In this document: positions 1 to 64,000 of the stretch, piece after piece
Layout of the letters: each line of letters starts with the position of its first letter
Numbering within the stretch: position 1 is the first letter of the stretch
Virus record (IMG/VR): IMGVR_UViG_3300046543_000595
Location: 1 to 64,000 of that record
Reading direction: 5' to 3' (one strand)
DNA: 64,000 nucleotides
Source: a virus
Taxonomy: Duplodnaviria; Caudoviricetes
The notes under the pieces: model-generated
Told to the model about the DNA's origin: nothing
Databases searched by the model: none
The model's input: only the letters and a program-made list of their open reading frames with translations
Position numbers and translations under genes: made by a program

Positions 1-32
1 CCGCAGCGCTCCGGATCTTTGCCGATACCTGG

Positions 33-284
33 ATGCAATACATGGCCATGATCGAGGCGGACACGTTCGATCCACGCACGCTCGACTTCATCATGGACGT
101 CGAGCAACAGATGCGCCGGCTCCTGCCGACGCCCGATGATTTCAAGTATATCCACGGCCGGCTGCTCCACAGTCCGGCCTGCCCGCGGCTGAAGGCGACG
201 CGCCTGGCGCTGGGCGAGGCCTTTCTCGATAACGGGATGTGGCCGATCAAAAACTATTTCACGACAGGGAGGAATGGAAAATGA
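33..284 (+). CDS. hypothetical protein (probably begins before the window)
   Basis: ORF track; stop overlaps the next ATG at 281. Confidence 0.5.
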   Translation: MQYMAMIEADTFDPRTLDFIMDVEQQMRRLLPTPDDFKYIHGRLLHSPACPRLKATRLALGEAFLDNGMWPIKNYFTTGRNGK

Positions 285-517
285 GTAACACCAATCTACG
301 ATTCAGCGAACGGAAATGCGAGAACTGCGGGAATAAATTCACCATCGACCGCTCGAATTCGGTCCAATCGCGGGACCGCTGGAAGTGTGACGCTTGCGTG
401 GCGAAGCCTGATGAGGATCAGACTCCGCTCGATATTTACAGGATCGGCAAACTCGCAACCACGAACCAGGTCGGAGCCCGCGGGATACGGTCGATGGTGC
501 GCCGAGGTGGCTCTTGA
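281..517 (+). CDS. small Zn-ribbon protein
   Basis: CENC...CDAC motifs; GGAGG SD upstream. Confidence 0.55.
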   Translation: MSNTNLRFSERKCENCGNKFTIDRSNSVQSRDRWKCDACVAKPDEDQTPLDIYRIGKLATTNQVGARGIRSMVRRGGS

Positions 518-878
518 CATGATGCCCATCCGGCAGAGGAGAGAATTGTGGGCGATGGACCTACTGCATTGGTCACTCAAGATCTGCCCGAAAGGGTTCC
601 GCCGCGACTTTCTTGAATACATGAAGCAGTACGCTGAGATGCATCAGAGGTGCGATGGGAATTCGGGGACGTAGCGGCCGTCGCCCGCAACGTTTCTGCG
701 GAAATGGCCACGACAAGCACGCCGCGCACGGTGTTTACGAGGACGGCCGCTGTGCCAACTGCCGGCGGGTTCAAAACGCAAAAGACTACCTGAAACGAAA
801 AAGGCGCGGTAAAAACCGCGCCAGAATCGTCCCAGGCAAACGTTCATAGGTCCGCCCGACCCATAACACCCCTCCTTT

Positions 879-1760
879 TTAGTTTACCGCCTCGTGCAGT
901 TCGGCACATGCCGCAACCTGCCCTTGATGATTGATGCAATAGGGAATTCCGGACTCCTGATCGTAGCGAACCACAATCGGTCCACCCTGCCGCTCGATGA
1001 ACGTCCCGTCCTCGATCACTCCCCAGATCGGATCGCTCCACGTCACGTCCGGGAGTTTCGGCGCCGGCCGTCCCTTGAGCGCGTACTTGATCGCGTTCGG
1101 ACTGACACCTAAAGCTTTCGCCGTCGCCCGGTAGCTCTTCGTCTTCGAGTAGACCGACTGCGCCCGCTTGATGTCGATGATGTTGGGCCGACCAATCGGT
1201 TTCCCGCTCCGGGTTCCCATGACGGCTGCCCGCTGCAGACCGGCCCTGGTGTTCTCGGAGATGCGGAGCCGCTGCTGCTTTGCCAGCGCCGCCATGATCG
1301 CGATAATCGCATCCTTGAAGAGGCCAGTGGAATCCAGGTACTGTTCGGTGTACGACTTCCAGTCCGCTCTGGCGTTGGTAATGTTGCGCAAATGCTGCAG
1401 CGTCTCGAAGACGCCCTCACGGCTCAGTCGATCGAGCGCCCAGAACCCGATTAGCACCCGCGGCGCTGTCTTCGGTCGCGCCCGCAGGTCGGTCATCATC
1501 TTGTTGAATTGCTCCCGGTCGCTGGTCTTGCCGCTCGCCCGGTCAACGTACTCGGCCACCACCTCGTGACCTAACCCGTGCATCCATTGCCGCAGGATGC
1601 GGATCTGATTCTGCGGGTCTTGCGACCGCTCAACCTTTTTACCGGTTTCGCCGCAGGCCGGGCACTCCGCTACATCGTCGGCGCTCAGGAACTTCTTCCC
1701 GCAGGCCGTGCATCCACACTTGGCCGTCGAAACTCGGGCATAAAGCCATGCCTTACTCAT
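879..1760 (-). CDS. serine recombinase (resolvase/invertase family) with Zn-ribbon insertion and C-terminal HTH
   Basis: YARVST catalytic motif, ASGKTSDREQF, LDRLSRE, ISENTRAGL, GKPIGRP, then YRATAKALGVS HTH. Confidence 0.9.
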   Translation of the reverse strand: MSKAWLYARVSTAKCGCTACGKKFLSADDVAECPACGETGKKVERSQDPQNQIRILRQWMHGLGHEVVAEYVDRASGKTSDREQFNKMMTDLRARPKTAPRVLIGFWALDRLSREGVFETLQHLRNITNARADWKSYTEQYLDSTGLFKDAIIAIMAALAKQQRLRISENTRAGLQRAAVMGTRSGKPIGRPNIIDIKRAQSVYSKTKSYRATAKALGVSPNAIKYALKGRPAPKLPDVTWSDPIWGVIEDGTFIERQGGPIVVRYDQESGIPYCINHQGQVAACAELHEAVN

Positions 1761-1820
1761 CTTCGGGTACCTCCAGAGTCGGCAGGGACAGTACCTGCCG
1801 CTTTCTGCCTTCCGGCGTCG

Positions 1821-2147
1821 TCAGTGGAGGGTCGGGTTCAACCGCACGTTGTGCCGGGCGAGGATCTCGTCGAACTCCGGTCCCATCCGGTGACGGATCT
1901 CGTCCAGAGCTCCGTCCGTCCGCATCAGCCCGTCGTTCGCCATCGCCCCGGCCGCAATCTGGGAAGCCGTCCAGAAATCGTTGCCGGCCGCTATCGCTCG
2001 CGACCGTGTCGCGTAGAAGACGTTGTAATCGTTCTGGAAGATCAGCCGCACGGTCGCGTAATCCCAGCCGACCGGCAAAGACGGCGCCTGCGCTTCCAGA
2101 CTGCCGGCGACCATCAACAATGCGTAGAGTGCCAGTTTCCGCTTCAT
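1821..2147 (-). CDS. hypothetical exported protein
   Basis: signal-peptide-like N-terminus MKRKLALYALLMVAGSLEA; GGAGG SD. Confidence 0.55.
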   Translation of the reverse strand: MKRKLALYALLMVAGSLEAQAPSLPVGWDYATVRLIFQNDYNVFYATRSRAIAAGNDFWTASQIAAGAMANDGLMRTDGALDEIRHRMGPEFDEILARHNVRLNPTLH

Positions 2148-2335
2148 GCTCGTACCTCCACTTTCCTTCCGACAATCGTTGGTGTTCTGGTGTCCGGCCC
2201 CACGGTCTCGATGATCCGGTTCGCTGCGTTGTGAAACTCAAACAAGTAATCCGCGATTCCCATTTTCCTTTTCTCCTTCTGCTGGTCTAAAGCCCCGCGC
2301 CGACTCTGACATCGGATCGCTTCGCGGGGTGCGGG

Positions 2336-2557
2336 CTATTCGTCCTCGGTCGGCTCCTCTCCTTCCGCCAGAAAATAGCCGTCTTCGCTCATGTCGTCCT
2401 GAAATAAATCCTGAATTGCGTCGCTGTCCATTTCTGGCGAGCGGGCGAGGGTTAGCGCGAAGTCCCGAAGCACTTCCGGGTCGTTTGTTTCGTTGAGCCG
2501 CTCCTCGAGCCACTCGAGCGGATATTCCCATTTGTACTTTTTCTCTGTGGTCGTCAT
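2336..2557 (-). CDS. small acidic hypothetical protein
   Basis: AGGAG SD before ATG at 2557. Confidence 0.6.
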   Translation of the reverse strand: MTTTEKKYKWEYPLEWLEERLNETNDPEVLRDFALTLARSPEMDSDAIQDLFQDDMSEDGYFLAEGEEPTEDE

Positions 2558-2644
2558 GGTCTCTACTCCTGTCGTTTGAATTGAGCGACTAATTGAAACT
2601 CCACCGCAATACCGCAAGGTACTGGCCTGTCTGTTGTTTCGCCA

Positions 2645-2899
2645 TTACGCACCCCCGATCATGCCGTGCAGTTCCATCAGTTCCATCGCGGCCGGCACGA
2701 CCGCAAGGAACTCCTCCGCGCTCATGCGCCCAAGTTTCGCGAACGCCCAGCCGTTTTTCGTACGGGTCTCGCGCTTCAGTTGCAACTTGTTCGGGCCGCC
2801 GTTATAGGCGGCAATCTGAACCAGCACCCGGGTACTCTCACCGGCGAGGACCTCACGGCTCTCCACGACCTTATCTTTGGACTCATCGAAAACTGACAT
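2645..2899 (-). CDS. PC4/YdbC-like putative ssDNA-binding protein
   Basis: VQIAAYNGGPNKLQLKRE...KLGRMSAEEF resembles the PC4-like pattern; AGGAG SD. Confidence 0.5.
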   Translation of the reverse strand: MSVFDESKDKVVESREVLAGESTRVLVQIAAYNGGPNKLQLKRETRTKNGWAFAKLGRMSAEEFLAVVPAAMELMELHGMIGGA

Positions 2900-2914
2900 A
2901 TGCTTTCCACTCCT

Positions 2915-2985
2915 GCGGTTGGATTAGAACGGGCTTAGGACCGCTCTGCCGCATTAGGTGGCGAGGATCGCCACCCCTTCTGCGT
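2915..2985 (-). ncRNA. twister ribozyme-like RNA, type-P5 permutation, copy 1
   Basis: minus strand GCAGAAGG-[GGUGGCGA/UCGCCACC]-UAAUGCGGC-[AGAGCGG UCCUAAGC CCGUUCU]; matches the twister core. Confidence 0.85.
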
Positions 2986-3049
2986 TAATTCCCGCAAACC
3001 CCCCAGAAAGCTCCCAAGATTTCTAATTCAGGTTTCATCGTTTCCAACC

Positions 3050-3184
3050 CTAATTCTCGTAGTCGAAAAACATGAAATCGCAGTTGGTGAAGAAGTCGCG
3101 GTAATCCAACTCCTGACAAATCTGAAGCGCGGTTTCAGGGAAAAGTGTGATGTGATTGTATTTCTCGTTTTCAGTCATTTCCAT
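3050..3184 (-). CDS. 44-aa hypothetical protein
   Basis: read by eye: MEMTENEKYNHITLFPETALQICQELDYRDFFTNCDFMFFDYEN; AAGGA SD; lies behind twister copy 2. Confidence 0.5.
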   Translation of the reverse strand: MEMTENEKYNHITLFPETALQICQELDYRDFFTNCDFMFFDYEN

Positions 3185-3197
3185 TCTGTCCTTTCGA

Positions 3198-3272
3198 GCG
3201 GTTGAGTTTGCCCCCGGGCTACCGACCGGGCTGCCGCATTAACGGGAGGACCGCCCTCCCGCCGGTCTGCGT
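3198..3272 (-). ncRNA. twister ribozyme-like RNA, copy 2
   Basis: GCAGACCG-[P1]-UAAUGCGGC-[CCCGG UCGGUAGC CCGGG]; CG/CG covariation of the pseudoknot. Confidence 0.8.
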
Positions 3273-3274
3273 GG

Positions 3275-3679
3275 TTACTCGCTGCCGTCCACGAAACATG
3301 GCACCGGCTCACGAAGGTCGGAGAGCCTCCGTATCGCGCCGGTAGCCACGAACACCTTCAGCGCCTCGCGGCACGCCTCACGGCCCTCCAGCCGGTAAAT
3401 TTCGGCAAACGTCGCCACGTGCGCGTCAAGCCGCGCCGCCTGGTCCGCTAACGGTCTGGGCGCGGACCATTTCAGCGGCAATGTGAGCGCCGCTGCGTGC
3501 GTCATCAGCACGCACGACTCGATCCCGTCTTCGATCTCCCACGGTTGCACCGTCACATAGATCCCCCGCTGACTCTCCGTCAACGTCTTCATGTAATGCA
3601 CGGTGACGCGTATCACCTTGCCGGCCGCTGCCGTCTGCCAGCGGAACTCGTCCCGCGTCTTCTGTTTGAGATTGTCCAT
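3275..3679 (-). CDS. hypothetical protein, paralog of 4231..4704
   Basis: shares GK-RVTV-YMKT...RGIYV-V-PWEIE with 4231..4704. Confidence 0.7.
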   Translation of the reverse strand: MDNLKQKTRDEFRWQTAAAGKVIRVTVHYMKTLTESQRGIYVTVQPWEIEDGIESCVLMTHAAALTLPLKWSAPRPLADQAARLDAHVATFAEIYRLEGREACREALKVFVATGAIRRLSDLREPVPCFVDGSE

Positions 3680-3696
3680 AGTCCATTCACTCCTAA

Positions 3697-3772
3697 GCGG
3701 TTTGATTTTGGCATCGGGTTTCGGACCGACCGCCGACCGCATTAGCGGGCATCGCTGCCCGCCCGTCTGCGT
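3697..3772 (-). ncRNA. twister ribozyme-like RNA, copy 3
   Basis: GCAGACGG-[GCGGGCA/UGCCCGC]-UAAUGCGGUC-[GUCGG UCCGAAAC CCGAU]; GU/AC covariation. Confidence 0.82.
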
Positions 3773-4234
3773 TTAACACCTCCGGCGTTTTGAAGTCTTC
3801 GGCCGAACCGTTTCAGCGGCAATGTGACCAACAATAGCTCGCTCAATGACCTCTAACCTCAGTTCAGCACTCTCAATCCGGCAGTCACAGTGTTTGGGAT
3901 AGCAGGTAAACCGTACACCCGTGTCCGTCACCTCGACGCGATCACATTCGGTTCGTTGTGGTTCCCCGAACACAAAGCTATCCGGAACCTCGAAGACATT
4001 CTCTTTGTCTGGATCGGCAACTTCTTCGATTTCCTCCGTCCATCCCAGCATGTCCGCCGAAGCATCCCAATACACCATCGTGTCCAGGCTCGTTTCGGCC
4101 TGTTTTAAGATCTTGAACTGTGTAATCCTGCGTTCCAGGATCGTCGCCAGTTCTGGCGTTAGATCCACGGCAGCATAGTCACAGTCCCCGTTGAAGTTCT
4201 CGTTGGTGGACCACGTTTTCAGTAGGAGTTTCAT
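3773..4234 (-). CDS. hypothetical protein
   Basis: ORF; ATGA overlap with the upstream gene. Confidence 0.65.
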   Translation of the reverse strand: MKLLLKTWSTNENFNGDCDYAAVDLTPELATILERRITQFKILKQAETSLDTMVYWDASADMLGWTEEIEEVADPDKENVFEVPDSFVFGEPQRTECDRVEVTDTGVRFTCYPKHCDCRIESAELRLEVIERAIVGHIAAETVRPKTSKRRRC

Positions 4235-4704
4235 AAGGACACCTGCGCTTCGATATCTTCCGGCGTGCACGTGCATTCGGTCGTCAAGTGGATGGTGCAG
4301 CGCAAAACGGCCGGTAGAACGGTCGGCATGACTCCCAATTCAAAGAGCGATACCAGCGCCGCCTGCGTCACATCCTTCCCGTGCGTCAAGAACATGGCGG
4401 CCAAGGCCGGCGCGTGAAGATCGACCTTCTGCGCGATCTCCTGCATTTTCCTGGGCGTCGCGCGTGCCAGGTGCTCGACAAACAATCCTTTCGTGCCGCT
4501 GCACAGCACCGTCGATTCGCCCGACCAGCCCCGTCCGTTGTCCGGCTCGATCTCCCACGGGTCCACGTTTACGTAGATACCTCGGCGTGACAGACTCATC
4601 GTCTTCATGTACTTCACCGTCACCCGGGCTATTTTGCCCACGGTTCCGCTGTCGTAGCGGTATTCGTCGTTCGATCTCAGTTTCAGGTTCACTAAATTAG
4701 CCAT
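4231..4704 (-). CDS. hypothetical protein, paralog of 3275..3679
   Basis: GGAGG SD; similarity visible by eye. Confidence 0.7.
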   Translation of the reverse strand: MANLVNLKLRSNDEYRYDSGTVGKIARVTVKYMKTMSLSRRGIYVNVDPWEIEPDNGRGWSGESTVLCSGTKGLFVEHLARATPRKMQEIAQKVDLHAPALAAMFLTHGKDVTQAALVSLFELGVMPTVLPAVLRCTIHLTTECTCTPEDIEAQVSL

Positions 4705-4719
4705 CAGGTCCTCCAAAGA

Positions 4720-4804
4720 GCGGTTTGATTTGGTGCGCGATTTGGGACGCGCCACCGACCGCATTCCGGACCGTCCTCGCCGAGAAACGGTCCGCCCTCT
4801 GCGT
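4720..4804 (-). ncRNA. twister ribozyme-like RNA, copy 4 (variant GAA at the cleavage site)
   Basis: GCAGAGGG-[CGGACCGU...ACGGUCCG]-GAAUGCGGUC-[GCGCG UCCCAAAU CGCGC]. Confidence 0.7.
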
Positions 4805-4805
4805 T

Positions 4806-5297
4806 TTATCCCTCGGTACCACCTCCTTCGTCCGTCGTTTCAGCATCGTAGTGCATCTGCGCCCGCGACAACGCCGTTTCGAAACTCCCGTATTCCTCCG
4901 ATTCCCTGTCGCATAGGTGCATCAGATCGGCCAGAAGATCGCAGATCGCGTCTCCGGCATCCACTCCCGTGGAGTCCATGAACACCTTCAAGGATTGCTC
5001 TGCCCATTCGGCCCGCTCCGGATTCATGTCGTCCGGGTCCGGCGGCAGCCCGGTTTCATCGTCAACTTCCCGGGTTTCCGGTCCTTCAACGGTCGTCGGT
5101 TCGTTTAGAAGACCGTAGCCTTCACTGATCCATTGCCCCATCGCGCCCACTCGATCCACGTACTCAGGCGCATCCGTGTAAACGTCCTGTGAGCCAAGGT
5201 TGACGATCTCTGCCAGGATCTCCCGCATTGAATACTTACGATTGGCTTCCGGGCGTGTCGGTGGAATGTAGTCGTCGTCATCCATTTCCTTATCCAC
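4806..5297 (-). CDS. acidic hypothetical phage protein
   Basis: ORF; C-terminal N-ERAEWAE...DLLADLMHLCD...A-MHYDAE motif. Confidence 0.65.
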   Translation of the reverse strand: MDKEMDDDDYIPPTRPEANRKYSMREILAEIVNLGSQDVYTDAPEYVDRVGAMGQWISEGYGLLNEPTTVEGPETREVDDETGLPPDPDDMNPERAEWAEQSLKVFMDSTGVDAGDAICDLLADLMHLCDRESEEYGSFETALSRAQMHYDAETTDEGGGTEG

Positions 5298-5538
5298 GAG
5301 GCACCCCCAGCGCGTTCAGCGCGTCGCAGACCGCCTGCGCCTGCACCACATGCTTCGATTTGGTATCCGATCCCGCACCTTCCCATCCGTCCTCGTTGTA
5401 CCAGACGGTCGCCATGACCTTGTTTGACGTCTCCGCCGATCCATCTTCCGGCAGCACCCGCACGATCTCGTACGCCGCCTGCACCCCATTGCCGTTTCGC
5501 GCTCCCCGACCGATGCGTACCACGTAGCGGCTATCCAC
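5290..5538 (-). CDS. hypothetical protein
   Basis: GAGG SD with GTG start; coupled to its neighbours. Confidence 0.5.
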   Translation of the reverse strand: MDSRYVVRIGRGARNGNGVQAAYEIVRVLPEDGSAETSNKVMATVWYNEDGWEGAGSDTKSKHVVQAQAVCDALNALGVPRG

Positions 5539-5836
5539 GGTCCACCTCGATCTCCTTCCGGCTCGCCCAATCGCCGCGACGTGGATCTCCCTCCCACACC
5601 CGCCCGTTGTACGACACGTAGGCGATACGCTTCCCCGCATCATCCAGGAGGACTCCCGCGTCGCCCGTCCAATTTCCCATCCCTAAATGATTGGTCGCGA
5701 TGTACTGCCGGACGATCCGGCTCGCATCTGCGTATGTCCGCACGTCCAGGCGCGTCTCGCGCCCGCTATGCACCGGCTTCTGCCAGTACCCACCCACGAT
5801 GTCCGGATTCTTTCGATGTCTCAATATGAGCTTCAT
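5531..5836 (-). CDS. hypothetical phage protein
   Basis: GMGNWTG...IAYVSYNGRVW motif; GGGAG SD; behind twister copy 5. Confidence 0.65.
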   Translation of the reverse strand: MKLILRHRKNPDIVGGYWQKPVHSGRETRLDVRTYADASRIVRQYIATNHLGMGNWTGDAGVLLDDAGKRIAYVSYNGRVWEGDPRRGDWASRKEIEVDRG

Positions 5837-5848
5837 TGCGAACTCCCA

Positions 5849-5918
5849 GCGGTATGATTGGACTCGGCTTTGGACGAGTCTGCCGCATTACGGGGCATCG
5901 CTGCCCCGCCATCTGCGT
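5849..5918 (-). ncRNA. twister ribozyme-like RNA, copy 5
   Basis: GCAGAUGG-[CGGGGCA/UGCCCCG]-UAAUGCGGC-[GACUCG UCCAAAGC CGAGUC]. Confidence 0.85.
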
Positions 5919-6009
5919 TATGCGAGATACCCACCGCTAGATCGTGCTTGCGCCACTTCTCGCCCCGCGCCGCGGGTGAGCGCGGTTGCGTGGTGCCGCG
6001 GGGTTGGGG

Positions 6010-6195
6010 TTAATCGTCAAGCGTCCTGATATCTGCAAACCAGTTCAACCCCTGCGATGCAAAAGTTGAGTTGAGCTCGTTTGAAATAGTCTCAGCCTGC
6101 TCCTTACTCAGTTTCGCGCGGATCTTTGTCACGACTCGCTGAGTCCGATCGTTTACACGTACTAAAACGGCGTGCTCGTTCTGCTTCGTCTTCAT
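6010..6195 (-). CDS. hypothetical protein
   Basis: AGGAGG SD. Confidence 0.55.
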   Translation of the reverse strand: MKTKQNEHAVLVRVNDRTQRVVTKIRAKLSKEQAETISNELNSTFASQGLNWFADIRTLDD

Positions 6196-6205
6196 ATCGT
6201 CCCTC

Positions 6206-6853
6206 CTACTTCTTCTTGAATAGAATCGTTTGGTTCATCCTGTACAGCTGCTGGTCATCCCAGCACAACCGGCAATTCACGCACGGTATCCCCTTTGTAT
6301 CGTGCGGACACTCCACAAACTTCGGTGCCCCCGGCAATCCGATCACCGACCGCACCAACTCACCATGCGACACCATCTCACTGTCGTACGTATACGCTGT
6401 CGCGTACCCACGAGCGCGAGCTTGCGCCATCTGGCCAACCGTATCGCACGAGGCCAGCACGCTCACCCCGGCCCACGACGACCGCTCCACCCGATCCCAC
6501 GAGTGTGTATACGTCCACGCTGGTGACCCAGCACGCTTCCTGTACGCCCTCGCCGCCGCCGATACAATCCGCGCCGCGCCATTCGTCCGGCAATCCCCCG
6601 ACACGTGCAGTCTCAACGGTCGCCAGCCGCTCAATCGTCGTATCCCTGCCGCCTCCGCCCGGGCAATCTCCACCGGGTTCCCGCCATCCAACCGCGCTGT
6701 CTGCGCCGCCACCATGCCTCGTTCCGCATAGCACCCATTCCCCATCAACGGGCAATCCATCGGACACGATTCCAGGTTGACGTACGTCGCGGATACCGGA
6801 CCAGTCTTCCGGTTATCCGAATTCTCGACCGCTATCGCCCGCTTCCGGATCAT
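6206..6853 (-). CDS. Cys-rich phage protein (DUF7227/Gp88-like)
   Basis: NRKTG, SCP-DCPL...GCYA, LRLHVSGD, WTYTH and C-terminal CP...CxxCxxC motifs. Confidence 0.65.
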   Translation of the reverse strand: MIRKRAIAVENSDNRKTGPVSATYVNLESCPMDCPLMGNGCYAERGMVAAQTARLDGGNPVEIARAEAAGIRRLSGWRPLRLHVSGDCRTNGAARIVSAAARAYRKRAGSPAWTYTHSWDRVERSSWAGVSVLASCDTVGQMAQARARGYATAYTYDSEMVSHGELVRSVIGLPGAPKFVECPHDTKGIPCVNCRLCWDDQQLYRMNQTILFKKK

Positions 6854-7245
6854 CGGCTTCTCCCGCCTTCGACCAATCCGCAATGCGCCAATAACCGCGC
6901 CCGCAGCGGTTTCAACTCTTCCACCAAGTACCCATAATCCACGTCTGCCGCGCCGACAATCGCCGACACGTCGTCTCGCGACAAACCCAGCATCATGCCC
7001 TCGTAGGCGAAACTGCCGGAACCTTCCACTCCCGCCACACAATTGATCGGGCAGGCATCGCCTTTCGTGTTTCGGATGAACCTGCCGAGTTTCAACGTCC
7101 AGCCCGTTTGGGGCAATCGGGCAAAGAAGTCATCCAGCGTCATCGCCCCTCGTTCTTTCCGCGTATGGCACGTGCACGCGCAATCGGGATCGACACAGCG
7201 GTCGTGATGGTAGGCTTCGCAGACGGTCGTGATGTTGAGTCTCAT
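6850..7245 (-). CDS. hypothetical protein
   Basis: ORF coupled to both neighbours; alternative start at 7143. Confidence 0.5.
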   Translation of the reverse strand: MRLNITTVCEAYHHDRCVDPDCACTCHTRKERGAMTLDDFFARLPQTGWTLKLGRFIRNTKGDACPINCVAGVEGSGSFAYEGMMLGLSRDDVSAIVGAADVDYGYLVEELKPLRARLLAHCGLVEGGRSR

Positions 7246-7886
7246 TAGAATGCCTCCACTTCTTCGTGCCGTTTCACGTCGATGACCAGCCCATGCGCCC
7301 GACCGACCGTGAAGTCGTTACGGTAGTCCGCGTCGGGCACGAGGAAGTACCTGTGCGCGACGTCTCCACGTTTTCCACCAAGGGTGCACGTTGAACCGAC
7401 AAACCCGGGAGGCACGTTCTTGTGCCAATCGCCAACATTCGCGATCGCCACCCATTTATCGGCAGTCTGCTCCTCAAATGCCTTTCGATCACGGATGTAC
7501 GATTCGCCGATCTGGATCGTCTCGCCCGTGAACCGCTCGTATTCGTCCGGGTTCCAGTTCTTCACCGTGCCCGCCACCGTTTCCAGGTTTACCGTCTCTT
7601 TGGTCTGAAACTCCGGCCAGAACACCAGATACGGCATGGCCCAATGACAATCTTCCTCGTACCAGCCACCCGCCTGCCGCATGTACGGCGGCATCTGCGC
7701 ATTCCGCTCTCTCGATAACTTCACGCCACCATGTGACGGCGTACCGACAAACCACGCGCCTGGAATTAACTCCTTTACGTGATCCGCGCGGCCCCACGGC
7801 GTGCTCATACCCTCCCGTGGTTCAGCCGATCTTTCCGCCTTTTCCGGACGAACAAACATGAACGGGACCATCTTGATTTCACTCAT
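7245..7886 (-). CDS. DUF7007-like protein
   Basis: TPWG-AD...TPSHGG-KLS-ERNA-MP...GGWYEEDC-WA motif. Confidence 0.7.
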   Translation of the reverse strand: MSEIKMVPFMFVRPEKAERSAEPREGMSTPWGRADHVKELIPGAWFVGTPSHGGVKLSRERNAQMPPYMRQAGGWYEEDCHWAMPYLVFWPEFQTKETVNLETVAGTVKNWNPDEYERFTGETIQIGESYIRDRKAFEEQTADKWVAIANVGDWHKNVPPGFVGSTCTLGGKRGDVAHRYFLVPDADYRNDFTVGRAHGLVIDVKRHEEVEAF

Positions 7887-7898
7887 CGAATACTCCCA

Positions 7899-7973
7899 GC
7901 GGTTGAATTTGGCGCAGGTTGTGGACTGCCGCCGACCGCATTAACGCACCCCATCGGGTGCGCCCATCTGCGT
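7899..7973 (-). ncRNA. twister ribozyme-like RNA, copy 6
   Basis: GCAGAUGG-[GCGCACCC/GGGUGCGU]-UAAUGCGGUC-[GCAG UCCACAAC CUGC]. Confidence 0.82.
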
Positions 7974-8089
7974 CTACGCGTTATCCGTCCAATTCGTGAC
8001 GTGACACGCACACTCGCAATTCTTCATCTTGATCTCCTTAGTCATGTTTGTTTGCCTCTGTCTAGACACAGGGAATTTTTCCCCCGTGT

Positions 8090-8317
8090 CTACCTGCTCT
8101 TCGCCGCGTCAAGCGACAGCAACGCCGTCACCGCCATCGCGACCGCCAATACAAGAAACGCCGTCTCCCCCTCGAATTGGCACCACACCAATGCCAAGCA
8201 CAGCGCACTCGTTAATGTCCCTATCCCTACTATCGTCAATCCCACGGCGCGTAACCGAAGCGCGGCATGCTCCCGGCGGGAGAGCACGATGAAAGTTTTC
8301 TGTGTTCTGTCCTTCAT
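8090..8317 (-). CDS. small membrane protein
   Basis: two hydrophobic segments; GGAGG SD. Confidence 0.5.
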   Translation of the reverse strand: MKDRTQKTFIVLSRREHAALRLRAVGLTIVGIGTLTSALCLALVWCQFEGETAFLVLAVAMAVTALLSLDAAKSR

Positions 8318-9078
8318 AAGAGAGTCCTCCGATTGAGAACTATATACCCACTTTAAGAACTTAAACGATTCGTGAGTTAGTGCGCGCATGGAAATGTGGA
8401 TAGGCTCATGTAATCATTGCATTTACATTGCTTCACTTTTTTTCTTCTCCCCCCTTGACAACGGTTTAAGCACACTGCGAAGCCGTTTCTAGGGTTTTCA
8501 ATGGGTTACGAGGTTTGTCGGAGAGGGATACAAAACGGTCGTTTTGTGCGCATGTTTGATTCGATCTAAGCCGGACGGTAGATCAACTAGTTAGGACGCG
8601 GGTTTGAGGCATATCGGCAGGTAGGTTTGTGCGCATGCCGGATTCGTCCCCGGGATCTCCTTCTTTACTTCCCGCCGACCAGCTGCCCGGGTTTCTGGAT
8701 CGGAAGCTCGCCGACCCGTGGCCTGGATCGCTGGATCTTCCTTCCTTCACGACTCCGGTTCCGATCCGCCGATCGGCCCCAGTGCTCGAAACCGCCGGCA
8801 CTCACCTGGCGATGCGACGGCCGCTGGATTCCTCAGCCGGAGCCGGAGTCCCCTCCCGAGGATTCAATCGCATCCTCATAGCCGTTGGGGATAAAAAAAA
8901 AATGGAAATACAGGCAGAGGGAGACGAGGCATAGGGAGTCTGGGATACAAAGGGAACGGTAAGTGCGCGGACAGGTGGAAAGTATTGGGGTTATCGGCAG
9001 GGAGTACAGGAAATTGGGAAAAACGCCCCTAGGTGTACAATGAGGATTTTCAGCGATGTGGCCGACCCTACTATCTTC

Positions 9079-9120
9079 TTTATATATATATATTATATAT
9101 AAGTATATATATATCATATA
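9079..9120. repeat. (TA)n-rich tract in the divergent intergenic region
   Basis: tatatatatatattatatataagtatatatatatcatata in a GC-rich genome. Confidence 0.85.
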
Positions 9121-9388
9121 GGTGTAGGTAGGCCTACCCGGAATGGGCGTTTGCCCAAAAGAAATACGAAGTACGTATTAGGACGGAGGCTACGTAGGCT
9201 GGCACAGGAGGGGGGTGGAGGGTGGGGGCAGACGTAGGCCCGTATATGGAAGTATAGGAAACGGGGGTATTACCGCTCATGTTGGTTTTGTACTGGTGTT
9301 ATAAATGGCATTGACTGAGTGGGGATATGATGATACGGTGCGTTTGGTGTTACAAGGAATCGAGTATAGACGGGCACAGGAGGCGAAA

Positions 9389-9979
9389 ATGGGTCGACGG
9401 ACGCTGGAGCAGAAGCAGAATGAGATGCATGGTCGATTGAGTGTGAAGATCAGGAACCAGAAGGCGCGGATGATGAGGAAACTGGAGGAGGGGCGCCGGG
9501 TGTTGGCGGAGTTGGATGCGCTGAGGGATCGGGTCCGGGAGCATATGAGGGAGACGCAGATCGATATTGGGGAGTACCGGGAGAGGCCGGAGTTGTTCTT
9601 TCCAGGGCCAGACGATCGGGAGGTGGTGAGGCGGCATCTGGAGGATTGGAAGATCGCGCCGAGCCGGTTCGCGCGGGAGATTGGGGTGTTGAGGCAGCAG
9701 GTGGTGAGGGTGATCTCGGAGCGGGAGTCGGTGCAGGTGTCGAAGCAGGCGTTTCTGAAGATGTTGAATGAGGCGCGGGTGGGGTTGCCGCCGAAGTCGC
9801 TGCGGGAGTTGCGGCGGGAAGGGAAGGGGCGGGTCGGTCGGTACGTGGCGGAGAAGGACCCTGGCGCGGTGGGCGTCGGGCAGTTTACGGTCGTCAACAC
9901 GGGATATCGAACACGGGAGGACGGAGTAAAGATGCATGGAGATCACACGGTGCGGGAATGCACGGGGGCATGCCGATGA
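9389..9979 (+). CDS. basic hypothetical protein, possible HTH
   Basis: AGGAGG SD; TTGACT promoter-like sequence at 9311. Confidence 0.6.
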   Translation: MGRRTLEQKQNEMHGRLSVKIRNQKARMMRKLEEGRRVLAELDALRDRVREHMRETQIDIGEYRERPELFFPGPDDREVVRRHLEDWKIAPSRFAREIGVLRQQVVRVISERESVQVSKQAFLKMLNEARVGLPPKSLRELRREGKGRVGRYVAEKDPGAVGVGQFTVVNTGYRTREDGVKMHGDHTVRECTGACR

Positions 9980-10440
9980 ACGGCGGGGTGGAAGAGCACG
10001 AGCACGAATTTGCCCCGTTCGGGGTGACGCAGGAGATATGCAGGTGCGGGGTCACGAGGACGCGGGTGGCGCCTGCGGTCCTGGGGGTGCGGCCGATCTC
10101 GGTCACCTCGGCGGATATCCAAGAGCTCCGGATGAAGACGATGGGGAAGAACGTCCGGGCGTTGCCGACCGGGGAGGGACTCGAGATCACAAACGAGCGG
10201 ATGCTGGCGGTCCGGGACGATTTGATGCAGTTCGTCAATAACCAGTTCCGGAATTTGGCGGTCGGCTTCCAGAACGAGATGAACCGGATGATTGGGGGAT
10301 TCCAGAAGGTCTTCGAGGAACAGGAGAAGCGGGCCGAGCGGACGGCGAAGTTGATGGAGGACCTCAGGGAGGAGGTGGCGGGGAAGCGGAGACCCCGCTG
10401 CGCGACGTGCCGCCGGCAGATCGCCCGGAAGAAGAAGTGA
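9976..10440 (+). CDS. hypothetical coiled-coil protein
   Basis: ORF with ATGA coupling. Confidence 0.55.
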   Translation: MNGGVEEHEHEFAPFGVTQEICRCGVTRTRVAPAVLGVRPISVTSADIQELRMKTMGKNVRALPTGEGLEITNERMLAVRDDLMQFVNNQFRNLAVGFQNEMNRMIGGFQKVFEEQEKRAERTAKLMEDLREEVAGKRRPRCATCRRQIARKKK

Positions 10441-10898
10441 GGCAGTTGTCGTTTCCAGGTCCGGTCTGGGTGCCGGTCAAGGACGGTGATGCGACGGCGC
10501 GCGCGATCTTCGATCGGCATTACTCCCGGATCCGGTATCGGGACGGCCGGGATCCGGTCCTGTTCGTCGGGCCGGGTGAGAAACTCGTCCTGCTGACGCC
10601 GGATGCCCTGGCACTCTTTGTGTGGCGGAAGTTCATCGACGACTCCGGACAGAAGGGGGTCAACTGCGCCGTCTTCCGGAACGAAGGGCCGGCGCTGTCG
10701 AGCGGATTGATCCTAGAGGCCGAGCGCTGGGCGGACGAGCGGTGGCCCGGGGAACGGTTGTATACGTACGTCAACCCGCGGAAGGTGCGGTCGTCGAACC
10801 CGGGGTATTGCTTCACCATGGCCGGGTGGCGGCCGTGCGGATATACGAAGAGGCGGGGCTACCGTATCCTCGAGAAGTGGCTTAAGAAATTAAATTGA
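10437..10898 (+). CDS. phage Mom/GNAT-like protein (putative DNA modification)
   Basis: DRHYS...CAVFRNEG...LYTYV...NPGYCF--AGW motif pattern. Confidence 0.5.
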   Translation: MRQLSFPGPVWVPVKDGDATARAIFDRHYSRIRYRDGRDPVLFVGPGEKLVLLTPDALALFVWRKFIDDSGQKGVNCAVFRNEGPALSSGLILEAERWADERWPGERLYTYVNPRKVRSSNPGYCFTMAGWRPCGYTKRRGYRILEKWLKKLN

Positions 10899-10923
10899 CG
10901 TGGGGCGTGTTCGGATTTAGGAT
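10882..10923 (+). promoter_or_regulatory. sigma70-like promoter with a conserved AT-rich upstream box
   Basis: TTAAGAAATTAAATTGACG...TAGGAT. Confidence 0.6.
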
Positions 10924-11042
10924 GCCTGCACGGAGGTCACTATGGAAGATTTGATTGCGATCGAAGAGTTGGAAACGAAGCGGGTCCCGAACGTTCCAGT
11001 CGTCACGCCTCAGAATTCGAGCGCGGGGTTCCTGGATTAACC

Positions 11043-11291
11043 ATGAACGGCACCACCGTCGAGCGGGTGCAGGGTGTGGCGAGGGATCAATTGCGCATAG
11101 GGGACGTGCCGGCGCCGGCGTCCAGGGTTTATGCGGATCTCGCGGCGGACTCACTGGACGGCGTCGAGTTGCTGCTCGCGCTCGAGGAAGAATTCAGGGT
11201 GGAGATCTCGGACGTGGAGTGGGAGTCGCTCGGGAAAGACCCGACGCTGACGGATATCGCCGCTCTGATCGATCGGTGTTTAACGGTTTAA
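11043..11291 (+). CDS. acpP: acyl carrier protein
   Basis: LAADSLDGVELLLALEEEFRVEISD phosphopantetheine motif. Confidence 0.88.
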   Translation: MNGTTVERVQGVARDQLRIGDVPAPASRVYADLAADSLDGVELLLALEEEFRVEISDVEWESLGKDPTLTDIAALIDRCLTV

Positions 11292-11500
11292 CGGAGGGGC
11301 GTATATGTGGGATGCGATCGCAACGGTGGGATGGATCGGATTGGCGGCGGCCGGCGTCACGGTGGTCGGGCTGGTGCTGCTGTACCGGTGGAGGGACCGG
11401 TCGTGAGCGAGGCGGAGATACAAACAGTTATGGTAGCCGCCAACTGGATCGCCCTGATCGTGGCGTTCATCGCGCTCGTGGTTGAACTGAGGAAGCGCAA

Positions 11501-11833
11501 ATGACCCCATCCGAGATTCGCGCCCTTGAAGAGTGGATATCGACGGCGTTGGATGTCGCCCGTAACCTTCACTGGGCCACCGACGAAGTACAAAACGCGG
11601 AACTGCTGGAGATGATGCGGAGGCCTCTGCTCGTTTCAGATTGGCCGGGATGTGAAGGCTGGCGCGTCGATATCGGCGTTGAGCCGTTGACGCCATTGAA
11701 AGGATTTCCGAATGCCGTTGGCGGAAGACCGCTCGGTCCAACAAATCTTGACCGTAAATTAGCCGTCTGTCTCGCCTGGCGTGTCTGGTGGGAGAGCCTG
11801 TCGGAGGAGAAGAGAGCATCGTGTCTGAAATGA
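11501..11833 (+). CDS. hypothetical protein
   Basis: ORF in a coupled operon. Confidence 0.5.
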   Translation: MTPSEIRALEEWISTALDVARNLHWATDEVQNAELLEMMRRPLLVSDWPGCEGWRVDIGVEPLTPLKGFPNAVGGRPLGPTNLDRKLAVCLAWRVWWESLSEEKRASCLK

Positions 11834-11991
11834 CAGACGAGAAGAAGAAGCCGCTACGACAATGTAACCGACACCAGGATTGCGACGCTGCTGAAGAGGA
11901 AGTAATGAAACGTCGAGGCATCCAGCGCCACGAGATTAGCTACTCTTTTCACTGCCACGACGAAGACTGTGAGGACTGCTTTGGCTGCTGA
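11830..11991 (+). CDS. small Cys/His-rich protein
   Basis: CNRHQDC...HCHDEDCEDCFGC. Confidence 0.5.
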   Translation: MTDEKKKPLRQCNRHQDCDAAEEEVMKRRGIQRHEISYSFHCHDEDCEDCFGC

Positions 11992-12060
11992 AATGACAGA
12001 CGAGAGGGCGGCGAAGTGCCGGGTACGGCTTGCCAAGGAAGCCCTGAAGGGCCAGGGCTG

Positions 12061-12504
12061 ATGACACCGGTATTCCAAACACGATACGGAATAGGTCGAG
12101 GCAACTGCCTGACAGCCTGCGTCGCTAGCGTCCTCGACCTGCCTATCGATGCACTCCCTGAGTTCTGCGACGCTGAGGGCGGTGGTTGGTTCGATCGACT
12201 CTATGACTATTGTCGCCGCAACGGACTGTTTCTGATTTACTGGAATCATTCCGAGGACGTGCCGATGATTGCGGTCGAGGCGTATCTGATCATGGAGCTT
12301 AAACTTGAGGGCGTCGAATCGGAACATCATTCAGTTGTCGGGCGATGTTACCGGACATCGACATATCTACAGCCGGACGGCAGTAAGCGATGGGAGTGGG
12401 CGACCGAAGTCGTTCACGATCCAAATGAGCACGGTCGCCCGGACACAGAGTCCGTACTTTCGTACATACTGATCGGGAAGCGAGGAGTGGAACTTAATGC
12501 CTGA
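12061..12504 (+). CDS. conserved phage hypothetical protein (possible papain-like fold)
   Basis: GNCLTACVASVLDLP...H-VV...VVHDP. Confidence 0.6.
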   Translation: MTPVFQTRYGIGRGNCLTACVASVLDLPIDALPEFCDAEGGGWFDRLYDYCRRNGLFLIYWNHSEDVPMIAVEAYLIMELKLEGVESEHHSVVGRCYRTSTYLQPDGSKRWEWATEVVHDPNEHGRPDTESVLSYILIGKRGVELNA

Positions 12505-13417
12505 GAACAAACCGAAGCCGGACATCCTGAAGGCGATCCTCGCGGACGCACTCGATATCTACCGCGCTATCCATACCGATACGATCCGCTACGACCGGGA
12601 ATTTAGCGAGGAGTGGGAAAAGAAGTTCGGCGTCTCGGTCGAAGCCGGCCTGATGCTGATCAACGGGCTGATCGAACAGCACCACGAAGATGGCCGACCA
12701 CAAGGTCCGTCATTGCTCGATGGGCTGGTGGACCAGATCTGCGATCGGGTGGAAGAGGCGATGATGGCGCGCACGGACATGCGGCTCGTGAGCGTATCCG
12801 ACGTCGGCTTCTGGCCGCGTTCCAGTTCTCCGCCTCCGCCCAACTGGCCACTCCCTGTGCCGCCGCCTGGTCCGCCGCCTGAAATGACCGCCGGTCCGGA
12901 GTCGACCGTCGATGAAGTCGTCGAAGAGTTTGCCCCGGCGATACAACTCGAGCCGGTAAAGATCGAACTACTGGCTGAGGCCATCATGGCCCAAGCCCCT
13001 CCGAAAGGTGAGCGCTCTGTTCCTCGCGGATCGCCGCGCTCGTTCTCGAGCCTTGCTAAGGAGATCCTGCGGGACAAGGGAACCCCGATGTCGGTCCAGG
13101 AGGTGGACGCGATCGTCCGGACGAAGTACAAGCGGACTCCGGCGCCGGCCACGATCGGGGTGGAGCTTTGCGCGATGGCGCGCAAGGATCCGTCGATTGT
13201 CCGGGTGCGTGAAGGCACGTTCGTGTACGTGTATCAGCCGCCGGAGCCAATGCCCCACGTCCCGACCGTGGAGTGCAATCATTGCCAGGAGCAGGTACCG
13301 ACGGCGCAGTTGTCACAACACAAGCGGGAGCAGCATCCGGTGACGGACAATCCGAACGGCCGCCGCGAAGAGCAGAGCGCTGGACTTGGGGGTACGCTCG
13401 GGCGTATTAATTTCTAA
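12497..13417 (+). CDS. putative DNA-binding protein (winged-HTH plus C2H2-like finger)
   Basis: LAKEILRDKGTPMSVQEV...IVRVREGTF; CNHC...H---H. Confidence 0.55.
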   Translation: MPENKPKPDILKAILADALDIYRAIHTDTIRYDREFSEEWEKKFGVSVEAGLMLINGLIEQHHEDGRPQGPSLLDGLVDQICDRVEEAMMARTDMRLVSVSDVGFWPRSSSPPPPNWPLPVPPPGPPPEMTAGPESTVDEVVEEFAPAIQLEPVKIELLAEAIMAQAPPKGERSVPRGSPRSFSSLAKEILRDKGTPMSVQEVDAIVRTKYKRTPAPATIGVELCAMARKDPSIVRVREGTFVYVYQPPEPMPHVPTVECNHCQEQVPTAQLSQHKREQHPVTDNPNGRREEQSAGLGGTLGRINF

Positions 13418-13623
13418 TGAAAGCGCGCGCCTGGTGGGGTGGACTCACCGATGAAGACTTTACATGCATGCCCGTGATCACGGATCCGACAATACCCATC
13501 GATCAGTTGGCTGTCGTGCCGACGGTGCTACCGGCGGACTGGGCGCAGATGTCCGAGCAAGAGCAGCACGAGTGGCTGGGCCGCCACGCCATCCTCGTGA
13601 AAAACATCAAGAGGGTCGAATGA
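13417..13623 (+). CDS. hypothetical protein
   Basis: coupled ORF. Confidence 0.5.
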   Translation: MKARAWWGGLTDEDFTCMPVITDPTIPIDQLAVVPTVLPADWAQMSEQEQHEWLGRHAILVKNIKRVE

Positions 13624-13973
13624 AGCGTTGGTTCCAGGGCGATGAATCCGAACGTAACGAAGTTATTCTCGAGTGTAAGCTCTGCCCGCCGTACAAGCCG
13701 GCAAAGTGGAGCGGCATGCTCACGAACGGACGGATCCTCGAGCAGCCGGCGGTCGGGCATCACACGTACAGCCTGCGGGTGCTGATCGCGCATTACGCGC
13801 ACTACCATCCGAGCACCATGGAAAACTTCGTCTCGATGCATCAGTTCCGCGAGCAGACCATCACATGGCTCTACGACTACTACAGGTTCCACGGCACAGA
13901 ACCATTCATCGTGTTGGGCGACGTCCACCGTAATGTGTATACCGGCGCTTTCGGCGCAAACATCACCTCGTAA
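13620..13973 (+). CDS. hypothetical protein
   Basis: ATGA-coupled ORF. Confidence 0.5.
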   Translation: MKRWFQGDESERNEVILECKLCPPYKPAKWSGMLTNGRILEQPAVGHHTYSLRVLIAHYAHYHPSTMENFVSMHQFREQTITWLYDYYRFHGTEPFIVLGDVHRNVYTGAFGANITS

Positions 13974-13976
13974 CCG

Positions 13977-14019
13977 TTTAAAAAATTAAATTGACAGGCG
14001 TTTCGCCGGGTGCCAATAT
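13977..14019 (+). promoter_or_regulatory. sigma70-like promoter with the same AT-rich box
   Basis: TTTAAAAAATTAAATTGACA-17-CAATAT. Confidence 0.6.
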
Positions 14020-14033
14020 GCCTCGCGGAGGCA

Positions 14034-14390
14034 ATGAATATGGGCGACGTCGATAAGATGCTGGAAGAGACCAACCGGCAAATGGAGCAGTCCAAGAAAC
14101 TACTGCAGGATCTCGCGAACGAGGTTGTCAATCTTGGCGAAGTGATACAGCCGGCGCTGGAACGGCAGATCGGAGTGCTGCGATCGGCGAGGATGTCCAC
14201 GATCTCGGAGATCTCGCAGAGCCTGACCGCCTTTCGAGACCTGCGTCAGTTCTTCCTCGCCGATGAACATGAACACGAGATGGCGCGGCTGAAAGAATTC
14301 GTGGATGTTTGCGAACGACTGCTTACGCTGAAAAACAGCGGGATGCTTGATGCGCTGGCCGACACGATCTTGAAACTCGGTGGGCTGTGA
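14034..14390 (+). CDS. hypothetical coiled-coil protein
   Basis: GGAGG SD. Confidence 0.6.
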   Translation: MNMGDVDKMLEETNRQMEQSKKLLQDLANEVVNLGEVIQPALERQIGVLRSARMSTISEISQSLTAFRDLRQFFLADEHEHEMARLKEFVDVCERLLTLKNSGMLDALADTILKLGGL

Positions 14391-15238
14391 CAAAGAAGTA
14401 CGCGCGGGACTATGAAATGGACGAGAAATTCGAAGAGTTCATGGAGGCGTATGGCGTAGGGTCCCCGAGGGCGGCCGCCGAGGCCTATGGCCGGCTACTG
14501 AGGGCGCAGCGGACGCTCGTGCATCTTCAGGTGCTGATGGGTCGCGTGAAGTTGTCGCTGATTTCACACATCGTGAACCAGACGAGGATCGCCTCCATTC
14601 TCGGCCTCGAGACACACAGGACGGACGCGCTGATGCGGAGGATTTCCAATGCGGACTAAGTGGACGAAAGAGCTCGTAGCGCTCGAGGCCACCCGCCAGA
14701 TGTGGGGCGACGCGACGGTCCGGGCAGTTGCGGAGGCGGCTCGTACCGTGACGCACACACGGATGCTCGTGTACTCGCTGCATCAGGCCATGGCGGTCCA
14801 CCTGGCGATTACTGGCCATATCGGCTACGTCATGGATCCAACCTTCGGCGGCTTGCCGGCCGTTAAGGCGATAGTCGAACGATTCAAGGGAATGACGCCA
14901 TGAAAAAAGTTCTAAATAAAGAGCAGGCAGAATGGAATGACGCTCTCCGTGAGGCGTTGACTCGGCTTGGGCGGGATGTAGACATGGAGTCCGCTAAGGC
15001 GTTTTTCCGGGCCGGTCGGACGCTTAGCAAACTCCGGGAACTAATGGACGTGCTCGCACGCCAATTGATCTGCGCCGCGTTCGACGAAACTGGAATTGGG
15101 GCCGCAGTTCATCCGTTGGAGTCTGAGGTCGGTCGTCAGATACGGAGGCGACATAGTGAGCATGTGGACAGTCTGCATGCTCGATGGAAGAGTTACATGG
15201 CCGAATCGGATACAGCAAGAAACGGAAACTGGAGGTAA
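14387..15238 (+). other. three coupled small hypothetical ORFs (14387-14659, 14649-14903, 14900-15238)
   Basis: overlapping start and stop codons. Confidence 0.55.
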
Positions 15239-15241
15239 TCG

Positions 15242-16000
15242 ATGTCTGGAAACAAAGCAATGCGTCGCGCGCTGGAAACCGGCGACGCCATCCGAGTGAA
15301 CGCCGATCTTCCGCTGATCACCGACCGGACGGAGATGATCACGCCGGAGATCGCGCAGGAGATGTTGAAGCATAATCGAAAGAACCGCCCGATCAACTGG
15401 CGGAAAGTGGAGGAATACGCGGAGATCATGCGCGCGGGCCACTGGAAGCTCCACGCGCAGGGTATCGTGCTGGATCGAGACGGGAACATCCTGACCGGAC
15501 AGAAACGCCTCTGGGCGGTCATCAAGTCGGGAATAGCGGTCTATTTCCGGGTGAGCCGCGGCAACCTTCCGGAGACGGCCACGCTGCTGGACAGAGGCAC
15601 GCCACAGACTGCCCGTGATCTGGCTGCCCGTGAGACCGAACGCCGGCACTCGCCGACGGAATCGAGCATTGCCCGGGCGATCTCCGTGATGACCGGAGTA
15701 CCGCGCCCCTCGGTCGACGATCTGGCGTTGATCATGACGACATACGCCAGCGTCGTGCAGGAATTACTGAACCAGGCGCACCGGACGAAGAAATCGCGCG
15801 GCGTATTGATGATCCTCGCCGCCATCGCTTACGATCACGGTGACCTCGACCGCAGCAAACTCCTGCCGCAGGTAGCCGATCTCGCCGTACGATTGGACGA
15901 GCAGTTGGCGCCGCATACGGCGGAACAGTGTTGGGGCCGCGGCGCGGCGTTCGGTCTGGCGATGGCCCGCGCGCGGGAGATCGTGAAGGCGGTGAAGTAA
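15242..16000 (+). CDS. ParB/Srx-like N-terminal domain protein
   Basis: ITPEIAQEML--N--NRPI...G-W...GNILTGQKRL-AVIKSG. Confidence 0.75.
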   Translation: MSGNKAMRRALETGDAIRVNADLPLITDRTEMITPEIAQEMLKHNRKNRPINWRKVEEYAEIMRAGHWKLHAQGIVLDRDGNILTGQKRLWAVIKSGIAVYFRVSRGNLPETATLLDRGTPQTARDLAARETERRHSPTESSIARAISVMTGVPRPSVDDLALIMTTYASVVQELLNQAHRTKKSRGVLMILAAIAYDHGDLDRSKLLPQVADLAVRLDEQLAPHTAEQCWGRGAAFGLAMARAREIVKAVK

Positions 16001-16001
16001 G

Positions 16002-16379
16002 ATGGACAAGACAACTTTTATTAGAATTCCAAACGTGCCGCGCCGTGTCCGGTATATCCGCGACCATCCGGACTTCAATGTCCATTCGATCGCGAGTTTC
16101 TGGTGCGGTGTTGCTTCGGCGGACGAGGAGATCCATCTTTCGACGGTCATGGCGCTGGTTGGGGCTACGAAGGAAAATCCTCTCGCATTTACAACTCGGC
16201 ACAATGGTATCGAGGTCGAGTTCGCTCGATATCCGAACTGTCTTCCGCTCTCGATCGCTAAAGCCGTCATGCAGACGGTAGAGATCGCGTCCGGAGTGAG
16301 CAATCTATTTGCGATGATGCGCGGCCACATGGATGCCATGGTGTCGATCTCGGAGACCGTGTCAAGAGGGAGACTTTGA
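16002..16379 (+). CDS. hypothetical protein
   Basis: ORF in operon. Confidence 0.5.
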   Translation: MDKTTFIRIPNVPRRVRYIRDHPDFNVHSIASFWCGVASADEEIHLSTVMALVGATKENPLAFTTRHNGIEVEFARYPNCLPLSIAKAVMQTVEIASGVSNLFAMMRGHMDAMVSISETVSRGRL

Positions 16380-16380
16380 A

Positions 16381-16755
16381 ATGTTTGGTTGGTTCACGCA
16401 TGCGGTGTTGGAGCTCTGGGCGTTCGAGCGGAAGCGCCCGCGCGCCCGGCAACCCCGCGTCTCGCAGCGCCGGCTGAAGCAGCGGCTCTACTGGCGCGAC
16501 AACGGCATGTGCCGCTACTGCGGTGACAAGGTCTCGTTTGAGAAGGCGACGATCGACGAGGTTGTACCGCGGGTCCATGGTGGGCAGCGCAGGCTTCAGA
16601 ACTGTGTGCTGGCATGCTGGTTCTGCAATCAGGCCAAGGGACCACTCCTGCTCGAGGATCCCGACGATCTGACTGTCGATGGGTTGCGTGCGCGCTGGGC
16701 GTCGCTGGATCGCGTCCGCCAGGCCGAGAGGGATCCGGAAAGGTTGCCACGATGA
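16381..16755 (+). CDS. HNH endonuclease-like protein (catalytic His replaced)
   Basis: RDNGMCRYCG...TIDEVVPRVHGG...NCVLACWFCNQAKG. Confidence 0.8.
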   Translation: MFGWFTHAVLELWAFERKRPRARQPRVSQRRLKQRLYWRDNGMCRYCGDKVSFEKATIDEVVPRVHGGQRRLQNCVLACWFCNQAKGPLLLEDPDDLTVDGLRARWASLDRVRQAERDPERLPR

Positions 16756-17192
16756 TTCAATTGGGAAACAGAGGAACGGTCGTCCGTGAGGTCGTCGTCA
16801 ACGGCGGCGAGGGTAAGTTCGCGTACTACATCGGGTTCACCTCGAACGGCCTGCCGGAGGTTGGCCTCGAGGAGGAACTAAGAGTAGGGAGCCCACGATT
16901 GGCTGGATACCACTTCAATCACGCCGATCGCGACTGGGTTATCGTTTATGGCGTACCGGCCGCGCCGGCCGCAGAGGAGTTGGCTGCACTCGACACGTTC
17001 TTATATGTCGATCAGTTGAAGGACTTCTTTTGTCCGGAGTGCGGTATCCGATATCAGATGCATTCCAAGGAGATCTTCTATCGCGAGGCCGACGGACAGA
17101 AGACCTATGAACTCTGGTGTCGTGTATGCCAAGAACAGAATGACGGCACCGCCGCCGACAAGTTCAGGCTCAGGCGATTGAGAAAGCCGTGA
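16752..17192 (+). CDS. hypothetical Zn-finger protein
   Basis: CPEC...CRVC. Confidence 0.5.
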   Translation: MIQLGNRGTVVREVVVNGGEGKFAYYIGFTSNGLPEVGLEEELRVGSPRLAGYHFNHADRDWVIVYGVPAAPAAEELAALDTFLYVDQLKDFFCPECGIRYQMHSKEIFYREADGQKTYELWCRVCQEQNDGTAADKFRLRRLRKP

Positions 17193-17728
17193 TCTTCTAC
17201 TTCACCGACGACGAGATGCGATGGGTTCGCCGATGGGCCGAGGAGCGCCACGGCAGCCACCGCCCGGAGGATGAACGTAAGTTCACCAAGAAATACACAG
17301 GCATCCAAATCCACACTCTTGGCATCAAGGCGGAGTTTGCGATCTATCAGACGATCGGCGGCAAATGGCTACGCTACGATGAGTCAAAGACAGATCCTGG
17401 CTGGGAAATTGTCGATCCGTTCGGGCTGAAGATCCAGGTGAAGGGGAGCTTCACGCCACGCGCCGATTTCTATCCGCGCAACGGGGAAGCTAAAAAGTGG
17501 GATATTGGCGTCGGTGTGTCGGCCATCCGGGACGTCGAGCACATGACGATCAATGGATTCATCAGGCTTGATAAGTTCAAAAAACTGGCGAGGGATAAGA
17601 GGTTCGGCAAGGAATCGGACGGATATAACGTCGTCAAGACCGTCGGCGCCGAGCATCTAACGCCGATTCAGGAGTTGCATCCCGGCGAGTCGAGATTACC
17701 ACCAAACATTTGGGAATTACATACTTAA
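17189..17728 (+). CDS. PD-(D/E)xK-like nuclease-fold protein
   Basis: G--AEFA...D-GW...KIQVKG pattern. Confidence 0.5.
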   Translation: MIFYFTDDEMRWVRRWAEERHGSHRPEDERKFTKKYTGIQIHTLGIKAEFAIYQTIGGKWLRYDESKTDPGWEIVDPFGLKIQVKGSFTPRADFYPRNGEAKKWDIGVGVSAIRDVEHMTINGFIRLDKFKKLARDKRFGKESDGYNVVKTVGAEHLTPIQELHPGESRLPPNIWELHT

Positions 17729-17746
17729 CTCCTGAGGAGAAAACAA

Positions 17747-18190
17747 ATGAACGAAGTTGATGCAGTTCCGGATCTTTATCGATTGGCCTATATGCCGGGC
17801 CAGTTTCGTTGCCCCATTTGCAAGTTCCAGCTTTCAAAACAGACGATGTTTGTTCAATCCGGATCGATTGGTGTCAGTGAGACTGATCTGGAATCTGAGG
17901 AATGCCCGAATGACGGAACGCCAATGATTCACGTCACCTACAGAGAGCAAATATCGGCCTATGATGATCGACTCAAGGAAGAATTCGACCGCGTTGACCG
18001 GATAAAAGCCGCAGCTGAAGCGCTTCTACTGGCAATGGAAACCTGTCACATCTGTAAGGGTATTCTCTTGTTTCCCGAAGTAGCTCCACACTGCGAGGAC
18101 TGTTCTTGGGACTGCGAAGATCACGAGGAACCAAGCTGTAATCCCATCCAGTCTCTGAGTCAGGCACTTAGAAATGCAATCGGGAATTAA
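17747..18190 (+). CDS. Cys-rich hypothetical protein
   Basis: GAGGAG SD; several CxxC motifs. Confidence 0.55.
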   Translation: MNEVDAVPDLYRLAYMPGQFRCPICKFQLSKQTMFVQSGSIGVSETDLESEECPNDGTPMIHVTYREQISAYDDRLKEEFDRVDRIKAAAEALLLAMETCHICKGILLFPEVAPHCEDCSWDCEDHEEPSCNPIQSLSQALRNAIGN

Positions 18191-18262
18191 GTATATAAAT
18201 CCCAAACATTTACCTGCACGATTATCTGATGCCGTGTAGTGTCCCATTTCGAGAGGAGCCTT

Positions 18263-18589
18263 ATGTGGAAAGTGGACCCATCCGACAAGTATCCGGAACC
18301 GAGCAAAGAGCACTTAATCAACCGCCGCCAGATCAAGTTCGCGACGATCCCGAATGAATACGCCTGTGGCATCCTCTCTGGTCGCACGCGAATCATCAAC
18401 CTGCCGGAGGACGCGGAGATCGCCGGCTACTTCCATGACTGGCTCCGTGACGGCCTTGGTGTCTATATCTACTCGTCGACATATCCCCGTGTCGAACCAT
18501 GCCTCGAGATCGGCCGGGTGGAACTCATTTACCAGCGCGTTGACAACCCGGCGCCGGCAGTGGTAGATTCTGGGTCGGCGGGTGGGTGA
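18263..18589 (+). CDS. hypothetical protein
   Basis: GAGGAG SD; 3' end overlaps a promoter and the tRNA. Confidence 0.55.
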   Translation: MWKVDPSDKYPEPSKEHLINRRQIKFATIPNEYACGILSGRTRIINLPEDAEIAGYFHDWLRDGLGVYIYSSTYPRVEPCLEIGRVELIYQRVDNPAPAVVDSGSAGG

Positions 18590-18651
18590 AGCGGTTTCCA
18601 CGATGGTCTCATAAGCCATAGATACTGAGGTTCGATTCCTCAGATCCGCCA
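18577..18651 (+). tRNA. tRNA with CAT anticodon (Met or Ile2)
   Basis: cloverleaf; ATGGT-CTCATAA-GCCAT; GTTCGATTC; TTGACA-17-TAGATT promoter at 18540. Confidence 0.88.
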
Positions 18652-18718
18652 TATAGACTTACCCTATACAACGACGAAGGCGCACCAGACCGACAGTTCT
18701 CGAGAGTCGGTAAGCAGA

Positions 18719-18758
18719 CCCCCCGGAGCACCATGGAATTCCGGGGGTTTCGCTTTTT
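18719..18758. terminator. intrinsic terminator between convergent units
   Basis: CCCCCGGA...TCCGGGGG stem followed by a T-rich tail. Confidence 0.6.
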
Positions 18759-19581
18759 ATAGCCAGTTGCGCGCGGCACCGCAATTGCCACAGAACTTCG
18801 ATCGTGACTTGTTGACGTGGCCGCAGACCGTACATTTCGGTTTGTACTTCACGGTCACGGCCTTCGCCGCCAGCACCCGGCCAACCTGCCCGCGCAATCG
18901 CAACACGATCACTCGAGACTGGAACTCAAGCGGGAAGCCGGACACCGTATGGAATGTTTGACTACTCTCACTGCCGGGCACGGTGATACCGGCATCACAA
19001 CTATCCTGACTGATCTGTGCGCCGACGTTAAAATTGGCCGATCGTAGGACTCCGGTTTTGCCGCTATTGCCGGTATGTGCGCCATACGATGCTGTGTTAT
19101 TGCACCACGGCTGCGTATCCCACGGCCACTGCTGTACCGGGATGAACTGGATGACCGGAGGCTGACCATGCCAGTACGGGATCGGCCGCTCGTAATAGCG
19201 AATGATCGGTACATCGAGCACCGGTTGAACGCGTTCCGCCCATGCCTCAACGCGAATCAGCCCATCATCGACCTTAGCGCCGCGGTGAGTTTCGATCTGA
19301 TCGGTCCGCTCAATAAACTTGAAGCGATTGCCGGCGAGCAGATTCCCGTTGCGGATGAACCGCTCGAGTTCAATGTCGGAGTTCGGCGCGATCACGAGGT
19401 GCGTGCTCTCGGTCGCGTCTATACCGTCGACCGACACTTTCACTTGCGCGCGGACGGAATTCAGATTCTTGATCAGGATGGAATATTCGGAACCGAAGGG
19501 AAGGGTGACCGTGCTGTCGATCTCGCGAAGCACCTTGCCGCCGCATTTGACGACGACGACGAAATTTTCCTTAAACGTCAT
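18757..19581 (-). CDS. hypothetical protein with C-terminal double Zn-ribbon
   Basis: LPFGSEYSI-IKN...LERF...RFKF; CTVCG...FCGNCG. Confidence 0.75.
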   Translation of the reverse strand: MTFKENFVVVVKCGGKVLREIDSTVTLPFGSEYSILIKNLNSVRAQVKVSVDGIDATESTHLVIAPNSDIELERFIRNGNLLAGNRFKFIERTDQIETHRGAKVDDGLIRVEAWAERVQPVLDVPIIRYYERPIPYWHGQPPVIQFIPVQQWPWDTQPWCNNTASYGAHTGNSGKTGVLRSANFNVGAQISQDSCDAGITVPGSESSQTFHTVSGFPLEFQSRVIVLRLRGQVGRVLAAKAVTVKYKPKCTVCGHVNKSRSKFCGNCGAARNWL

Positions 19582-19677
19582 ACTTTTCCTTTCAACAGCG
19601 CACCGGCTAAGCGCTCGAGTGTTTAAAGCCGGTTGAATTTGCAGACGCCATGAACTATAACGTGTACGGAGGTTGAA

Positions 19678-20335
19678 ATGATAGTTGAAATCCGAGCCGC
19701 CGAGGGCGGCGATGACGCCAAATTACTCGTCCTGGATCAGTGCCGCATCTACGCGAAACGATGTCTCAGGAACGGTCTTTGACTTTGCGATCGTCGATCA
19801 ACGGCCAGGTATTATCGTTACGATTATTCGTGGCGCGAAAGAACACATCTTCCAATCTGAATCCGGTGGCCATCGCTGGCAGCGGATCCCACCGACCGAA
19901 AAGCGCGGCCGCGTTCAAACCAGCACCATCACGGTAGCCGTCTTACCCGAACCCACTGCCGTCGAAGATCCATTGAAATTACACGATCTGGACTGGATGA
20001 CTTGTCGCTCTGGCGGTAAGGGCGGCCAGAACGTGAACAAAGTCGAATCGGCGGTGCAGATCCGTCATCGTCCCACCGGTCTGATTGTGCGGTGTGAATC
20101 GGAACGCTCGCAGCTGCTGAACAAACAGTCGGCGCTGGAGATCATGCGGGCAAAGCTCTGGGATGCGGCACGTACGCAGCAGAGTAACGCGATAGCCAGT
20201 GATCGTAAACAGCAGGTCGGCGCCGGCATGCGTGGCGACAAGCGACGGACGATCCGGGTGAGGGATGGGGCGGTCGTCGACCACGTGACGGGACAGCGCT
20301 GGAAATTCGATGACTACATTGCGGGACGATGGTAA
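19678..20335 (+). CDS. short class-I peptide chain release factor (RF1-like PxT), expressed through a +1 programmed frameshift at CTT-TGA-C (19777-19783)
   Basis: GGAGG SD and ATG 19678 give MIVEIRAAEGGDDA...NGL*; the +1 frame continues to ESGGHRWQRIPPTEKRGRVQTS and SGGKGGQNVNKVESAV. Confidence 0.9.
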
Positions 20336-20363
20336 TTGACATCGTCCACAGAACGTGGATAAT
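20336..20363 (+). promoter_or_regulatory. sigma70-like promoter of tRNA operon 1
   Basis: TTGACA-16-GATAAT. Confidence 0.7.
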
Positions 20364-20369
20364 CGAACC

Positions 20370-20447
20370 GTGAACATCACGTACATCATGGACGCACGAG
20401 CCGCCGCGAGACCGTGGCCACCCGTGTGTCTGGGAGGCGGTATGTAG
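20370..20447 (+). CDS. leader peptide 1 (MNITYIMDARAAARPWPPVCLGGGM)
   Basis: GTG sits at the predicted +1 (leaderless); its Ala/Arg/Pro/Trp run matches the downstream tRNAs. Confidence 0.65.
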   Translation: MNITYIMDARAAARPWPPVCLGGGM

Positions 20448-20475
20448 CGCGCGAACTACAAATTCCACTCCTCTC

Positions 20476-20507
20476 AGGCTGACAGCAATGTCAGCCTTTT
20501 TTGTTTT
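20476..20507 (+). terminator. intrinsic terminator (attenuator) before tRNA-Pro
   Basis: AGGCTGACA-GCAA-TGTCAGCCT-TTTTTGTTTT. Confidence 0.85.
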
Positions 20508-20508
20508 C

Positions 20509-20580
20509 CGGGATGTAGGAAAGTGGGTATCCACTCCGTTTGGGGCGGAGGAATCGCCAGTTCGAATCTGGTCATCCCGA
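20509..20580 (+). tRNA. tRNA-Pro(TGG)
   Basis: cloverleaf; CTCCG-TTTGGGG-CGGAG. Confidence 0.9.
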
Positions 20581-20589
20581 CTTGTTTAT

Positions 20590-20660
20590 GGGCCGGTAGC
20601 TCAACGGGAGAGCGTCTCACTTGCAATGAGAAAGATGGGGTTCGATTCCCCCCGTGTCCA
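20590..20660 (+). tRNA. tRNA-Ala(TGC)
   Basis: TCTCA-CTTGCAA-TGAGA; G3:U70 pair. Confidence 0.85.
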
Positions 20661-20664
20661 CTTT

Positions 20665-20753
20665 ACGGACGTGGCCGAGTGGTTGAAGGCTCCGGATTCC
20701 AGACCCGGATGACCGTAATGGTCGCATCGTTGGTTCGAATCCAACCGTCCGTG
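20665..20753 (+). tRNA. tRNA with CCA (Trp) anticodon and long variable arm
   Basis: loop TTCCAGA; variable stem GACC-GTAAT-GGTC; A1-U72 and G73. Confidence 0.75.
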
Positions 20754-20760
20754 CTTCAGA

Positions 20761-20860
20761 TTGGCGGTCCCTGTGCAACCAAGCACGAGGCGCTCCTCTG
20801 GTCGAGGGTGGGGCTGGGTTTCGAATCTCCGGCCCGGCGCTGTTGGGACGGGGCCGCCAA
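20761..20860 (+). ncRNA. structured non-tRNA RNA within the tRNA array
   Basis: closing stem TTGGCGGTCC/GGGCCGCCAA; internal hairpins, one with a TTCGAAT loop. Confidence 0.45.
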
Positions 20861-20867
20861 TGTCTTT

Positions 20868-20941
20868 CGGGATGTAGGAAAGCCTGGAAATCCGTCTGCC
20901 TCGGGCGCAGAAGATCGCCGGTTCAAATCCGGCCATCCCGA
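20868..20941 (+). tRNA. tRNA-Pro(CGG)
   Basis: TCTGC-CTCGGGC-GCAGA. Confidence 0.9.
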
Positions 20942-20945
20942 CTTT

Positions 20946-21020
20946 GCCCGCGTAGCTCAGCCTGGATAGAGCGACGAGCTTCTAACTCGAGGGCCGCAGG
21001 TCCGAATCCTGCCGCGGGTA
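20946..21020 (+). tRNA. tRNA-Arg(TCT)
   Basis: CGAG-CTTCTAA-CTCG. Confidence 0.9.
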
Positions 21021-21035
21021 CTATATACTGGCCGC

Positions 21036-21191
21036 ATGTGGCTAATCATCGAAACCGATTCCACGGTCGAGATCGTCCCCGACTTCGGTCGGCAGCATGT
21101 GCTGGTCGGAGATAACGATGGACCGTGCTGGTGCGTGCCTCGAATCGAAGAGAACGATCGCGATCTCGTCATCCACGAAGCGGACAACTGA
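21036..21191 (+). CDS. 51-aa hypothetical protein
   Basis: read by eye: MWLIIETDSTVEIVPDFGRQHVLVGDNDGPCWCVPRIEENDRDLVIHEADN. Confidence 0.5.
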   Translation: MWLIIETDSTVEIVPDFGRQHVLVGDNDGPCWCVPRIEENDRDLVIHEADN

Positions 21192-21192
21192 C

Positions 21193-21220
21193 TTGACAAC
21201 CGATCGGCAGTGTGCATAAT
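21193..21220 (+). promoter_or_regulatory. sigma70-like promoter of tRNA operon 2
   Basis: TTGACA-16-CATAAT. Confidence 0.7.
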
Positions 21221-21319
21221 CGGATCTGAACTTGATAGGGTTTGCGAATCGTCCAGTTTCACTCATTACCTCTCTGGGAACGGCAGTCGAGCAATCGCTG
21301 CCGACCCGGCACTTATAAA

Positions 21320-21409
21320 ATGCGATTTATAAAACAACACGAACACATCCAGACACGCGGTAGGAATACCGTCGGAATGGATACGTTCGTGCCGGAGGTC
21401 ACCGGGTAA
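21320..21409 (+). CDS. leader peptide 2 (MRFIKQHEHIQTRGRNTVGMDTFVPEVTG)
   Basis: amino-acid set equals that of the 21 downstream tRNAs plus one Pro; followed by an attenuator. Confidence 0.7.
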   Translation: MRFIKQHEHIQTRGRNTVGMDTFVPEVTG

Positions 21410-21434
21410 AGAACCAAAACCCGAATGACCGACC

Positions 21435-21470
21435 GGCCGGAGACACAAGGTTCTCCGGCCTTTCTGTTTT
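21435..21470 (+). terminator. intrinsic terminator (attenuator) before tRNA operon 2
   Basis: GGCCGGAGA-CACAAGGT-TCTCCGGCC-TTTCTGTTTT. Confidence 0.85.
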
Positions 21471-21471
21471 C

Positions 21472-21543
21472 TGCCCCGTGGCGCAGTGGTAGCGCGGCGC
21501 TCTCATAAGGCGACGGTCGGGAGTCCGAATCTCCCCGGGGCGA
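21472..21543 (+). tRNA. tRNA with CAT anticodon (Met or Ile2)
   Basis: loop CTCATAA; cloverleaf. Confidence 0.85.
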
Positions 21544-21616
21544 TGGGATGGTGGGACAATAGGAAAATGCCTTGTTTCCCGAGGAAAATGCCTAACGTGC
21601 AGCCATCCTAGCTTTT

Positions 21617-21689
21617 GCCGCGGTAGCACAGTTGGTAGTGCAGCTGACCCGTAATCAGCAGGTCGTGAGTCCGAATCTCACCCGTGGCT
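21617..21689 (+). tRNA. tRNA-Thr(CGT)
   Basis: GCTGA-CCCGTAA-TCAGC (C33). Confidence 0.85.
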
Positions 21690-21690
21690 T

Positions 21691-21765
21691 AGGTCTGTCG
21701 TTAAGCGGGGCGGTAACGTTCCGGGTTGACCGGCTCGCACACACTTCCGTAAAGCGATAGACCTT
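21691..21765 (+). ncRNA. structured non-tRNA RNA
   Basis: closing stem AGGTCTGTCG/CGATAGACCT; internal CCGG-GTTGA-CCGG. Confidence 0.4.
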
Positions 21766-21767
21766 TC

Positions 21768-21839
21768 GCCGCAGTAGCCGAGGGGTAAGGCGCCGAGTTG
21801 GTATCTCGGAGATCGTGGGATCATTCCCCACCTGTGGCT
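21768..21839 (+). tRNA. tRNA-Thr(GGT)
   Basis: CCGAG-TTGGTAT-CTCGG. Confidence 0.85.
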
Positions 21840-21841
21840 TT

Positions 21842-21902
21842 GGCCCGGCACCATGTACTGATGGAGCGCCCGTTCCGGGTAGTCATCGGAGACGGCTGGG
21901 CC
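21842..21902 (+). ncRNA. small multibranch non-tRNA RNA
   Basis: closing stem GGCCCGGC/GCTGGGCC with short internal hairpins. Confidence 0.35.
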
Positions 21903-21905
21903 TTC

Positions 21906-21978
21906 GCTCGCGTAGCACAATTGGCGGTGCGCCACCCTTGTAGCGTGGAGGTTGCCGGATCGTTGCCGGCCGCGAGCT
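21906..21978 (+). tRNA. tRNA-Thr(TGT)
   Basis: loop CTTGTAG; cloverleaf. Confidence 0.8.
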
Positions 21979-21985
21979 TTTGTTT

Positions 21986-22059
21986 GGGCGGTTAGTTCAG
22001 CCTGGAAGAACGCGGAGCTTACATCTCCGATGCCGCGGGTTCAAATCCTGCACCGCCTA
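21986..22059 (+). tRNA. tRNA-Val(TAC)
   Basis: CGGAG-CTTACAT-CTCCG. Confidence 0.9.
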
Positions 22060-22061
22060 TC

Positions 22062-22135
22062 GCTGTCGTAGCTCAACTGGCAGAAGCATCCGGCTCTTAA
22101 CCGGAAGGTTGTGGGATCGTTGCCCACCGACAGCA
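22062..22135 (+). tRNA. tRNA-Lys(CTT)
   Basis: TCCGG-CTCTTAA-CCGGA. Confidence 0.88.
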
Positions 22136-22208
22136 TGGGGCATAGCTCAACTGGCAGAGCGCTGGATTCTGAATCCAGAGGTTTAAGGTTCGAAGCCTTA
22201 TGCCCTAG
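22136..22208 (+). tRNA. tRNA-Gln(CTG)
   Basis: CTGGA-TTCTGAA-TCCAG. Confidence 0.9.
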
Positions 22209-22212
22209 TCGT

Positions 22213-22288
22213 AGCTCGGTAGCACAACTGGCGGTGCGCGCGCCTTTGGAGCGCGAGGCTGCAGGTTCGAAGCCTGCCCGGGCTGCCA
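22213..22288 (+). tRNA. tRNA-Gln(TTG)
   Basis: CGCGC-CTTTGGA-GCGCG; encoded CCA. Confidence 0.9.
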
Positions 22289-22290
22289 TT

Positions 22291-22364
22291 CGGCTCGTAG
22301 TTCAGCGGACTAGAACATCGGTCTCCGAAACCGAAAGTCAGGAGTTCGAATCTCCTCGAGTCGA
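22291..22364 (+). tRNA. tRNA-Arg(CCG)
   Basis: TCGGT-CTCCGAA-ACCGA. Confidence 0.88.
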
Positions 22365-22369
22365 CTTGT

Positions 22370-22448
22370 TGACAGGTGGCAGACATTTGGTAATGCGCGC
22401 GGCTGTTAACCGCGGTCGATTTGGGTTCGAAACCCAACCTGTCAGCCA
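22370..22448 (+). tRNA. tRNA-Asn(GTT)
   Basis: CGCGG-CTGTTAA-CCGCG; encoded CCA. Confidence 0.85.
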
Positions 22449-22452
22449 AAAT

Positions 22453-22525
22453 GCCCGCGTGGTCTAATGGAAGGGCCCTTGACTACGAATCAAGTGACAT
22501 GCAGGTCCGAGTCCTGCCGCGGGTA
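22453..22525 (+). tRNA. tRNA-Arg(ACG)
   Basis: CTTGA-CTACGAA-TCAAG. Confidence 0.88.
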
Positions 22526-22529
22526 CTCT

Positions 22530-22600
22530 GCCTCGGTCGGTTAGTGGTAAACCATCTGGCTTCCAACCAGAAACTGCGGGTCCGATTCCCGCTCGGGGCA
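22530..22600 (+). tRNA. tRNA-Gly(TCC)
   Basis: TCTGG-CTTCCAA-CCAGA. Confidence 0.88.
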
Positions 22601-22601
22601 T

Positions 22602-22687
22602 TGGGCGCGAAGGAGCTAAAGCAGGGTATAGGTTTGACTCGACCCACGATGAGTGATGAATCGGGTACCTGCCAGGCGTCGCGTCCA
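22602..22687 (+). ncRNA. structured non-tRNA RNA
   Basis: outer stem TGGGCGCGA/TCGCGTCCA; inner stem GCAGG/CCTGC; two short hairpins. Confidence 0.45.
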
Positions 22688-22691
22688 CTTT

Positions 22692-22763
22692 GTGGTCGTC
22701 GTCCAATTGGCAGGATGGGACGTTGCCAACGTCCAGACGCCGGATCATTCCCGGTCGACCACT
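22692..22763 (+). tRNA. tRNA-Gly(GCC)
   Basis: GGACG-TTGCCAA-CGTCC. Confidence 0.85.
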
Positions 22764-22766
22764 CTT

Positions 22767-22840
22767 GGGACCGGCGCATAACGGCTGGTGCGCTCCGCTG
22801 TCTACGGATGCTTTAGGGGGTTCAACTCCCCTCGGTCCCG
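22767..22840 (+). tRNA. tRNA-Asp(GTC)
   Basis: TCCG-CTGTCTA-CGGA. Confidence 0.82.
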
Positions 22841-22843
22841 TCT

Positions 22844-22914
22844 GGCCCCGTCTTCCAAGGGTAGGAACGCGGATTTTCACTCCGCGAATTGGAGCTCGAC
22901 TCTCCACGGGGCTA
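22844..22914 (+). tRNA. tRNA-Glu(TTC)
   Basis: GCGGA-TTTTCAC-TCCGC. Confidence 0.85.
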
Positions 22915-22917
22915 TCT

Positions 22918-22989
22918 GTCGCGTTCGGCTAGAGGCTAGGCCGTCGCCCTCTCGAGACGAAGACGCCGGTTCGACTCCGGCACGCGACG
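22918..22989 (+). tRNA. tRNA-Glu(CTC)
   Basis: loop CTCTCGA; GGTTCGACTCC. Confidence 0.85.
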
Positions 22990-22991
22990 TC

Positions 22992-23066
22992 GCTCGAGTA
23001 ACTCAGTGGTTTCAGAGATCGCGTCTGATAAGCGCGAGGTCGGGAGTTCGATTCTCCCCTCGAGCA
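22992..23066 (+). tRNA. tRNA-Ile(GAT)
   Basis: CGCGT-CTGATAA-GCGCG. Confidence 0.88.
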
Positions 23067-23070
23067 CTTT

Positions 23071-23143
23071 GCCGCGGTAGCTCAGACGGTAGAGCGCGGC
23101 CCTGAAAAGGCCGGCGTCGGGAGTCCGACTCTCCCCCGTGGCA
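23071..23143 (+). tRNA. tRNA-Phe(GAA)
   Basis: CGGCC-CTGAAAA-GGCCG. Confidence 0.9.
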
Positions 23144-23178
23144 CTATGGAAACACATAAACGTCTGGTGATTCACTTC

Positions 23179-23252
23179 GCCAGCCTAACTCAAACGGATA
23201 GAGTATCGGTCTTTTAAACCGAAGGTTGTGGGATCATACCCCACGGCTGGCA
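23179..23252 (+). tRNA. tRNA-Lys(TTT)
   Basis: TCGGT-CTTTTAA-ACCGA. Confidence 0.85.
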
Positions 23253-23255
23253 TAC

Positions 23256-23326
23256 GCCGAGTTCGTCCAGCGGAAGGACGTCTGATTGTGGATCAGAAGA
23301 CTGGGGTTCGAGCCCCCAACTCGGTA
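23256..23326 (+). tRNA. tRNA-His(GTG)
   Basis: TCTGA-TTGTGGA-TCAGA; A73, no encoded G-1. Confidence 0.88.
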
Positions 23327-23328
23327 TC

Positions 23329-23403
23329 GGACCTGTAGCTCAGATGGACAGAGCGCTTGTTTCCTAAACAAGGCTGCCGCGAGTTCGAATCTCGCCAGGT
23401 CCA
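23329..23403 (+). tRNA. tRNA-Arg(CCT)
   Basis: CTTGT-TTCCTAA-ACAAG. Confidence 0.9.
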
Positions 23404-23404
23404 C

Positions 23405-23434
23405 TTGACAGAACCAAACCCGATCGTCTAGGAT
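23405..23434 (+). promoter_or_regulatory. sigma70-like promoter of tRNA operon 3
   Basis: TTGACA-18-TAGGAT. Confidence 0.65.
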
Positions 23435-23442
23435 GACCCATC

Positions 23443-23541
23443 ATGAAAGTGCAAATCTTTCGCCACGTGATCGCTGCTTTAGCCAGTTCTTCCCGCTTGC
23501 GCCTCTCCTCGTTACGACTCAGTTATTGTTCATCTCTGTAA
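23443..23541 (+). CDS. leader peptide 3 (MKVQIFRHVIAALASSSRLRLSSLRLSYCSSL)
   Basis: ATG near the predicted +1; 16 of the last 20 codons are Ser, Leu, Tyr or Cys, matching the downstream tRNAs. Confidence 0.7.
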   Translation: MKVQIFRHVIAALASSSRLRLSSLRLSYCSSL

Positions 23542-23556
23542 ACCAAAACTAAACTC

Positions 23557-23630
23557 GCCCCTGTACGCAAACTGGCAAAGCGATCCCGCTCAAAACGGGC
23601 TGTTTGTGGGTCCGACTCCCACCGGGGGTA
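23557..23630 (+). tRNA. tRNA-Leu(CAA), short variable arm
   Basis: CCCG-CTCAAAA-CGGG. Confidence 0.82.
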
Positions 23631-23632
23631 TT

Positions 23633-23717
23633 GGCGATGTAGACGTGTACGGCGCACGGGCGCTCTGTAAAAGCGTTTTGGGCAACTGACCACTGAGTTC
23701 GATTCTCAGCATCGCCA
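23633..23717 (+). tRNA. tRNA-Tyr(GTA)
   Basis: GCGCT-CTGTAAA-AGCGT; long variable arm. Confidence 0.82.
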
Positions 23718-23720
23718 CTT

Positions 23721-23811
23721 GGAAGCGTGGTCGAGCGGTTTATGACACCGGCCCCGAAACCCGGCGGGTAGTTGAAAGGCTATCTCGTGAGTTCGAATCT
23801 CACCGCTTCCT
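23721..23811 (+). tRNA. tRNA-Ser(CGA)
   Basis: loop CCCGAAA (C33); long variable arm. Confidence 0.82.
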
Positions 23812-23814
23812 CTT

Positions 23815-23895
23815 GGCCCCTTGGTGAAACGGCATACACGCCGGTCTTAGGAACCGGTTCCTTCGGGAGTGAGAGTTCAAGTCTCTCAGGGGCTA
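23815..23895 (+). tRNA. tRNA-Leu(TAG)
   Basis: CCGGT-CTTAGGA-ACCGG. Confidence 0.9.
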
Positions 23896-23898
23896 TTC

Positions 23899-23971
23899 GG
23901 ACGTCTGCCGGAATGGTTAACGGGCTGGGCTGCAAACCCAGTTTTTAGGAGTTCGATCCTCCTGGCGTCCT
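23899..23971 (+). tRNA. tRNA-Cys(GCA)
   Basis: CTGGG-CTGCAAA-CCCAG; U73. Confidence 0.88.
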
Positions 23972-23974
23972 CTT

Positions 23975-24061
23975 GGAGAGATGGCCGAGTCTGGCTGAAG
24001 GCACCGGTTTGCTAAACCGGCAGGCAGTGATGTCTCGCGGGTTCAAATCCCGCTCTCTCCG
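23975..24061 (+). tRNA. tRNA-Ser(GCT)
   Basis: CCGGT-TTGCTAA-ACCGG; long variable arm. Confidence 0.92.
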
Positions 24062-24062
24062 C

Positions 24063-24443
24063 TTATTTGGGCCGCGGTGGCATCGGATCGCCGGTGCGCG
24101 TGGCGACAAGGCAGTCGCCTACCCATGCGGTCAGTTCGGTGTTTTTGCACATGTCGTGCTTGAGGTCGGCAAAGCGGGTGTCGTCTTTCAAATCGTGCTG
24201 CACCACGCGCTGATCGAGCAGCGCCACGGATTGGCCAAGCGCGGCATTCTTCGCGATTTGCGCGTCGTAGGTCTTCATCCTATCCCTTATAAAAAAACCT
24301 ACGATCGTTCCGAGCGTCATCATAATGCTCACCAGAACCGTAAGAACGATATCGATTTCACTATAGTGACTAACGGCTGCGGTGTCCAGTTGCACATGCT
24401 CCTCCTGATCACAGGTCTCAGACCTCTGCGTGTGGACGGACAT
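24063..24443 (-). CDS. single-TM membrane protein (holin-like?)
   Basis: IDIVLTVLVSIMMTLGTIVGFFI followed by a helical segment. Confidence 0.5.
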   Translation of the reverse strand: MSVHTQRSETCDQEEHVQLDTAAVSHYSEIDIVLTVLVSIMMTLGTIVGFFIRDRMKTYDAQIAKNAALGQSVALLDQRVVQHDLKDDTRFADLKHDMCKNTELTAWVGDCLVATRTGDPMPPRPK

Positions 24444-24604
24444 TCATCTGTTGGGTTTATTGTAGGTTAGACGTCAACGCTGCTCGAATGGAGCGGAGAT
24501 TCGGCCGGCGCGCCCGGCAGACCGCGCAATACATCATGCGGACGGCGCCAGCGATGAATTCATAGATCGTGCGGCGGAGATCGCAGCCGGGGCAGACTTC
24601 TGTC

Positions 24605-25567
24605 TTAACGGACGCTTCGTTCATGGATCCTCCAGGTGGCGACGATTTCGTCAAGCATCTCCCGGATGTCGTATCGCGGGCGCCACCCGATCAGCCGGTC
24701 GATTTTAGCGAGATCGGGTTGCCGGCGCTCGATATCGTGGAACTTCGCGCCGAGCGCGGTAGCGCGCGGGACGTATTCAATACTGGACGTGGACTGCGTG
24801 ATTTCCTTGATCAGATCAGCAAGATCGCGGATCTCGATGAAATTCGGAGCTCCGATGTTCACGATCTCACCGAAGGCTTCTGGTGTTCGGGAGAGACGCT
24901 CGAGGGCGTCGACGGTATCGCCGACCCATGTGAACGCGCGCTCCTGCCGGCCGTCCCCGTAGACCGTGATCGGATGTCCGGCGAGCGCCTGGCTGAGCAT
25001 CGTGGGCACGACGGATCCGAGTTCTGGCCGCTGGCGCGGACCGATCGTATTGAACAGCCGGGTAATCACGACCGGGACTTCTTTTGTGGCGAAGCGGGCG
25101 AGTGCGATGAACTCCTCGACGAGCTTGGCCGCCGCATAACCCCAGCGTCCGTTCGGCGAGATTCGGAGATCGTCGGACTCGGAGAGCAGGATCTCTTCGG
25201 AGCGCCCGTAGACTTCGGAACTCGACGTGAGGACCGTCGGTACGCCGCGACTGGCCGCGCAGTGTAGCACGCAGGCCGTGGCCTGCACGTTCTGCTCAAC
25301 GGTCTCGAGCGGCATCTCGAGCACCCGCTTCACTCCGACGATGGCGGCGAGGTGGAAGATGACATCGGCTCGCTTGACCAGAGGCGTTAGGATCGGCGGA
25401 TACTGGGCGGAGCCGAAATGCAGGAGGACGCGCGGAGATTCCTGCAGGTTTACCCGTAGTCCGGTTGATAGGTTGTCGAGGATGTCGACGTCGTAGCCGA
25501 GGCTGACGAGATGGTCGACGAGTGTTGAACCGATAAAGCCGGCACCGCCGGTAACGAGCGCTCTCAT
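24605..25567 (-). CDS. NAD-dependent nucleotide-sugar epimerase/dehydratase
   Basis: VTGGAGFIGS, SSSEVYG, YAAAK, RLFNTIGPRQ. Confidence 0.92.
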   Translation of the reverse strand: MRALVTGGAGFIGSTLVDHLVSLGYDVDILDNLSTGLRVNLQESPRVLLHFGSAQYPPILTPLVKRADVIFHLAAIVGVKRVLEMPLETVEQNVQATACVLHCAASRGVPTVLTSSSEVYGRSEEILLSESDDLRISPNGRWGYAAAKLVEEFIALARFATKEVPVVITRLFNTIGPRQRPELGSVVPTMLSQALAGHPITVYGDGRQERAFTWVGDTVDALERLSRTPEAFGEIVNIGAPNFIEIRDLADLIKEITQSTSSIEYVPRATALGAKFHDIERRQPDLAKIDRLIGWRPRYDIREMLDEIVATWRIHERSVR

Positions 25568-25571
25568 ATGG

Positions 25572-26114
25572 TTAACCTACCAGACCGGTCAATTTTTTCA
25601 GCGCCACGTACTTGCCGGGCAGTCCGCAGCTTTTCAAGAGCAGCGCATTATACGCGCCATAGGCGATCAGAACGGACGGACCGCCGGCATTATGGATGGG
25701 CCGTTGTCCGTCAGGACGGATAAACGCCAGTCGGCCTTTAAAGAAAAATAGAGCATGAGCGATCGGGAAAACGTACGTCTGAAACCAGACGGTGTCGCTC
25801 CGTAGATAGACCAGCGCTATGCCGTTCCCGTGCTCGGAAAGCCGGCGCATCCATTCAGAGGTGTGTTTACCATAGGGTGGATTCAGCCAGACGCGGCCAA
25901 ACCACTGTCGTAGAAAACCCTGATCGGTGATCGTCCACATCGTTCTGGCGGTCCGATGGATCTGATGGAGCGAGGCACTGGGATCCAGGTCAAACCGACC
26001 AAGCGGTTCAATGATCTCCGGGGGTGTCTGCCAGTCGTCCGTCCAGTCGGAATTACGTGGTGCTGGCCCGCGCTGCCGGTAGTTGGTGGCGATACTTGTC
26101 ATTTCAATCGGCAT
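25572..26114 (-). CDS. phage DNA N6-adenine methyltransferase (Dam-like)
   Basis: DDWQTPPE...FDLDP...VWLNPPYG...FFKGRL-F; start uncertain. Confidence 0.85.
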   Translation of the reverse strand: MPIEMTSIATNYRQRGPAPRNSDWTDDWQTPPEIIEPLGRFDLDPSASLHQIHRTARTMWTITDQGFLRQWFGRVWLNPPYGKHTSEWMRRLSEHGNGIALVYLRSDTVWFQTYVFPIAHALFFFKGRLAFIRPDGQRPIHNAGGPSVLIAYGAYNALLLKSCGLPGKYVALKKLTGLVG

Positions 26115-26688
26115 ACGCAAACGGCACGGGCCGCAGTAGGGAACTGAGATATAGGGGATGGCTGGGGTGGCCAGACTTCGTGACCTGCAACGCGTGCAGA
26201 TCAGGAATCTCTTTCGCGATGTCTCGCCCGCGGTAGATATGCCGCCAGCCACGCTCGGTGATGTGCGCGCCCCAGCAGGCGATAACGAACGTGCCGTCGC
26301 ACATATCGTGCAGGAACTCGAGCGTATTCTCCGGGCCGACCGGATCCTCGGCGCGGAAGAGCGCCTTGTAGTCGGTCGATCGGAGCGCGAAGCAGTTCAG
26401 CATTTGGAAGCTCCCGCACTCGAAACTGCGGGCAAACGCTTTGCACCGCTTGAGTGTCGCATCGTCTTTGAGGTGATCAGCGGTGGAAGGGTTGAGGCCA
26501 ATGGCGGTAAGCGTGGGTTGGCTTGGGTTCCAGCAAATCGTCAGGCTGTACCGGTACTTCAGATCCTCGGAGAAGGCGGCTTCCCGCCGCTCTCCGTCCA
26601 CCTCTGCTTCTTTGTAGATCACTGCCGACCTCGCATGACGCGCTACATTACGCGCCCGATTTAAAAAATTCAATAGCAAAAACGGCAA
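26104..26688 (-). CDS. DUF1643 family protein
   Basis: YRYSL...IGLNPSTAD...D-TL-RC...N-FALRST...ACWG...G-PSHPLY. Confidence 0.85.
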   Translation of the reverse strand: MPFLLLNFLNRARNVARHARSAVIYKEAEVDGERREAAFSEDLKYRYSLTICWNPSQPTLTAIGLNPSTADHLKDDATLKRCKAFARSFECGSFQMLNCFALRSTDYKALFRAEDPVGPENTLEFLHDMCDGTFVIACWGAHITERGWRHIYRGRDIAKEIPDLHALQVTKSGHPSHPLYLSSLLRPVPFAYAD

Positions 26689-26869
26689 AGTTCATCGATA
26701 ATGCCGCGCATGGCGTTGACGAATGAGCGAATAGCGGTCGAGGCGCTGATCCGAATCATGCGAGATCCAGGGCTACTGGACGAAATCATGAAGCAGCAGA
26801 AGGAGTGGAACGATCTCCTGAATGCGCGGCTCGACAGCATCCGTCTCCGTCCGACGAAGAAGGAAGACG

Positions 26870-27139
26870 ATGGCAATTGAGAACGACCAGGAGTTTGAGG
26901 AGAAATTCGCGCAACTCGGCAGGTACTATCGCGCGCTCGGCACACTGTGGCAGAAAACCAATCCGCAGTCGCAAGAGCAGATCGCGCAATGGATCATCGA
27001 TGGCGGTAAGATTCTCGAGGCGCTTAGCGTCAATCTTGGAGAAATCGAAGAGTACACCGGCACGGCCGATCTCCGAATCATGATCAACGAGATGGCGACG
27101 ATTCGGGCAGAGCGGCAGGCCAAAGAAAGGAGCATATAG
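26870..27139 (+). CDS. hypothetical protein
   Basis: AAGGAAG SD. Confidence 0.55.
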   Translation: MAIENDQEFEEKFAQLGRYYRALGTLWQKTNPQSQEQIAQWIIDGGKILEALSVNLGEIEEYTGTADLRIMINEMATIRAERQAKERSI

Positions 27140-27399
27140 TGCAGCAGGTATTCATTGGTAATTTGCAGTTCGATGCCACGGAGGACGATCTCCGTGAGGC
27201 GTTTGAGAGCGAGGGGCTGGAGGTACAGTCTGCTCGGATCGTCCGCGATGTGAACAATCACAACAAGTCAAAGGGGTTCGGATTTGTCACGCTGGCCGAC
27301 GGCTGTTCAACTGAGGACGCGATCGACCGGATGAACGACTATGCCGTTCTTGGTCGTAAGATCCGCGTGGATAACGTCCGCGCCAAGGCGCGGGCCTAG
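27139..27399 (+). CDS. RNA-binding protein (RRM)
   Basis: RNP2 VFIGNL, RNP1 KGFGFVTL. Confidence 0.92.
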   Translation: MQQVFIGNLQFDATEDDLREAFESEGLEVQSARIVRDVNNHNKSKGFGFVTLADGCSTEDAIDRMNDYAVLGRKIRVDNVRAKARA

Positions 27400-27408
27400 A
27401 GGTGGGGG

Positions 27409-27945
27409 GTGCGGCAGAAACGGGACGCCTTCAATCCGGAGCATATGGCGGAGGAGACGCTCCTGTCGCCGAACCGGCTGCTAACTTTCCAGCAGGCCGG
27501 CGCGCATTTGGGTGTGGGGGCGGAGTCCGTTAGGATACTGGCGAGGAATGGCGCCATCCCGTACGTCGAGGTCAAGGCTGATGGACCGAGGACTAAGCGT
27601 ATGATCCGGGTCCGGATCGGCGATATCGATGACTACATCCGGAAACAGACGCGGCGAATTAATGTCTGGCATGAAGACGCTGAGATCTGGCCGGTCCGGG
27701 TGGCGCTCCGCATTCTCAATATCTCCCGGAAAGAGTATTACCGGCTGAGAGATGAAGGGCTGTTCATCCGTTGCACTCCGGACGAGATCCGCCATGCGGC
27801 GGAAGTGCTGTATCATCGTGGCGCGGTGAAGGTTATCATGGCTGAAGTTGCAACGATTATGCGGATGAAGCCGAAATGTCCGGTATGTCGTCGCCCCCGC
27901 ACGTATCCCGGCAAATTTCACCCCACTGAAAAACAATGGCAATGA
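27409..27945 (+). CDS. excisionase-like HTH DNA-binding protein
   Basis: LLTFQQAGAHLGV...VRIL--NG-IP...IRVRIGDIDDYI. Confidence 0.7.
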   Translation: MRQKRDAFNPEHMAEETLLSPNRLLTFQQAGAHLGVGAESVRILARNGAIPYVEVKADGPRTKRMIRVRIGDIDDYIRKQTRRINVWHEDAEIWPVRVALRILNISRKEYYRLRDEGLFIRCTPDEIRHAAEVLYHRGAVKVIMAEVATIMRMKPKCPVCRRPRTYPGKFHPTEKQWQ

Positions 27946-28562
27946 ACGCAGTTGATCGCGCCGACCGTAAACTCCGCGACCTTGACCGGTATATGCAACT
28001 CCGGTCTGGGGCGACCACCGTCCACCGCCTCGCCGACCTCGAGGGCATCGATCCGATCGAGATCGAACAGAGCGTCCAGCGCGGCGCCCGTCAGTACGAG
28101 GCGCAGCAGCAGATGTTTCTCCGGGACGCGAAGTACCGCGGCGCGATCGAGAACGAACAGATCCGGTCGAGCCTCCGAACGCTCGCGGGCAAAATGCAGG
28201 AGGCGATCTTGCTCCTGCTGAGCGGCAAACGTTCGGTCGTCGAAACCGACAAGGTGACCGGTAAGGTTACGGTCATCGATGTCGTCGATCCGGACGTGAT
28301 CGTCCGTGGCGTCGAGGCCTTCCGCAAGGCGATTTCGCTGGAGGAGAAGGCCGGGCCGAACACGCTCATCAATGTACAGCAGAATAACGCTGAAGGTGGC
28401 GGAGAGATCCGTGTCGGGATGACGTACGAGGAACGCCTCGACGAGATCCAGAAAGCGCAAAGCCGGCAAGCGCTTCCAGCCAGTCGGCAGATTATCGAGG
28501 CGGAGGTTGTCCAGCCCGTGGTTGCCGATGCCGCCGTTGCGGACACGGAGGAATTGTTTTGA
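27936..28562 (+). CDS. hypothetical protein (terminase small subunit candidate)
   Basis: N-terminal HTH-like segment and INVQQNN tail; upstream of TerL. Confidence 0.45.
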   Translation: MAMNAVDRADRKLRDLDRYMQLRSGATTVHRLADLEGIDPIEIEQSVQRGARQYEAQQQMFLRDAKYRGAIENEQIRSSLRTLAGKMQEAILLLLSGKRSVVETDKVTGKVTVIDVVDPDVIVRGVEAFRKAISLEEKAGPNTLINVQQNNAEGGGEIRVGMTYEERLDEIQKAQSRQALPASRQIIEAEVVQPVVADAAVADTEELF

Positions 28563-28810
28563 ATAACACGTACCGGTTAGAGGTCCAGTTCGCATGCCCT
28601 GTTCATGACGGGCAGATCGATATCTACGATGTGACGATTACTAGTCCGGTGATGATCCCAGTGGAAGAAATCATGGAGTTCTTCGCCAAATACCGTAAGG
28701 AGAGGATCTATCAGGAAGTACTTGCGATCGGTGCCGCTACCGCACTCGGCGCGCACGTGAAGATCGTCGGTACCCACTCCTGCGTCCTCGTAACAAGCGA
28801 GGCGCCGTGA
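28559..28810 (+). CDS. short QueF/T-fold-like protein
   Basis: FACP...D-Y-VTI...VEEI--F---Y----IYQE-LA pattern. Confidence 0.5.
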   Translation: MNNTYRLEVQFACPVHDGQIDIYDVTITSPVMIPVEEIMEFFAKYRKERIYQEVLAIGAATALGAHVKIVGTHSCVLVTSEAP

Positions 28811-29526
28811 CCGTCCATTACCATGGAACGCCGATCACTCCGCGCCCCGTCCTCCAGTCTCTCGCCGGTCGTCACTTCTGCGTAAGTTTCGCCGCAGACC
28901 AGGACCTGCAGGAATGTCACCGGATTGGGCAGGGTGTCATGCTCGACAATGGGGCGTACAGTCTCTGGCGGTTGAACCCGAAGGCATTCACCTATGTGTG
29001 GGACGCCTTCTACGGCTGGGCGCGTCCGTGGCTGGACTATCGAACGACATGGGTCGTCATCCCCGATGTCATCGGCGGAACTGAACTCGAGAACGATAAA
29101 CTGATTGGGCAATGGTTCCAGCGTTTCGGCTCTTACCGGCAGGCTGCTCCGGTGTGGCATCTTCACGAATCGTTTACAAGACTAGAGCGCCTGGTTACGG
29201 GGTTCGATCAGGTGTGCTTCGGATCTAGTGGCGACTACGCCACGATCGGTAGCGACCGCTGGAACAATCGGATGAACGAGGTCTTCAACTTCATCTGCAA
29301 GGGGTCCGGGGCGCCGCCATGCTGGATCCATATGCTACGCGGGATGTCGCTGGCCGGCTCGATCTACCCGTTCGCCTCAGTCGATTCGACGGACGTCGGA
29401 CGCAATCATAGCCGCCCGCAAAACACGGCTGACGGGATGGTCGCCCGATGGGACGGAATGCAGTGTCCAGCACGCTGGCAGGTTCAGCCCGTGCAACAAG
29501 TACTGGAGGCCGTCCATGCCGGATGA
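28807..29526 (+). CDS. TGT/DpdA-like transglycosylase-family protein
   Basis: MLDNGAYS, IPDVIGG, PVWH, IHMLRG, PFASVDST. Confidence 0.65.
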   Translation: MTVHYHGTPITPRPVLQSLAGRHFCVSFAADQDLQECHRIGQGVMLDNGAYSLWRLNPKAFTYVWDAFYGWARPWLDYRTTWVVIPDVIGGTELENDKLIGQWFQRFGSYRQAAPVWHLHESFTRLERLVTGFDQVCFGSSGDYATIGSDRWNNRMNEVFNFICKGSGAPPCWIHMLRGMSLAGSIYPFASVDSTDVGRNHSRPQNTADGMVARWDGMQCPARWQVQPVQQVLEAVHAG

Positions 29527-30055
29527 GCGCCCGTTTGCCAGAGCGGCCGGCCTCGTGTCCGGGCTGCTCTACCGTGGGATCGCCAGCCTTGGCCGCGCCG
29601 TTGGGCCGTATCTCCGGATCGCACTCATGGTTCTCGCGATTGTGCTGTCTTTGCCGTCGATTGCCGAATACTGGCTCCGGCATGTGCGCTTGCCCGACGT
29701 TCCGGTCAGCGCGATCGTGCTGCTGCTCGTCGCCTCGTTTTTCATCCTCTCATTCGCCGTTTTGCTCTATACCGCCTCGTCGGTGCTGCTGACCATCCAG
29801 AGCGCCGAGACGACGAACCGGACGATCCAGGCGCGCAAGAGGCGGCAGTTCCAGGCTACGGACGGATCGTTCAGTGCAGCCACCGACGAGAAGGCATGGC
29901 AGAGCGAGACCATCGAGGATCTCAGAAAGCAGGGAATCCGGGTGGACGGCATCGACCTGCTGGCCAAGAACGGGGTGTTGAAACCAGAGGACCAAGAGGC
30001 CATCGAGGATATGGCTCGAGCCGCACAGTTGCGGCATCGAGGGAGAACAGAGTAG
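29516..30055 (+). CDS. membrane protein
   Basis: two hydrophobic helices. Confidence 0.6.
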   Translation: MPDERPFARAAGLVSGLLYRGIASLGRAVGPYLRIALMVLAIVLSLPSIAEYWLRHVRLPDVPVSAIVLLLVASFFILSFAVLLYTASSVLLTIQSAETTNRTIQARKRRQFQATDGSFSAATDEKAWQSETIEDLRKQGIRVDGIDLLAKNGVLKPEDQEAIEDMARAAQLRHRGRTE

Positions 30056-30156
30056 TAAACGCCCGTTGCCGCGGGCATAACTGGAGCAATCGAACGGATT
30101 AGACAATCCAAAGACTTCCACGGAGAAACGAATACGTTAACGATCTCGTAGAGGCC

Positions 30157-32109
30157 ATGGACGTCCGTCTGGCTGAGGCCAAGGGCGACCAGAAGGCGTG
30201 CTACGCCCGCTTATCGACCACAGAGCAGCGGCTGATCGATGCGGAGATCGCGCGCGTTTTACCGAAGACTCCAGAAGCTCGCCGCGCGTTCCTCGAGGAC
30301 TACTTCGTCATCAACACCAAGGGTGAGGAGTGGCAGGCGCAACGCCTGCAAACCGTCTGGCCGTTCACCGAAACCCAAGAGATCCTCTGGTTGGAATTCT
30401 GCCGTGATTGGATCGCCAATAAGCCGCTCCGCCTGCTGATGCTGAAGGCCCGCCAGATTCGCTGGTCGACGCTCTGCCAGGGCGTCATCTTCCAACTGAT
30501 GATCTCGACGAAGTTGACGAACACGCTAGTCATCGCCGATCAGCAGGACCGGTCGACGCAGATCTTCGGCATGGCCAGTTTGGCCTATCGGTATCTGCCG
30601 TGGTGGATGCGGCCGGAACTGGAACTCGACAACCGCGGCGAGGGTATCTTCAGGTTCGACCGTAAGGATAAACTGGATAAGATCAACAACCCGGGCCTGA
30701 ACTCCACCTACTTCATCGACGCGGCAAATAAACTGAACGGCTCTTCCCGCGGCTTCACGCTCCACAACGTCCACGCAACCGAGTTCGGCCTCTGGCTGCG
30801 TGCGAGGATCCTGACGTCGGACATCATCCCGGCCGTTCCGTACAAGAACCCGAACGTCATGTTCTTTGTCGAAGGTACGGCGAAGGGTGCCGGCGAAATG
30901 AACGCGTTCTTGAAGATGTGGAAACTGGCATCGGACGGCAAGGGACTGTTCCGTCCGGTGTTCGCCGCATGGTGGAGAGAGCGCACGTATTGCAAGCCGT
31001 TCCCGTCGGCCCTCGAGGAGAGTCAGTTCGATTTCACAAAGGAAGAAAAAGAACTGTCCGATAAGGTGGTCGACGAATTCGGATACCAGATCACGAAGGA
31101 ACAGATGTCATGGCGCCGGGAACAGGCCGAGCAGGTAGAGGCTACCGAAGGCGACGCCGAAATGGTGGAGCAGGAGTACCCCTCGTACCCGCGTTCGGCT
31201 TTTCGCTCAGGCGGCCGCTGTCGGTTCAACCTGAAGACGCTGGCAAAGATCGAGGTGCGCGACGTCCGGTTGCCGATCTGGGCCGGCGATATCGAGCACC
31301 GCCGGGATCCTACCGATCCGGAGAAGGACCGCCCGGTGCTGATCCGCTACTTCCAGCATTCGCCGTATTCGACGGTCCCACTGTCGCCGACCGAGAAATC
31401 GATGCTCAATGCGGCGCCGATCTGGGTCTGGGAATGGCCGAACAGTAAGGACCTGTATTACGGCGCATCGGACCCGGGCCGCGGCATGGTCGGCAAGGAC
31501 TGCAGCGCGGCCCAGATCTTCCGGGTTCCCCGCCGGCATGGCCAGCGGATCCGACAATGTTTCGAGTACCGCGGCTATGCTGACGCGAAAGAACTCTCGA
31601 AGATCGTGAACACGGTTGGCCGCATGTACAACACATGCGAGTGGGCACCGGAATGCAACACGCTGACCGAGCACATCGGCAACCTGATCACCATCCATAA
31701 GTATCCTAAGATCTACCGTTGGCGCCGTCGTGATAAGACGCACAACGCGACGACCTGGTTCTTCGGCTGGGAAACCAACAGCAAGAGCCGGGAAGATCTT
31801 CAGACACGATTCGATTCCCATTTGAAGGACGATTCGATCGAGATCAAGTCGGTCCGACTGTTGACCGAGTGTCAGAACTTTATCGAACTCGATGAAGGTG
31901 GCCGATTCGAGGCCGCGCCCGGCGAGAAAGACGACACGCTATTCGCCGGCATGATTTGCGTATTTTGCCTACTGGAACTGGATCCACGCCTGTTCGAACT
32001 CGTCGAGACCGAGCAGGTCCCGGATCCGACAAGGGGGCTACACAACACCGATCACTCGCTGTTTGACGACGCCGAGAGACCGGGAATACCGGATTACAAC
32101 ATGCTTTAG
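30157..32109 (+). CDS. terL: terminase large subunit
   Basis: LKARQIRWST Walker A, VHATEFG, VEGTAKG, ASDPGRG, DDTLFA nuclease motifs. Confidence 0.92.
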   Translation: MDVRLAEAKGDQKACYARLSTTEQRLIDAEIARVLPKTPEARRAFLEDYFVINTKGEEWQAQRLQTVWPFTETQEILWLEFCRDWIANKPLRLLMLKARQIRWSTLCQGVIFQLMISTKLTNTLVIADQQDRSTQIFGMASLAYRYLPWWMRPELELDNRGEGIFRFDRKDKLDKINNPGLNSTYFIDAANKLNGSSRGFTLHNVHATEFGLWLRARILTSDIIPAVPYKNPNVMFFVEGTAKGAGEMNAFLKMWKLASDGKGLFRPVFAAWWRERTYCKPFPSALEESQFDFTKEEKELSDKVVDEFGYQITKEQMSWRREQAEQVEATEGDAEMVEQEYPSYPRSAFRSGGRCRFNLKTLAKIEVRDVRLPIWAGDIEHRRDPTDPEKDRPVLIRYFQHSPYSTVPLSPTEKSMLNAAPIWVWEWPNSKDLYYGASDPGRGMVGKDCSAAQIFRVPRRHGQRIRQCFEYRGYADAKELSKIVNTVGRMYNTCEWAPECNTLTEHIGNLITIHKYPKIYRWRRRDKTHNATTWFFGWETNSKSREDLQTRFDSHLKDDSIEIKSVRLLTECQNFIELDEGGRFEAAPGEKDDTLFAGMICVFCLLELDPRLFELVETEQVPDPTRGLHNTDHSLFDDAERPGIPDYNML

Positions 32110-32118
32110 GAGGACCAT

Positions 32119-32715
32119 ATGACCGCAAGAAAAGAGACAAAAGGAACACTGACCGTACCGCCGCTCGAGGAAGAAGGCCTCGCCGGCACACCAAAGACCG
32201 AGGCCGGACCGGACGACATCGGTCTGTTCGCTGCTGGAGATACCGCGTCGGAGCCGAAGGCCGAGATAGTACAAGAGCAGGCCTTCAAGGTTGCAGGCGG
32301 AGAATATCGGGTGGGCGAATCACTTCCGATATACAAGGAAGTCGAACTGTCAGAGGCGAGGATCCAGCGGGAGAATCTCGAGGCCTGGCAAAAAGGCAAG
32401 ATGGCCGAGGAGGAAAACCCAGTAATCCGGCGGCGCGATCTGCAGGATGCGCTTGCCGCGATGCGGGCCGAACTCGCCGGCCAACCGCAAAGGGACGGTG
32501 TCAACGCCTCCGCCCCGGGCGGCATTTTCGCATGCCCGATCTGCGGGTTGCCGATCTCCGGACCGTCGCTGACAAGCCAGAAGGGCGGACTCTACGAACA
32601 CGGGTTCGGCGAGAGCGTCAAACTGCCGGGTGGCCAACGCTGCCAATACCAGGGCCGGAAGTTCCGACCGCCCATGGTGTTTCTTGAAGTCGTGCCATTG
32701 ACAGCGAAGAAATAA
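32119..32715 (+). CDS. hypothetical protein
   Basis: AGGAGG SD. Confidence 0.65.
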   Translation: MTARKETKGTLTVPPLEEEGLAGTPKTEAGPDDIGLFAAGDTASEPKAEIVQEQAFKVAGGEYRVGESLPIYKEVELSEARIQRENLEAWQKGKMAEEENPVIRRRDLQDALAAMRAELAGQPQRDGVNASAPGGIFACPICGLPISGPSLTSQKGGLYEHGFGESVKLPGGQRCQYQGRKFRPPMVFLEVVPLTAKK

Positions 32716-32731
32716 TCGAAGGGAGAACGCG

Positions 32732-33343
32732 ATGCCGAACAATGAAGTCATGTCAGGCGAGCCGTGCCCACTCTGCCTGCTGCAAAAAGGGCAAATCACG
32801 CCGATGGTCAACCGCCCGGGTCAACACTACGCCCAGTGCGGTACCGGGCAGCACAAGTTCGAAGACACCGAAGAACTCCGAACCTATCAGAAGCAGGCGC
32901 GCGCCAAATTTCCGGCGGTCTATACGCCAGCCGCGAAGACCAACGAGCCGGATATGGCGCAGTTCGCCAATCAGGATCTCGTGATTACTGCCGAGATCAA
33001 GAAGACGATGGAAGATGCGGCCGGCGTCGCGTTCACCGGCGCCGCCGATATGAAGGGCGTCTTCCTCGCTTTCGCTCAGGACAACAAGGACCAGGAGACC
33101 GAAATCAAGCGGCTCCGCGCTCAGATCGGAGCGATGAGCCGCCGGAACGGTGGAACGCAGGTGGCAGCCGGCGTGGAGCTCGGACTCGGCCAGTACATCA
33201 TCACCGTGCCGGAATGGGCCATGGAGGGCGGTATCGCTGCGGCTGCCGAGCACGACGGCATGACAGAGCAGGATTGGATCCAGAACGAGATGAATGCCTA
33301 TCTGGAGAATTACTTCAATCCGCAGATGCAGCAGAGGAGATAG
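32732..33343 (+). CDS. hypothetical protein
   Basis: GGGAG SD; N-terminal CxxC. Confidence 0.65.
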   Translation: MPNNEVMSGEPCPLCLLQKGQITPMVNRPGQHYAQCGTGQHKFEDTEELRTYQKQARAKFPAVYTPAAKTNEPDMAQFANQDLVITAEIKKTMEDAAGVAFTGAADMKGVFLAFAQDNKDQETEIKRLRAQIGAMSRRNGGTQVAAGVELGLGQYIITVPEWAMEGGIAAAAEHDGMTEQDWIQNEMNAYLENYFNPQMQQRR

Positions 33344-33345
33344 CC

Positions 33346-33702
33346 ATGGCGGTTACCTACGATTTCGTTTGCGACGACGATGACTGCGGGCACGTTGTCG
33401 TGGACGTGCTCTGTTCGGACGGTCGCCCGGTCGGAGATCACCCGAAGCACTGTGGTCGCCCGATGCAGATGAGCTACAAGAACCTCGTGCAATCGGTTCA
33501 GGAGTTCGTCCCGTTCACGACCCGCAACATCCACCCGGACGGGAAAGAGTTGCTCGTGCGCAATAAGGGCGACCTTCAACGGTACTACAAGGAATACGGG
33601 GTCGTTCACTACGACGACCCGAACCTTGTCGCGCAGGGCGGCGAGATCGTCCGGAAGACGCCAAAGATGGGCAAGGTCTTCGACATGGGACATCGGCGAT
33701 GA
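33346..33702 (+). CDS. FmdB-like Zn-ribbon protein
   Basis: MAVTYDFVC---CGH...HCGRPM. Confidence 0.65.
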   Translation: MAVTYDFVCDDDDCGHVVVDVLCSDGRPVGDHPKHCGRPMQMSYKNLVQSVQEFVPFTTRNIHPDGKELLVRNKGDLQRYYKEYGVVHYDDPNLVAQGGEIVRKTPKMGKVFDMGHRR

Positions 33703-34694
33703 GAACCGCACTCATTACCGGTGTGACCGGTCAGGACGGCTCCTATCTGAGCGAACGGCTATTGGAGCAGGGGTACCACGTCGGAGGCCTCGTCGTCGGT
33801 ATCGAGGACCGATCGAACATCCGGCACCTCGAGTCGCATCCGAACTTCGATCTGATCGAAGGCGAGTTAATGGATCAGGCTTTCCTGAGTGAGACGCTCA
33901 GGACGATCCGCCCGGCTCGCCTGTTCAACCTTGCTGGACAGTCGTTCGTGCCGCTCTCATGGAAGCAGCCGGTGTTCACTGCAGACTTCAACGGTCTCTC
34001 GGTCGCCAGGCTGCTCGAGGCGATTCGTCTGGAATCGCCAGATACGCACTTCTATCAGGCGTCCTCGAGCGAGATGTTCGGGAACTCGGACGACGTGATG
34101 ATCAGTGAGGATACGATCCTCGCGCCGTGCTCGCCCTACGCGGCCGCCAAAGCGTTCGGCCATCACATCACACAGGTCTACCGGGAGAGCTACGGACTGT
34201 TCGCCTGCTCAGGAATCCTGTTCAATCACGAGAGTCCGCGCCGCGGCGAAGAGTTCGTCACGCAGAAGATTGCCCGATCGGTCGCCAGGATCGCTAGAGG
34301 TGACCGGGAGCACCGGCTGCAGTTGGGCGATCCGGAATCGCGCCGGGATTGGGGATATGCCGGGGATTATGTTCGGGCGATGATCATGATGCTGGATGCG
34401 GACGAGGCGGATGATTACGTGATCGCGACCGGCTGGAATCATTCGGTTCGCGACTTCTGCAGGATGGCTTTTGAGTATGCCGGCATTGCGAGTTGGGAAC
34501 AGTATGTCGAATTCAACTGCCACGGCCTCCAGCGCCCTAAAGACGTGCGGTCTCTCTGTGGAAACGCGACGAAGGCCCGCGTGGCCCTCGGATGGGTCCC
34601 GCTGATGACGTTCAAGATGCTCGTTGAGGTCATGGTCGATGCTGCCATCCGCCGTCTTGCCAACGAGGAATTACCGGAAGCGAGGTTGGTATGA
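33699..34694 (+). CDS. gmd: GDP-mannose 4,6-dehydratase
   Basis: ALITGVTGQDGSYL, YQASSSEMFG, SPYAAAK, GILFNHESPRRG, RDWGYAGDYV. Confidence 0.95.
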   Translation: MRTALITGVTGQDGSYLSERLLEQGYHVGGLVVGIEDRSNIRHLESHPNFDLIEGELMDQAFLSETLRTIRPARLFNLAGQSFVPLSWKQPVFTADFNGLSVARLLEAIRLESPDTHFYQASSSEMFGNSDDVMISEDTILAPCSPYAAAKAFGHHITQVYRESYGLFACSGILFNHESPRRGEEFVTQKIARSVARIARGDREHRLQLGDPESRRDWGYAGDYVRAMIMMLDADEADDYVIATGWNHSVRDFCRMAFEYAGIASWEQYVEFNCHGLQRPKDVRSLCGNATKARVALGWVPLMTFKMLVEVMVDAAIRRLANEELPEARLV

Positions 34695-35053
34695 GTGCGA
34701 TCGTCCTGCAGACCACGGCCATCAAAGTCACGAACAAGGGCGGCGGTATTAAGCAGACCGTCGACAAGAGCAATAACGTCTTCTGGTCCGACGATACAGG
34801 ATCGGATTACGTGACGTTCGTCTGTCCCCACCCGAAATGCGGCCATCGCAACAAGCAGTCGATGTACGAGGCCGAGAACTACCACGACCCGGCGAACGAT
34901 CGCATCCCGTTCAAATGCCGGAAGTGTCGTAGCGTCATTGAAGTTACGCGGCCAGCCTCCGTGCGTCCGCTGATCATTGTCCCGGGAGCCGAAGTGCGCC
35001 GGTCCCAGCCAGGAGGCATCATTGTCAACGGTACAGAGTTGGGACGGACCTAG
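34691..35053 (+). CDS. Zn-binding hypothetical protein
   Basis: CPHPKC...CRKC. Confidence 0.55.
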   Translation: MSAIVLQTTAIKVTNKGGGIKQTVDKSNNVFWSDDTGSDYVTFVCPHPKCGHRNKQSMYEAENYHDPANDRIPFKCRKCRSVIEVTRPASVRPLIIVPGAEVRRSQPGGIIVNGTELGRT

Positions 35054-36926
35054 CCCTTCAGGCCATCCGTACGAGTTCCTCGATTACAAGCCAGAATTGA
35101 GTCCGGAGCAGTTGAGCAAGCGCCGGCGCGACTGGCTCGGTGCCGCGCTCGACGAAGCCGATTCATTCCAGAGGGACAGCCGGGAACTGCAGGATCTGCC
35201 GCGGGACATCCTCTACCTCATGGGAGACCAGTGGCCGACGCGCCGTCCGAGCTACAAGGCGTCTCCGGTCAACAACCGGTTGCTCCGATCGATGGAGGCG
35301 ACGGTCGCGATTCTGACTGACATCAGCCCGGATTACGAGGTCAAGGCCAACGACGATACGTTCGACGATCAGGCCAAACTCCTCACGAAGACGATCAAAT
35401 ACTGGTGGAAAAAAAACGACGTCGACTTCCAGCTGGCCATGGCCGTGATCTACGCCTACCTGACGACCGGGTTCCTGCGGATCGTCTGGAACCGTCTGGC
35501 CGCGAACGGCAAAGGCGATTTCCAGGTCTTTCCGCTCAGCCCGTACGACCTGAAACCGATCGGGCCGGCGCACAATTTCCAGGACTGGGAGGGCTGTATC
35601 TACGAAGCCATACGCCCGGTCGCCTGGTTTCGCCGGAACTTCCCTGGGCCCGGCAGCCTCGTTACGCCAGATCTCAATCTGACCCGTTACGCGAAGCCCC
35701 TGCAGCGTCCGCGCGCCAACATGGGAATGTCGCAGTTCGAGATGCTCAGCCCGCAGGCTCAGCGCTGGATCGGTCAGCCGCGGGAATTCGGAGAGAGCGC
35801 TCTGGCGCAGTCCTGGTACCGGGAATTCTGGGTTCGCGATTACTCGATTAACACGTCTGGCAACATCGTTAAGATGGGCACGCCCGGTTCGAACTGGTAC
35901 TACGAGGTCAAGCCGAACGGGCCGCTCTATCCGCGCGGGCGCCTGATCATTACCGGCGGCGCGGACCTGACGGTCATGTACGACGGCCCGAATTACTTCT
36001 GGCACGGCCGCTTCCCGTTTATCCCGATCCGCCTGAAGCCAGTCCCGTGGCAGTTCTACGGGCTATCCGAGCTTCGGACCAAGATCCCACTCCAGGACAT
36101 CGTGAACACGATTCTGGCTGGCGTTCTCGACATGATCAAAAAGGCGGTGAATCCGCCCTTGCTCTTCCCGGACAACGCATTCTCGGACGCGGTTAAGAAC
36201 CAGTTGGATCCGAGCATGCCGAACGCGAAGATCGGTTACAACCCGATGGCGGCAAGCCCGCCGGAATACGGCAACCCGCCGATCGTGCCAAGCTACGTGC
36301 AGAATACCCTGATGTACACGCAGAACGAGCAAGACGACGATTCCGGCCTGCTGGACCTTGGTGGCCTTGCGCGCAAGAAAGTGACGCCGGCTGGCGATAC
36401 CCTGCAGGGACTGAAGGAAAGCCAGCAGACGATCATGCGGCTGCGCGGTCGCTACATCACGTTGGCTATCCGCGATCTCGGCGAACAGATGACGCCGAAC
36501 ATTATCCAGTTCTATCCGCTCGGGCGCCGCATGTGGCTGTTCGGCCGTCACGGTGTCACCTATCAGGACGTCTGGGATTCGTCGAAGGCGACGATGATCC
36601 CGGTTGGACGGAATCCGTCCGACCACGCGGCGAGCTTCCCATTCGAGATCATGGACAGTTCGCTGTTAAACTTGAACAAGAACGACGATCAGATGCTCGC
36701 CATGGCGCTCCGCCGGCAGGGAGACATGGACCGGGAGACGTTATTCCAGAAACTGGATCTCTCTCAGATTTACGAACAGGTCGAGCGGAATCTCGAGAAA
36801 GAGCACGCGCAGATGGCCAAGGATGCTGCTGCCGCGCAGGCCGGAGCGGCACCTCCAGGAGCGATGCCGGCGCATAGGGGCGTGGGCGGTGACAACCCGT
36901 TACAGAATCTCATAGGACCGTCATAA
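34977..36926 (+). CDS. portal protein (P22-like)
   Basis: about 640 aa after TerL; YLMGDQW, HGRFPFIP, QFYGLSEL...LQDIVN; start uncertain. Confidence 0.85.
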   Translation: MSREPKCAGPSQEASLSTVQSWDGPSPSGHPYEFLDYKPELSPEQLSKRRRDWLGAALDEADSFQRDSRELQDLPRDILYLMGDQWPTRRPSYKASPVNNRLLRSMEATVAILTDISPDYEVKANDDTFDDQAKLLTKTIKYWWKKNDVDFQLAMAVIYAYLTTGFLRIVWNRLAANGKGDFQVFPLSPYDLKPIGPAHNFQDWEGCIYEAIRPVAWFRRNFPGPGSLVTPDLNLTRYAKPLQRPRANMGMSQFEMLSPQAQRWIGQPREFGESALAQSWYREFWVRDYSINTSGNIVKMGTPGSNWYYEVKPNGPLYPRGRLIITGGADLTVMYDGPNYFWHGRFPFIPIRLKPVPWQFYGLSELRTKIPLQDIVNTILAGVLDMIKKAVNPPLLFPDNAFSDAVKNQLDPSMPNAKIGYNPMAASPPEYGNPPIVPSYVQNTLMYTQNEQDDDSGLLDLGGLARKKVTPAGDTLQGLKESQQTIMRLRGRYITLAIRDLGEQMTPNIIQFYPLGRRMWLFGRHGVTYQDVWDSSKATMIPVGRNPSDHAASFPFEIMDSSLLNLNKNDDQMLAMALRRQGDMDRETLFQKLDLSQIYEQVERNLEKEHAQMAKDAAAAQAGAAPPGAMPAHRGVGGDNPLQNLIGPS

Positions 36927-36927
36927 T

Positions 36928-37278
36928 ATGGAGATACACGAGACCTACCGTGGTTACAAGATCTACTGGACTGGGTTTAAAGAGCACGTCGACATTACGC
37001 GGGAGAATTTCCCGCGTATCGGCGACAGCCTCATCGGGCAATGGATCGGCATCATGGTGGATGCTGCCGGGAAAGCGCAGCACAATCTGTACGTATCGGT
37101 CCCTGGTAAAGAGGGAGAATTCCAGCGTGGGGCATCGTTCGACGTCGATCCCCAACCCGGACAGGTCGAGATTACGGACAGTACTCACCTCAACATCAAG
37201 ATCCAGGAGTGCCTGAAAGGTCTGACCCGCATGCACGTCCTGATCGATCAAATCGGTAAATACGATAAGGCGGCATAG
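36928..37278 (+). CDS. hypothetical protein
   Basis: ORF in the late operon. Confidence 0.55.
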   Translation: MEIHETYRGYKIYWTGFKEHVDITRENFPRIGDSLIGQWIGIMVDAAGKAQHNLYVSVPGKEGEFQRGASFDVDPQPGQVEITDSTHLNIKIQECLKGLTRMHVLIDQIGKYDKAA

Positions 37279-38109
37279 ATGGCCCTCAACTTGAAAGACC
37301 TCAACCTCGTGACGCTCAATCACGTGCTCCACGACGAGGAATCGATCCAGCAGGCCGTCCGCGCCACCGGTGGTCACCCCGCCTCACTGCGGATGATCAT
37401 CGAGCGTTGCCAGGAACTCGGCCTCGAGCCGGCTGAGCAACTCCAAAAGGCGATCGATTACGAAGGTCCGATCTTCAAACGCTTGACGCACAGGATAGTC
37501 TAGTGGCTGATAGGAGATACGCATGGCAAAGTCGAAAGAGGTAGCCAGTCCGATGATGGACCCAGACCACGACGAGTATCAGACGCGTGATGACGTCAAC
37601 ACGTTAATGCGCGCCGATGAAGTCCATGCGGATCCCAAACGCCACAAGCGAGCGCTCAGTCGACTGTCCGGAACCCTGCAGCGAATGACCGGCAAGAAGC
37701 CCGGTCGCTCCAGCGGTCGCTCCAGCGGTCGGTCCGGGCGATAGGAGTCACGATGGCCAAAATTGATATGCCGCCGATGAAGGACGCGAAATCCGTCAAG
37801 ATCAAGGTGAAATTTGACGGGAAGAAAAGCGACAAGAACGCCCGCAAGGCGGAAAAGAAATCGGACCGCTCCGGCGGCCGGTAGTTCTGGTTCACTGAAG
37901 CAGATTTCATTTTAAGGAGAATGATCATGGCACTGGCAAAAGACACAGGCGGATTTCCCGGTCACGATGAAGGATCCAACGGATCGCCGGTGAAGGACGT
38001 TTTCATCAGTTCCGGCGGAACATACGCCCCGATGGATCAGGGCGTGGCCGGCGGCACGACGAACAAGAACAGTCTGGGTTCGACCGGTAAGGCCGAAGGC
38101 CAGGACTAA
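37279..38109 (+). other. four small late ORFs (37279-37503, 37523-37744, 37753-37884, 37921-38109)
   Basis: AGGAG SDs on the last three; two have basic GRSS/RSGG tails. Confidence 0.55.
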
Positions 38110-38112
38110 TCG

Positions 38113-38748
38113 ATGGCGATGCCAGATATCGGCGTCGGTCCTCCGCCGCCCCCTGACGTCTCCGCTCAAATGCGGCCGACGTCATCGGTTTCCAGCAACG
38201 GAGGTCCGGATCTGGGTGCCCTGATGGCCCAGTTGGCCGGCGGTCAAATGCCGACCGGTCCCGATATCACGCCGAAGGTTCTGGACGTCCAGCCCCTCTT
38301 ATCCCAGATCGCCCGACAGGTGCCGAGTCTGGGACCGGACGTCGATCGGTTGAACGTCGAGTTGAAAGCACATATGGCCGGTCTCCCGAACGCGATTGCG
38401 CAAATGGGAGCCGGCTCCGGTGGTCCAGCGCCAGGTGCCAGCGGCGCCCCGGGTCCTCCAGCCCAAGCCGCGGCCCCGCAGGGGGCGGCTTCCACTCCGG
38501 CCGCCCAGCCTGCCCCTCCTGCCCTTACCAGTCAGATGGGGGCCATGGACACCGCTATGCAACTCGAAGTGAAGCTCCCGTCGATCGGTAAAGACGATCC
38601 GACGTTGATGCCGTACATCCAGGGTTTTATCGCGAGGATGCGCGATGAGGTTCCGAAGGTTGTACAGGGAGATACCGAGGCAATCAGTCCGCCGCCACAA
38701 CCGGCGCCAACGGACGCGATGCTCTCGAAGATTCCTGTCTCCTTCTGA
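38113..38748 (+). CDS. Pro/Ala-rich hypothetical protein
   Basis: ORF between portal and scaffold. Confidence 0.6.
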   Translation: MAMPDIGVGPPPPPDVSAQMRPTSSVSSNGGPDLGALMAQLAGGQMPTGPDITPKVLDVQPLLSQIARQVPSLGPDVDRLNVELKAHMAGLPNAIAQMGAGSGGPAPGASGAPGPPAQAAAPQGAASTPAAQPAPPALTSQMGAMDTAMQLEVKLPSIGKDDPTLMPYIQGFIARMRDEVPKVVQGDTEAISPPPQPAPTDAMLSKIPVSF

Positions 38749-38828
38749 AAAAAAACGGCCAGCCTTGCCGGGCCAGCCGTTTTAGTTGGAGTACCGCTCG
38801 GGGAGAGCGGTTGAAGGACTAGACACTT
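38747..38828 (-). ncRNA. candidate small RNA with its own promoter and terminator
   Basis: minus-strand TTAAGAAATTAAATTGACC...TAGGCT promoter; ACCGCTC-TCCCC-GAGCGGT hairpin; CGGCTGGCC/GGCTGGCCG-T8 terminator. Confidence 0.55.
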
Positions 38829-38947
38829 TCAGCCTATCTCATTTTATCCCGATCGGTCAATTTAATTTCTTAAACCAAGCGTAGCCGCTAGCCCGTAGCG
38901 CTTAGCCCCACTGGGGCCGCGAAGGGCCCGGAAGCAAGGAGAACAAG

Positions 38948-39835
38948 ATGCCGATCAATCCGAAATTGAAAGCAATCATCGAGGCTGACGCCACGATGAC
39001 GAACGACTACAAGCAGCGCCTCATCGAGACGATGGACAATGCGCCGGCGGATTTCCAGAACAACTGGATGGCGCGCGAGGACTACACGCGGCAGGCGAAT
39101 CAACTGAAACTCGATCGCGAGGCCATGGAGACGAAGAACCGCGACTTCTACCGGCAGTCGGAGACGAATATCGGGCTGTGGAAAGATGAGATCAAGCGGG
39201 CGAACGACATGGTTGCCGAGAGAGAGGCGCGGATCGCCGAATTGACCGCTGCCCGTGGCGGCACCGGTCTTGAAGGCAACGACGCGATCACAAAAGAGAT
39301 CAACCGCCTCAACGCCACGATCACCGCACTACAGACCGGTATCGACGAGAAGATCAAGGGCGTCGTCACGGCGCAGGACCTCGAGAAGACCGGTGCCCAG
39401 TGGGCTGGCTACATCGGCGCGCAGGTCCTTGAACTGAACGAACTGTCCTGGAAGCACCAGCAGACGTTCGGCACCCGCCTTGGTAAGGCGGATAACGAAG
39501 CACTCATCACGTACGCCAACGAACAGAGTGCGAAGTTGAAGCGCTCGATCGGCCTCGAAGAGGCCTACAACATGAAATACGGTACCGAGATCGCCACGAA
39601 GCACGACGAGGAAGTCGCCCGTGCGGCGGTCGAGAAGTACAAGACACAGTCCGAAGTCCCCGGCGGAGGACCTGTCGGTCCAGGCGCCGGCGCCCCAGAA
39701 CGGGGACCGCTGCAGATTCGCATGCAACAAGAGCAACTGCTGCGCGACGGTAAAGGAACCGAAGGCGTGCCACGCAACCTGGAAGAAGCGATCCGCATGG
39801 CCGCCGACGAACTTGTCAAGGAAGGCAAGGGCTAG
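38948..39835 (+). CDS. capsid scaffolding protein
   Basis: coiled-coil, directly upstream of the MCP; REDYTR motif. Confidence 0.7.
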   Translation: MPINPKLKAIIEADATMTNDYKQRLIETMDNAPADFQNNWMAREDYTRQANQLKLDREAMETKNRDFYRQSETNIGLWKDEIKRANDMVAEREARIAELTAARGGTGLEGNDAITKEINRLNATITALQTGIDEKIKGVVTAQDLEKTGAQWAGYIGAQVLELNELSWKHQQTFGTRLGKADNEALITYANEQSAKLKRSIGLEEAYNMKYGTEIATKHDEEVARAAVEKYKTQSEVPGGGPVGPGAGAPERGPLQIRMQQEQLLRDGKGTEGVPRNLEEAIRMAADELVKEGKG

Positions 39836-40021
39836 ATTTTACGAGGGCCACGACGGCCCGCCCAGATCCCACAGAATCCGACTTAGCTTCAGCCGTAGCC
39901 GCAGCCGGCCAGCCGCGGAAGGTACGAGCCGTCGAATGACCTGTCCGGAGATGGTTTGTTGCAGTAGCGACGCGCTGAGCGCGTCAGACCGAAAACCATT
40001 TTCTAGTTAAGGAGAAATTCA

Positions 40022-41008
40022 ATGGCATTGACGTGGGGAGACCTGAACGGCAAAGTTCACGATAAGATCATTCCCACGGTCGCAGACGTTATCTACAAGA
40101 GCTCTCCTGTCTTCATCCGGATCCGGACGCAGAACGCGCAGCAGTTCGATGGTGGCGTGAAAATTCGCCAGAACATCGGCTATGCCGAACTGAACGGCGG
40201 ACCGTTTGGACGCGGGCAGAGCTTCGATACAGCATATGTTCCGACGGATACGGCCTTCGAGGTCAATCCGAAGTTCTACTACGTGAACATTTCGCTGTAT
40301 GGCACGGATGATGTTCTCGCCCGTGGCGCACAACAGGCAGTTCCGTTCGTTGGCTCGAAGATCGCGAACGCGGCCGGCAAGATGGCCAAGTTGATCGCGA
40401 CCGACCTGTACCTCGACGGACTCGGCACCGGCAGTTCGACGCTGTCGATCGATGGATTCAATCAGTGGTTCGATAACGGGAACACGTTTACGTCGGTCGG
40501 CGGCATCACGCGCACGGACGTTGGCGTGTCGAACGGCACGAACTCGCAGGGAGTCAACGGCTACGTCGCATCCTTGTCCTCGGGCTTCACGCTCAAGGCC
40601 GTGGAAATCGCGATGGGGTCAGCCTGGTTCGGTCGCGAGCACGTGGACCTGCTCGTTTCCGATCAGAACTCCTGGAACTGGTTCTTCAACAAACTGCAGC
40701 CAATGCAGCGCTTCAACGAGGAGAGTTCGGACGTTGCCAAGTCCGGGTTCCGCTCGTTCCAGTTCGTCGGCGCGCAGGTGGTCGTGGATCAGTACGCACC
40801 GACCGGTTCCATGTACGGAATCAACTCGAAGTCGGAGAACCTGGCGTTCTACTCGAGCACGCTGAAGCGGTACCAGTTCGGCTTCACGGGGTTCAAGGAA
40901 ATCTACAATTCGGATGACCGAAGTGGTCAGTATCTCTGGGCTGGCAATATGATTGTGTCGAATCCTCGATACAACTTCCGGCTGACCAACATCCCAACGC
41001 TGAGCTAA
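40022..41008 (+). CDS. major capsid protein
   Basis: 328 aa; ADVIYKSSPVF...FDGG-KI...YLDG-G...VGGI-R...GF-SFQF-GA-VVVD. Confidence 0.88.
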   Translation: MALTWGDLNGKVHDKIIPTVADVIYKSSPVFIRIRTQNAQQFDGGVKIRQNIGYAELNGGPFGRGQSFDTAYVPTDTAFEVNPKFYYVNISLYGTDDVLARGAQQAVPFVGSKIANAAGKMAKLIATDLYLDGLGTGSSTLSIDGFNQWFDNGNTFTSVGGITRTDVGVSNGTNSQGVNGYVASLSSGFTLKAVEIAMGSAWFGREHVDLLVSDQNSWNWFFNKLQPMQRFNEESSDVAKSGFRSFQFVGAQVVVDQYAPTGSMYGINSKSENLAFYSSTLKRYQFGFTGFKEIYNSDDRSGQYLWAGNMIVSNPRYNFRLTNIPTLS

Positions 41009-41019
41009 GGAGGAGAGAC

Positions 41020-41577
41020 ATGGTAGCACAAGTTTTGAATCCTGGCACAGGCTACGGGTTCATCCAGATCGCGCAGCCGCAGATCTCGCCGAACGGGTGG
41101 TTCAACCAGTTCGACACGGTGGCGCAGAACCCGATCGGCGGAAAGACGCGATGGGGCAACGTTGTTCTTCGTTATGTGAAGATCGACGTCACCGTCGTTC
41201 CCGTGATCGGAGCGCCGCTGTACGCCTTGGCCTTCACGCCTGGCGGTACGTCGACGGCCGTCCCGGCCTTGACGGTCGGTGCGGACTACGACGGTTCCGG
41301 CGCCACGCTGGGACTGCAGGTCATGGGCGTTCTCGGTCCGTTCACGTTGACGCTGCCGACCGCGGCGTACTTCGGGTGGATCCAGATCGGTGGCGTGGCG
41401 CAGGTGGTGTCAACCGGCATCACGGCAACCAGCAACGTCCTGATCGGGTCGACGACGGACAACCAGTTCGCCGTCATCGCGGATGGTTCGAACCTCACGA
41501 ACATCCCGGCGGCCCGTGTCATGGGCGCGTCGGTCGCCGGTCTCGCGCCGGCGCTGTTGATGAACATGGATTGGTAG
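41020..41577 (+). CDS. capsid decoration/cement-like protein
   Basis: follows the MCP; RYVK...YFGWIQIGG motif. Confidence 0.65.
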   Translation: MVAQVLNPGTGYGFIQIAQPQISPNGWFNQFDTVAQNPIGGKTRWGNVVLRYVKIDVTVVPVIGAPLYALAFTPGGTSTAVPALTVGADYDGSGATLGLQVMGVLGPFTLTLPTAAYFGWIQIGGVAQVVSTGITATSNVLIGSTTDNQFAVIADGSNLTNIPAARVMGASVAGLAPALLMNMDW

Positions 41578-41637
41578 AGTCCACGGCCGGCCTTCGGGCC
41601 GGTCGCCTCTAACTCTCAAAGGAAAGGAGAACAATTC

Positions 41638-41883
41638 ATGCCAGCAGCAGTAGAGAATGCAACACGGTATACGGACTATTGGGGCCGGACCGCCACGGAG
41701 ATCTGCAACATCACGTGGAACAACAACGATACGTTCGTGAGCCAGTTCGCGGCGATCATTGCCGCGGATTTCACTCCGACAACGAATGCGAGCTTCGGAT
41801 TAACGGTTTCGGGCAAGACGGTAACACTCGTCAGCGGAGGATCGCTGACGGGGATCATCCAGATCGCCGCGGACAACTCGTAA
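41638..41883 (+). CDS. small virion protein
   Basis: strong SD; beta-rich composition. Confidence 0.55.
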   Translation: MPAAVENATRYTDYWGRTATEICNITWNNNDTFVSQFAAIIAADFTPTTNASFGLTVSGKTVTLVSGGSLTGIIQIAADNS

Positions 41884-41906
41884 GACGGATCGTTCGATAA
41901 CCATCG

Positions 41907-41946
41907 AACCTCACGGTGACGGTATACGCCGCCGTGAGGTTTTCTT
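41907..41946 (+). terminator. intrinsic terminator of the head operon
   Basis: AACCTCACGG...CCGTGAGGTT followed by TTTCTT. Confidence 0.75.
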
Positions 41947-42040
41947 CGTCCGTCAATACTCACCTTAAAAAATTAAATTGACATGCTCGTCCGGTTCACG
42001 TAAAACGGGACGGCATGACGCGGAGTTGGCAGTCACTCTA

Positions 42041-42964
42041 ATGGCGATTTTCCTCTACTACGGCGAATTCGCGCACTACGGCTATTGCGAGAACTGGATT
42101 GCCGCAGCGCTCGACCGGAACGGGCACAACTGCCTCCGGATTTCCAGGGCAAAATGGTTCGATCCCGAGCGGCTAATCCAGATCATCGAAACTAACCGCG
42201 TTCAAATCCTACTGATCTCGAAAGCCCCGGAGATCGCGCCGTCCGATCTGGAACTCGTCAGGCGCCGGACGAACGTGCGGATCATCTGGTGGACGTTCGA
42301 CTGGATGCGCCATCCTGAGAACTGGGCATGGTACAAGCCGCTGGCTCAAGTATCGGATCTGTGCTTCCAGACTGACGGCACGGACGAGGAGGGCTTCTAC
42401 GCCAGCCACAACATCGCGCGCATCGAATTGCATCAGGGCTGTGTGCCGCAACTCCATGACGTACCGCGAGAATCCAATATCTATCTCGGATCGGCAAATG
42501 GGCTAGAGGTCGTCTTTATCGGATCGAACTATACGGACCGCCGGCATCGGTTGATGGCTGAGTTGAGCCAGTACGACTTTCAAAAGTGGGGAGAGCCGGC
42601 AAAGCAGGTCTGGGGAAATCAGTTCGCCCAGGCCTGCTATTTCTCAAAGATCGTGATCGGCGACAACTTCGTCAACGACGTGCCGGGCTACTGGTCCGAC
42701 CGGGTATACCTCGCGCTCGCCTGCGGGGCATTCTTCCTGACGGCCTACGTGCCGGGAATCGAGAAGGTCTTCCGGAACGAATGGAACCTCGTCTGGTACC
42801 ACGATTTTGACGAGATGCACGAGTTGATCAGACGCTTCCTGCCGATGGAGGCCGTGCGCCGGTCGATCGCGCTGAACGGGTACCGGTTGGTCCATGCGCA
42901 ACACACGTACGATCGCCGGATCCAGGCGATATCACACGAAATCGAAAGGAGGCTGCAATGGTAA
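42041..42964 (+). CDS. glycosyltransferase (CgeB/Glyco_trans_1_2-like)
   Basis: VVFIGS...SKIVIG...YWSDRVYLALACGAFFLT...HTYDRRI. Confidence 0.85.
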   Translation: MAIFLYYGEFAHYGYCENWIAAALDRNGHNCLRISRAKWFDPERLIQIIETNRVQILLISKAPEIAPSDLELVRRRTNVRIIWWTFDWMRHPENWAWYKPLAQVSDLCFQTDGTDEEGFYASHNIARIELHQGCVPQLHDVPRESNIYLGSANGLEVVFIGSNYTDRRHRLMAELSQYDFQKWGEPAKQVWGNQFAQACYFSKIVIGDNFVNDVPGYWSDRVYLALACGAFFLTAYVPGIEKVFRNEWNLVWYHDFDEMHELIRRFLPMEAVRRSIALNGYRLVHAQHTYDRRIQAISHEIERRLQW

Positions 42965-43912
42965 TCAAACCGAGTGAGCCGCTGCCGACATTGGTCGCCC
43001 TCCATGAATGGCTATCCAAGCAGGGGTGGCCGGAAGAGATATTGGTATCAGGAGACGACTACACGCGGCTCTTGAACAAGTTCTCCGGTCTGGCGCGTAA
43101 TCCACGATTTATGCATATCGGGCCGACGATCATCCGTCCGAAGATGACGCCAAAAATAGATCTCAGCGGAGTGAGGGTATTGGAATGAGAACAGGATTTC
43201 TACAGGGCCAGTACTGCAATGTCCGGCATCCGGGGACGCGGGAGACGCACGTCGACACGATTAAGAAACTTCGGCGCGAGGTTGAATCTCTGACAGGTAA
43301 GTCTGAGTCTCGAGAGCGCCGGTTCGAGAGGATTGCGCAGATCATTCGCGATGTCGAACAGCGCGCCGCCGCCAACCCAGATCACCCCACCATCGCCGAC
43401 GAAGTCACGCTCGAGGAGATGCTAGCGATCTACAGCGCGGCCACGCGTACCGGGCAAGGTCGCCCTCCTAAGAAAAGGGCATGATCTTCACCGAGCAGCA
43501 GATCGGTCGGGCGATGGAGCGGGCGATGGACGTGTTTCACGGCCACGCGCAGAAGTTCGGAGCCGCGCCTGAACAGATCATCTCCGGCACAATGATGGCC
43601 GCCCTGCTGCTGACCGAACTTGGACTCAAGAATGGCGAGGAGGGTATCCGCCCGGCGCTGGACCGCCTTCACGGCGAACCTAAACCGTACGACTTCCTCA
43701 ACGAGACGCACCGGCAGGCCGTGGCGCTCATGCTGCAGCAAATGTTCGAACCGCTCGGCGTCTTCCGGATCTTTCTGATTGCCCTGACGCCCGAGCATAA
43801 AACGTTCATCACGGACATCGCGAGGGATGGCGTGGAGAATCTGTCGATCGAGCAGATGCGCGGATTACTGCTGGCTGTGGCCGAAGATGACGATGCGGAG
43901 TGGATGTTATGA
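42958..43912 (+). other. three hypothetical ORFs (42958-43188, 43185-43484, 43481-43912)
   Basis: translationally coupled ORFs. Confidence 0.55.
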
Positions 43913-44898
43913 GGTGGGTAGCGACAAGTGTCCGGTTGACGAACGCCAGTATCGATCAGATGTGTGCGCCAAACTGCAACGATCAGATCGCCGCCCGGGC
44001 GTTCGGCGCGATCTGTCACTATTCCCCGCTGGAGATCGCGAAGTACGCTGACGAGTGCGATGCCGTGTTCGCCACGATGTGGAAGGTGCGCGCCGACTTT
44101 GAGCCGCGCTGGATGGACGCGCTGCATACGCTGGCGGGTCTCGGCAAGAAAGTGGTGCTCTTTCAGGAGGCCGAGACGGGATGGCCGCTGACGCGCTCGT
44201 GGGAGGAAATGAAGAGCTTTATCGAACTGCTCGGCAAGGTCGATCTCTTCCTGACGCACAATACCCGCGATACCCACTACTGGGGGCGACTGGCCAGCAA
44301 GTCTTATCGCTGGAGGACATGCCTCGATCTATCGCCGATCTGGAGATATACCATGGATCCGGACCGGAAGGCAGATCGGCCGATCCTCTTCGGATCGAGC
44401 TACGACGACCGGGCAAATGGGCTTGCCGGTCTGCTTGCGGTGAAAGATCTCGGCCATCCGCTCTGGCATCAGAACCGATCGACGGGCTACATGGATCGCA
44501 ATAAGGAACTACCGGAGGTACTCGGTGTCAAGATCGACAAGGAGATTCCGCACGATAGTTGGTCGGATTGGCTGCGGGAAGTCTCCGGGGCGTATCTTGC
44601 GGTCCACCCGATGCCAGCGGCGGCTGCCGGCCGCGACCAGATCGCATTCGCGGCGCTAGGAATCCCATGTATCGGGAATGGGGAACTCGAGATACAGCGA
44701 GAACTCTTCGGCAACCTACAGATTAGCGACATCTACAATCCGAAACAGATCGAGGATGCCGTCCATTGGATACTGAACGCGCCCAGGGATTACGCGACGA
44801 TCCGAGAGTACGCGATACATAAAGTCAGGCAGGAGTATGGGCTAGCGGCGGCTGACTATCAGGCCGCAGAGATCAAGCGAAAGATGGGGTGGCTATGA
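43909..44898 (+). CDS. putative GT-B glycosyltransferase
   Basis: AYLAVHP...GRDQIAFAALGIPCIG C-terminal GT-B-like motif. Confidence 0.6.
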   Translation: MRWVATSVRLTNASIDQMCAPNCNDQIAARAFGAICHYSPLEIAKYADECDAVFATMWKVRADFEPRWMDALHTLAGLGKKVVLFQEAETGWPLTRSWEEMKSFIELLGKVDLFLTHNTRDTHYWGRLASKSYRWRTCLDLSPIWRYTMDPDRKADRPILFGSSYDDRANGLAGLLAVKDLGHPLWHQNRSTGYMDRNKELPEVLGVKIDKEIPHDSWSDWLREVSGAYLAVHPMPAAAAGRDQIAFAALGIPCIGNGELEIQRELFGNLQISDIYNPKQIEDAVHWILNAPRDYATIREYAIHKVRQEYGLAAADYQAAEIKRKMGWL

Positions 44899-45482
44899 AA
44901 CGATTCGAATTTCCAGTGCAGATGCTGCGGTATACCGAGGATGCGAACGATGGCGTCTGGACCGACAAGTCGCACTATCTGATCCTTTACGCGATGACGC
45001 ACCTTGTGCGGCCGGAGAATGCGATAGAAATCGGATCGCGCCGCGGCGGATCAGCCATGTGGATTGCGAAGGCGATGGAAGAGATCGGCTTCGGGAAGCT
45101 CTACTGCATCGATCCGTTCATTGCGGCCCATGGCGGTGCTCCAGGATTCCTTGCGCATTTCGCGCACAACCTTGAAGAACTCGGATTGGACAATAGGGTC
45201 GAATTGCTCGAGATGCGTTCGGACGACCCGGACGTCTCGCCGATACTGCCTGACGAAATCGAACTGCTGTTCATCGACGGTGACCATTCTTATCAAGGCG
45301 CAAAGGAAGATTTGGAACGGTATGTCCCACACGTGAAGTCCGGCGGGTGCGTCATGATCCACGATAGCCTCTGCGAGGTCGGGGTCAAGGCCGCCATCGA
45401 GACGTCGCAGGAACTGCTGTCACCGTACGTCCATTTCACGATGGAGAACCGGAACGGGATGTGGATCGGGGTCAAGATATGA
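44895..45482 (+). CDS. class I SAM methyltransferase (Methyltransf_24-like)
   Basis: IEIGSRRGGS, LLFIDGDHSY, GGCVMIHD. Confidence 0.88.
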   Translation: MKRFEFPVQMLRYTEDANDGVWTDKSHYLILYAMTHLVRPENAIEIGSRRGGSAMWIAKAMEEIGFGKLYCIDPFIAAHGGAPGFLAHFAHNLEELGLDNRVELLEMRSDDPDVSPILPDEIELLFIDGDHSYQGAKEDLERYVPHVKSGGCVMIHDSLCEVGVKAAIETSQELLSPYVHFTMENRNGMWIGVKI

Positions 45483-45943
45483 AGCGACGAGACCTGTACA
45501 TGGGCACGACTAATATCGATCCTGTCCGGACGATTTCCGAGATCCAGGCCTACCTCGTCCGGATGGGCGCCACGCGAATTATGAATACGTACGAACACGG
45601 GGAAGCGGTCGCCCTGCATTTCGTGTTGAAGGTCAACAACGAAGAAATTCCGTTCGAACTGCCGGCGCGCGTCGATCCGATCTATCGGATTATCCGCGGC
45701 GATGGACGCGGACGTACACCGCAGCGCGATCTGGAGCAGGCGAAACGGACGGCGTGGCGGCAGATCTACCGATGGATTCAAGCGCAGTTGGCGCTCGTGG
45801 AGACCGGTATGGCGAAGGCGGATGAAGTCTTCATGCCGTATATGCAGGTCGCGGACGCCCAAGGTAAACCGACAACGCTCTACCAGCGAGCGGTAACTGG
45901 AGGTCTCGGGCGGCTGGCGCTGGCCGAGCGGAGTGAAGCATGA
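45479..45943 (+). CDS. conserved phage hypothetical protein
   Basis: TISEIQ--L---GA...QAKRTAWR----WI-AQLA...EVFMPY. Confidence 0.7.
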   Translation: MKRRDLYMGTTNIDPVRTISEIQAYLVRMGATRIMNTYEHGEAVALHFVLKVNNEEIPFELPARVDPIYRIIRGDGRGRTPQRDLEQAKRTAWRQIYRWIQAQLALVETGMAKADEVFMPYMQVADAQGKPTTLYQRAVTGGLGRLALAERSEA

Positions 45944-46173
45944 AGCACACGATGGTCATCAACGGGACGGTTACCTACGAGTTGGAACCGGAGAAGGAGA
46001 ACGAGGACGACCGCCACATTATCGAGATCATGAAGACCAAGGGCAAGGTCACGATGCGGCAGAGTTCCAAGGGTGGCGTCATCTTCGAACTGGAGCGTGT
46101 AGTGCCGGAGAAGGTAGAGCAGGAATCGCCGAAGGACCTGAGCGCGATCCCGGCAAAGAAGGTGGAGAAATGA
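45940..46173 (+). CDS. hypothetical protein
   Basis: coupled ORF. Confidence 0.5.
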   Translation: MKHTMVINGTVTYELEPEKENEDDRHIIEIMKTKGKVTMRQSSKGGVIFELERVVPEKVEQESPKDLSAIPAKKVEK

Positions 46174-47567
46174 GGCCGATCCCGGTTCTCCTCGTCACGT
46201 ACAACCGTCTGGGATACACCAAGCAGGCTTTGGAGTCGATCTGCCTGAGCCCGGGGTTACCGATCGAACTCTACGTCTGGGATAACGGTTCTACCGATGG
46301 GACAGCGGAGTGGCTATCCGGCCAACGACAGCGCCAGCATCGGAACACGGCGAACTTCAACGTCTTTTTTTCGGAACGTAATGTCGGTCTTGCTCCAGCG
46401 ATGAACTGGTTTTTCCGAATGAATTCTGCTTGGCCGTTTGTCGCGAAGGTCGACAACGACACCGTACTGCCGGACAACTGGCTTGCTGACTTGCACGGCG
46501 TGCTCACGGAGAATGCTAAATTCAAGCGGCCAAGGCTAGGTGCCGTTAGCGGCACGTGCCTGCGGCCTCCGGGGCTAACCGCTGCGGACTGGTACGGCAA
46601 CATGCCAAACTTTCCGTTCCAGGACGGGCGTCTTTATATAAATCCTGCCTGCCTCGGCACCGGCGTTCTGATCAATATGGACATGATCCGCGAGCGCGGA
46701 CTGTTATTCGAGAAGTTCCCGCGCGCTCCCGGCGCCGGGCCGGACGACCCGTGTCTGATCTCCGGATGGGGCGCGTACATTCAGGAAGCCAGTGCGTACT
46801 CAAACTGGCGGTTCGCGATGTACTCCAAGGTACCGGTCCAACTGCTGAACCTGAAGGAGGACCAGGTTCTCTCGAACGACTACCCGGAATACGACGCCGA
46901 GATCGCCGAGGTGCGCAACCAGGGCAACGCGTGGTGGGAGTCGGTCGGCGGCATCGAAGGCGTGCGGAAATATGTTCAGGAGCACGGCGGTCTAGAGCCG
47001 TTGCCGGGCTACAAGCCGATCCGCGACCCGGTCGGATACAAGCGGGACAACGAACCGACAGTACTGCTGACCGGCGCCGACGATCTCGAGTATAGATCGA
47101 CATCGGAATTCTGGACTGAGCGGATCGCCGCCTACGGCACGACGCGCTCGACGTTCCTGCAGACCCCGCAAGCCCGGATCAACGAATTCACGGCCCAGCA
47201 TATGCAGGTGCTGAAGCGGTATGCGGTCGGCAAGGACGTGCTCGATGTCGGCTGCGGTTGGGGGCGGATGAGTCAGTCCGTCGCGCAGTTGGCGAAAAGT
47301 TATATCGGCGTCGACTTCATGCCGGCGCTAATCGATAAGGCCCGCGAATCGCTGCCAGATCTCGACTTCAGGGTAGCCAGTGCGACGGCGCTTCCGTTCG
47401 AGGACGCGTCGTTCGATCTTGTGATTGCCGTGACGTGCCTGTCGAGTTTCGCGGCCATTTTCAATCAGGTCCAGAAGGAACTCGGGCGGGTAGTGCGGCC
47501 CGGTAGCTACATCATCTACCTCGAGGAAGACTTTGTGCGTGTCGGATGGAAACTGGAGAACTTATGA
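46170..47567 (+). CDS. GT2 glycosyltransferase fused to a SAM methyltransferase
   Basis: VTYNR...WDNGSTDG...KVDND; VLDVGCGWG...LPFEDASFDLV. Confidence 0.88.
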   Translation: MRPIPVLLVTYNRLGYTKQALESICLSPGLPIELYVWDNGSTDGTAEWLSGQRQRQHRNTANFNVFFSERNVGLAPAMNWFFRMNSAWPFVAKVDNDTVLPDNWLADLHGVLTENAKFKRPRLGAVSGTCLRPPGLTAADWYGNMPNFPFQDGRLYINPACLGTGVLINMDMIRERGLLFEKFPRAPGAGPDDPCLISGWGAYIQEASAYSNWRFAMYSKVPVQLLNLKEDQVLSNDYPEYDAEIAEVRNQGNAWWESVGGIEGVRKYVQEHGGLEPLPGYKPIRDPVGYKRDNEPTVLLTGADDLEYRSTSEFWTERIAAYGTTRSTFLQTPQARINEFTAQHMQVLKRYAVGKDVLDVGCGWGRMSQSVAQLAKSYIGVDFMPALIDKARESLPDLDFRVASATALPFEDASFDLVIAVTCLSSFAAIFNQVQKELGRVVRPGSYIIYLEEDFVRVGWKLENL

Positions 47568-47604
47568 ACGATCAGGCGAACACAACATCGAGGATGGTGC
47601 AACC

Positions 47605-48105
47605 GTGAAGACTGGACTGAACATTGGTTGCGGGACTAAGTACCTCAAGAGCACGCCAGAAATGCGCTGGATCAACGTCGATATGGATCCGCATCACGCT
47701 GCGGATACCCACGTGGACGTGGTGGCGCTCGGCCCGTGGTCGCTCGACACGCTGGTTGACGAGATCCTCGCCGAGGACATCCTTGAGCACATTCCCTGCA
47801 CCCAGAACAATCCGACAGAGTGGAAGATCGTGCTGGGACAGTGGGCCAAATGCCTGCGGCCCGGTGGCCGGATCCGGATTCAGGTTCCGTCGCTCGATGC
47901 GATCTATCGGGCGCTGTCCGATGGCGACATCGATGAAGATACGGCGAATCGCGTGATTTACGGAGAATGCACGACAGCGCTCGACCGGCACTATCAACTC
48001 TTTTCGAAAGATAAGCTCGGACTCGCGCTGGCAGCGATGGGCATGCAGGTCGTCGAAACGTTCTACCTGCACGTCAATATTGTCGTGATTGCGGAGCGGC
48101 CATGA
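47605..48105 (+). CDS. SAM methyltransferase-like protein
   Basis: LNIGCG...INVD...DILEHI...LRPGG-I-IQVP. Confidence 0.82.
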   Translation: MKTGLNIGCGTKYLKSTPEMRWINVDMDPHHAADTHVDVVALGPWSLDTLVDEILAEDILEHIPCTQNNPTEWKIVLGQWAKCLRPGGRIRIQVPSLDAIYRALSDGDIDEDTANRVIYGECTTALDRHYQLFSKDKLGLALAAMGMQVVETFYLHVNIVVIAERP

Positions 48106-48584
48106 TCGGGCGCGAACTCGGCTCGATGATGATCGAAGATCGCGTGATCCAGGTGATCGAAACCGAGGCGACCAAGACGGTCGATAACCGGGCGGATTTC
48201 TTAGCGACGGTCGCCGGGGCCGATTTCAGTGCGTTTATCGGATCAGTGATTGTGACGGAATGGTGGGCGCTCGTCGGGGCTGAGAAACAGCCGATCGCAT
48301 ACGCCAGCCTAGTGGCGGCCGACGCGGATTCTCCGGAGGTTTCCCTCCTCGTGATCGTCCATCCCGATTTTCGCGGACGCGGGGTTGGTAAATTCATGAC
48401 GCGCTTCGCCACGGACCAGGCGATCCGATTCCGCAAGCGCAGCATCGTCTGCAAAGTCGAACCTAGTTCACCGATCGTCAGAACGCTCATGGACGAGGAA
48501 TTCGATCCTGATCCTAGCCGGCGCGCGTTCCGTAAAGTTCTCAAATGGAGGGAAGAGCATGGAAGAGTCACAGGCGACCTTTAA
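48102..48584 (+). CDS. GNAT acetyltransferase
   Basis: VHPDFRGRGVGK motif A. Confidence 0.82.
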   Translation: MIGRELGSMMIEDRVIQVIETEATKTVDNRADFLATVAGADFSAFIGSVIVTEWWALVGAEKQPIAYASLVAADADSPEVSLLVIVHPDFRGRGVGKFMTRFATDQAIRFRKRSIVCKVEPSSPIVRTLMDEEFDPDPSRRAFRKVLKWREEHGRVTGDL

Positions 48585-49101
48585 AGGCTGGGCGCTCGTT
48601 GAAGTCTACGGACATTCTCGAGCCGCCGGCTACGTCACAACCGAATATTTCGGCAATGCCTGCATGTTCCGTGTCGATACGCCATCACTGCCGGAGCGTG
48701 AATGGGTGCTGGCCGAGCCGGAATATACAGACCATGGCTGGACTCAGGCCGGCGCGACGGTGAAGCGCGATGAATCGCCAGCACGGTCCACACTGCTCGG
48801 TCCGGGTGCGATCTTCCGGATGACGCCGTGCGACGAGGCGGCGGCGCGCCGTGCCATCGACGAGATCTATAAGCGTCCGGTAATCGTGCTCAAGATGCCT
48901 GACCGCCCGGCAATTGCGCAGAAGGCGGAGGCACTGCCGATCGATCCGGTATGCGGCAGCGAAGTCGGAGCGGAGTCGGCGTACAAGGCTGAACACGCAG
49001 GGACGGTATTCTTTTTTTGCAGTAGCGACTGCCGCAGTGAATTTGGCAGTGATCCAGAAGCGTATCTCCCGGAGCCGCAAACGCCGGAGTTGGAACTCTA
49101 A
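48559..49101 (+). CDS. hypothetical protein with C-terminal YHS domain
   Basis: WALVEVYGH---AG; IDPVCG...FFFCSSDCRSEF--DPEAY. Confidence 0.75.
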   Translation: MEESQATFKGWALVEVYGHSRAAGYVTTEYFGNACMFRVDTPSLPEREWVLAEPEYTDHGWTQAGATVKRDESPARSTLLGPGAIFRMTPCDEAAARRAIDEIYKRPVIVLKMPDRPAIAQKAEALPIDPVCGSEVGAESAYKAEHAGTVFFFCSSDCRSEFGSDPEAYLPEPQTPELEL

Positions 49102-50153
49102 TGGCCGAAACCGATATCGAATGGGCCGATCGTGTCTGGAACTTCCTCCGCGGCTGTACGATGATTTCGCCCGGGTGTCAGCATTGCTATGCGATGCAGC
49201 AGGCGCACCGGTTCAATTACGCTGGCGGCGCCTATGAAGGCCTGACCGAGATGGGGCCGGAGGGTCCGCGATGGAACGGAACTGTTCGATTCATCAAGGA
49301 TAAACTAAGGGAACCGCTCACGGTTAAAGCACCGAAACGTTGGTTCGTCAACTCGATGTCGGATCTCTTTCATAAAGATGTTGAATTCGACCAGATCGAT
49401 CAGGCGTTCGCGATCATGGCGCAGACACCTCACCACACGTACCAGATTCTGACGAAGCGTTCGGAGACGATGCGGATTTATTCGAATTCGGTCGAAGCGC
49501 TGAGTCCGGTGGAACGGTCCATGCGCATGCTACGCGCTCAATACAAGGGGCACCCGGCGGAGCATGTCGTGCTGTCCGGCATCGATCCGGCTAATGTCGG
49601 ACCGTTTCCGTGGCCACTACCGAATGTATGGCTAGGGGTCTCTGTTGAAGATCAGGTGCAGGCGAATAGGCGGGTACAGGCCCTGCTGGACACTCCAGCC
49701 GCAGTTCGGTGGGTCAGTTACGAGCCAGCACTCGAACTGGTCGATCTGACGAATCTGTCAGTGATAGGGCACTCGCTCGATGCGCTGGAAGGCGAGTGGT
49801 ATTCGAGTAACACCGGCTGCGCAGTTTCAGATAAGACGGATAACCGGCTGGACTGGATCGTGGTTGGAGGAGAATCCGGCCCTCACGCCAGACCGTTCAA
49901 TATCAACTGGGCGCGCTTCGTCGTCAGGCAGTGCAAGACCGCCGGAGTCGCATGTTTTGTGAAGCAGGTTGGCGCGAAGCCATACGCCTGCCGCGAATCG
50001 ACAAAAGGAAGATTCCGTGATCATGTCACCTGCATCGACGAAGGGTTTGAAGATATCCGAGATCCGAAGGGCGGCGACATGTCCGAATGGCCAGAGGATC
50101 TCAGAGTTAGGGAATTCCCACGACATCCGCCTTCGGGCGAATCCGTAGCGTAG
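49101..50153 (+). CDS. DUF5131 (phage Gp37/Gp68) family protein
   Basis: TDIEWAD-VWN--GC--ISPGC-HCYA, FVNSMSDLFH, QILTKR, WIVVGGESG. Confidence 0.92.
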   Translation: MAETDIEWADRVWNFLRGCTMISPGCQHCYAMQQAHRFNYAGGAYEGLTEMGPEGPRWNGTVRFIKDKLREPLTVKAPKRWFVNSMSDLFHKDVEFDQIDQAFAIMAQTPHHTYQILTKRSETMRIYSNSVEALSPVERSMRMLRAQYKGHPAEHVVLSGIDPANVGPFPWPLPNVWLGVSVEDQVQANRRVQALLDTPAAVRWVSYEPALELVDLTNLSVIGHSLDALEGEWYSSNTGCAVSDKTDNRLDWIVVGGESGPHARPFNINWARFVVRQCKTAGVACFVKQVGAKPYACRESTKGRFRDHVTCIDEGFEDIRDPKGGDMSEWPEDLRVREFPRHPPSGESVA

Positions 50154-50188
50154 AACGGTGCTCTGCGCATGTGTAGCACAACTCGTTC

Positions 50189-50225
50189 AGCGGCTCGTTC
50201 TTAGTCAGTTCGAGCCGCCTTTTTA
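50189..50225 (+). terminator. intrinsic terminator
   Basis: GCGGCTCG...CGAGCCGC followed by CTTTTTT. Confidence 0.6.
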
Positions 50226-50229
50226 AGGA

Positions 50230-50457
50230 GTGGATATGGAGCAGAAACCAAGCGTCGGAAGAATCGTGATCTACCATCATCCCGGCAGCGCGGATGGCAA
50301 GTATCCGCCGCAGATCTCACCCGCGATTATTCGAGCAGTGGATCCGAGCGCGGAAAATCGGTGCCAGATTTTTGTTTTCGGTCCTCTTGGCCAACATCAA
50401 GACTGGGCAGAATACGGCACGGGCCCGTCACAGTGGTCGTGGCCTGAGCGCGTATGA
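50230..50457 (+). CDS. hypothetical phage protein
   Basis: KPSVGRIVIY...PAII...WSWPERV. Confidence 0.7.
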   Translation: MDMEQKPSVGRIVIYHHPGSADGKYPPQISPAIIRAVDPSAENRCQIFVFGPLGQHQDWAEYGTGPSQWSWPERV

Positions 50458-50792
50458 CCCACACGTACGCGCTGCTGGAGGTCTCGCCGTGGGCATACGA
50501 TGAGATTAAGGGGAAACTGCTCGATGCGGGATACCAGCACGCGATCCATGAGATCGGTAAGATCGGTGAGATCGGTGAGATCGGTGAGATCGACATGCAC
50601 GGTATCGCTCTCGTTAAGCGCACCGAGACCATGTGTCCTTTCTACGCTCAGAGTCCTAGCCAGGAAGAGAAGTATTTCTGTTCTGAGCCTTACGGGCACA
50701 CCACGATCCATCTTGACCATCGCCGCGATCCTCACAAGCCGAAGCACTGGACTCGGATGACAGACGGTGAACTATTAGACCTGGAGGGTTAA
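50454..50792 (+). CDS. hypothetical protein with EIG repeats
   Basis: THTYALLEVS...IDMHGIAL. Confidence 0.6.
   Translation: MTHTYALLEVSPWAYDEIKGKLLDAGYQHAIHEIGKIGEIGEIGEIDMHGIALVKRTETMCPFYAQSPSQEEKYFCSEPYGHTTIHLDHRRDPHKPKHWTRMTDGELLDLEG
50550..50593 (+). repeat. 9-bp tandem repeat RAGATCGGT, about 5 copies
   Basis: direct reading. Confidence 0.85.
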
Positions 50793-51820
50793 TGACCACT
50801 GGAATCATTTCGTATCTATCGCAGCGCGGCCTCGGCACGATGTGCCACGACCTGCGGGAACATCTCGGAATCACTCGGCAGTTGGTCATCCCCGACATCG
50901 GGTGGCCGATGCACCTCGAGTGGGCCAACGGCGAGGAGTTCTACCTGCACCAGTGGGAGGTTCAGAAAGATGATCTCTCCGCCTGGCAATCGACCGACGG
51001 CATCGATACCGTGATCTCGATCGAGACCGGCTTCGGGGATCACACGTTCCGCTACGCGAAAGAACTCGGGATGCGCACGATCCTGATCGTGATGTGGGAG
51101 TCGTTCAACCCGCACCTGCCGGCCTATCAGAGCGTCGACCTCTACATCTGCCCGAGCTTCAAGGCGTATCAGGAGGTTCCGTTCGACAACAAGGTCTTCC
51201 TGCCGTATCCGGTCGACACCAATCTGTTCAAGTTTCGGCAACGGTCCGGGCCGGCGCGCCAATTCATTCACAACGCCGGGTCTGGAGGCATGAACGGACG
51301 TAAGGGCACGCGTGAGACTGTCGAGGCCTTTCTGAAGGCCGATCCTGGAACATGGGACGCGACATTGCGGATTAATTCGCAGGTCGATCAGCCGTGGTTT
51401 GGCGAGATCCGTTCGCCGTACGTTACGTTCAACATCGGCGGGTTCATGAACCGCGAGGATCTCTATACTCAAGGCGACGTGCTGATCTACCCGTCGAAGT
51501 ACGACGGCCACGCGCTCGTGACGCTCGAGGCGATGGCTTCCGGGATGCCCGTCCTGACGACCGACGCCGAGCCGATGAACGAATACTGGCCGGCGGGACA
51601 CAAAATGCTGACCGGGGTCAGAAAGCAGGAGCCGGCCGGCATGATCAACCCTCACTGTCTGGCCAGCCACGTCGATACATACCATCTGGCCGAGCAGATC
51701 CGCTGGGCCGGAGGGACCGATATGGAGCGCTACTCGACGGAAAATCGCCAGATTGCGGAAGTCCGGCATTCCTGGTCCGCCCTCCGGGACCGGTGGATGT
51801 ACAGATTGGAGAAGCGATGA
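50792..51820 (+). CDS. GT4-like glycosyltransferase
   Basis: DVLIYPSKYDGHALVTLEAMASGMPVLTTD. Confidence 0.88.
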   Translation: MTTGIISYLSQRGLGTMCHDLREHLGITRQLVIPDIGWPMHLEWANGEEFYLHQWEVQKDDLSAWQSTDGIDTVISIETGFGDHTFRYAKELGMRTILIVMWESFNPHLPAYQSVDLYICPSFKAYQEVPFDNKVFLPYPVDTNLFKFRQRSGPARQFIHNAGSGGMNGRKGTRETVEAFLKADPGTWDATLRINSQVDQPWFGEIRSPYVTFNIGGFMNREDLYTQGDVLIYPSKYDGHALVTLEAMASGMPVLTTDAEPMNEYWPAGHKMLTGVRKQEPAGMINPHCLASHVDTYHLAEQIRWAGGTDMERYSTENRQIAEVRHSWSALRDRWMYRLEKR

Positions 51821-52866
51821 AGACGCGAATACCGATCGCCAGCCCGGACCTCCGGCTCGAGGAAATGGATAATCTGCGGATTGCAATGGCGGACAGTTGG
51901 ATCTCGCAGGGACAGTTCGTGGAGCGGGCGCAGGTGTTGCTCTGTAAAATAACCGGTCGCCGGTACGCGCTCTGCTGTTCGTCCGGCACGACGGCCCTCG
52001 TTGTCGCGCTGATGGCGACAAGCGGCGGTGGCCCGGTCCGCACCATTGCGACTCCTGCGCTAACGTTCGCAGCCGTCCATAATGCTGTCCGGCTGGCGGG
52101 TGCGAGACTGCAATGCCTCGATGCTGACATGCTGACGTGGCAGCCGCTCAACCACGATTATCGTGGCGTGACATGGGACACCGTTATATCTGCGCCATGC
52201 TACGGATCCGTTCACCTGCCGGAGTCGCTACCGCACGCGACGAGGACGTTCATCGAGGACGCCAGTGAGTCGTTCGGTGGCCATGTTGGCGACGTCTGGG
52301 CAGGCGGCGACAAACGGGCGCGGATCTCGACCTTATCCTTCTACGCAAACAAGATCGTGACGGCAGGCGAGGGCGGCGCGATCCTGACCGACGACGAGGA
52401 GTTGTACAAGGAATGCCGGCTGATCATCAACCATGGGATCGCCGACAAGAGTTACGTGCCGCTCCGGACTGGGATCAACGGGCGGATGACCGACCTGCAG
52501 GCGGCGGTGCTCTGCGCGCAACTCTCCCGGTTTAGCGAGATGCTGGCCCGCCGGTACGAGATCATGCAGTATTACGAGGCTGCAAGCCGTGTGGAGGAGT
52601 GGAACCTGCCTGGCATCGCCAGTGACGAGATGCCAGCGCCTTGGGTATTTGCGGGTGTCGTTAAGGGTGGCGTTCCAGCACGGCAGCGGATCATTCAGGA
52701 CTGCGAGCAGGAGAATATCGAGTGGCGTCCGTTTTTCCCGATCCCGCCGGAGGGCGAGCACTGCGGGAGCGCCAGATTCTTGAGCGGCATGGGCCTCTGC
52801 CTGCCGCTCTCGAGCGCGATGACGGACGCGGAAGTCGAGCGAGTTGCGGAGGTGATCCGTGGATAA
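51817..52866 (+). CDS. DegT/DnrJ/EryC1/StrS aminotransferase (perosamine synthase-like)
   Basis: SSGTTAL, IEDASES-G, SFYANKIVTAGEGG, RMTDLQAA, LCLP. Confidence 0.92.
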   Translation: MKTRIPIASPDLRLEEMDNLRIAMADSWISQGQFVERAQVLLCKITGRRYALCCSSGTTALVVALMATSGGGPVRTIATPALTFAAVHNAVRLAGARLQCLDADMLTWQPLNHDYRGVTWDTVISAPCYGSVHLPESLPHATRTFIEDASESFGGHVGDVWAGGDKRARISTLSFYANKIVTAGEGGAILTDDEELYKECRLIINHGIADKSYVPLRTGINGRMTDLQAAVLCAQLSRFSEMLARRYEIMQYYEAASRVEEWNLPGIASDEMPAPWVFAGVVKGGVPARQRIIQDCEQENIEWRPFFPIPPEGEHCGSARFLSGMGLCLPLSSAMTDAEVERVAEVIRG

Positions 52867-53185
52867 GATTGATGACTTAATCAAACAGCCGGGTTGGCAT
52901 TGGCTGAAACTGTTAGGACCTGGCGTCGACGAATATGGCCATACCATGGAGGACGGAACTTACTATCCTCCGACGTTCAAGCGCTCTTTTCAGATATGCG
53001 CGCTGCGTTCTGACGGCACGTATTTCTCAATCAATGTCATCTTTGAGCCAGACGTAGACCGTGATCTTCTCAAGAAAATAGGTACTCAGTTCAAGAACAG
53101 CCTAGAGACTCTTGAAACATTCAGGACCTGCGAATGCCTCCTCGGCAAGACCTGTGAAAAACATGGAGGATCCGCTGATGTATAG
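52859..53185 (+). CDS. hypothetical protein
   Basis: coupled ORF. Confidence 0.5.
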   Translation: MDKIDDLIKQPGWHWLKLLGPGVDEYGHTMEDGTYYPPTFKRSFQICALRSDGTYFSINVIFEPDVDRDLLKKIGTQFKNSLETLETFRTCECLLGKTCEKHGGSADV

Positions 53186-53879
53186 AGTCCTTGTTGCCGA
53201 GCCGGTCTACCACGGGCTACCGCCAATCGTCTACCACAACCGAATCCGATTCTGGATGGAGGCGACGACGGTCGGCCTGACACTCCTTCCGCCGAAAGAG
53301 AACGGCCCGCCGCTGGACATCATGGCAATGGCTCGTATCCAGGCGCCATTGTACAAGGCCCGCCCGTACACGATCGGACCGCGGGAGAACATTCGCATGG
53401 GGCGCGATCGGGCAATTTGCGAGGCCATGGGGGAAGGCGCAACTCACGTCCTGTTCATGGACGACGACATGCTCGTGCCGCCGGATATTCTTCAGCGGCT
53501 CCTCGAGGTCGACAAACCGATCGTCGGAGGTCTCACCCACCGTGATAACGGAGATCCGCTGGTCTGGCGGGCGATAACCGAAGGCGACGACTCTGCGGCC
53601 CTCAGTATCTACGCCGGCTATGATGTCGAGGAGGTATCGTGGAAGGATCATCCGAAGACCGAAGCGTTTGAATGCGCAGCGATTGCGGCCGGCTGCATGC
53701 TGATCCAGGTCGACGTTTTTAAGGAGTTGAAGAAGGCTGAGCCTCTCCGCTGGCTCTTCAACTACGATGAAACCAGTCGCTCGATGGACGTCAATTTCTG
53801 CCGATCCGCGCGTGCTGCTGGATTTACCGTTTGGTGCTGGCCGGGCCGCCCGTGTATCCAAATTAAACACTATGACTGA
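53178..53879 (+). CDS. GT2-like glycosyltransferase
   Basis: THVLFMDDDM...GCMLIQVDVF...DVNFC--AR-AGF-VW. Confidence 0.78.
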   Translation: MYRVLVAEPVYHGLPPIVYHNRIRFWMEATTVGLTLLPPKENGPPLDIMAMARIQAPLYKARPYTIGPRENIRMGRDRAICEAMGEGATHVLFMDDDMLVPPDILQRLLEVDKPIVGGLTHRDNGDPLVWRAITEGDDSAALSIYAGYDVEEVSWKDHPKTEAFECAAIAAGCMLIQVDVFKELKKAEPLRWLFNYDETSRSMDVNFCRSARAAGFTVWCWPGRPCIQIKHYD

Positions 53880-54522
53880 CAAAGAGCGCATCCTGATGCA
53901 CGTCGTCCGTGGATTATCATCGGCATCCGTCCTATGCCGGGCGACGAACTCCGATGGCTACAGGAGCGGGTCTGAGGCCTTCCGAGACCGCAACGGTGGG
54001 TTCTATGTCCATTTCGCGCCATGGGACAAGCCGAAGCCTGGCGACCTCGTTATGGGGGAGAGCGGCAGAGTCTGCGATTGGCTAATCGCATGGTATGTCG
54101 AGCCTCCAAAAGAAGAGTACGGGTATCACGTTGTCCGCGAAATCGGAACCGGGCAACTCTGCAACTACGGAAACGAGCGATTCTCTCCCATCCGAGGTCT
54201 GACGGAGACACAACTGCTGGAAGGCGAGCAGTACAAATTCTACATCAAGGTACTTCGGGCGTTCGGCGGGGGCGACGAATATCTTTATCGGTTCGGCGGT
54301 CTACGCTTCGATGGGCAGACTGCGTATGTTGCCGTCCGGGAGGCCTTCGGTGGCTTTGCCGCCAAGTCTATCCCGTTCGAAGTCGAAGTGCCTTTCAACA
54401 AAAAGATCTCAGTCAAAGCCATCCTTGCGGCGATGCGCGCGCAAGGATACGGGACGAGGAAGTTCGAACACGAGCCGCAAGCAGGCCCTCCGAAACCCAC
54501 TACCGTCATCGCATTCCTTTAA
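53872..54522 (+). CDS. hypothetical protein
   Basis: coupled ORF. Confidence 0.6.
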   Translation: MTDKERILMHVVRGLSSASVLCRATNSDGYRSGSEAFRDRNGGFYVHFAPWDKPKPGDLVMGESGRVCDWLIAWYVEPPKEEYGYHVVREIGTGQLCNYGNERFSPIRGLTETQLLEGEQYKFYIKVLRAFGGGDEYLYRFGGLRFDGQTAYVAVREAFGGFAAKSIPFEVEVPFNKKISVKAILAAMRAQGYGTRKFEHEPQAGPPKPTTVIAFL

Positions 54523-54557
54523 GCCGCTCTTTACAGGCATCTTAGAATCATCGTGAG

Positions 54558-55718
54558 ATGCCGACTCCACAACAACAGAACTTCAGGGGTATGGTCGATG
54601 CCGTCCTGAAGAAGTTTCCGAGCTACGATAAGACGCTCTGCGAGCAGGACATAAACGACAGCATCCGCATGCTGATGGGGCGCCGTAACTGGAGCGGATT
54701 GGTCGTTTATGGGATCCTCAGCGTCCCCGCCCAATACGCGACAGGGACCGTCACGGTCACCCAGAATTCGAACGTCGTGACCGGAGTGGGAACCGTCTGG
54801 CCATTCAACGACGTGGTCAATACGACGCTGCTCACGGCAACGATCGAGGCCGGCATTATCGACTTCCAGCCGACGGCGCTGACCGGAATCGTGCCAGGGA
54901 TCTGGGTCACGATCGATGGCGGAAACGCTGGCGAGGAAGCCGTCTTCGTCATGTCCGTCAACGCTGCGGCCGCCACGTTCCAGGCGGCTTGCACCAAGAC
55001 CCATACTTCTGGCGTCACGATCACCAGCGGATCCATGGCGGGCCGGCAGTTCCGGATCAACTCCAATTCGCCATTCGTCACAGCGGTCGGATTCACGAGC
55101 GCGACCCGCATGCTGATCAACCAAGGCTGGCCGTACCTGAGCCTGGCGACCCAAAGTTACGAGATCACGATGGTCTACGCCAGTCTCGGACAGGATGTCA
55201 AAGAGGTCCTGACGATGGTGAACCCGGACCGGCAGTACCAGTTCATCGTCAATGCCGCCAAGGTGCAGTTGGACGCCGACGACCCCCGCCGCGCCATCAG
55301 CCAGATGCCGTACAAACTGGCATTCCATACGACCGATCCAGCTGGAGCTCCACTCTGGGAAATGTGGCCGCGCCCGACCTCGGTGGCGGCATACCCGTTT
55401 TTCTACATCAAGGCCACCACGCCGCTGATCTCGGAGAACGACATCCTGCCGAACGGGATCCGGTCCGACGTGGTCGTGAAGCTCGCCAAGGCCGAGGCCG
55501 CGCGTTGGCCCGGACACAAGGTGATTGACGGCGGGATCTATTACGACCCGCGGCTTGCCGATTCGCTGGTGGCCGAGGCCGAACGGGACATCGGCTACAT
55601 GAAGAACGAGGACGATTCGACGGCCATCATGCAACTGGTTTATCAGTACCGGAAGTGGAGGTATGGTGGCCCCGGCCCGGATTACTTCCAGAACGATTAC
55701 GAGAGCAACTTCGTATGA
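54558..55718 (+). CDS. head-tail adaptor-like virion protein
   Basis: position; YATGTVTVT--SNVVTG-GT-W insertion; EMWPRP motif. Confidence 0.65.
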   Translation: MPTPQQQNFRGMVDAVLKKFPSYDKTLCEQDINDSIRMLMGRRNWSGLVVYGILSVPAQYATGTVTVTQNSNVVTGVGTVWPFNDVVNTTLLTATIEAGIIDFQPTALTGIVPGIWVTIDGGNAGEEAVFVMSVNAAAATFQAACTKTHTSGVTITSGSMAGRQFRINSNSPFVTAVGFTSATRMLINQGWPYLSLATQSYEITMVYASLGQDVKEVLTMVNPDRQYQFIVNAAKVQLDADDPRRAISQMPYKLAFHTTDPAGAPLWEMWPRPTSVAAYPFFYIKATTPLISENDILPNGIRSDVVVKLAKAEAARWPGHKVIDGGIYYDPRLADSLVAEAERDIGYMKNEDDSTAIMQLVYQYRKWRYGGPGPDYFQNDYESNFV

Positions 55719-56374
55719 GCACGACGGCCGGACAGATTCTGGATCAGGTGCTGGACCGCCTCGAGGAGTCGCGCACGAATCCCATATGGGTCAGCCGGGC
55801 CGAGTTGCTGGTCCATCTCAACGATGCGTTCCTCGAGTACACGCTGATTGCCGGACAGATGACCAGCGAGCGGACGTACGCTCTGATCGGCGCGAAACTC
55901 CAGTCGGTCCCGCAGGGCGCCATCGCGATCATCCACGTCTCGTACGCTAACAAGCGGATCCGGAAATCCTCGATTGAAAACTTCGATCGGGAGAATCCGA
56001 AGTGGGACGGGCTGGCGGGGCTACTGACGAAGTGGGGGCCGGCAGGATTAGATCGCTGGGCCATCGATCGACATCCGACTGCGGCAGGCACGAACGTTAC
56101 TTTAGTAACACTTGACGATCCGCCGCAGTTGACCGAAGCGAGCGTGATCGATCTGGCGCAGGAGTACATCGACGGGCTGACCGAGTACACGTTCCACTTT
56201 GGCCGGTTCAAGGAAGGCGGCGCTGAGTTCGTACAAGCGATGCCGAATTACGACCTGTTCCTCGAAAAGTCTGGTCACCAGGCACAGCGCACGTTCTCGC
56301 AGCAGTTCACCAGTTTCTCGCGGGATCCGAACGCGGATACCGGCGAAGGCTATTCCACCATCGATCGGAGTTAG
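55715..56374 (+). CDS. adaptor-like virion protein
   Basis: ILDQV--RL...W---ELL-HLNDA...DRENPKW. Confidence 0.6.
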   Translation: MSTTAGQILDQVLDRLEESRTNPIWVSRAELLVHLNDAFLEYTLIAGQMTSERTYALIGAKLQSVPQGAIAIIHVSYANKRIRKSSIENFDRENPKWDGLAGLLTKWGPAGLDRWAIDRHPTAAGTNVTLVTLDDPPQLTEASVIDLAQEYIDGLTEYTFHFGRFKEGGAEFVQAMPNYDLFLEKSGHQAQRTFSQQFTSFSRDPNADTGEGYSTIDRS

Positions 56375-57454
56375 ATGAGCACGACGGTAGCGACACTGAT
56401 CTCGCAGTTGTCAGTCCTCGTTCAGGAGAACGGGAGTGTGTCTGGCGGCTACGACTGGTCGACCGGGTTCTGGTCCATCACTGAAATCATCGAGTATATC
56501 AACGTCATCTCCAAGGATTTCGTGCTCAGGTCTCAGATCATGAAACTGATCGGAGCCGTGCAGGCGGTCGCGGGCACCCGTCAGTACAGCGAAATGCCGT
56601 ACACGATGCAGATCGATCGGATTGCGTTCAACAACAATCCGACCTACCGCACGACAAAGGTCAATCTGGACCGCGAGAATCCGAACTGGCGCACGCTATC
56701 CGGAGTCCCCCGGAAGTATCACCAGGACATGCTGCCGACGAAGCAGTTCGAGATGGACCGGGCACCGACGTCCGGCATGGTCGGCAGCGGATACTTTCCC
56801 GTCGGGCTGCTGGGAACGGTCCGGTTCATGTCTTCGGGCGGACGTCAGGTCTCCGATGCCGGGATCGTGGCGACGCAGGCAACGCTGACCTCGGCGACGG
56901 CGGCATTCACGGTTGGCGATGTTGGGACCCTCGTGGCGATTGCTGGCGCCGGTCCGGCCAAAGGGCCGCTGATGACGACGATCGCGACGTTCCTATCGGG
57001 GACGCAGGTCCTGCTGAATCTGAACGCGAGTTTCACGGTGACGAACACAGCGTGCTCGATCGGTGGAACCCCGTACACCCCGACCGGGCTGCTTGGCGTG
57101 CCGCGGTACTTCTTCGGACAGCGCGCGCGGAACGGGATTCTGCCGCACGGTGATCCGTATGCCGGCACGATCCGCCAGTTGCTCAGCGGGAATACGAACT
57201 TCGAGGTGCTCGCGACACGACTGATGGACAACGTCAGCGGGACAACTGACCTGCTCCGCGTGCCCGACTTCTGCGTGCTGTACATCAAGATCGGCGTGCT
57301 CGCCAAGATGCTCCGCAAGGAAGGCGAGGGGCAGGATCTGGACCGCGCCAAGTATTGCGAGATGCGTTACGAGCAGGGCGTGAAACTGTTCCTGCGGCTG
57401 ATGACTGCCGCGAATCTTCCAGTGGCCCAGCCGCAGGGAGCGACGAATGGCTGA
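56375..57454 (+). CDS. adaptor-like virion protein
   Basis: WS-TEIIEYIN...LDRENPNWR---G-P...RAKYCEMRY. Confidence 0.6.
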   Translation: MSTTVATLISQLSVLVQENGSVSGGYDWSTGFWSITEIIEYINVISKDFVLRSQIMKLIGAVQAVAGTRQYSEMPYTMQIDRIAFNNNPTYRTTKVNLDRENPNWRTLSGVPRKYHQDMLPTKQFEMDRAPTSGMVGSGYFPVGLLGTVRFMSSGGRQVSDAGIVATQATLTSATAAFTVGDVGTLVAIAGAGPAKGPLMTTIATFLSGTQVLLNLNASFTVTNTACSIGGTPYTPTGLLGVPRYFFGQRARNGILPHGDPYAGTIRQLLSGNTNFEVLATRLMDNVSGTTDLLRVPDFCVLYIKIGVLAKMLRKEGEGQDLDRAKYCEMRYEQGVKLFLRLMTAANLPVAQPQGATNG

Positions 57455-59162
57455 CACGATCGTCTTCGGTCCGATCTTTCTGGAAGATCTACAGGTCGGT
57501 AACGGCACGGTGGCCGACATCACGCTGCCGGACAATTCCCAGCAGACGCTCACAAAGATCGGCATCCAGAGTTTCCTCGGAACCGCGTACGTCAACGCGT
57601 CTGATTTTACAGGCTCCGATATCGGGGCGAAAATTAACACGGCCGTAGCGGCCCTCCCAGCAGCGGGCGGCGTGATCGACTGCCGCGGCCTGACCGGCGC
57701 GCAATCGGCCGCTGCGACGATCACACTCAGCAAGCAGATCGCACTTCTACTGCCGATGGGTTCGATCCAACTGCTCGCCAATCCTGGGATACTAATCACG
57801 AGCGGAGGATGTCAGATACTCGGACAGGGGCAGAACGCAACGGTCCTGCAGTACAGCCCGTCCACTACCGCATCGGCTATCAAATGCCAGGCGCTCACTG
57901 CGGTTGCGATCGCCCAGATCAAACTGTCCGGATTCACCATGGATGCGACAGGAAATTCCCAGGTGAAGACGGCCTTCCAGATCATCGACTCAGAAGAGAT
58001 GGAAGTCAGCAACATCGCGATCTCGAATTGGAGCGATGGAACCAAATCGTCGGTCGGCCTTGAAATCAACGGTCGGCAGGCGTTTATCGGTGATCGACTG
58101 ACGTTCAACTGCGATCTCCCGTGCCATATCAAGACGGATCCGAATACCTCCGTCGTGGCCGCCGACCACTTTCATTTCTCGAATATCTACTTCATTGCGG
58201 ACGCGTCCCAACCATGCTGGTTGGTGGATAGTGGCGTCTGGCTGACGAACTGCACATGGGACGGATACCAGGCATGGGTTGGCGGGTCTCACGGGATCCA
58301 GTGGACCGGCTATAACGGCTCGACCCCGGCATACAACATCGCCTTCCATAACGTTCGGGCCGAACAGGGAGCCGGCGCTGGCGGCGGCAACTACGTGTTC
58401 CATCTGAACCCGACGCAGCAGATGTTCTCCGTGCTGATCAGTAACTGCACCAGCGACAGCACCCGCAACTTCATCTTCATGCGGACGGCGCGAAACTACC
58501 TGCTGGAGATAAATTTTTACGATGGGCTTGGCGTCGCGCTCAATCTCGATTCTTCCTGCAGCGGAGACGAGGAAGCGAACTTCTGGAACATTAATGCTGG
58601 CGCTTCCCTGTCGGTTGTTGGCGCGCTGCGGACCGCAATGGGATTCGACGAGACCGGCGTTGGCTATTCCAAACCCGTCCTTGATCTCGTCGATGGTACC
58701 GGCAACATCGCCCAGTACCGGATCAACGGTGGCCAGATCGGCGCGACTACGTCGGCGCATGGATCCGGTACGGCCTACACGATCACGACGACTCCGGCGG
58801 CCGTGGCATTCGGAACGACCAGTCCGAGCATCGTACTGAGCAAAATCGGGACCTACCTACTCTTCAGTCGTGTCGTTGTCGAGTATGTAGGAGCGACGTT
58901 CGCCGGTCATCAAACCGTAACGGTAAAACTGCGCCGGACGAACAACACTGCATCGGACCTCACCAACGGTACGACGTTTCTGGCGCTCGATATCGTGACG
59001 ACGAAGACAGCGGATGCGATGGTCATCGAACTACCGACAGTCCCTTACGGCACGCTCAACACGACCGACGCGATCACCCTGTTCGCATCGGTCGACGTTG
59101 GTCCGTCCGCCGGATCGATTGTGATCCGCGAGGCGGAAATACTGGCACTGAGGATTTCGTAG
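57447..59162 (+). CDS. tailspike/receptor-binding protein 1 (beta-helix-like)
   Basis: INTAVAALPAAGGVI..., GQGQNATVL; Asn/Gly/Thr-rich. Confidence 0.75.
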   Translation: MADTIVFGPIFLEDLQVGNGTVADITLPDNSQQTLTKIGIQSFLGTAYVNASDFTGSDIGAKINTAVAALPAAGGVIDCRGLTGAQSAAATITLSKQIALLLPMGSIQLLANPGILITSGGCQILGQGQNATVLQYSPSTTASAIKCQALTAVAIAQIKLSGFTMDATGNSQVKTAFQIIDSEEMEVSNIAISNWSDGTKSSVGLEINGRQAFIGDRLTFNCDLPCHIKTDPNTSVVAADHFHFSNIYFIADASQPCWLVDSGVWLTNCTWDGYQAWVGGSHGIQWTGYNGSTPAYNIAFHNVRAEQGAGAGGGNYVFHLNPTQQMFSVLISNCTSDSTRNFIFMRTARNYLLEINFYDGLGVALNLDSSCSGDEEANFWNINAGASLSVVGALRTAMGFDETGVGYSKPVLDLVDGTGNIAQYRINGGQIGATTSAHGSGTAYTITTTPAAVAFGTTSPSIVLSKIGTYLLFSRVVVEYVGATFAGHQTVTVKLRRTNNTASDLTNGTTFLALDIVTTKTADAMVIELPTVPYGTLNTTDAITLFASVDVGPSAGSIVIREAEILALRIS

Positions 59163-59165
59163 AGC

Positions 59166-60860
59166 ATGGAAAACATCGTATTCGGACCCATCTTCGAAGA
59201 GGACCTAGCGATAGGAGACGGCGCGGTTGCCGTCGGGTTGCCGGACGGCTCGACGCAGACCCTCCACAAGATCGGGATGCATACGTTCACTGGCATCTTA
59301 AACGTCAAAGAGTTTGGTGCCATGGGGGACGGCATCACTGACGACTATGCGGCAATCATCGCCGCCTACAACGCCGTTAGCCCAGGCGGGACACTGTACT
59401 TTCCTGGAAACTCGACATACAGAATCTCGCAGCCTTGGACATTGACACGCAGCAATGTCAAAATTCTCGCCGCAGATCCAACGGCTATCCTGCAGTACGT
59501 CGGCGGCGTCACGACTTACGTGGTAGGGGACGACGGCACTTCAAGCGTTCTCTACTTCAACAACGAGATCTCGAACCTGACCATTCGCGGTAACGCGAAC
59601 GTCCAGAACGGACTGCAGATCACCTCGCAGCACCACTCGAAGTTTCTGAACTTGCGTATCCAGAACGTCGCATCGACCGGCATGCTCGTCAAGTTCGCTG
59701 TCGGCAATCAATATGATGTGCGGGTCTCAAACAACGATTGTCCAGGTAATAACTACACGGTCCAGCCAGCGGTTGGTATAGATTTTGCTGGATTGGATGT
59801 TAACCACGCGGCTACTGGATCTGAAGCCTATCTAATTGTGGAAAGCGTATCTGGTTCTGGAATTAAAATGGGGTTCACGGATTTCATGACGTTGCGCGGG
59901 TTCTCTGAATCTAACAACCGTGGACTGGAAATCTACCAGCAGACATTTAACCTGAGCGTCATCAGCATGGACTTTGAGTCCAACGCGACTGAAGACGTGC
60001 TGTTGAACGGTATTGGCTATTCTCAATTCATTGGGATCAATTCAACCAACAAGTTCAATTTCAATCAGGGTCGAGGCATTGCTCTGATTGGCGGGCAATT
60101 TAAGGATATCGTCATCGGGGTCCTTGGCTTGAATGCGTACCTTACCGGGCAGTTGATCTACATTGGAACGATTACAGATAACCAGCCGGATTTGACGGTT
60201 AGATCACCTCTCATTCGTTTTACTCCTGGACCTGATACCTTTAGTTACGAGAATCGTTTTTACGGAGATTCTGTAGATGTCAACAACCGGCTGAATGCTC
60301 CAACGCTGCTTCGAGTACGAGCGTCGGCCGCACAGGCAGGCGCTGCTGTTTTCAAGGTTACAGATGATATCGCATCGACTGAATTCGCTAAGATCTTTCC
60401 TTCCGGGGCTATTCAATCGGGGCAGGATGCCGTAGCGAGAACGATTCTGCAGCCAGGAAGTCCCGGTTTGATGGGTGCAGTTGACTTCTATCTCGGTGGC
60501 ACGCACTATGCAAGCCTCGGTGGTGGAGCAGCGGGCAATTTTCCTCTCACACTGTTCAATGGCGCTAAGTTTGGTATCGGCCTCGGCCTCACTGGTGAAT
60601 GGTCGAATACGATAGCATACATAGCTTCATGGAATCCGGCTAATGTTGTGAATGGATCTCAAATCACGGCCACGTTTAACGTCCCCAATGTCGTGCTTGG
60701 AGATACTGTTACTCCATCATTCGACCTTGATTTACAGGGGATGCAACTCACTGGATATGTCAGTTCTCCAGGTGTCGTAACGGTCGTGCTGAGAAACGGC
60801 ACTGGAGGCGACATTGATCTAGCTATTGGTAATTTACGCCTCGACATCTGGCAGCATTAA
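59166..60860 (+). CDS. tailspike protein 2 (pectate-lyase-like)
   Basis: LNVKEFGAMGDGITDDYAAI-AA...GGTLYFP. Confidence 0.85.
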   Translation: MENIVFGPIFEEDLAIGDGAVAVGLPDGSTQTLHKIGMHTFTGILNVKEFGAMGDGITDDYAAIIAAYNAVSPGGTLYFPGNSTYRISQPWTLTRSNVKILAADPTAILQYVGGVTTYVVGDDGTSSVLYFNNEISNLTIRGNANVQNGLQITSQHHSKFLNLRIQNVASTGMLVKFAVGNQYDVRVSNNDCPGNNYTVQPAVGIDFAGLDVNHAATGSEAYLIVESVSGSGIKMGFTDFMTLRGFSESNNRGLEIYQQTFNLSVISMDFESNATEDVLLNGIGYSQFIGINSTNKFNFNQGRGIALIGGQFKDIVIGVLGLNAYLTGQLIYIGTITDNQPDLTVRSPLIRFTPGPDTFSYENRFYGDSVDVNNRLNAPTLLRVRASAAQAGAAVFKVTDDIASTEFAKIFPSGAIQSGQDAVARTILQPGSPGLMGAVDFYLGGTHYASLGGGAAGNFPLTLFNGAKFGIGLGLTGEWSNTIAYIASWNPANVVNGSQITATFNVPNVVLGDTVTPSFDLDLQGMQLTGYVSSPGVVTVVLRNGTGGDIDLAIGNLRLDIWQH

Positions 60861-60875
60861 TGAGCACTAAAAACA

Positions 60876-63800
60876 ATGGCTGACGTTCAATCACTGACGA
60901 TTAATCTCGAGAACCGTGGGCTGATGATCTCCCGCCCCGGCGACGTGTTGCCGGAAGGCTACCTGACATCGTCCCTGAACCTCACCTCGAATAAGACCGG
61001 ATCGATCCAGTCCCGCGGCGGTAGCGCAAGGGTGAACGTGATCAACCTCGGTGGACCGGTCCACTCGCAGGGCCGCATCATCACAGGCTCCGGGGCCGCT
61101 TATCGATACCAGGGAGCCGGCACCTCGCTCTACCGGGAGTGGACGCAGATCGCGACCGGACTATCCGGTAATCAGTTGACATTCCGCGAGGGCGGCCCCG
61201 ACGAATCGATCCTGCCGCAGGAGATCGTGTTCGATTCGAACGCCAGGTATAAGGACAACGGCGCGCTCACGACCGGCTTCGGCATTGCCGGTCCGATGGC
61301 TGCGGCTTCGGCGGTAGCGGCTGCCGCCACAACGAAGACGATCGATCTGTTTGAGTACGCCACCAACCTCGCGATCCAGAACGCGTGGACCGCCGCGACG
61401 GCCACGGTCACGACATCATCGACAAACCCGGCACAAGGATCGTTCGCCGGCAACATTGCGATTGCCGCCGGAGCGACCGGAACGATCACGGCCAGCGCGG
61501 CCAGCGTCACGCCGTTCGCGCCGATCAACCTGAACCAGTTTGCGATCGCTGGCGACTCGGATGACAACGATTGGATCGTTCTCTACGTTCGCGTCGACAA
61601 GCCGCAGTACATCATCGAGGTCCGGGTGATGTTCGACGTCGACCCGGCCACGAACGACTTCACCCAGAATTTCTACTGGAAGGCCTTCACGGCGAACATC
61701 CTCGCTCCGGCTGCCACCAGCACATCTACGGCGTCGACGGCCACGCAGGACCTCGCCTCGAACGTGCCAGTACGACTGTCCGGCGTCGACAATCAGGACC
61801 CAAGGTTCCAGCAGATTCCACCCGACGAACTTGCGACCGGGGCGAATCAGTGGCTGCAACTCTTCGTCAAGAAGAACGAATTCACTCGCGTCGGCACCCA
61901 CGTCAACAACTGGGGCAACGTCGCTGCGGTACGGATACAGGTCACGGCCGGCGCCGGTAGCGGAGTCAACGTCGGAGTCGACGGATTGATCATGCAGGGG
62001 TCCACGACGGGTCGGCTCGACGGCACGGACTACCTGTGGATCTACCGTTACGAGAACGAGAACACGGGCACGACCAGTCCGTTCTCGCCAGACATGGTGC
62101 CGGCGGCGAACACGACCGGCACGACGATCCAGGCGACGAAGGCGACCGTGACGGTGCGCAATCCGCGTGATACGCAGGCAACGCACATTCAACTCTACCG
62201 GTTCGGCGGCGCGAACACGGCCTACCTGTTGTCGATACGCCAGGCGGTTACCGCGTGGACCGGTACGACGACCATCACCGACGGCGTCCCGGATCAGGAT
62301 CTTGGCGACGTGGCCGACTTCACGCAGATCGAACTGGCGAACTTGCTGCAGACGCCAAGCCAGACCTGCACGTCATGCGGAAAGACAGTCAACAACGGCG
62401 GCGCGTTCACCGATTACACCGCGAACGTCAGCGATGATAACGGTGGAACTTACGCCGATCTTTCGTCGCTCGGCACGCTGAACAACAACTGGCTCGTCAT
62501 CGGGGCCGATCAGCAGTTCCGGCAGATCCTCATCGCGATGGACGGGAACGTCAACACGAACGCCTCCGTGCTCACCGTGCAATATTGGGACGGCGCGGTC
62601 TGGCGCGCGGTGATCAATCAGATCGATGGCACGGCGGTCAGCGGAAAGACGCTAGCGCAGCCCGGAACGATTCAGTTCGAATTGCCGCAGAATTGGGCGA
62701 CGAACACGGCGAACGGCCTGTCGGCATTCTACATTCGGCTGACGTTCGGCTCCGCACTGTCGGGAGCGGTTCATATCACCGAGGTGCGGCTTAGCGCCAA
62801 CGCGTTCAACCCGACAACCTGCGAAGTCCATGCCGGCCGCGTCTGGACCGACGATACGCAGCACACCGATCGGATCTGGTACTCGAACCGGTTTGCGATC
62901 GAGACGTTTGCGGATACGAACTTCATCGTCGCGTCGACCGGCGGCGATCCGGTGGTCAAACCGTACGGCCTCGACGATCAACTGTTCGCGTTCACACGCA
63001 AAACCGTGAACCGGATCATCGGCTCAACGGCGCAGTCGTTCGATCAAATTCCGACAGGCAGCGAAGAAGGGCTGTTCGGCGAGGCCATCTGCCGCGGGCG
63101 TGGCCGAATCTTCTACCGGGCATACGGTGGCATCTATGCCCTGCCGGCCAGCGGATACGCCACAAAGGTCTCGATGCAGATCGATGGACTCTTCCACGGG
63201 TTTGGCAGCGAGGATGGCTCTATGGCGCCGATCGATCAGACGAAGGCGGCGACCGAGACGATGGAGTTCTTCGACGCCAAGGTGTGGTTCAACTACACCG
63301 ATATCAACGGTACCCGTCTGGAAATCACGCTCGATCTCGATACCGAACGATGGGAGCCGACCGACCGTCCCTCGACGTCCTACCTCCGGTTGGACGATGT
63401 CAGCCAGTTCTATTCCGGAGCGAGCGATGGCCTCGTGTACCAGCGCTACACCAGCAATCAGGACCAGGGCGTCAACATCGCGCTCCGGTTGGGTACCTCG
63501 TACGTCGACTTCGGGAACGCGACGGAGACCAAGCAACTCGTGGCAGTCCAAATCGACGGCGACACGCAGGGCGCGGCGATGACGTTCCAGGTCCAGGGGG
63601 ACAACGGGCAGGGCTTCTTCCAGACCAGGCAGTTGAGTAGCGCTGGACGGAACATTATGTCGTTCAACTTCGACGATGAGACCTTCGCTCGAAATGTCAG
63701 GGTATTGCTCAACAGTCAGAACGCCGGTGCTCTCGTCAAGTTTTACAAGATCACGTTCTTCTATATTCCGCTCGTCTCGCCACTGACGAAACTCGTGACG

Positions 63801-64000
63801 GACTGGGACGATCTCGGTTATCCGGGGGATAAGCGGCTCCGGCAGATGCAACTCGAGATCGACACGATCGACACGCCGGCCACCATCCTCGTCCAGACGA
63901 ACGATCCGACTAACAACCAGATCATAACGGCCCAGACACTGACGGTACAGGCGGCGACGCGGCAGATTGTCCCGTTCTCGCTCGCCGCCGATCTACTGGC
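60876..64000 (+). CDS. large tail/DNA-stabilisation protein (P22 gp10-like), runs off the window
   Basis: absent from the ORF track because no stop falls in the window; begins MADVQSLTINLENRGL; beta-propeller-like HAGRVW...RIWYSN segments. Confidence 0.7.
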   Translation, partial: MADVQSLTINLENRGLMISRPGDVLPEGYLTSSLNLTSNKTGSIQSRGGSARVNVINLGGPVHSQGRIITGSGAAYRYQGAGTSLYREWTQIATGLSGNQLTFREGGPDESILPQEIVFDSNARYKDNGALTTGFGIAGPMAAASAVAAAATTKTIDLFEYATNLAIQNAWTAATATVTTSSTNPAQGSFAGNIAIAAGATGTITASAASVTPFAPINLNQFAIAGDSDDNDWIVLYVRVDKPQYIIEVRVMFDVDPATNDFTQNFYWKAFTANILAPAATSTSTASTATQDLASNVPVRLSGVDNQDPRFQQIPPDELATGANQWLQLFVKKNEFTRVGTHVNNWGNVAAVRIQVTAGAGSGVNVGVDGLIMQGSTTGRLDGTDYLWIYRYENENTGTTSPFSPDMVPAANTTGTTIQATKATVTVRNPRDTQATHIQLYRFGGANTAYLLSIRQAVTAWTGTTTITDGVPDQDLGDVADFTQIELANLLQTPSQTCTSCGKTVNNGGAFTDYTANVSDDNGGTYADLSSLGTLNNNWLVIGADQQFRQILIAMDGNVNTNASVLTVQYWDGAVWRAVINQIDGTAVSGKTLAQPGTIQFELPQNWATNTANGLSAFYIRLTFGSALSGAVHITEVRLSANAFNPTTCEVHAGRVWTDDTQHTDRIWYSNRFAIETFADTNFIVASTGGDPVVKPYGLDDQLFAFTRKTVNRIIGSTAQSFDQIPTGSEEGLFGEAICRGRGRIFYRAYGGIYALPASGYATKVSMQIDGLFHGFGSEDGSMAPIDQTKAATETMEFFDAKVWFNYTDINGTRLEITLDLDTERWEPTDRPSTSYLRLDDVSQFYSGASDGLVYQRYTSNQDQGVNIALRLGTSYVDFGNATETKQLVAVQIDGDTQGAAMTFQVQGDNGQGFFQTRQLSSAGRNIMSFNFDDETFARNVRVLLNSQNAGALVKFYKITFFYIPLVSPLTKLVTDWDDLGYPGDKRLRQMQLEIDTIDTPATILVQTNDPTNNQIITAQTLTVQAATRQIVPFSLAADLL

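What the first reader, a model, noticed from the sequence alone, without database searches (positions are those of the whole stretch)
21193..21470. Attenuator 2: a 29-codon leader that samples nearly every isoacceptor of a 21-tRNA operon
The codons spread across synonyms: Thr ACA/ACC/ACG, Gln CAA/CAG, Glu GAA/GAG, Gly GGT/GGA/GGG, Ile ATA/ATC, Arg CGA/CGC/AGG, Phe TTT/TTC, Val GTC/GTG. There is no Ala, Leu, Ser, Cys, Trp or Tyr, which are supplied by the other two operons. CCGG-A-GGTCA-C-CGGG at the ORF end is complementary to CCCG-AA-TGACC-GA-CCGG, which overlaps the terminator stem. Caveat: no clear SD; a hairpin and a short TTG-started ORF precede it.
Basis: partly seen in the sequence, partly recalled or inferred. 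Interest (0 to 1): 0.85.

Follow-up and report, generated by a model that had tools for sequence, protein, structure and literature searches.

The report
Leader peptide mirrors phage tRNA operon
In front of a cluster of about 21 tRNA genes, a soil phage carries a tiny 29-codon gene that asks for just the amino acids those tRNAs serve, followed by a transcription stop signal, which looks like a feedback switch that makes more tRNA only when it runs short.

Summary
Window 21193-21470 contains a sigma-70-like promoter, a structured leader (z -4.3), a 29-codon ORF (ATG 21320 to TAA 21409) and a canonical intrinsic terminator 11 nt before tRNA-Met.

- **Match to the operon:** 27 of 28 post-start codons encode amino acids served by the downstream operon, and all 13 of its amino acids occur. 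None of 400,000 composition-preserving shuffles reaches this.
- **Relative:** the only independent relative found (G001, portal 67% identical) keeps promoter, ORF, hairpin B and terminator. About half its residues differ, yet its 25-codon ORF still covers 13 of 13 amino acids with 2 outsiders.
- **Structure:** hairpin B holds the last codons and the stop. It competes with the base of the terminator, as in a classical attenuator.

**Weak points:**
- There is no Shine-Dalgarno sequence, and the 5' UTR is about 93 nt.
- Equilibrium folding favours the terminator in every ribosome state.
- Isoacceptor-level sampling is no better than the peptide composition predicts.
- Only two genomes are available and there is no RNA data.
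- The sister leaders 1 and 3 are only suggestive.

Megaphage loci show similar Pro and Tyr/Leu leaders before matching tRNA clusters. Four literature searches found no prior report.

Verdict: probably a ribosome-mediated attenuator that senses the supply of the tRNAs it controls, a new variant of a known mechanism.

The parts
21193..21220 (+). sigma-70-like promoter P2 (-35 TTGACA 21193-21198, 16-nt spacer, -10 CATAAT 21215-21220); predicted start near 21227
   Evidence: 11 of 12 matches. The same element lies at the same place in G001 (TTGACA-16-GATAAT) and is aligned.
21227..21319 (+). 5' UTR of about 93 nt with hairpin 21282-21302 (outer stem 21275-21309) and CCGGCAC (21306-21312), which is complementary to GUGCCGG (21390-21396)
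   Evidence: Folds; duplex energy -15.5 kcal/mol. A hairpin of different sequence sits at the same place in G001.
21320..21409 (+). leader ORF of 29 sense codons plus TAA; 27 of 28 post-start codons belong to operon-2 amino acids, and all 13 of those are present
   Evidence: The G001 homologue has 25 codons, with start and stop aligned and a length difference of 12 nt.
21339..21392 (+). hairpin A inside the ORF (lower stem CACGAAC 21339-21345 with GUUCGUG 21386-21392); candidate pause or '1:2' element
   Evidence: The CGAAC block is conserved in G001, where codons 5-9 pair with the segment before hairpin B (-16.1 kcal/mol).
21386..21441 (+). hairpin B, the candidate antiterminator. Its 5' arm carries the last sense codons and the stop; its 3' arm runs into the terminator's 5' arm (GCCGG 21391-95 with CCGGC 21433-37; UUCG 21386-89 with CGGA 21438-41).
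   Evidence: In G001 the helix is kept with a compensatory G-to-A / C-to-U change and a paired U/A insertion.
21435..21470 (+). intrinsic terminator T: 9-bp stem, 8-nt loop (21435-21460), then UUUCUGUUUU. tRNA-Met starts at 21472.
   Evidence: hairpin alone -17.3 kcal/mol. The G001 counterpart has an 11-bp stem followed by UUCUUUUUGU.
21472..23404 (+). operon 2: 20 tRNA genes called by ARAGORN plus a tRNA-Asp(GUC)-like sequence at 22767-22839; 13 amino acids (M T V K Q R N G E I F H D)
20336..20508 (+). sister leader 1: promoter, ORF ending at TAG 20445-20447 (core AAARPWP), hairpin holding the stop, terminator 20476-20497, then tRNA-Pro/Ala/Trp/Pro/Arg
   Evidence: The match is only suggestive under composition-preserving shuffles (P 0.12).
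23405..23556 (+). sister leader 3: promoter, ATG 8 nt after the -10 (leaderless), 32-codon Leu/Ser/Tyr/Cys-rich ORF ending 15 nt before tRNA-Leu; no terminator, unstructured
   Evidence: z +1.5. Shuffle P 0.035.

Best explanation
This is a ribosome-mediated transcription attenuator of a phage tRNA operon. Its leader peptide is a 'mirror' of the operon.

Transcription starts at P2 (about 21227) and must pass terminator T (21435-21470) to reach the 20-21 tRNA genes. A ribosome translating the 29-codon ORF meets at least one codon for each of the 13 amino acids those tRNAs serve.

- **All tRNAs plentiful:** the ribosome runs to the last codons and the stop, which lie in the 5' arm of hairpin B. 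It melts B, T then forms down to its base, and transcription ends. The operon is off.
- **Any one tRNA scarce:** the ribosome stalls within roughly codons 2-18. B forms as it is transcribed, holds 2-7 nt of T's 5' arm, and RNA polymerase reads through into the tRNA genes. The operon is on.

The result is negative feedback with an OR gate over 13 amino acids.

**Shown:** the parts, their order, the compositional match and their conservation. **Inferred:** translation from 21320, B acting as an antiterminator, and the direction of control.
For: 1. **Layout.** A promoter-like site with 11 of 12 matches, and a canonical terminator 11 nt before tRNA-Met. No promoter can fit between T and the tRNA, so tRNA expression needs read-through. 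The leader folds far better than shuffles (z -4.34, 0 of 200).

2. **Match to the operon.**
 - 27 of 28 codons are in the set, 13 of 13 amino acids are covered, and 0 of 28 codons belong to operon-3 amino acids.
 - Joint P is 5e-7, and 1 of 311 genomic ORFs reaches the values.
 - 0 of 400,000 shuffles of the ORF's own bases reach it. The other two frames score 16/27 and 21/27 and contain stops.

3. **Relative G001.**
 - It has the same promoter, ORF, hairpin B, terminator and tRNA-Met order.
 - Its ORF has 25 codons, 22 of 24 in the set, 13 of 13 covered. All 13 fall within 15 consecutive codons (P 1e-6 for a given stretch). Shuffle P is 6e-5.
 - Of 25 aligned codons, 7 are identical, 6 are synonymous and 12 change the residue.

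4. **Competing helices.**
 - Before T's 3' arm is made, B extends over 7 of 9 (window) or 6 of 11 (G001) nt of T's 5' arm.
 - States with a full B and a shortened T are only 1.6 and 0.4 kcal/mol above the optimum.
 - In G001 the first four T 5'-arm nt are paired at about 1.0 (nt 5-6 at 0.84-0.99, lower at codon 15) with no ribosome or a ribosome at codons 1-15. All six fall to 0.2-0.9 at codons 17-26.
 - 1:2, 2:3 and 3:4 duplexes of similar strength exist in both genomes.

5. **Same design elsewhere.**
 - Leader 1 of both genomes has the stop codon in a hairpin that abuts a terminator.
 - Pro-codon and Tyr/Leu-codon leaders precede matching tRNA clusters in megaphage loci L003, L005 and L006.

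6. **Precedent for leaderless or non-SD leader peptides.** Deinococcus deserti, passages read in PMC4007540.
Against: - **No Shine-Dalgarno sequence.** None lies before 21320, and the 5' UTR is about 93 nt, whereas many long phage ORFs show GGAG-type sites. The start region is not more open than the rest of the leader (0.38-0.46 against 0.36-0.50).
- **Upstream in-frame starts.** The frame stays open upstream to a TTG (21242) and, in G001, to an ATG 19 codons earlier. These extensions contain Leu, Ser, Cys, Tyr and Pro, plus Trp in the window and Ala in G001, so the mirroring would be lost if translation began there.
- **Equilibrium folding.** T keeps a mean pair probability of 0.80-0.98 for every ribosome position in both genomes. 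The window's pre-terminator profile is noisy.
- **Isoacceptor coverage is not better than chance** given the peptide (P 0.51 and 0.82).
- **Few sequences.** There are only two independent sequences, since G002 is identical to G001. RNAalifold on their MAFFT alignment did not recover B or T.
- **Weak extra conservation.** ORF nucleotide identity (0.62) is barely above that of the 5' UTR (0.56).
- **Mixed co-variation of codons with tRNA gains and losses.** CAA is absent from G001 leader 2, where tRNA-Gln(UUG) has moved to operon 3, and it is present in G001 leader 3. But the window's leader 3 also has CAA and TTA without matching tRNAs, and G001 leader 1 keeps CCG without tRNA-Pro(CGG).
- **Sister leaders.** Leaders 1 and 3 are not significant under composition-preserving shuffles (P 0.12, 0.035; G001 leader 3 0.16; G001 leader 1 not tested). 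Leader 3 has no terminator.
Confidence: 0.55

Rival explanations
1. The ORF is translated and does sense tRNA supply, but the output is not terminator choice. A ribosome on the leader would instead alter processing or stability of the precursor (RNase P or RNase E access, 3' hairpin protection) or Rho loading. T would then be a constitutive partial terminator or a stabilising 3' hairpin for the cleaved leader.
For: - Equilibrium folding leaves T intact in all ribosome states.
- Leader 3 has the same kind of ORF but no terminator. It is unstructured (z +1.5 and +0.9), and its stop lies only 11-15 nt from the first tRNA, so a terminating ribosome would cover the RNase P site.
Against: - Leaders 1 and 2 in both genomes place the stop codon inside a hairpin whose 3' arm runs into a canonical terminator. 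This is the hallmark of termination control.
- No nuclease or Rho site can be tested with these tools.
Confidence: 0.15
2. The stretch is a separate small gene with its own promoter and terminator, encoding either a conserved micro-protein or a trans-acting small RNA. The tRNA operon is expressed by leak-through, and the resemblance between peptide composition and tRNA set is not regulatory.
For: - It is a promoter-to-terminator unit of about 245 nt with strong structure.
- 13 of 25 aligned residues are conserved, with 6 synonymous changes.
- Attenuator RNAs can double as sRNAs (abstracts of PMC6614838 and PMC7968998, seen in the listing).
Against: - The peptide has no family. The composition match is extreme and frame-specific, and it persists through the diverged residues.
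- No promoter can fit in the 11 nt between T and tRNA-Met, so T must be passed.
- No Rfam family matches the stretch.
Confidence: 0.15
3. The ORF is not translated. The leader is a purely structural RNA element, and its reading frame and composition are by-products of the hairpins and of local base composition.
For: - There is no Shine-Dalgarno sequence and the start is not exposed.
- Much of the ORF lies in hairpins A and B.
- ORF identity is hardly above UTR identity.
- For leaders 1 and 3, composition explains most of the match.
Against: - For leader 2, shuffles that keep its own base composition never reach the match (0 of 400,000), and the other frames do not show it.
- Start and stop are aligned in G001, with a length difference that is a multiple of three.
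Confidence: 0.1

Closest known systems
Leader-peptide attenuators of amino-acid operons in enterobacteria (trpL, hisL, leuL, pheL; multivalent thrL and ilvL). Recalled textbook knowledge; a trp description was also read in PMC4007540.
   Same: A short ORF lies between the promoter and the structural genes and is enriched in the relevant codons. An intrinsic terminator stands just before the first gene. The stop codon sits in a segment whose pairing partner overlaps the terminator. The expected logic is the same: a stalled ribosome gives read-through, a finished peptide gives termination.
   Different: The controlled genes are tRNAs, not biosynthetic enzymes. The leader holds one to four codons for each of 13 amino acids, rather than a run for one to three. 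It is phage-encoded. There is no Shine-Dalgarno sequence. The antiterminator shares only 2-7 nt with the terminator.
Leader peptides before aminoacyl-tRNA synthetase genes: E. coli pheST/pheM (recalled), and leaderless leader peptides before cysS and other aaRS genes in Deinococcus deserti (PMC4007540, passages read)
   Same: Translation-apparatus genes are controlled by a leader peptide that reads the supply of the matching charged tRNA. [quoted passage not shown]
   Different: Those leaders control a protein gene for one amino acid. Here the product is the tRNA set itself, and many amino acids are read at once.
T-box riboswitches (recalled; the Rfam models are in the library that was searched)
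   Same: tRNA status decides between terminator and antiterminator upstream of translation-related genes.
   Different: A T-box binds the uncharged tRNA directly and has no ORF. No T-box or any other Rfam family matches 21193-21470.

Membership tests
Ribosome-mediated (leader-peptide) transcription attenuator | Short ORF in the transcribed leader between the promoter and the regulated genes | tested here: met
   The promoter is at 21193-21220, the ORF at 21320-21409 and the tRNA at 21472. The order is the same in G001.
Ribosome-mediated (leader-peptide) transcription attenuator | ORF enriched in codons tied to the regulated genes | tested here: met
   27 of 28 codons are in the set and 13 of 13 amino acids are covered. 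P is 5e-7, and 0 of 400,000 shuffles reach the match. G001 gives 22 of 24 and 13 of 13. The signal is at the amino-acid level only.
Ribosome-mediated (leader-peptide) transcription attenuator | Intrinsic terminator between the ORF and the first regulated gene | tested here: met
   A 9-bp GC-rich stem followed by UUUCUGUUUU, ending 1 nt before tRNA-Met (stem 11 nt before it). G001 has an 11-bp stem followed by a U-run.
Ribosome-mediated (leader-peptide) transcription attenuator | Mutually exclusive antiterminator and terminator, chosen by ribosome position | tested here: inconclusive
   Hairpin B overlaps T's 5' arm by 2-7 nt, and the alternative states are near-isoenergetic. The G001 pre-terminator profile behaves as expected, and the 1:2, 2:3 and 3:4 duplexes exist. 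However, equilibrium folds keep T in all states, and the window's profile is noisy.
Ribosome-mediated (leader-peptide) transcription attenuator | The leader ORF is translated | not testable with these tools
   There is no Shine-Dalgarno sequence and accessibility is not raised. No RNA run holds the sequence. Indirect support: 6 synonymous changes against 12 residue changes, and an in-frame length difference.
T-box riboswitch | Match to the T-box covariance model (Stem I with specifier, T-box antiterminator bulge) | tested here: not met
   There is no Rfam match in 21193-21470 at the gathering threshold or at E up to 10.
Stand-alone small RNA gene of a described family | Match to a curated RNA family | tested here: not met
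   Searches found nothing in the stretch. The nearest weak hit (sroB, 28.5 bits against a gathering score of 44) lies in leader 1, at 20431-20504.

The most novel reading that the evidence does not exclude
Phages regulate their own tRNA gene clusters with 'mirror' leader peptides. These are short, often leaderless ORFs whose codons list the amino acids of the tRNAs that follow. Ribosome speed on the leader would then report the supply of exactly those tRNAs and set read-through into the cluster.

The 13-amino-acid leader here would be the most elaborate case of a wider class. That class also includes single- or two-amino-acid leaders (Pro; Tyr/Leu) before same-amino-acid tRNA clusters in soil megaphages (L003, L005, L006). 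Such a switch would let a phage answer host tRNA depletion or cleavage on demand.
Probability: 0.45. Interest if true: 0.9.

Novelty: new variant of a known kind. Interest (0 to 1): 0.8.

Why it matters
Why phages carry tRNA genes, and how those genes are controlled, is an open question. Nothing in the four full-text searches describes a leader-peptide attenuator in front of tRNA genes.

If this element works as proposed, it is:
- the first case of tRNA genes under feedback control by the decoding speed of their own codons;
- an attenuator that integrates 13 amino acids in one 29-codon reader.

It is small (about 280 nt), uses sigma-70-type signals and can be tested directly in reporter or cell-free systems. 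It could also serve as a compact sensor of tRNA availability.

Tried and rejected
**More relatives**
- The exact terminator pattern in viral contigs gave 0 hits.
- The 51-aa neighbour ORF gave none.
- The portal protein and the portal alignment each gave 4 loci: G001, G002 and two short fragments per search (three different fragments in all).
- The tRNA-Met pattern found only G001 and G002 in viral contigs.
- In metagenome contigs it gave 6 loci, none a relative.
- G002 is identical to G001 over the region.
- Cultured phages: only tRNA-sized DNA hits, and portal hits of at most 23% identity.

**Expression**
- No RNA holder is listed.
- Contigs of 4 DNA runs showed no variant inside 21193-21470.

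**Methods that gave nothing**
- RNAalifold on the two-sequence MAFFT alignment did not recover the helices.
- A first crude Shine-Dalgarno count was uninformative.

**Generality**
- I scanned 296 upstream ORFs in 13 tRNA-bearing loci, chosen from about 50 fetched because searches found tRNAs in them. L014 duplicates part of L021, and L004 nearly duplicates L005.
- By binomial P alone the scan gave nothing convincing. The best was MKPEMPSMM before tRNA-Met (P 1.6e-4).
- The region before the Phe cluster of L003 shows only a weak 18-codon ORF with 2 Phe.

**Readings rejected**
- T as the terminator of the upstream 51-aa ORF: P2 lies between them, and the arrangement recurs in G001, where the upstream gene is different.
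- A leaderless start for the ORF: no -10-like hexamer is suitably placed before 21320 (read).
- Coupling to the upstream TTG ORF: that ORF is not conserved in G001.

Full report
**Context**

The window is the first 64 kb of a 107,420-bp virus record with direct terminal repeats, estimated complete. GC content is about 58%. No cultured relative exists in the phage collection: DNA hits are tRNA-sized only, and portal hits are at most 23% identical.

ARAGORN finds 31 tRNA genes on the + strand between 20509 and 24062. Rfam adds a tRNA(CAU) at 18577-18651. A tRNA-Asp(GUC)-like sequence at 22767-22839 falls below the thresholds.

Between 19500 and 25000 there are 4 promoter-like sites, against 2.2 +/- 1.7 in shuffles. 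Three of them stand exactly in front of three runs of tRNAs (20336, 21193, 23405). Canonical terminators lie just before tRNA-Pro (20476-20497) and tRNA-Met (21435-21460). The finding is the second of these leaders.

**The observation**

The leader folds at -90.3 kcal/mol, with z -4.34 and 0 of 200 shuffles as stable. No Rfam family matches it.

**Is the match to the tRNA set more than chance?**

The start codon is excluded from these counts.
- 27 of 28 codons encode amino acids served by operon 2, and all 13 such amino acids occur.
- 19 of 21 tRNAs have a strict-wobble cognate codon.
- Against operon 3 the score is 0 of 28.
- With codons drawn from the genome's usage, the joint probability is 5e-7. 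Only 1 of 311 genomic ATG ORFs of at least 29 codons (the leader itself) reaches these values.
- Keeping the ORF's own base composition, 0 of 400,000 shuffles reach 27/28. The other two frames give 16/27 and 21/27 and contain stops.

With the peptide fixed and synonymous codons redrawn, tRNA coverage is ordinary (mean 18.4, P 0.51). The design, if it is one, is therefore about amino acids (tRNA families), not isoacceptors.

**The relative**

A portal search found a 109,586-bp record (G001, portal 67% identical) and a fragment, G002. G002 is identical to G001 over the region, so there is one independent comparison.

G001 carries 32-33 tRNAs in the same three groups. The second group is headed by TTGACA-16-GATAAT, a leader, an 11-bp terminator with a U-run, and tRNA-Met.

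In the alignment the ATG and the TAA coincide. The G001 ORF has 25 codons (MSFKHQVERTHDRNIMGTRVPGVTG), 12 nt shorter. Of 25 aligned codons, 7 are identical, 6 are synonymous and 12 change the residue.

In spite of this divergence, 22 of 24 codons remain in the set and 13 of 13 amino acids are covered. All 13 lie in codons 3-17, and the probability for a given 15-codon stretch is 1e-6. Shuffle P is 6e-5.

Nucleotide identity of the ORF (0.62) is only a little above that of the 5' UTR (0.56). What is kept is the kind of residue rather than the sequence.

**Structure and likely mechanism**

Hairpin B (21391-21437) has the last five sense codons and the stop in its 5' arm. Its 3' arm ends inside the terminator's 5' arm.

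- While the terminator's 3' arm is not yet made, B extends to 21386-21441 and covers 7 of 9 nt of that arm. In G001 it covers 6 of 11.
- States with a full B and a terminator lacking its three bottom pairs lie only 1.6 kcal/mol (window) and 0.4 kcal/mol (G001) above the optimum.
- B is kept in G001, with one compensatory substitution and one paired insertion (read).
- In G001 the first four nt of the terminator's 5' arm are paired at about 1.0 (nt 5-6 at 0.84-0.99, lower at codon 15) with no ribosome or a ribosome at codons 1-15. All six fall to 0.2-0.9 at codons 17-26. The window's profile is noisier.
- Duplexes 1:2, 2:3 and 3:4 of -13 to -18 kcal/mol exist in both genomes.

This is the classical attenuator topology. 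A few-nucleotide overlap of antiterminator and terminator has precedent, recalled and not checked here, in the Bacillus subtilis trp leader.

Against it, equilibrium folds of the complete leader keep the terminator at 0.80-0.98 mean pair probability for every ribosome position. Any antitermination would therefore have to be kinetic. As I recall, this is also true of the trp attenuator, whose terminator is the more stable structure.

**Translation is the weakest link**

- There is no Shine-Dalgarno sequence before 21320, while many long ORFs of the phage show GGAG-type sites.
- The region around the ATG is AU-rich (GC 0.34 and 0.31 against about 0.5 for the leader), but it is not predicted to be more open than the rest.
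- In both genomes the frame is open further upstream: TTG 21242 and an ATG 19 codons earlier in G001. The extensions are unrelated in sequence and contain out-of-set residues.

In the sister leaders the start lies 7-10 nt after the -10 hexamer (G001 leader 1; leader 3 of both), which implies leaderless mRNAs. Leaderless leader peptides are documented in Deinococcus deserti (PMC4007540, passages read).

**Sister leaders**

- Leader 1 has a conserved core AA(A)RPWP before tRNA-Pro/Ala/Trp/(Pro)/Arg and shares the stop-in-hairpin-then-terminator design.
- Leader 3 is Leu/Ser/Tyr/Cys-rich before tRNA-Leu/Tyr/Ser/Leu/Cys/Ser. It has no terminator and is unstructured.
- Under codon-usage nulls both look strong (7e-4 and 3e-6). 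Under shuffles of their own bases they do not (0.12 and 0.035; G001 leader 3 0.16).

They are consistent with the idea but do not prove it. Co-variation of individual codons with tRNA gains and losses is mixed.

**Beyond the clade**

A blunt scan of 296 upstream ORFs in 13 tRNA-bearing loci gave nothing convincing by P value. Looking instead for terminators just before tRNAs led to megaphage loci.

- **Tyr/Leu leaders.** In L003 and L006, a TTGACA promoter and a short ORF (MNRVFLASLRLYSYLSGG... and MTNLTLSLTLYSLLSGLHGG...) precede a terminator and a Tyr/Leu tRNA cluster. Their Leu and Tyr codons cover 5 of 5 distinct anticodons.
- **Pro leaders.** In L003, L005 and L006, a conserved ORF (M..MRP...FRP..P..RG) with 3-4 Pro codons covers 3 of 3 Pro anticodons before a Pro tRNA cluster. 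A GCGCGGGG segment inside the ORF is complementary to the 5' arm of the following hairpin.
- The binomial P values are modest (4e-3 to 0.1).

These are parallels, partly followed up, and they raise the odds that the phenomenon is general.

**Prior knowledge**

Four full-text searches (listings and abstracts seen) returned no report of leader-peptide control of tRNA genes. Supplementary files were not consulted.

**Verdict**

The attenuator reading is the best explanation (0.55), with translation and antitermination still to be shown. It is a new variant of a known mechanism, of high interest.

Noticed in passing
window 2929-2984, 3214-3271, 3714-3771, 5863-5917, 7914-7972 (- strand): Five Twister-P5 ribozyme matches lie above the Rfam gathering score (45-56 bits against 37.6) within 5 kb of one phage genome.
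   Followed up: no
L003:4688-4887 and L006:1241-1421: In megaphage loci, a TTGACA promoter is followed by a short Leu/Tyr-rich ORF, a strong terminator and then a tRNA-Tyr/Leu cluster. The Leu and Tyr codons cover 5 of 5 distinct anticodons of the cluster. An ORF segment repeats the terminator's 3' arm.
   Followed up: partly
L003:8802-9111, L005:7240-7468, L006:7750-8006: A conserved leader ORF (M..MRP...FRP..P..RG) with 3-4 Pro codons covers 3 of 3 Pro anticodons before a cluster of tRNA-Pro genes. GCGCGGGG in the ORF is complementary to the 5' arm of the next hairpin.
   Followed up: partly
window 20336-20508 and L038 5240-5420 (-): Leader 1 ends in both genomes with GGGAGGCG(G/U)UAUGUAG. 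This is a GGAGG followed at short distance by ATG-TAG, so it could also act as a start-stop site inside the hairpin that abuts the terminator.
   Followed up: no
window 23405-23556: Leader 3 starts 8 nt after its -10 hexamer (leaderless). It is C/U-rich and less structured than shuffles (z +1.5), has no terminator, and stops 15 nt before tRNA-Leu. It may work through Rho or through tRNA 5' processing.
   Followed up: partly
window tRNA genes 20509-24062: 7 of 31 tRNAs have a T-loop reading UCCRA, with C where the near-universal U55 stands. 15 have the usual UUCRA, and 5 of the remaining 9 read AUCAU or AUCGU.
   Followed up: no
window 22767-22839: A tRNA-Asp(GUC)-like sequence is missed by ARAGORN and is weak in Rfam (21.4 bits). 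It sits where G001 has tRNA-Asp, and it has U rather than a purine after the anticodon.
   Followed up: partly
window 18577-18651; L038 about 5497-5567 (-): An extra tRNA(CAU) lies outside the three operons. ARAGORN does not call it; Rfam gives 42 bits. In G001 its counterpart has its own promoter and terminator just upstream of leader 1.
   Followed up: no
window 19685-20335: A 216-aa release-factor-like protein (RF-1 domain 1e-27, with only the end of the PCRF domain) lies directly upstream of leader 1. It is absent at that place in G001. Its relatives (37-58% identity) sit among tRNA clusters of megaphages.
   Followed up: partly
window 21544-21616, 21690-21767, 21840-21905, 22602-22691, 20755-20867: Spacers of 66-113 nt lie between tRNA genes. 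In G001, tRNA-Met, tRNA-Thr(CGU) and tRNA-Thr(GGU) lie 2-3 nt apart. The content of the spacers is unknown.
   Followed up: no
L005:10720-10749 (the same in L004): A nine-codon ORF, MKPEMPSMM (3 Met after the start), lies about 180 nt before a tRNA-Met. It was the best P in the blind scan (1.6e-4 among 296 ORFs), which is borderline.
   Followed up: no
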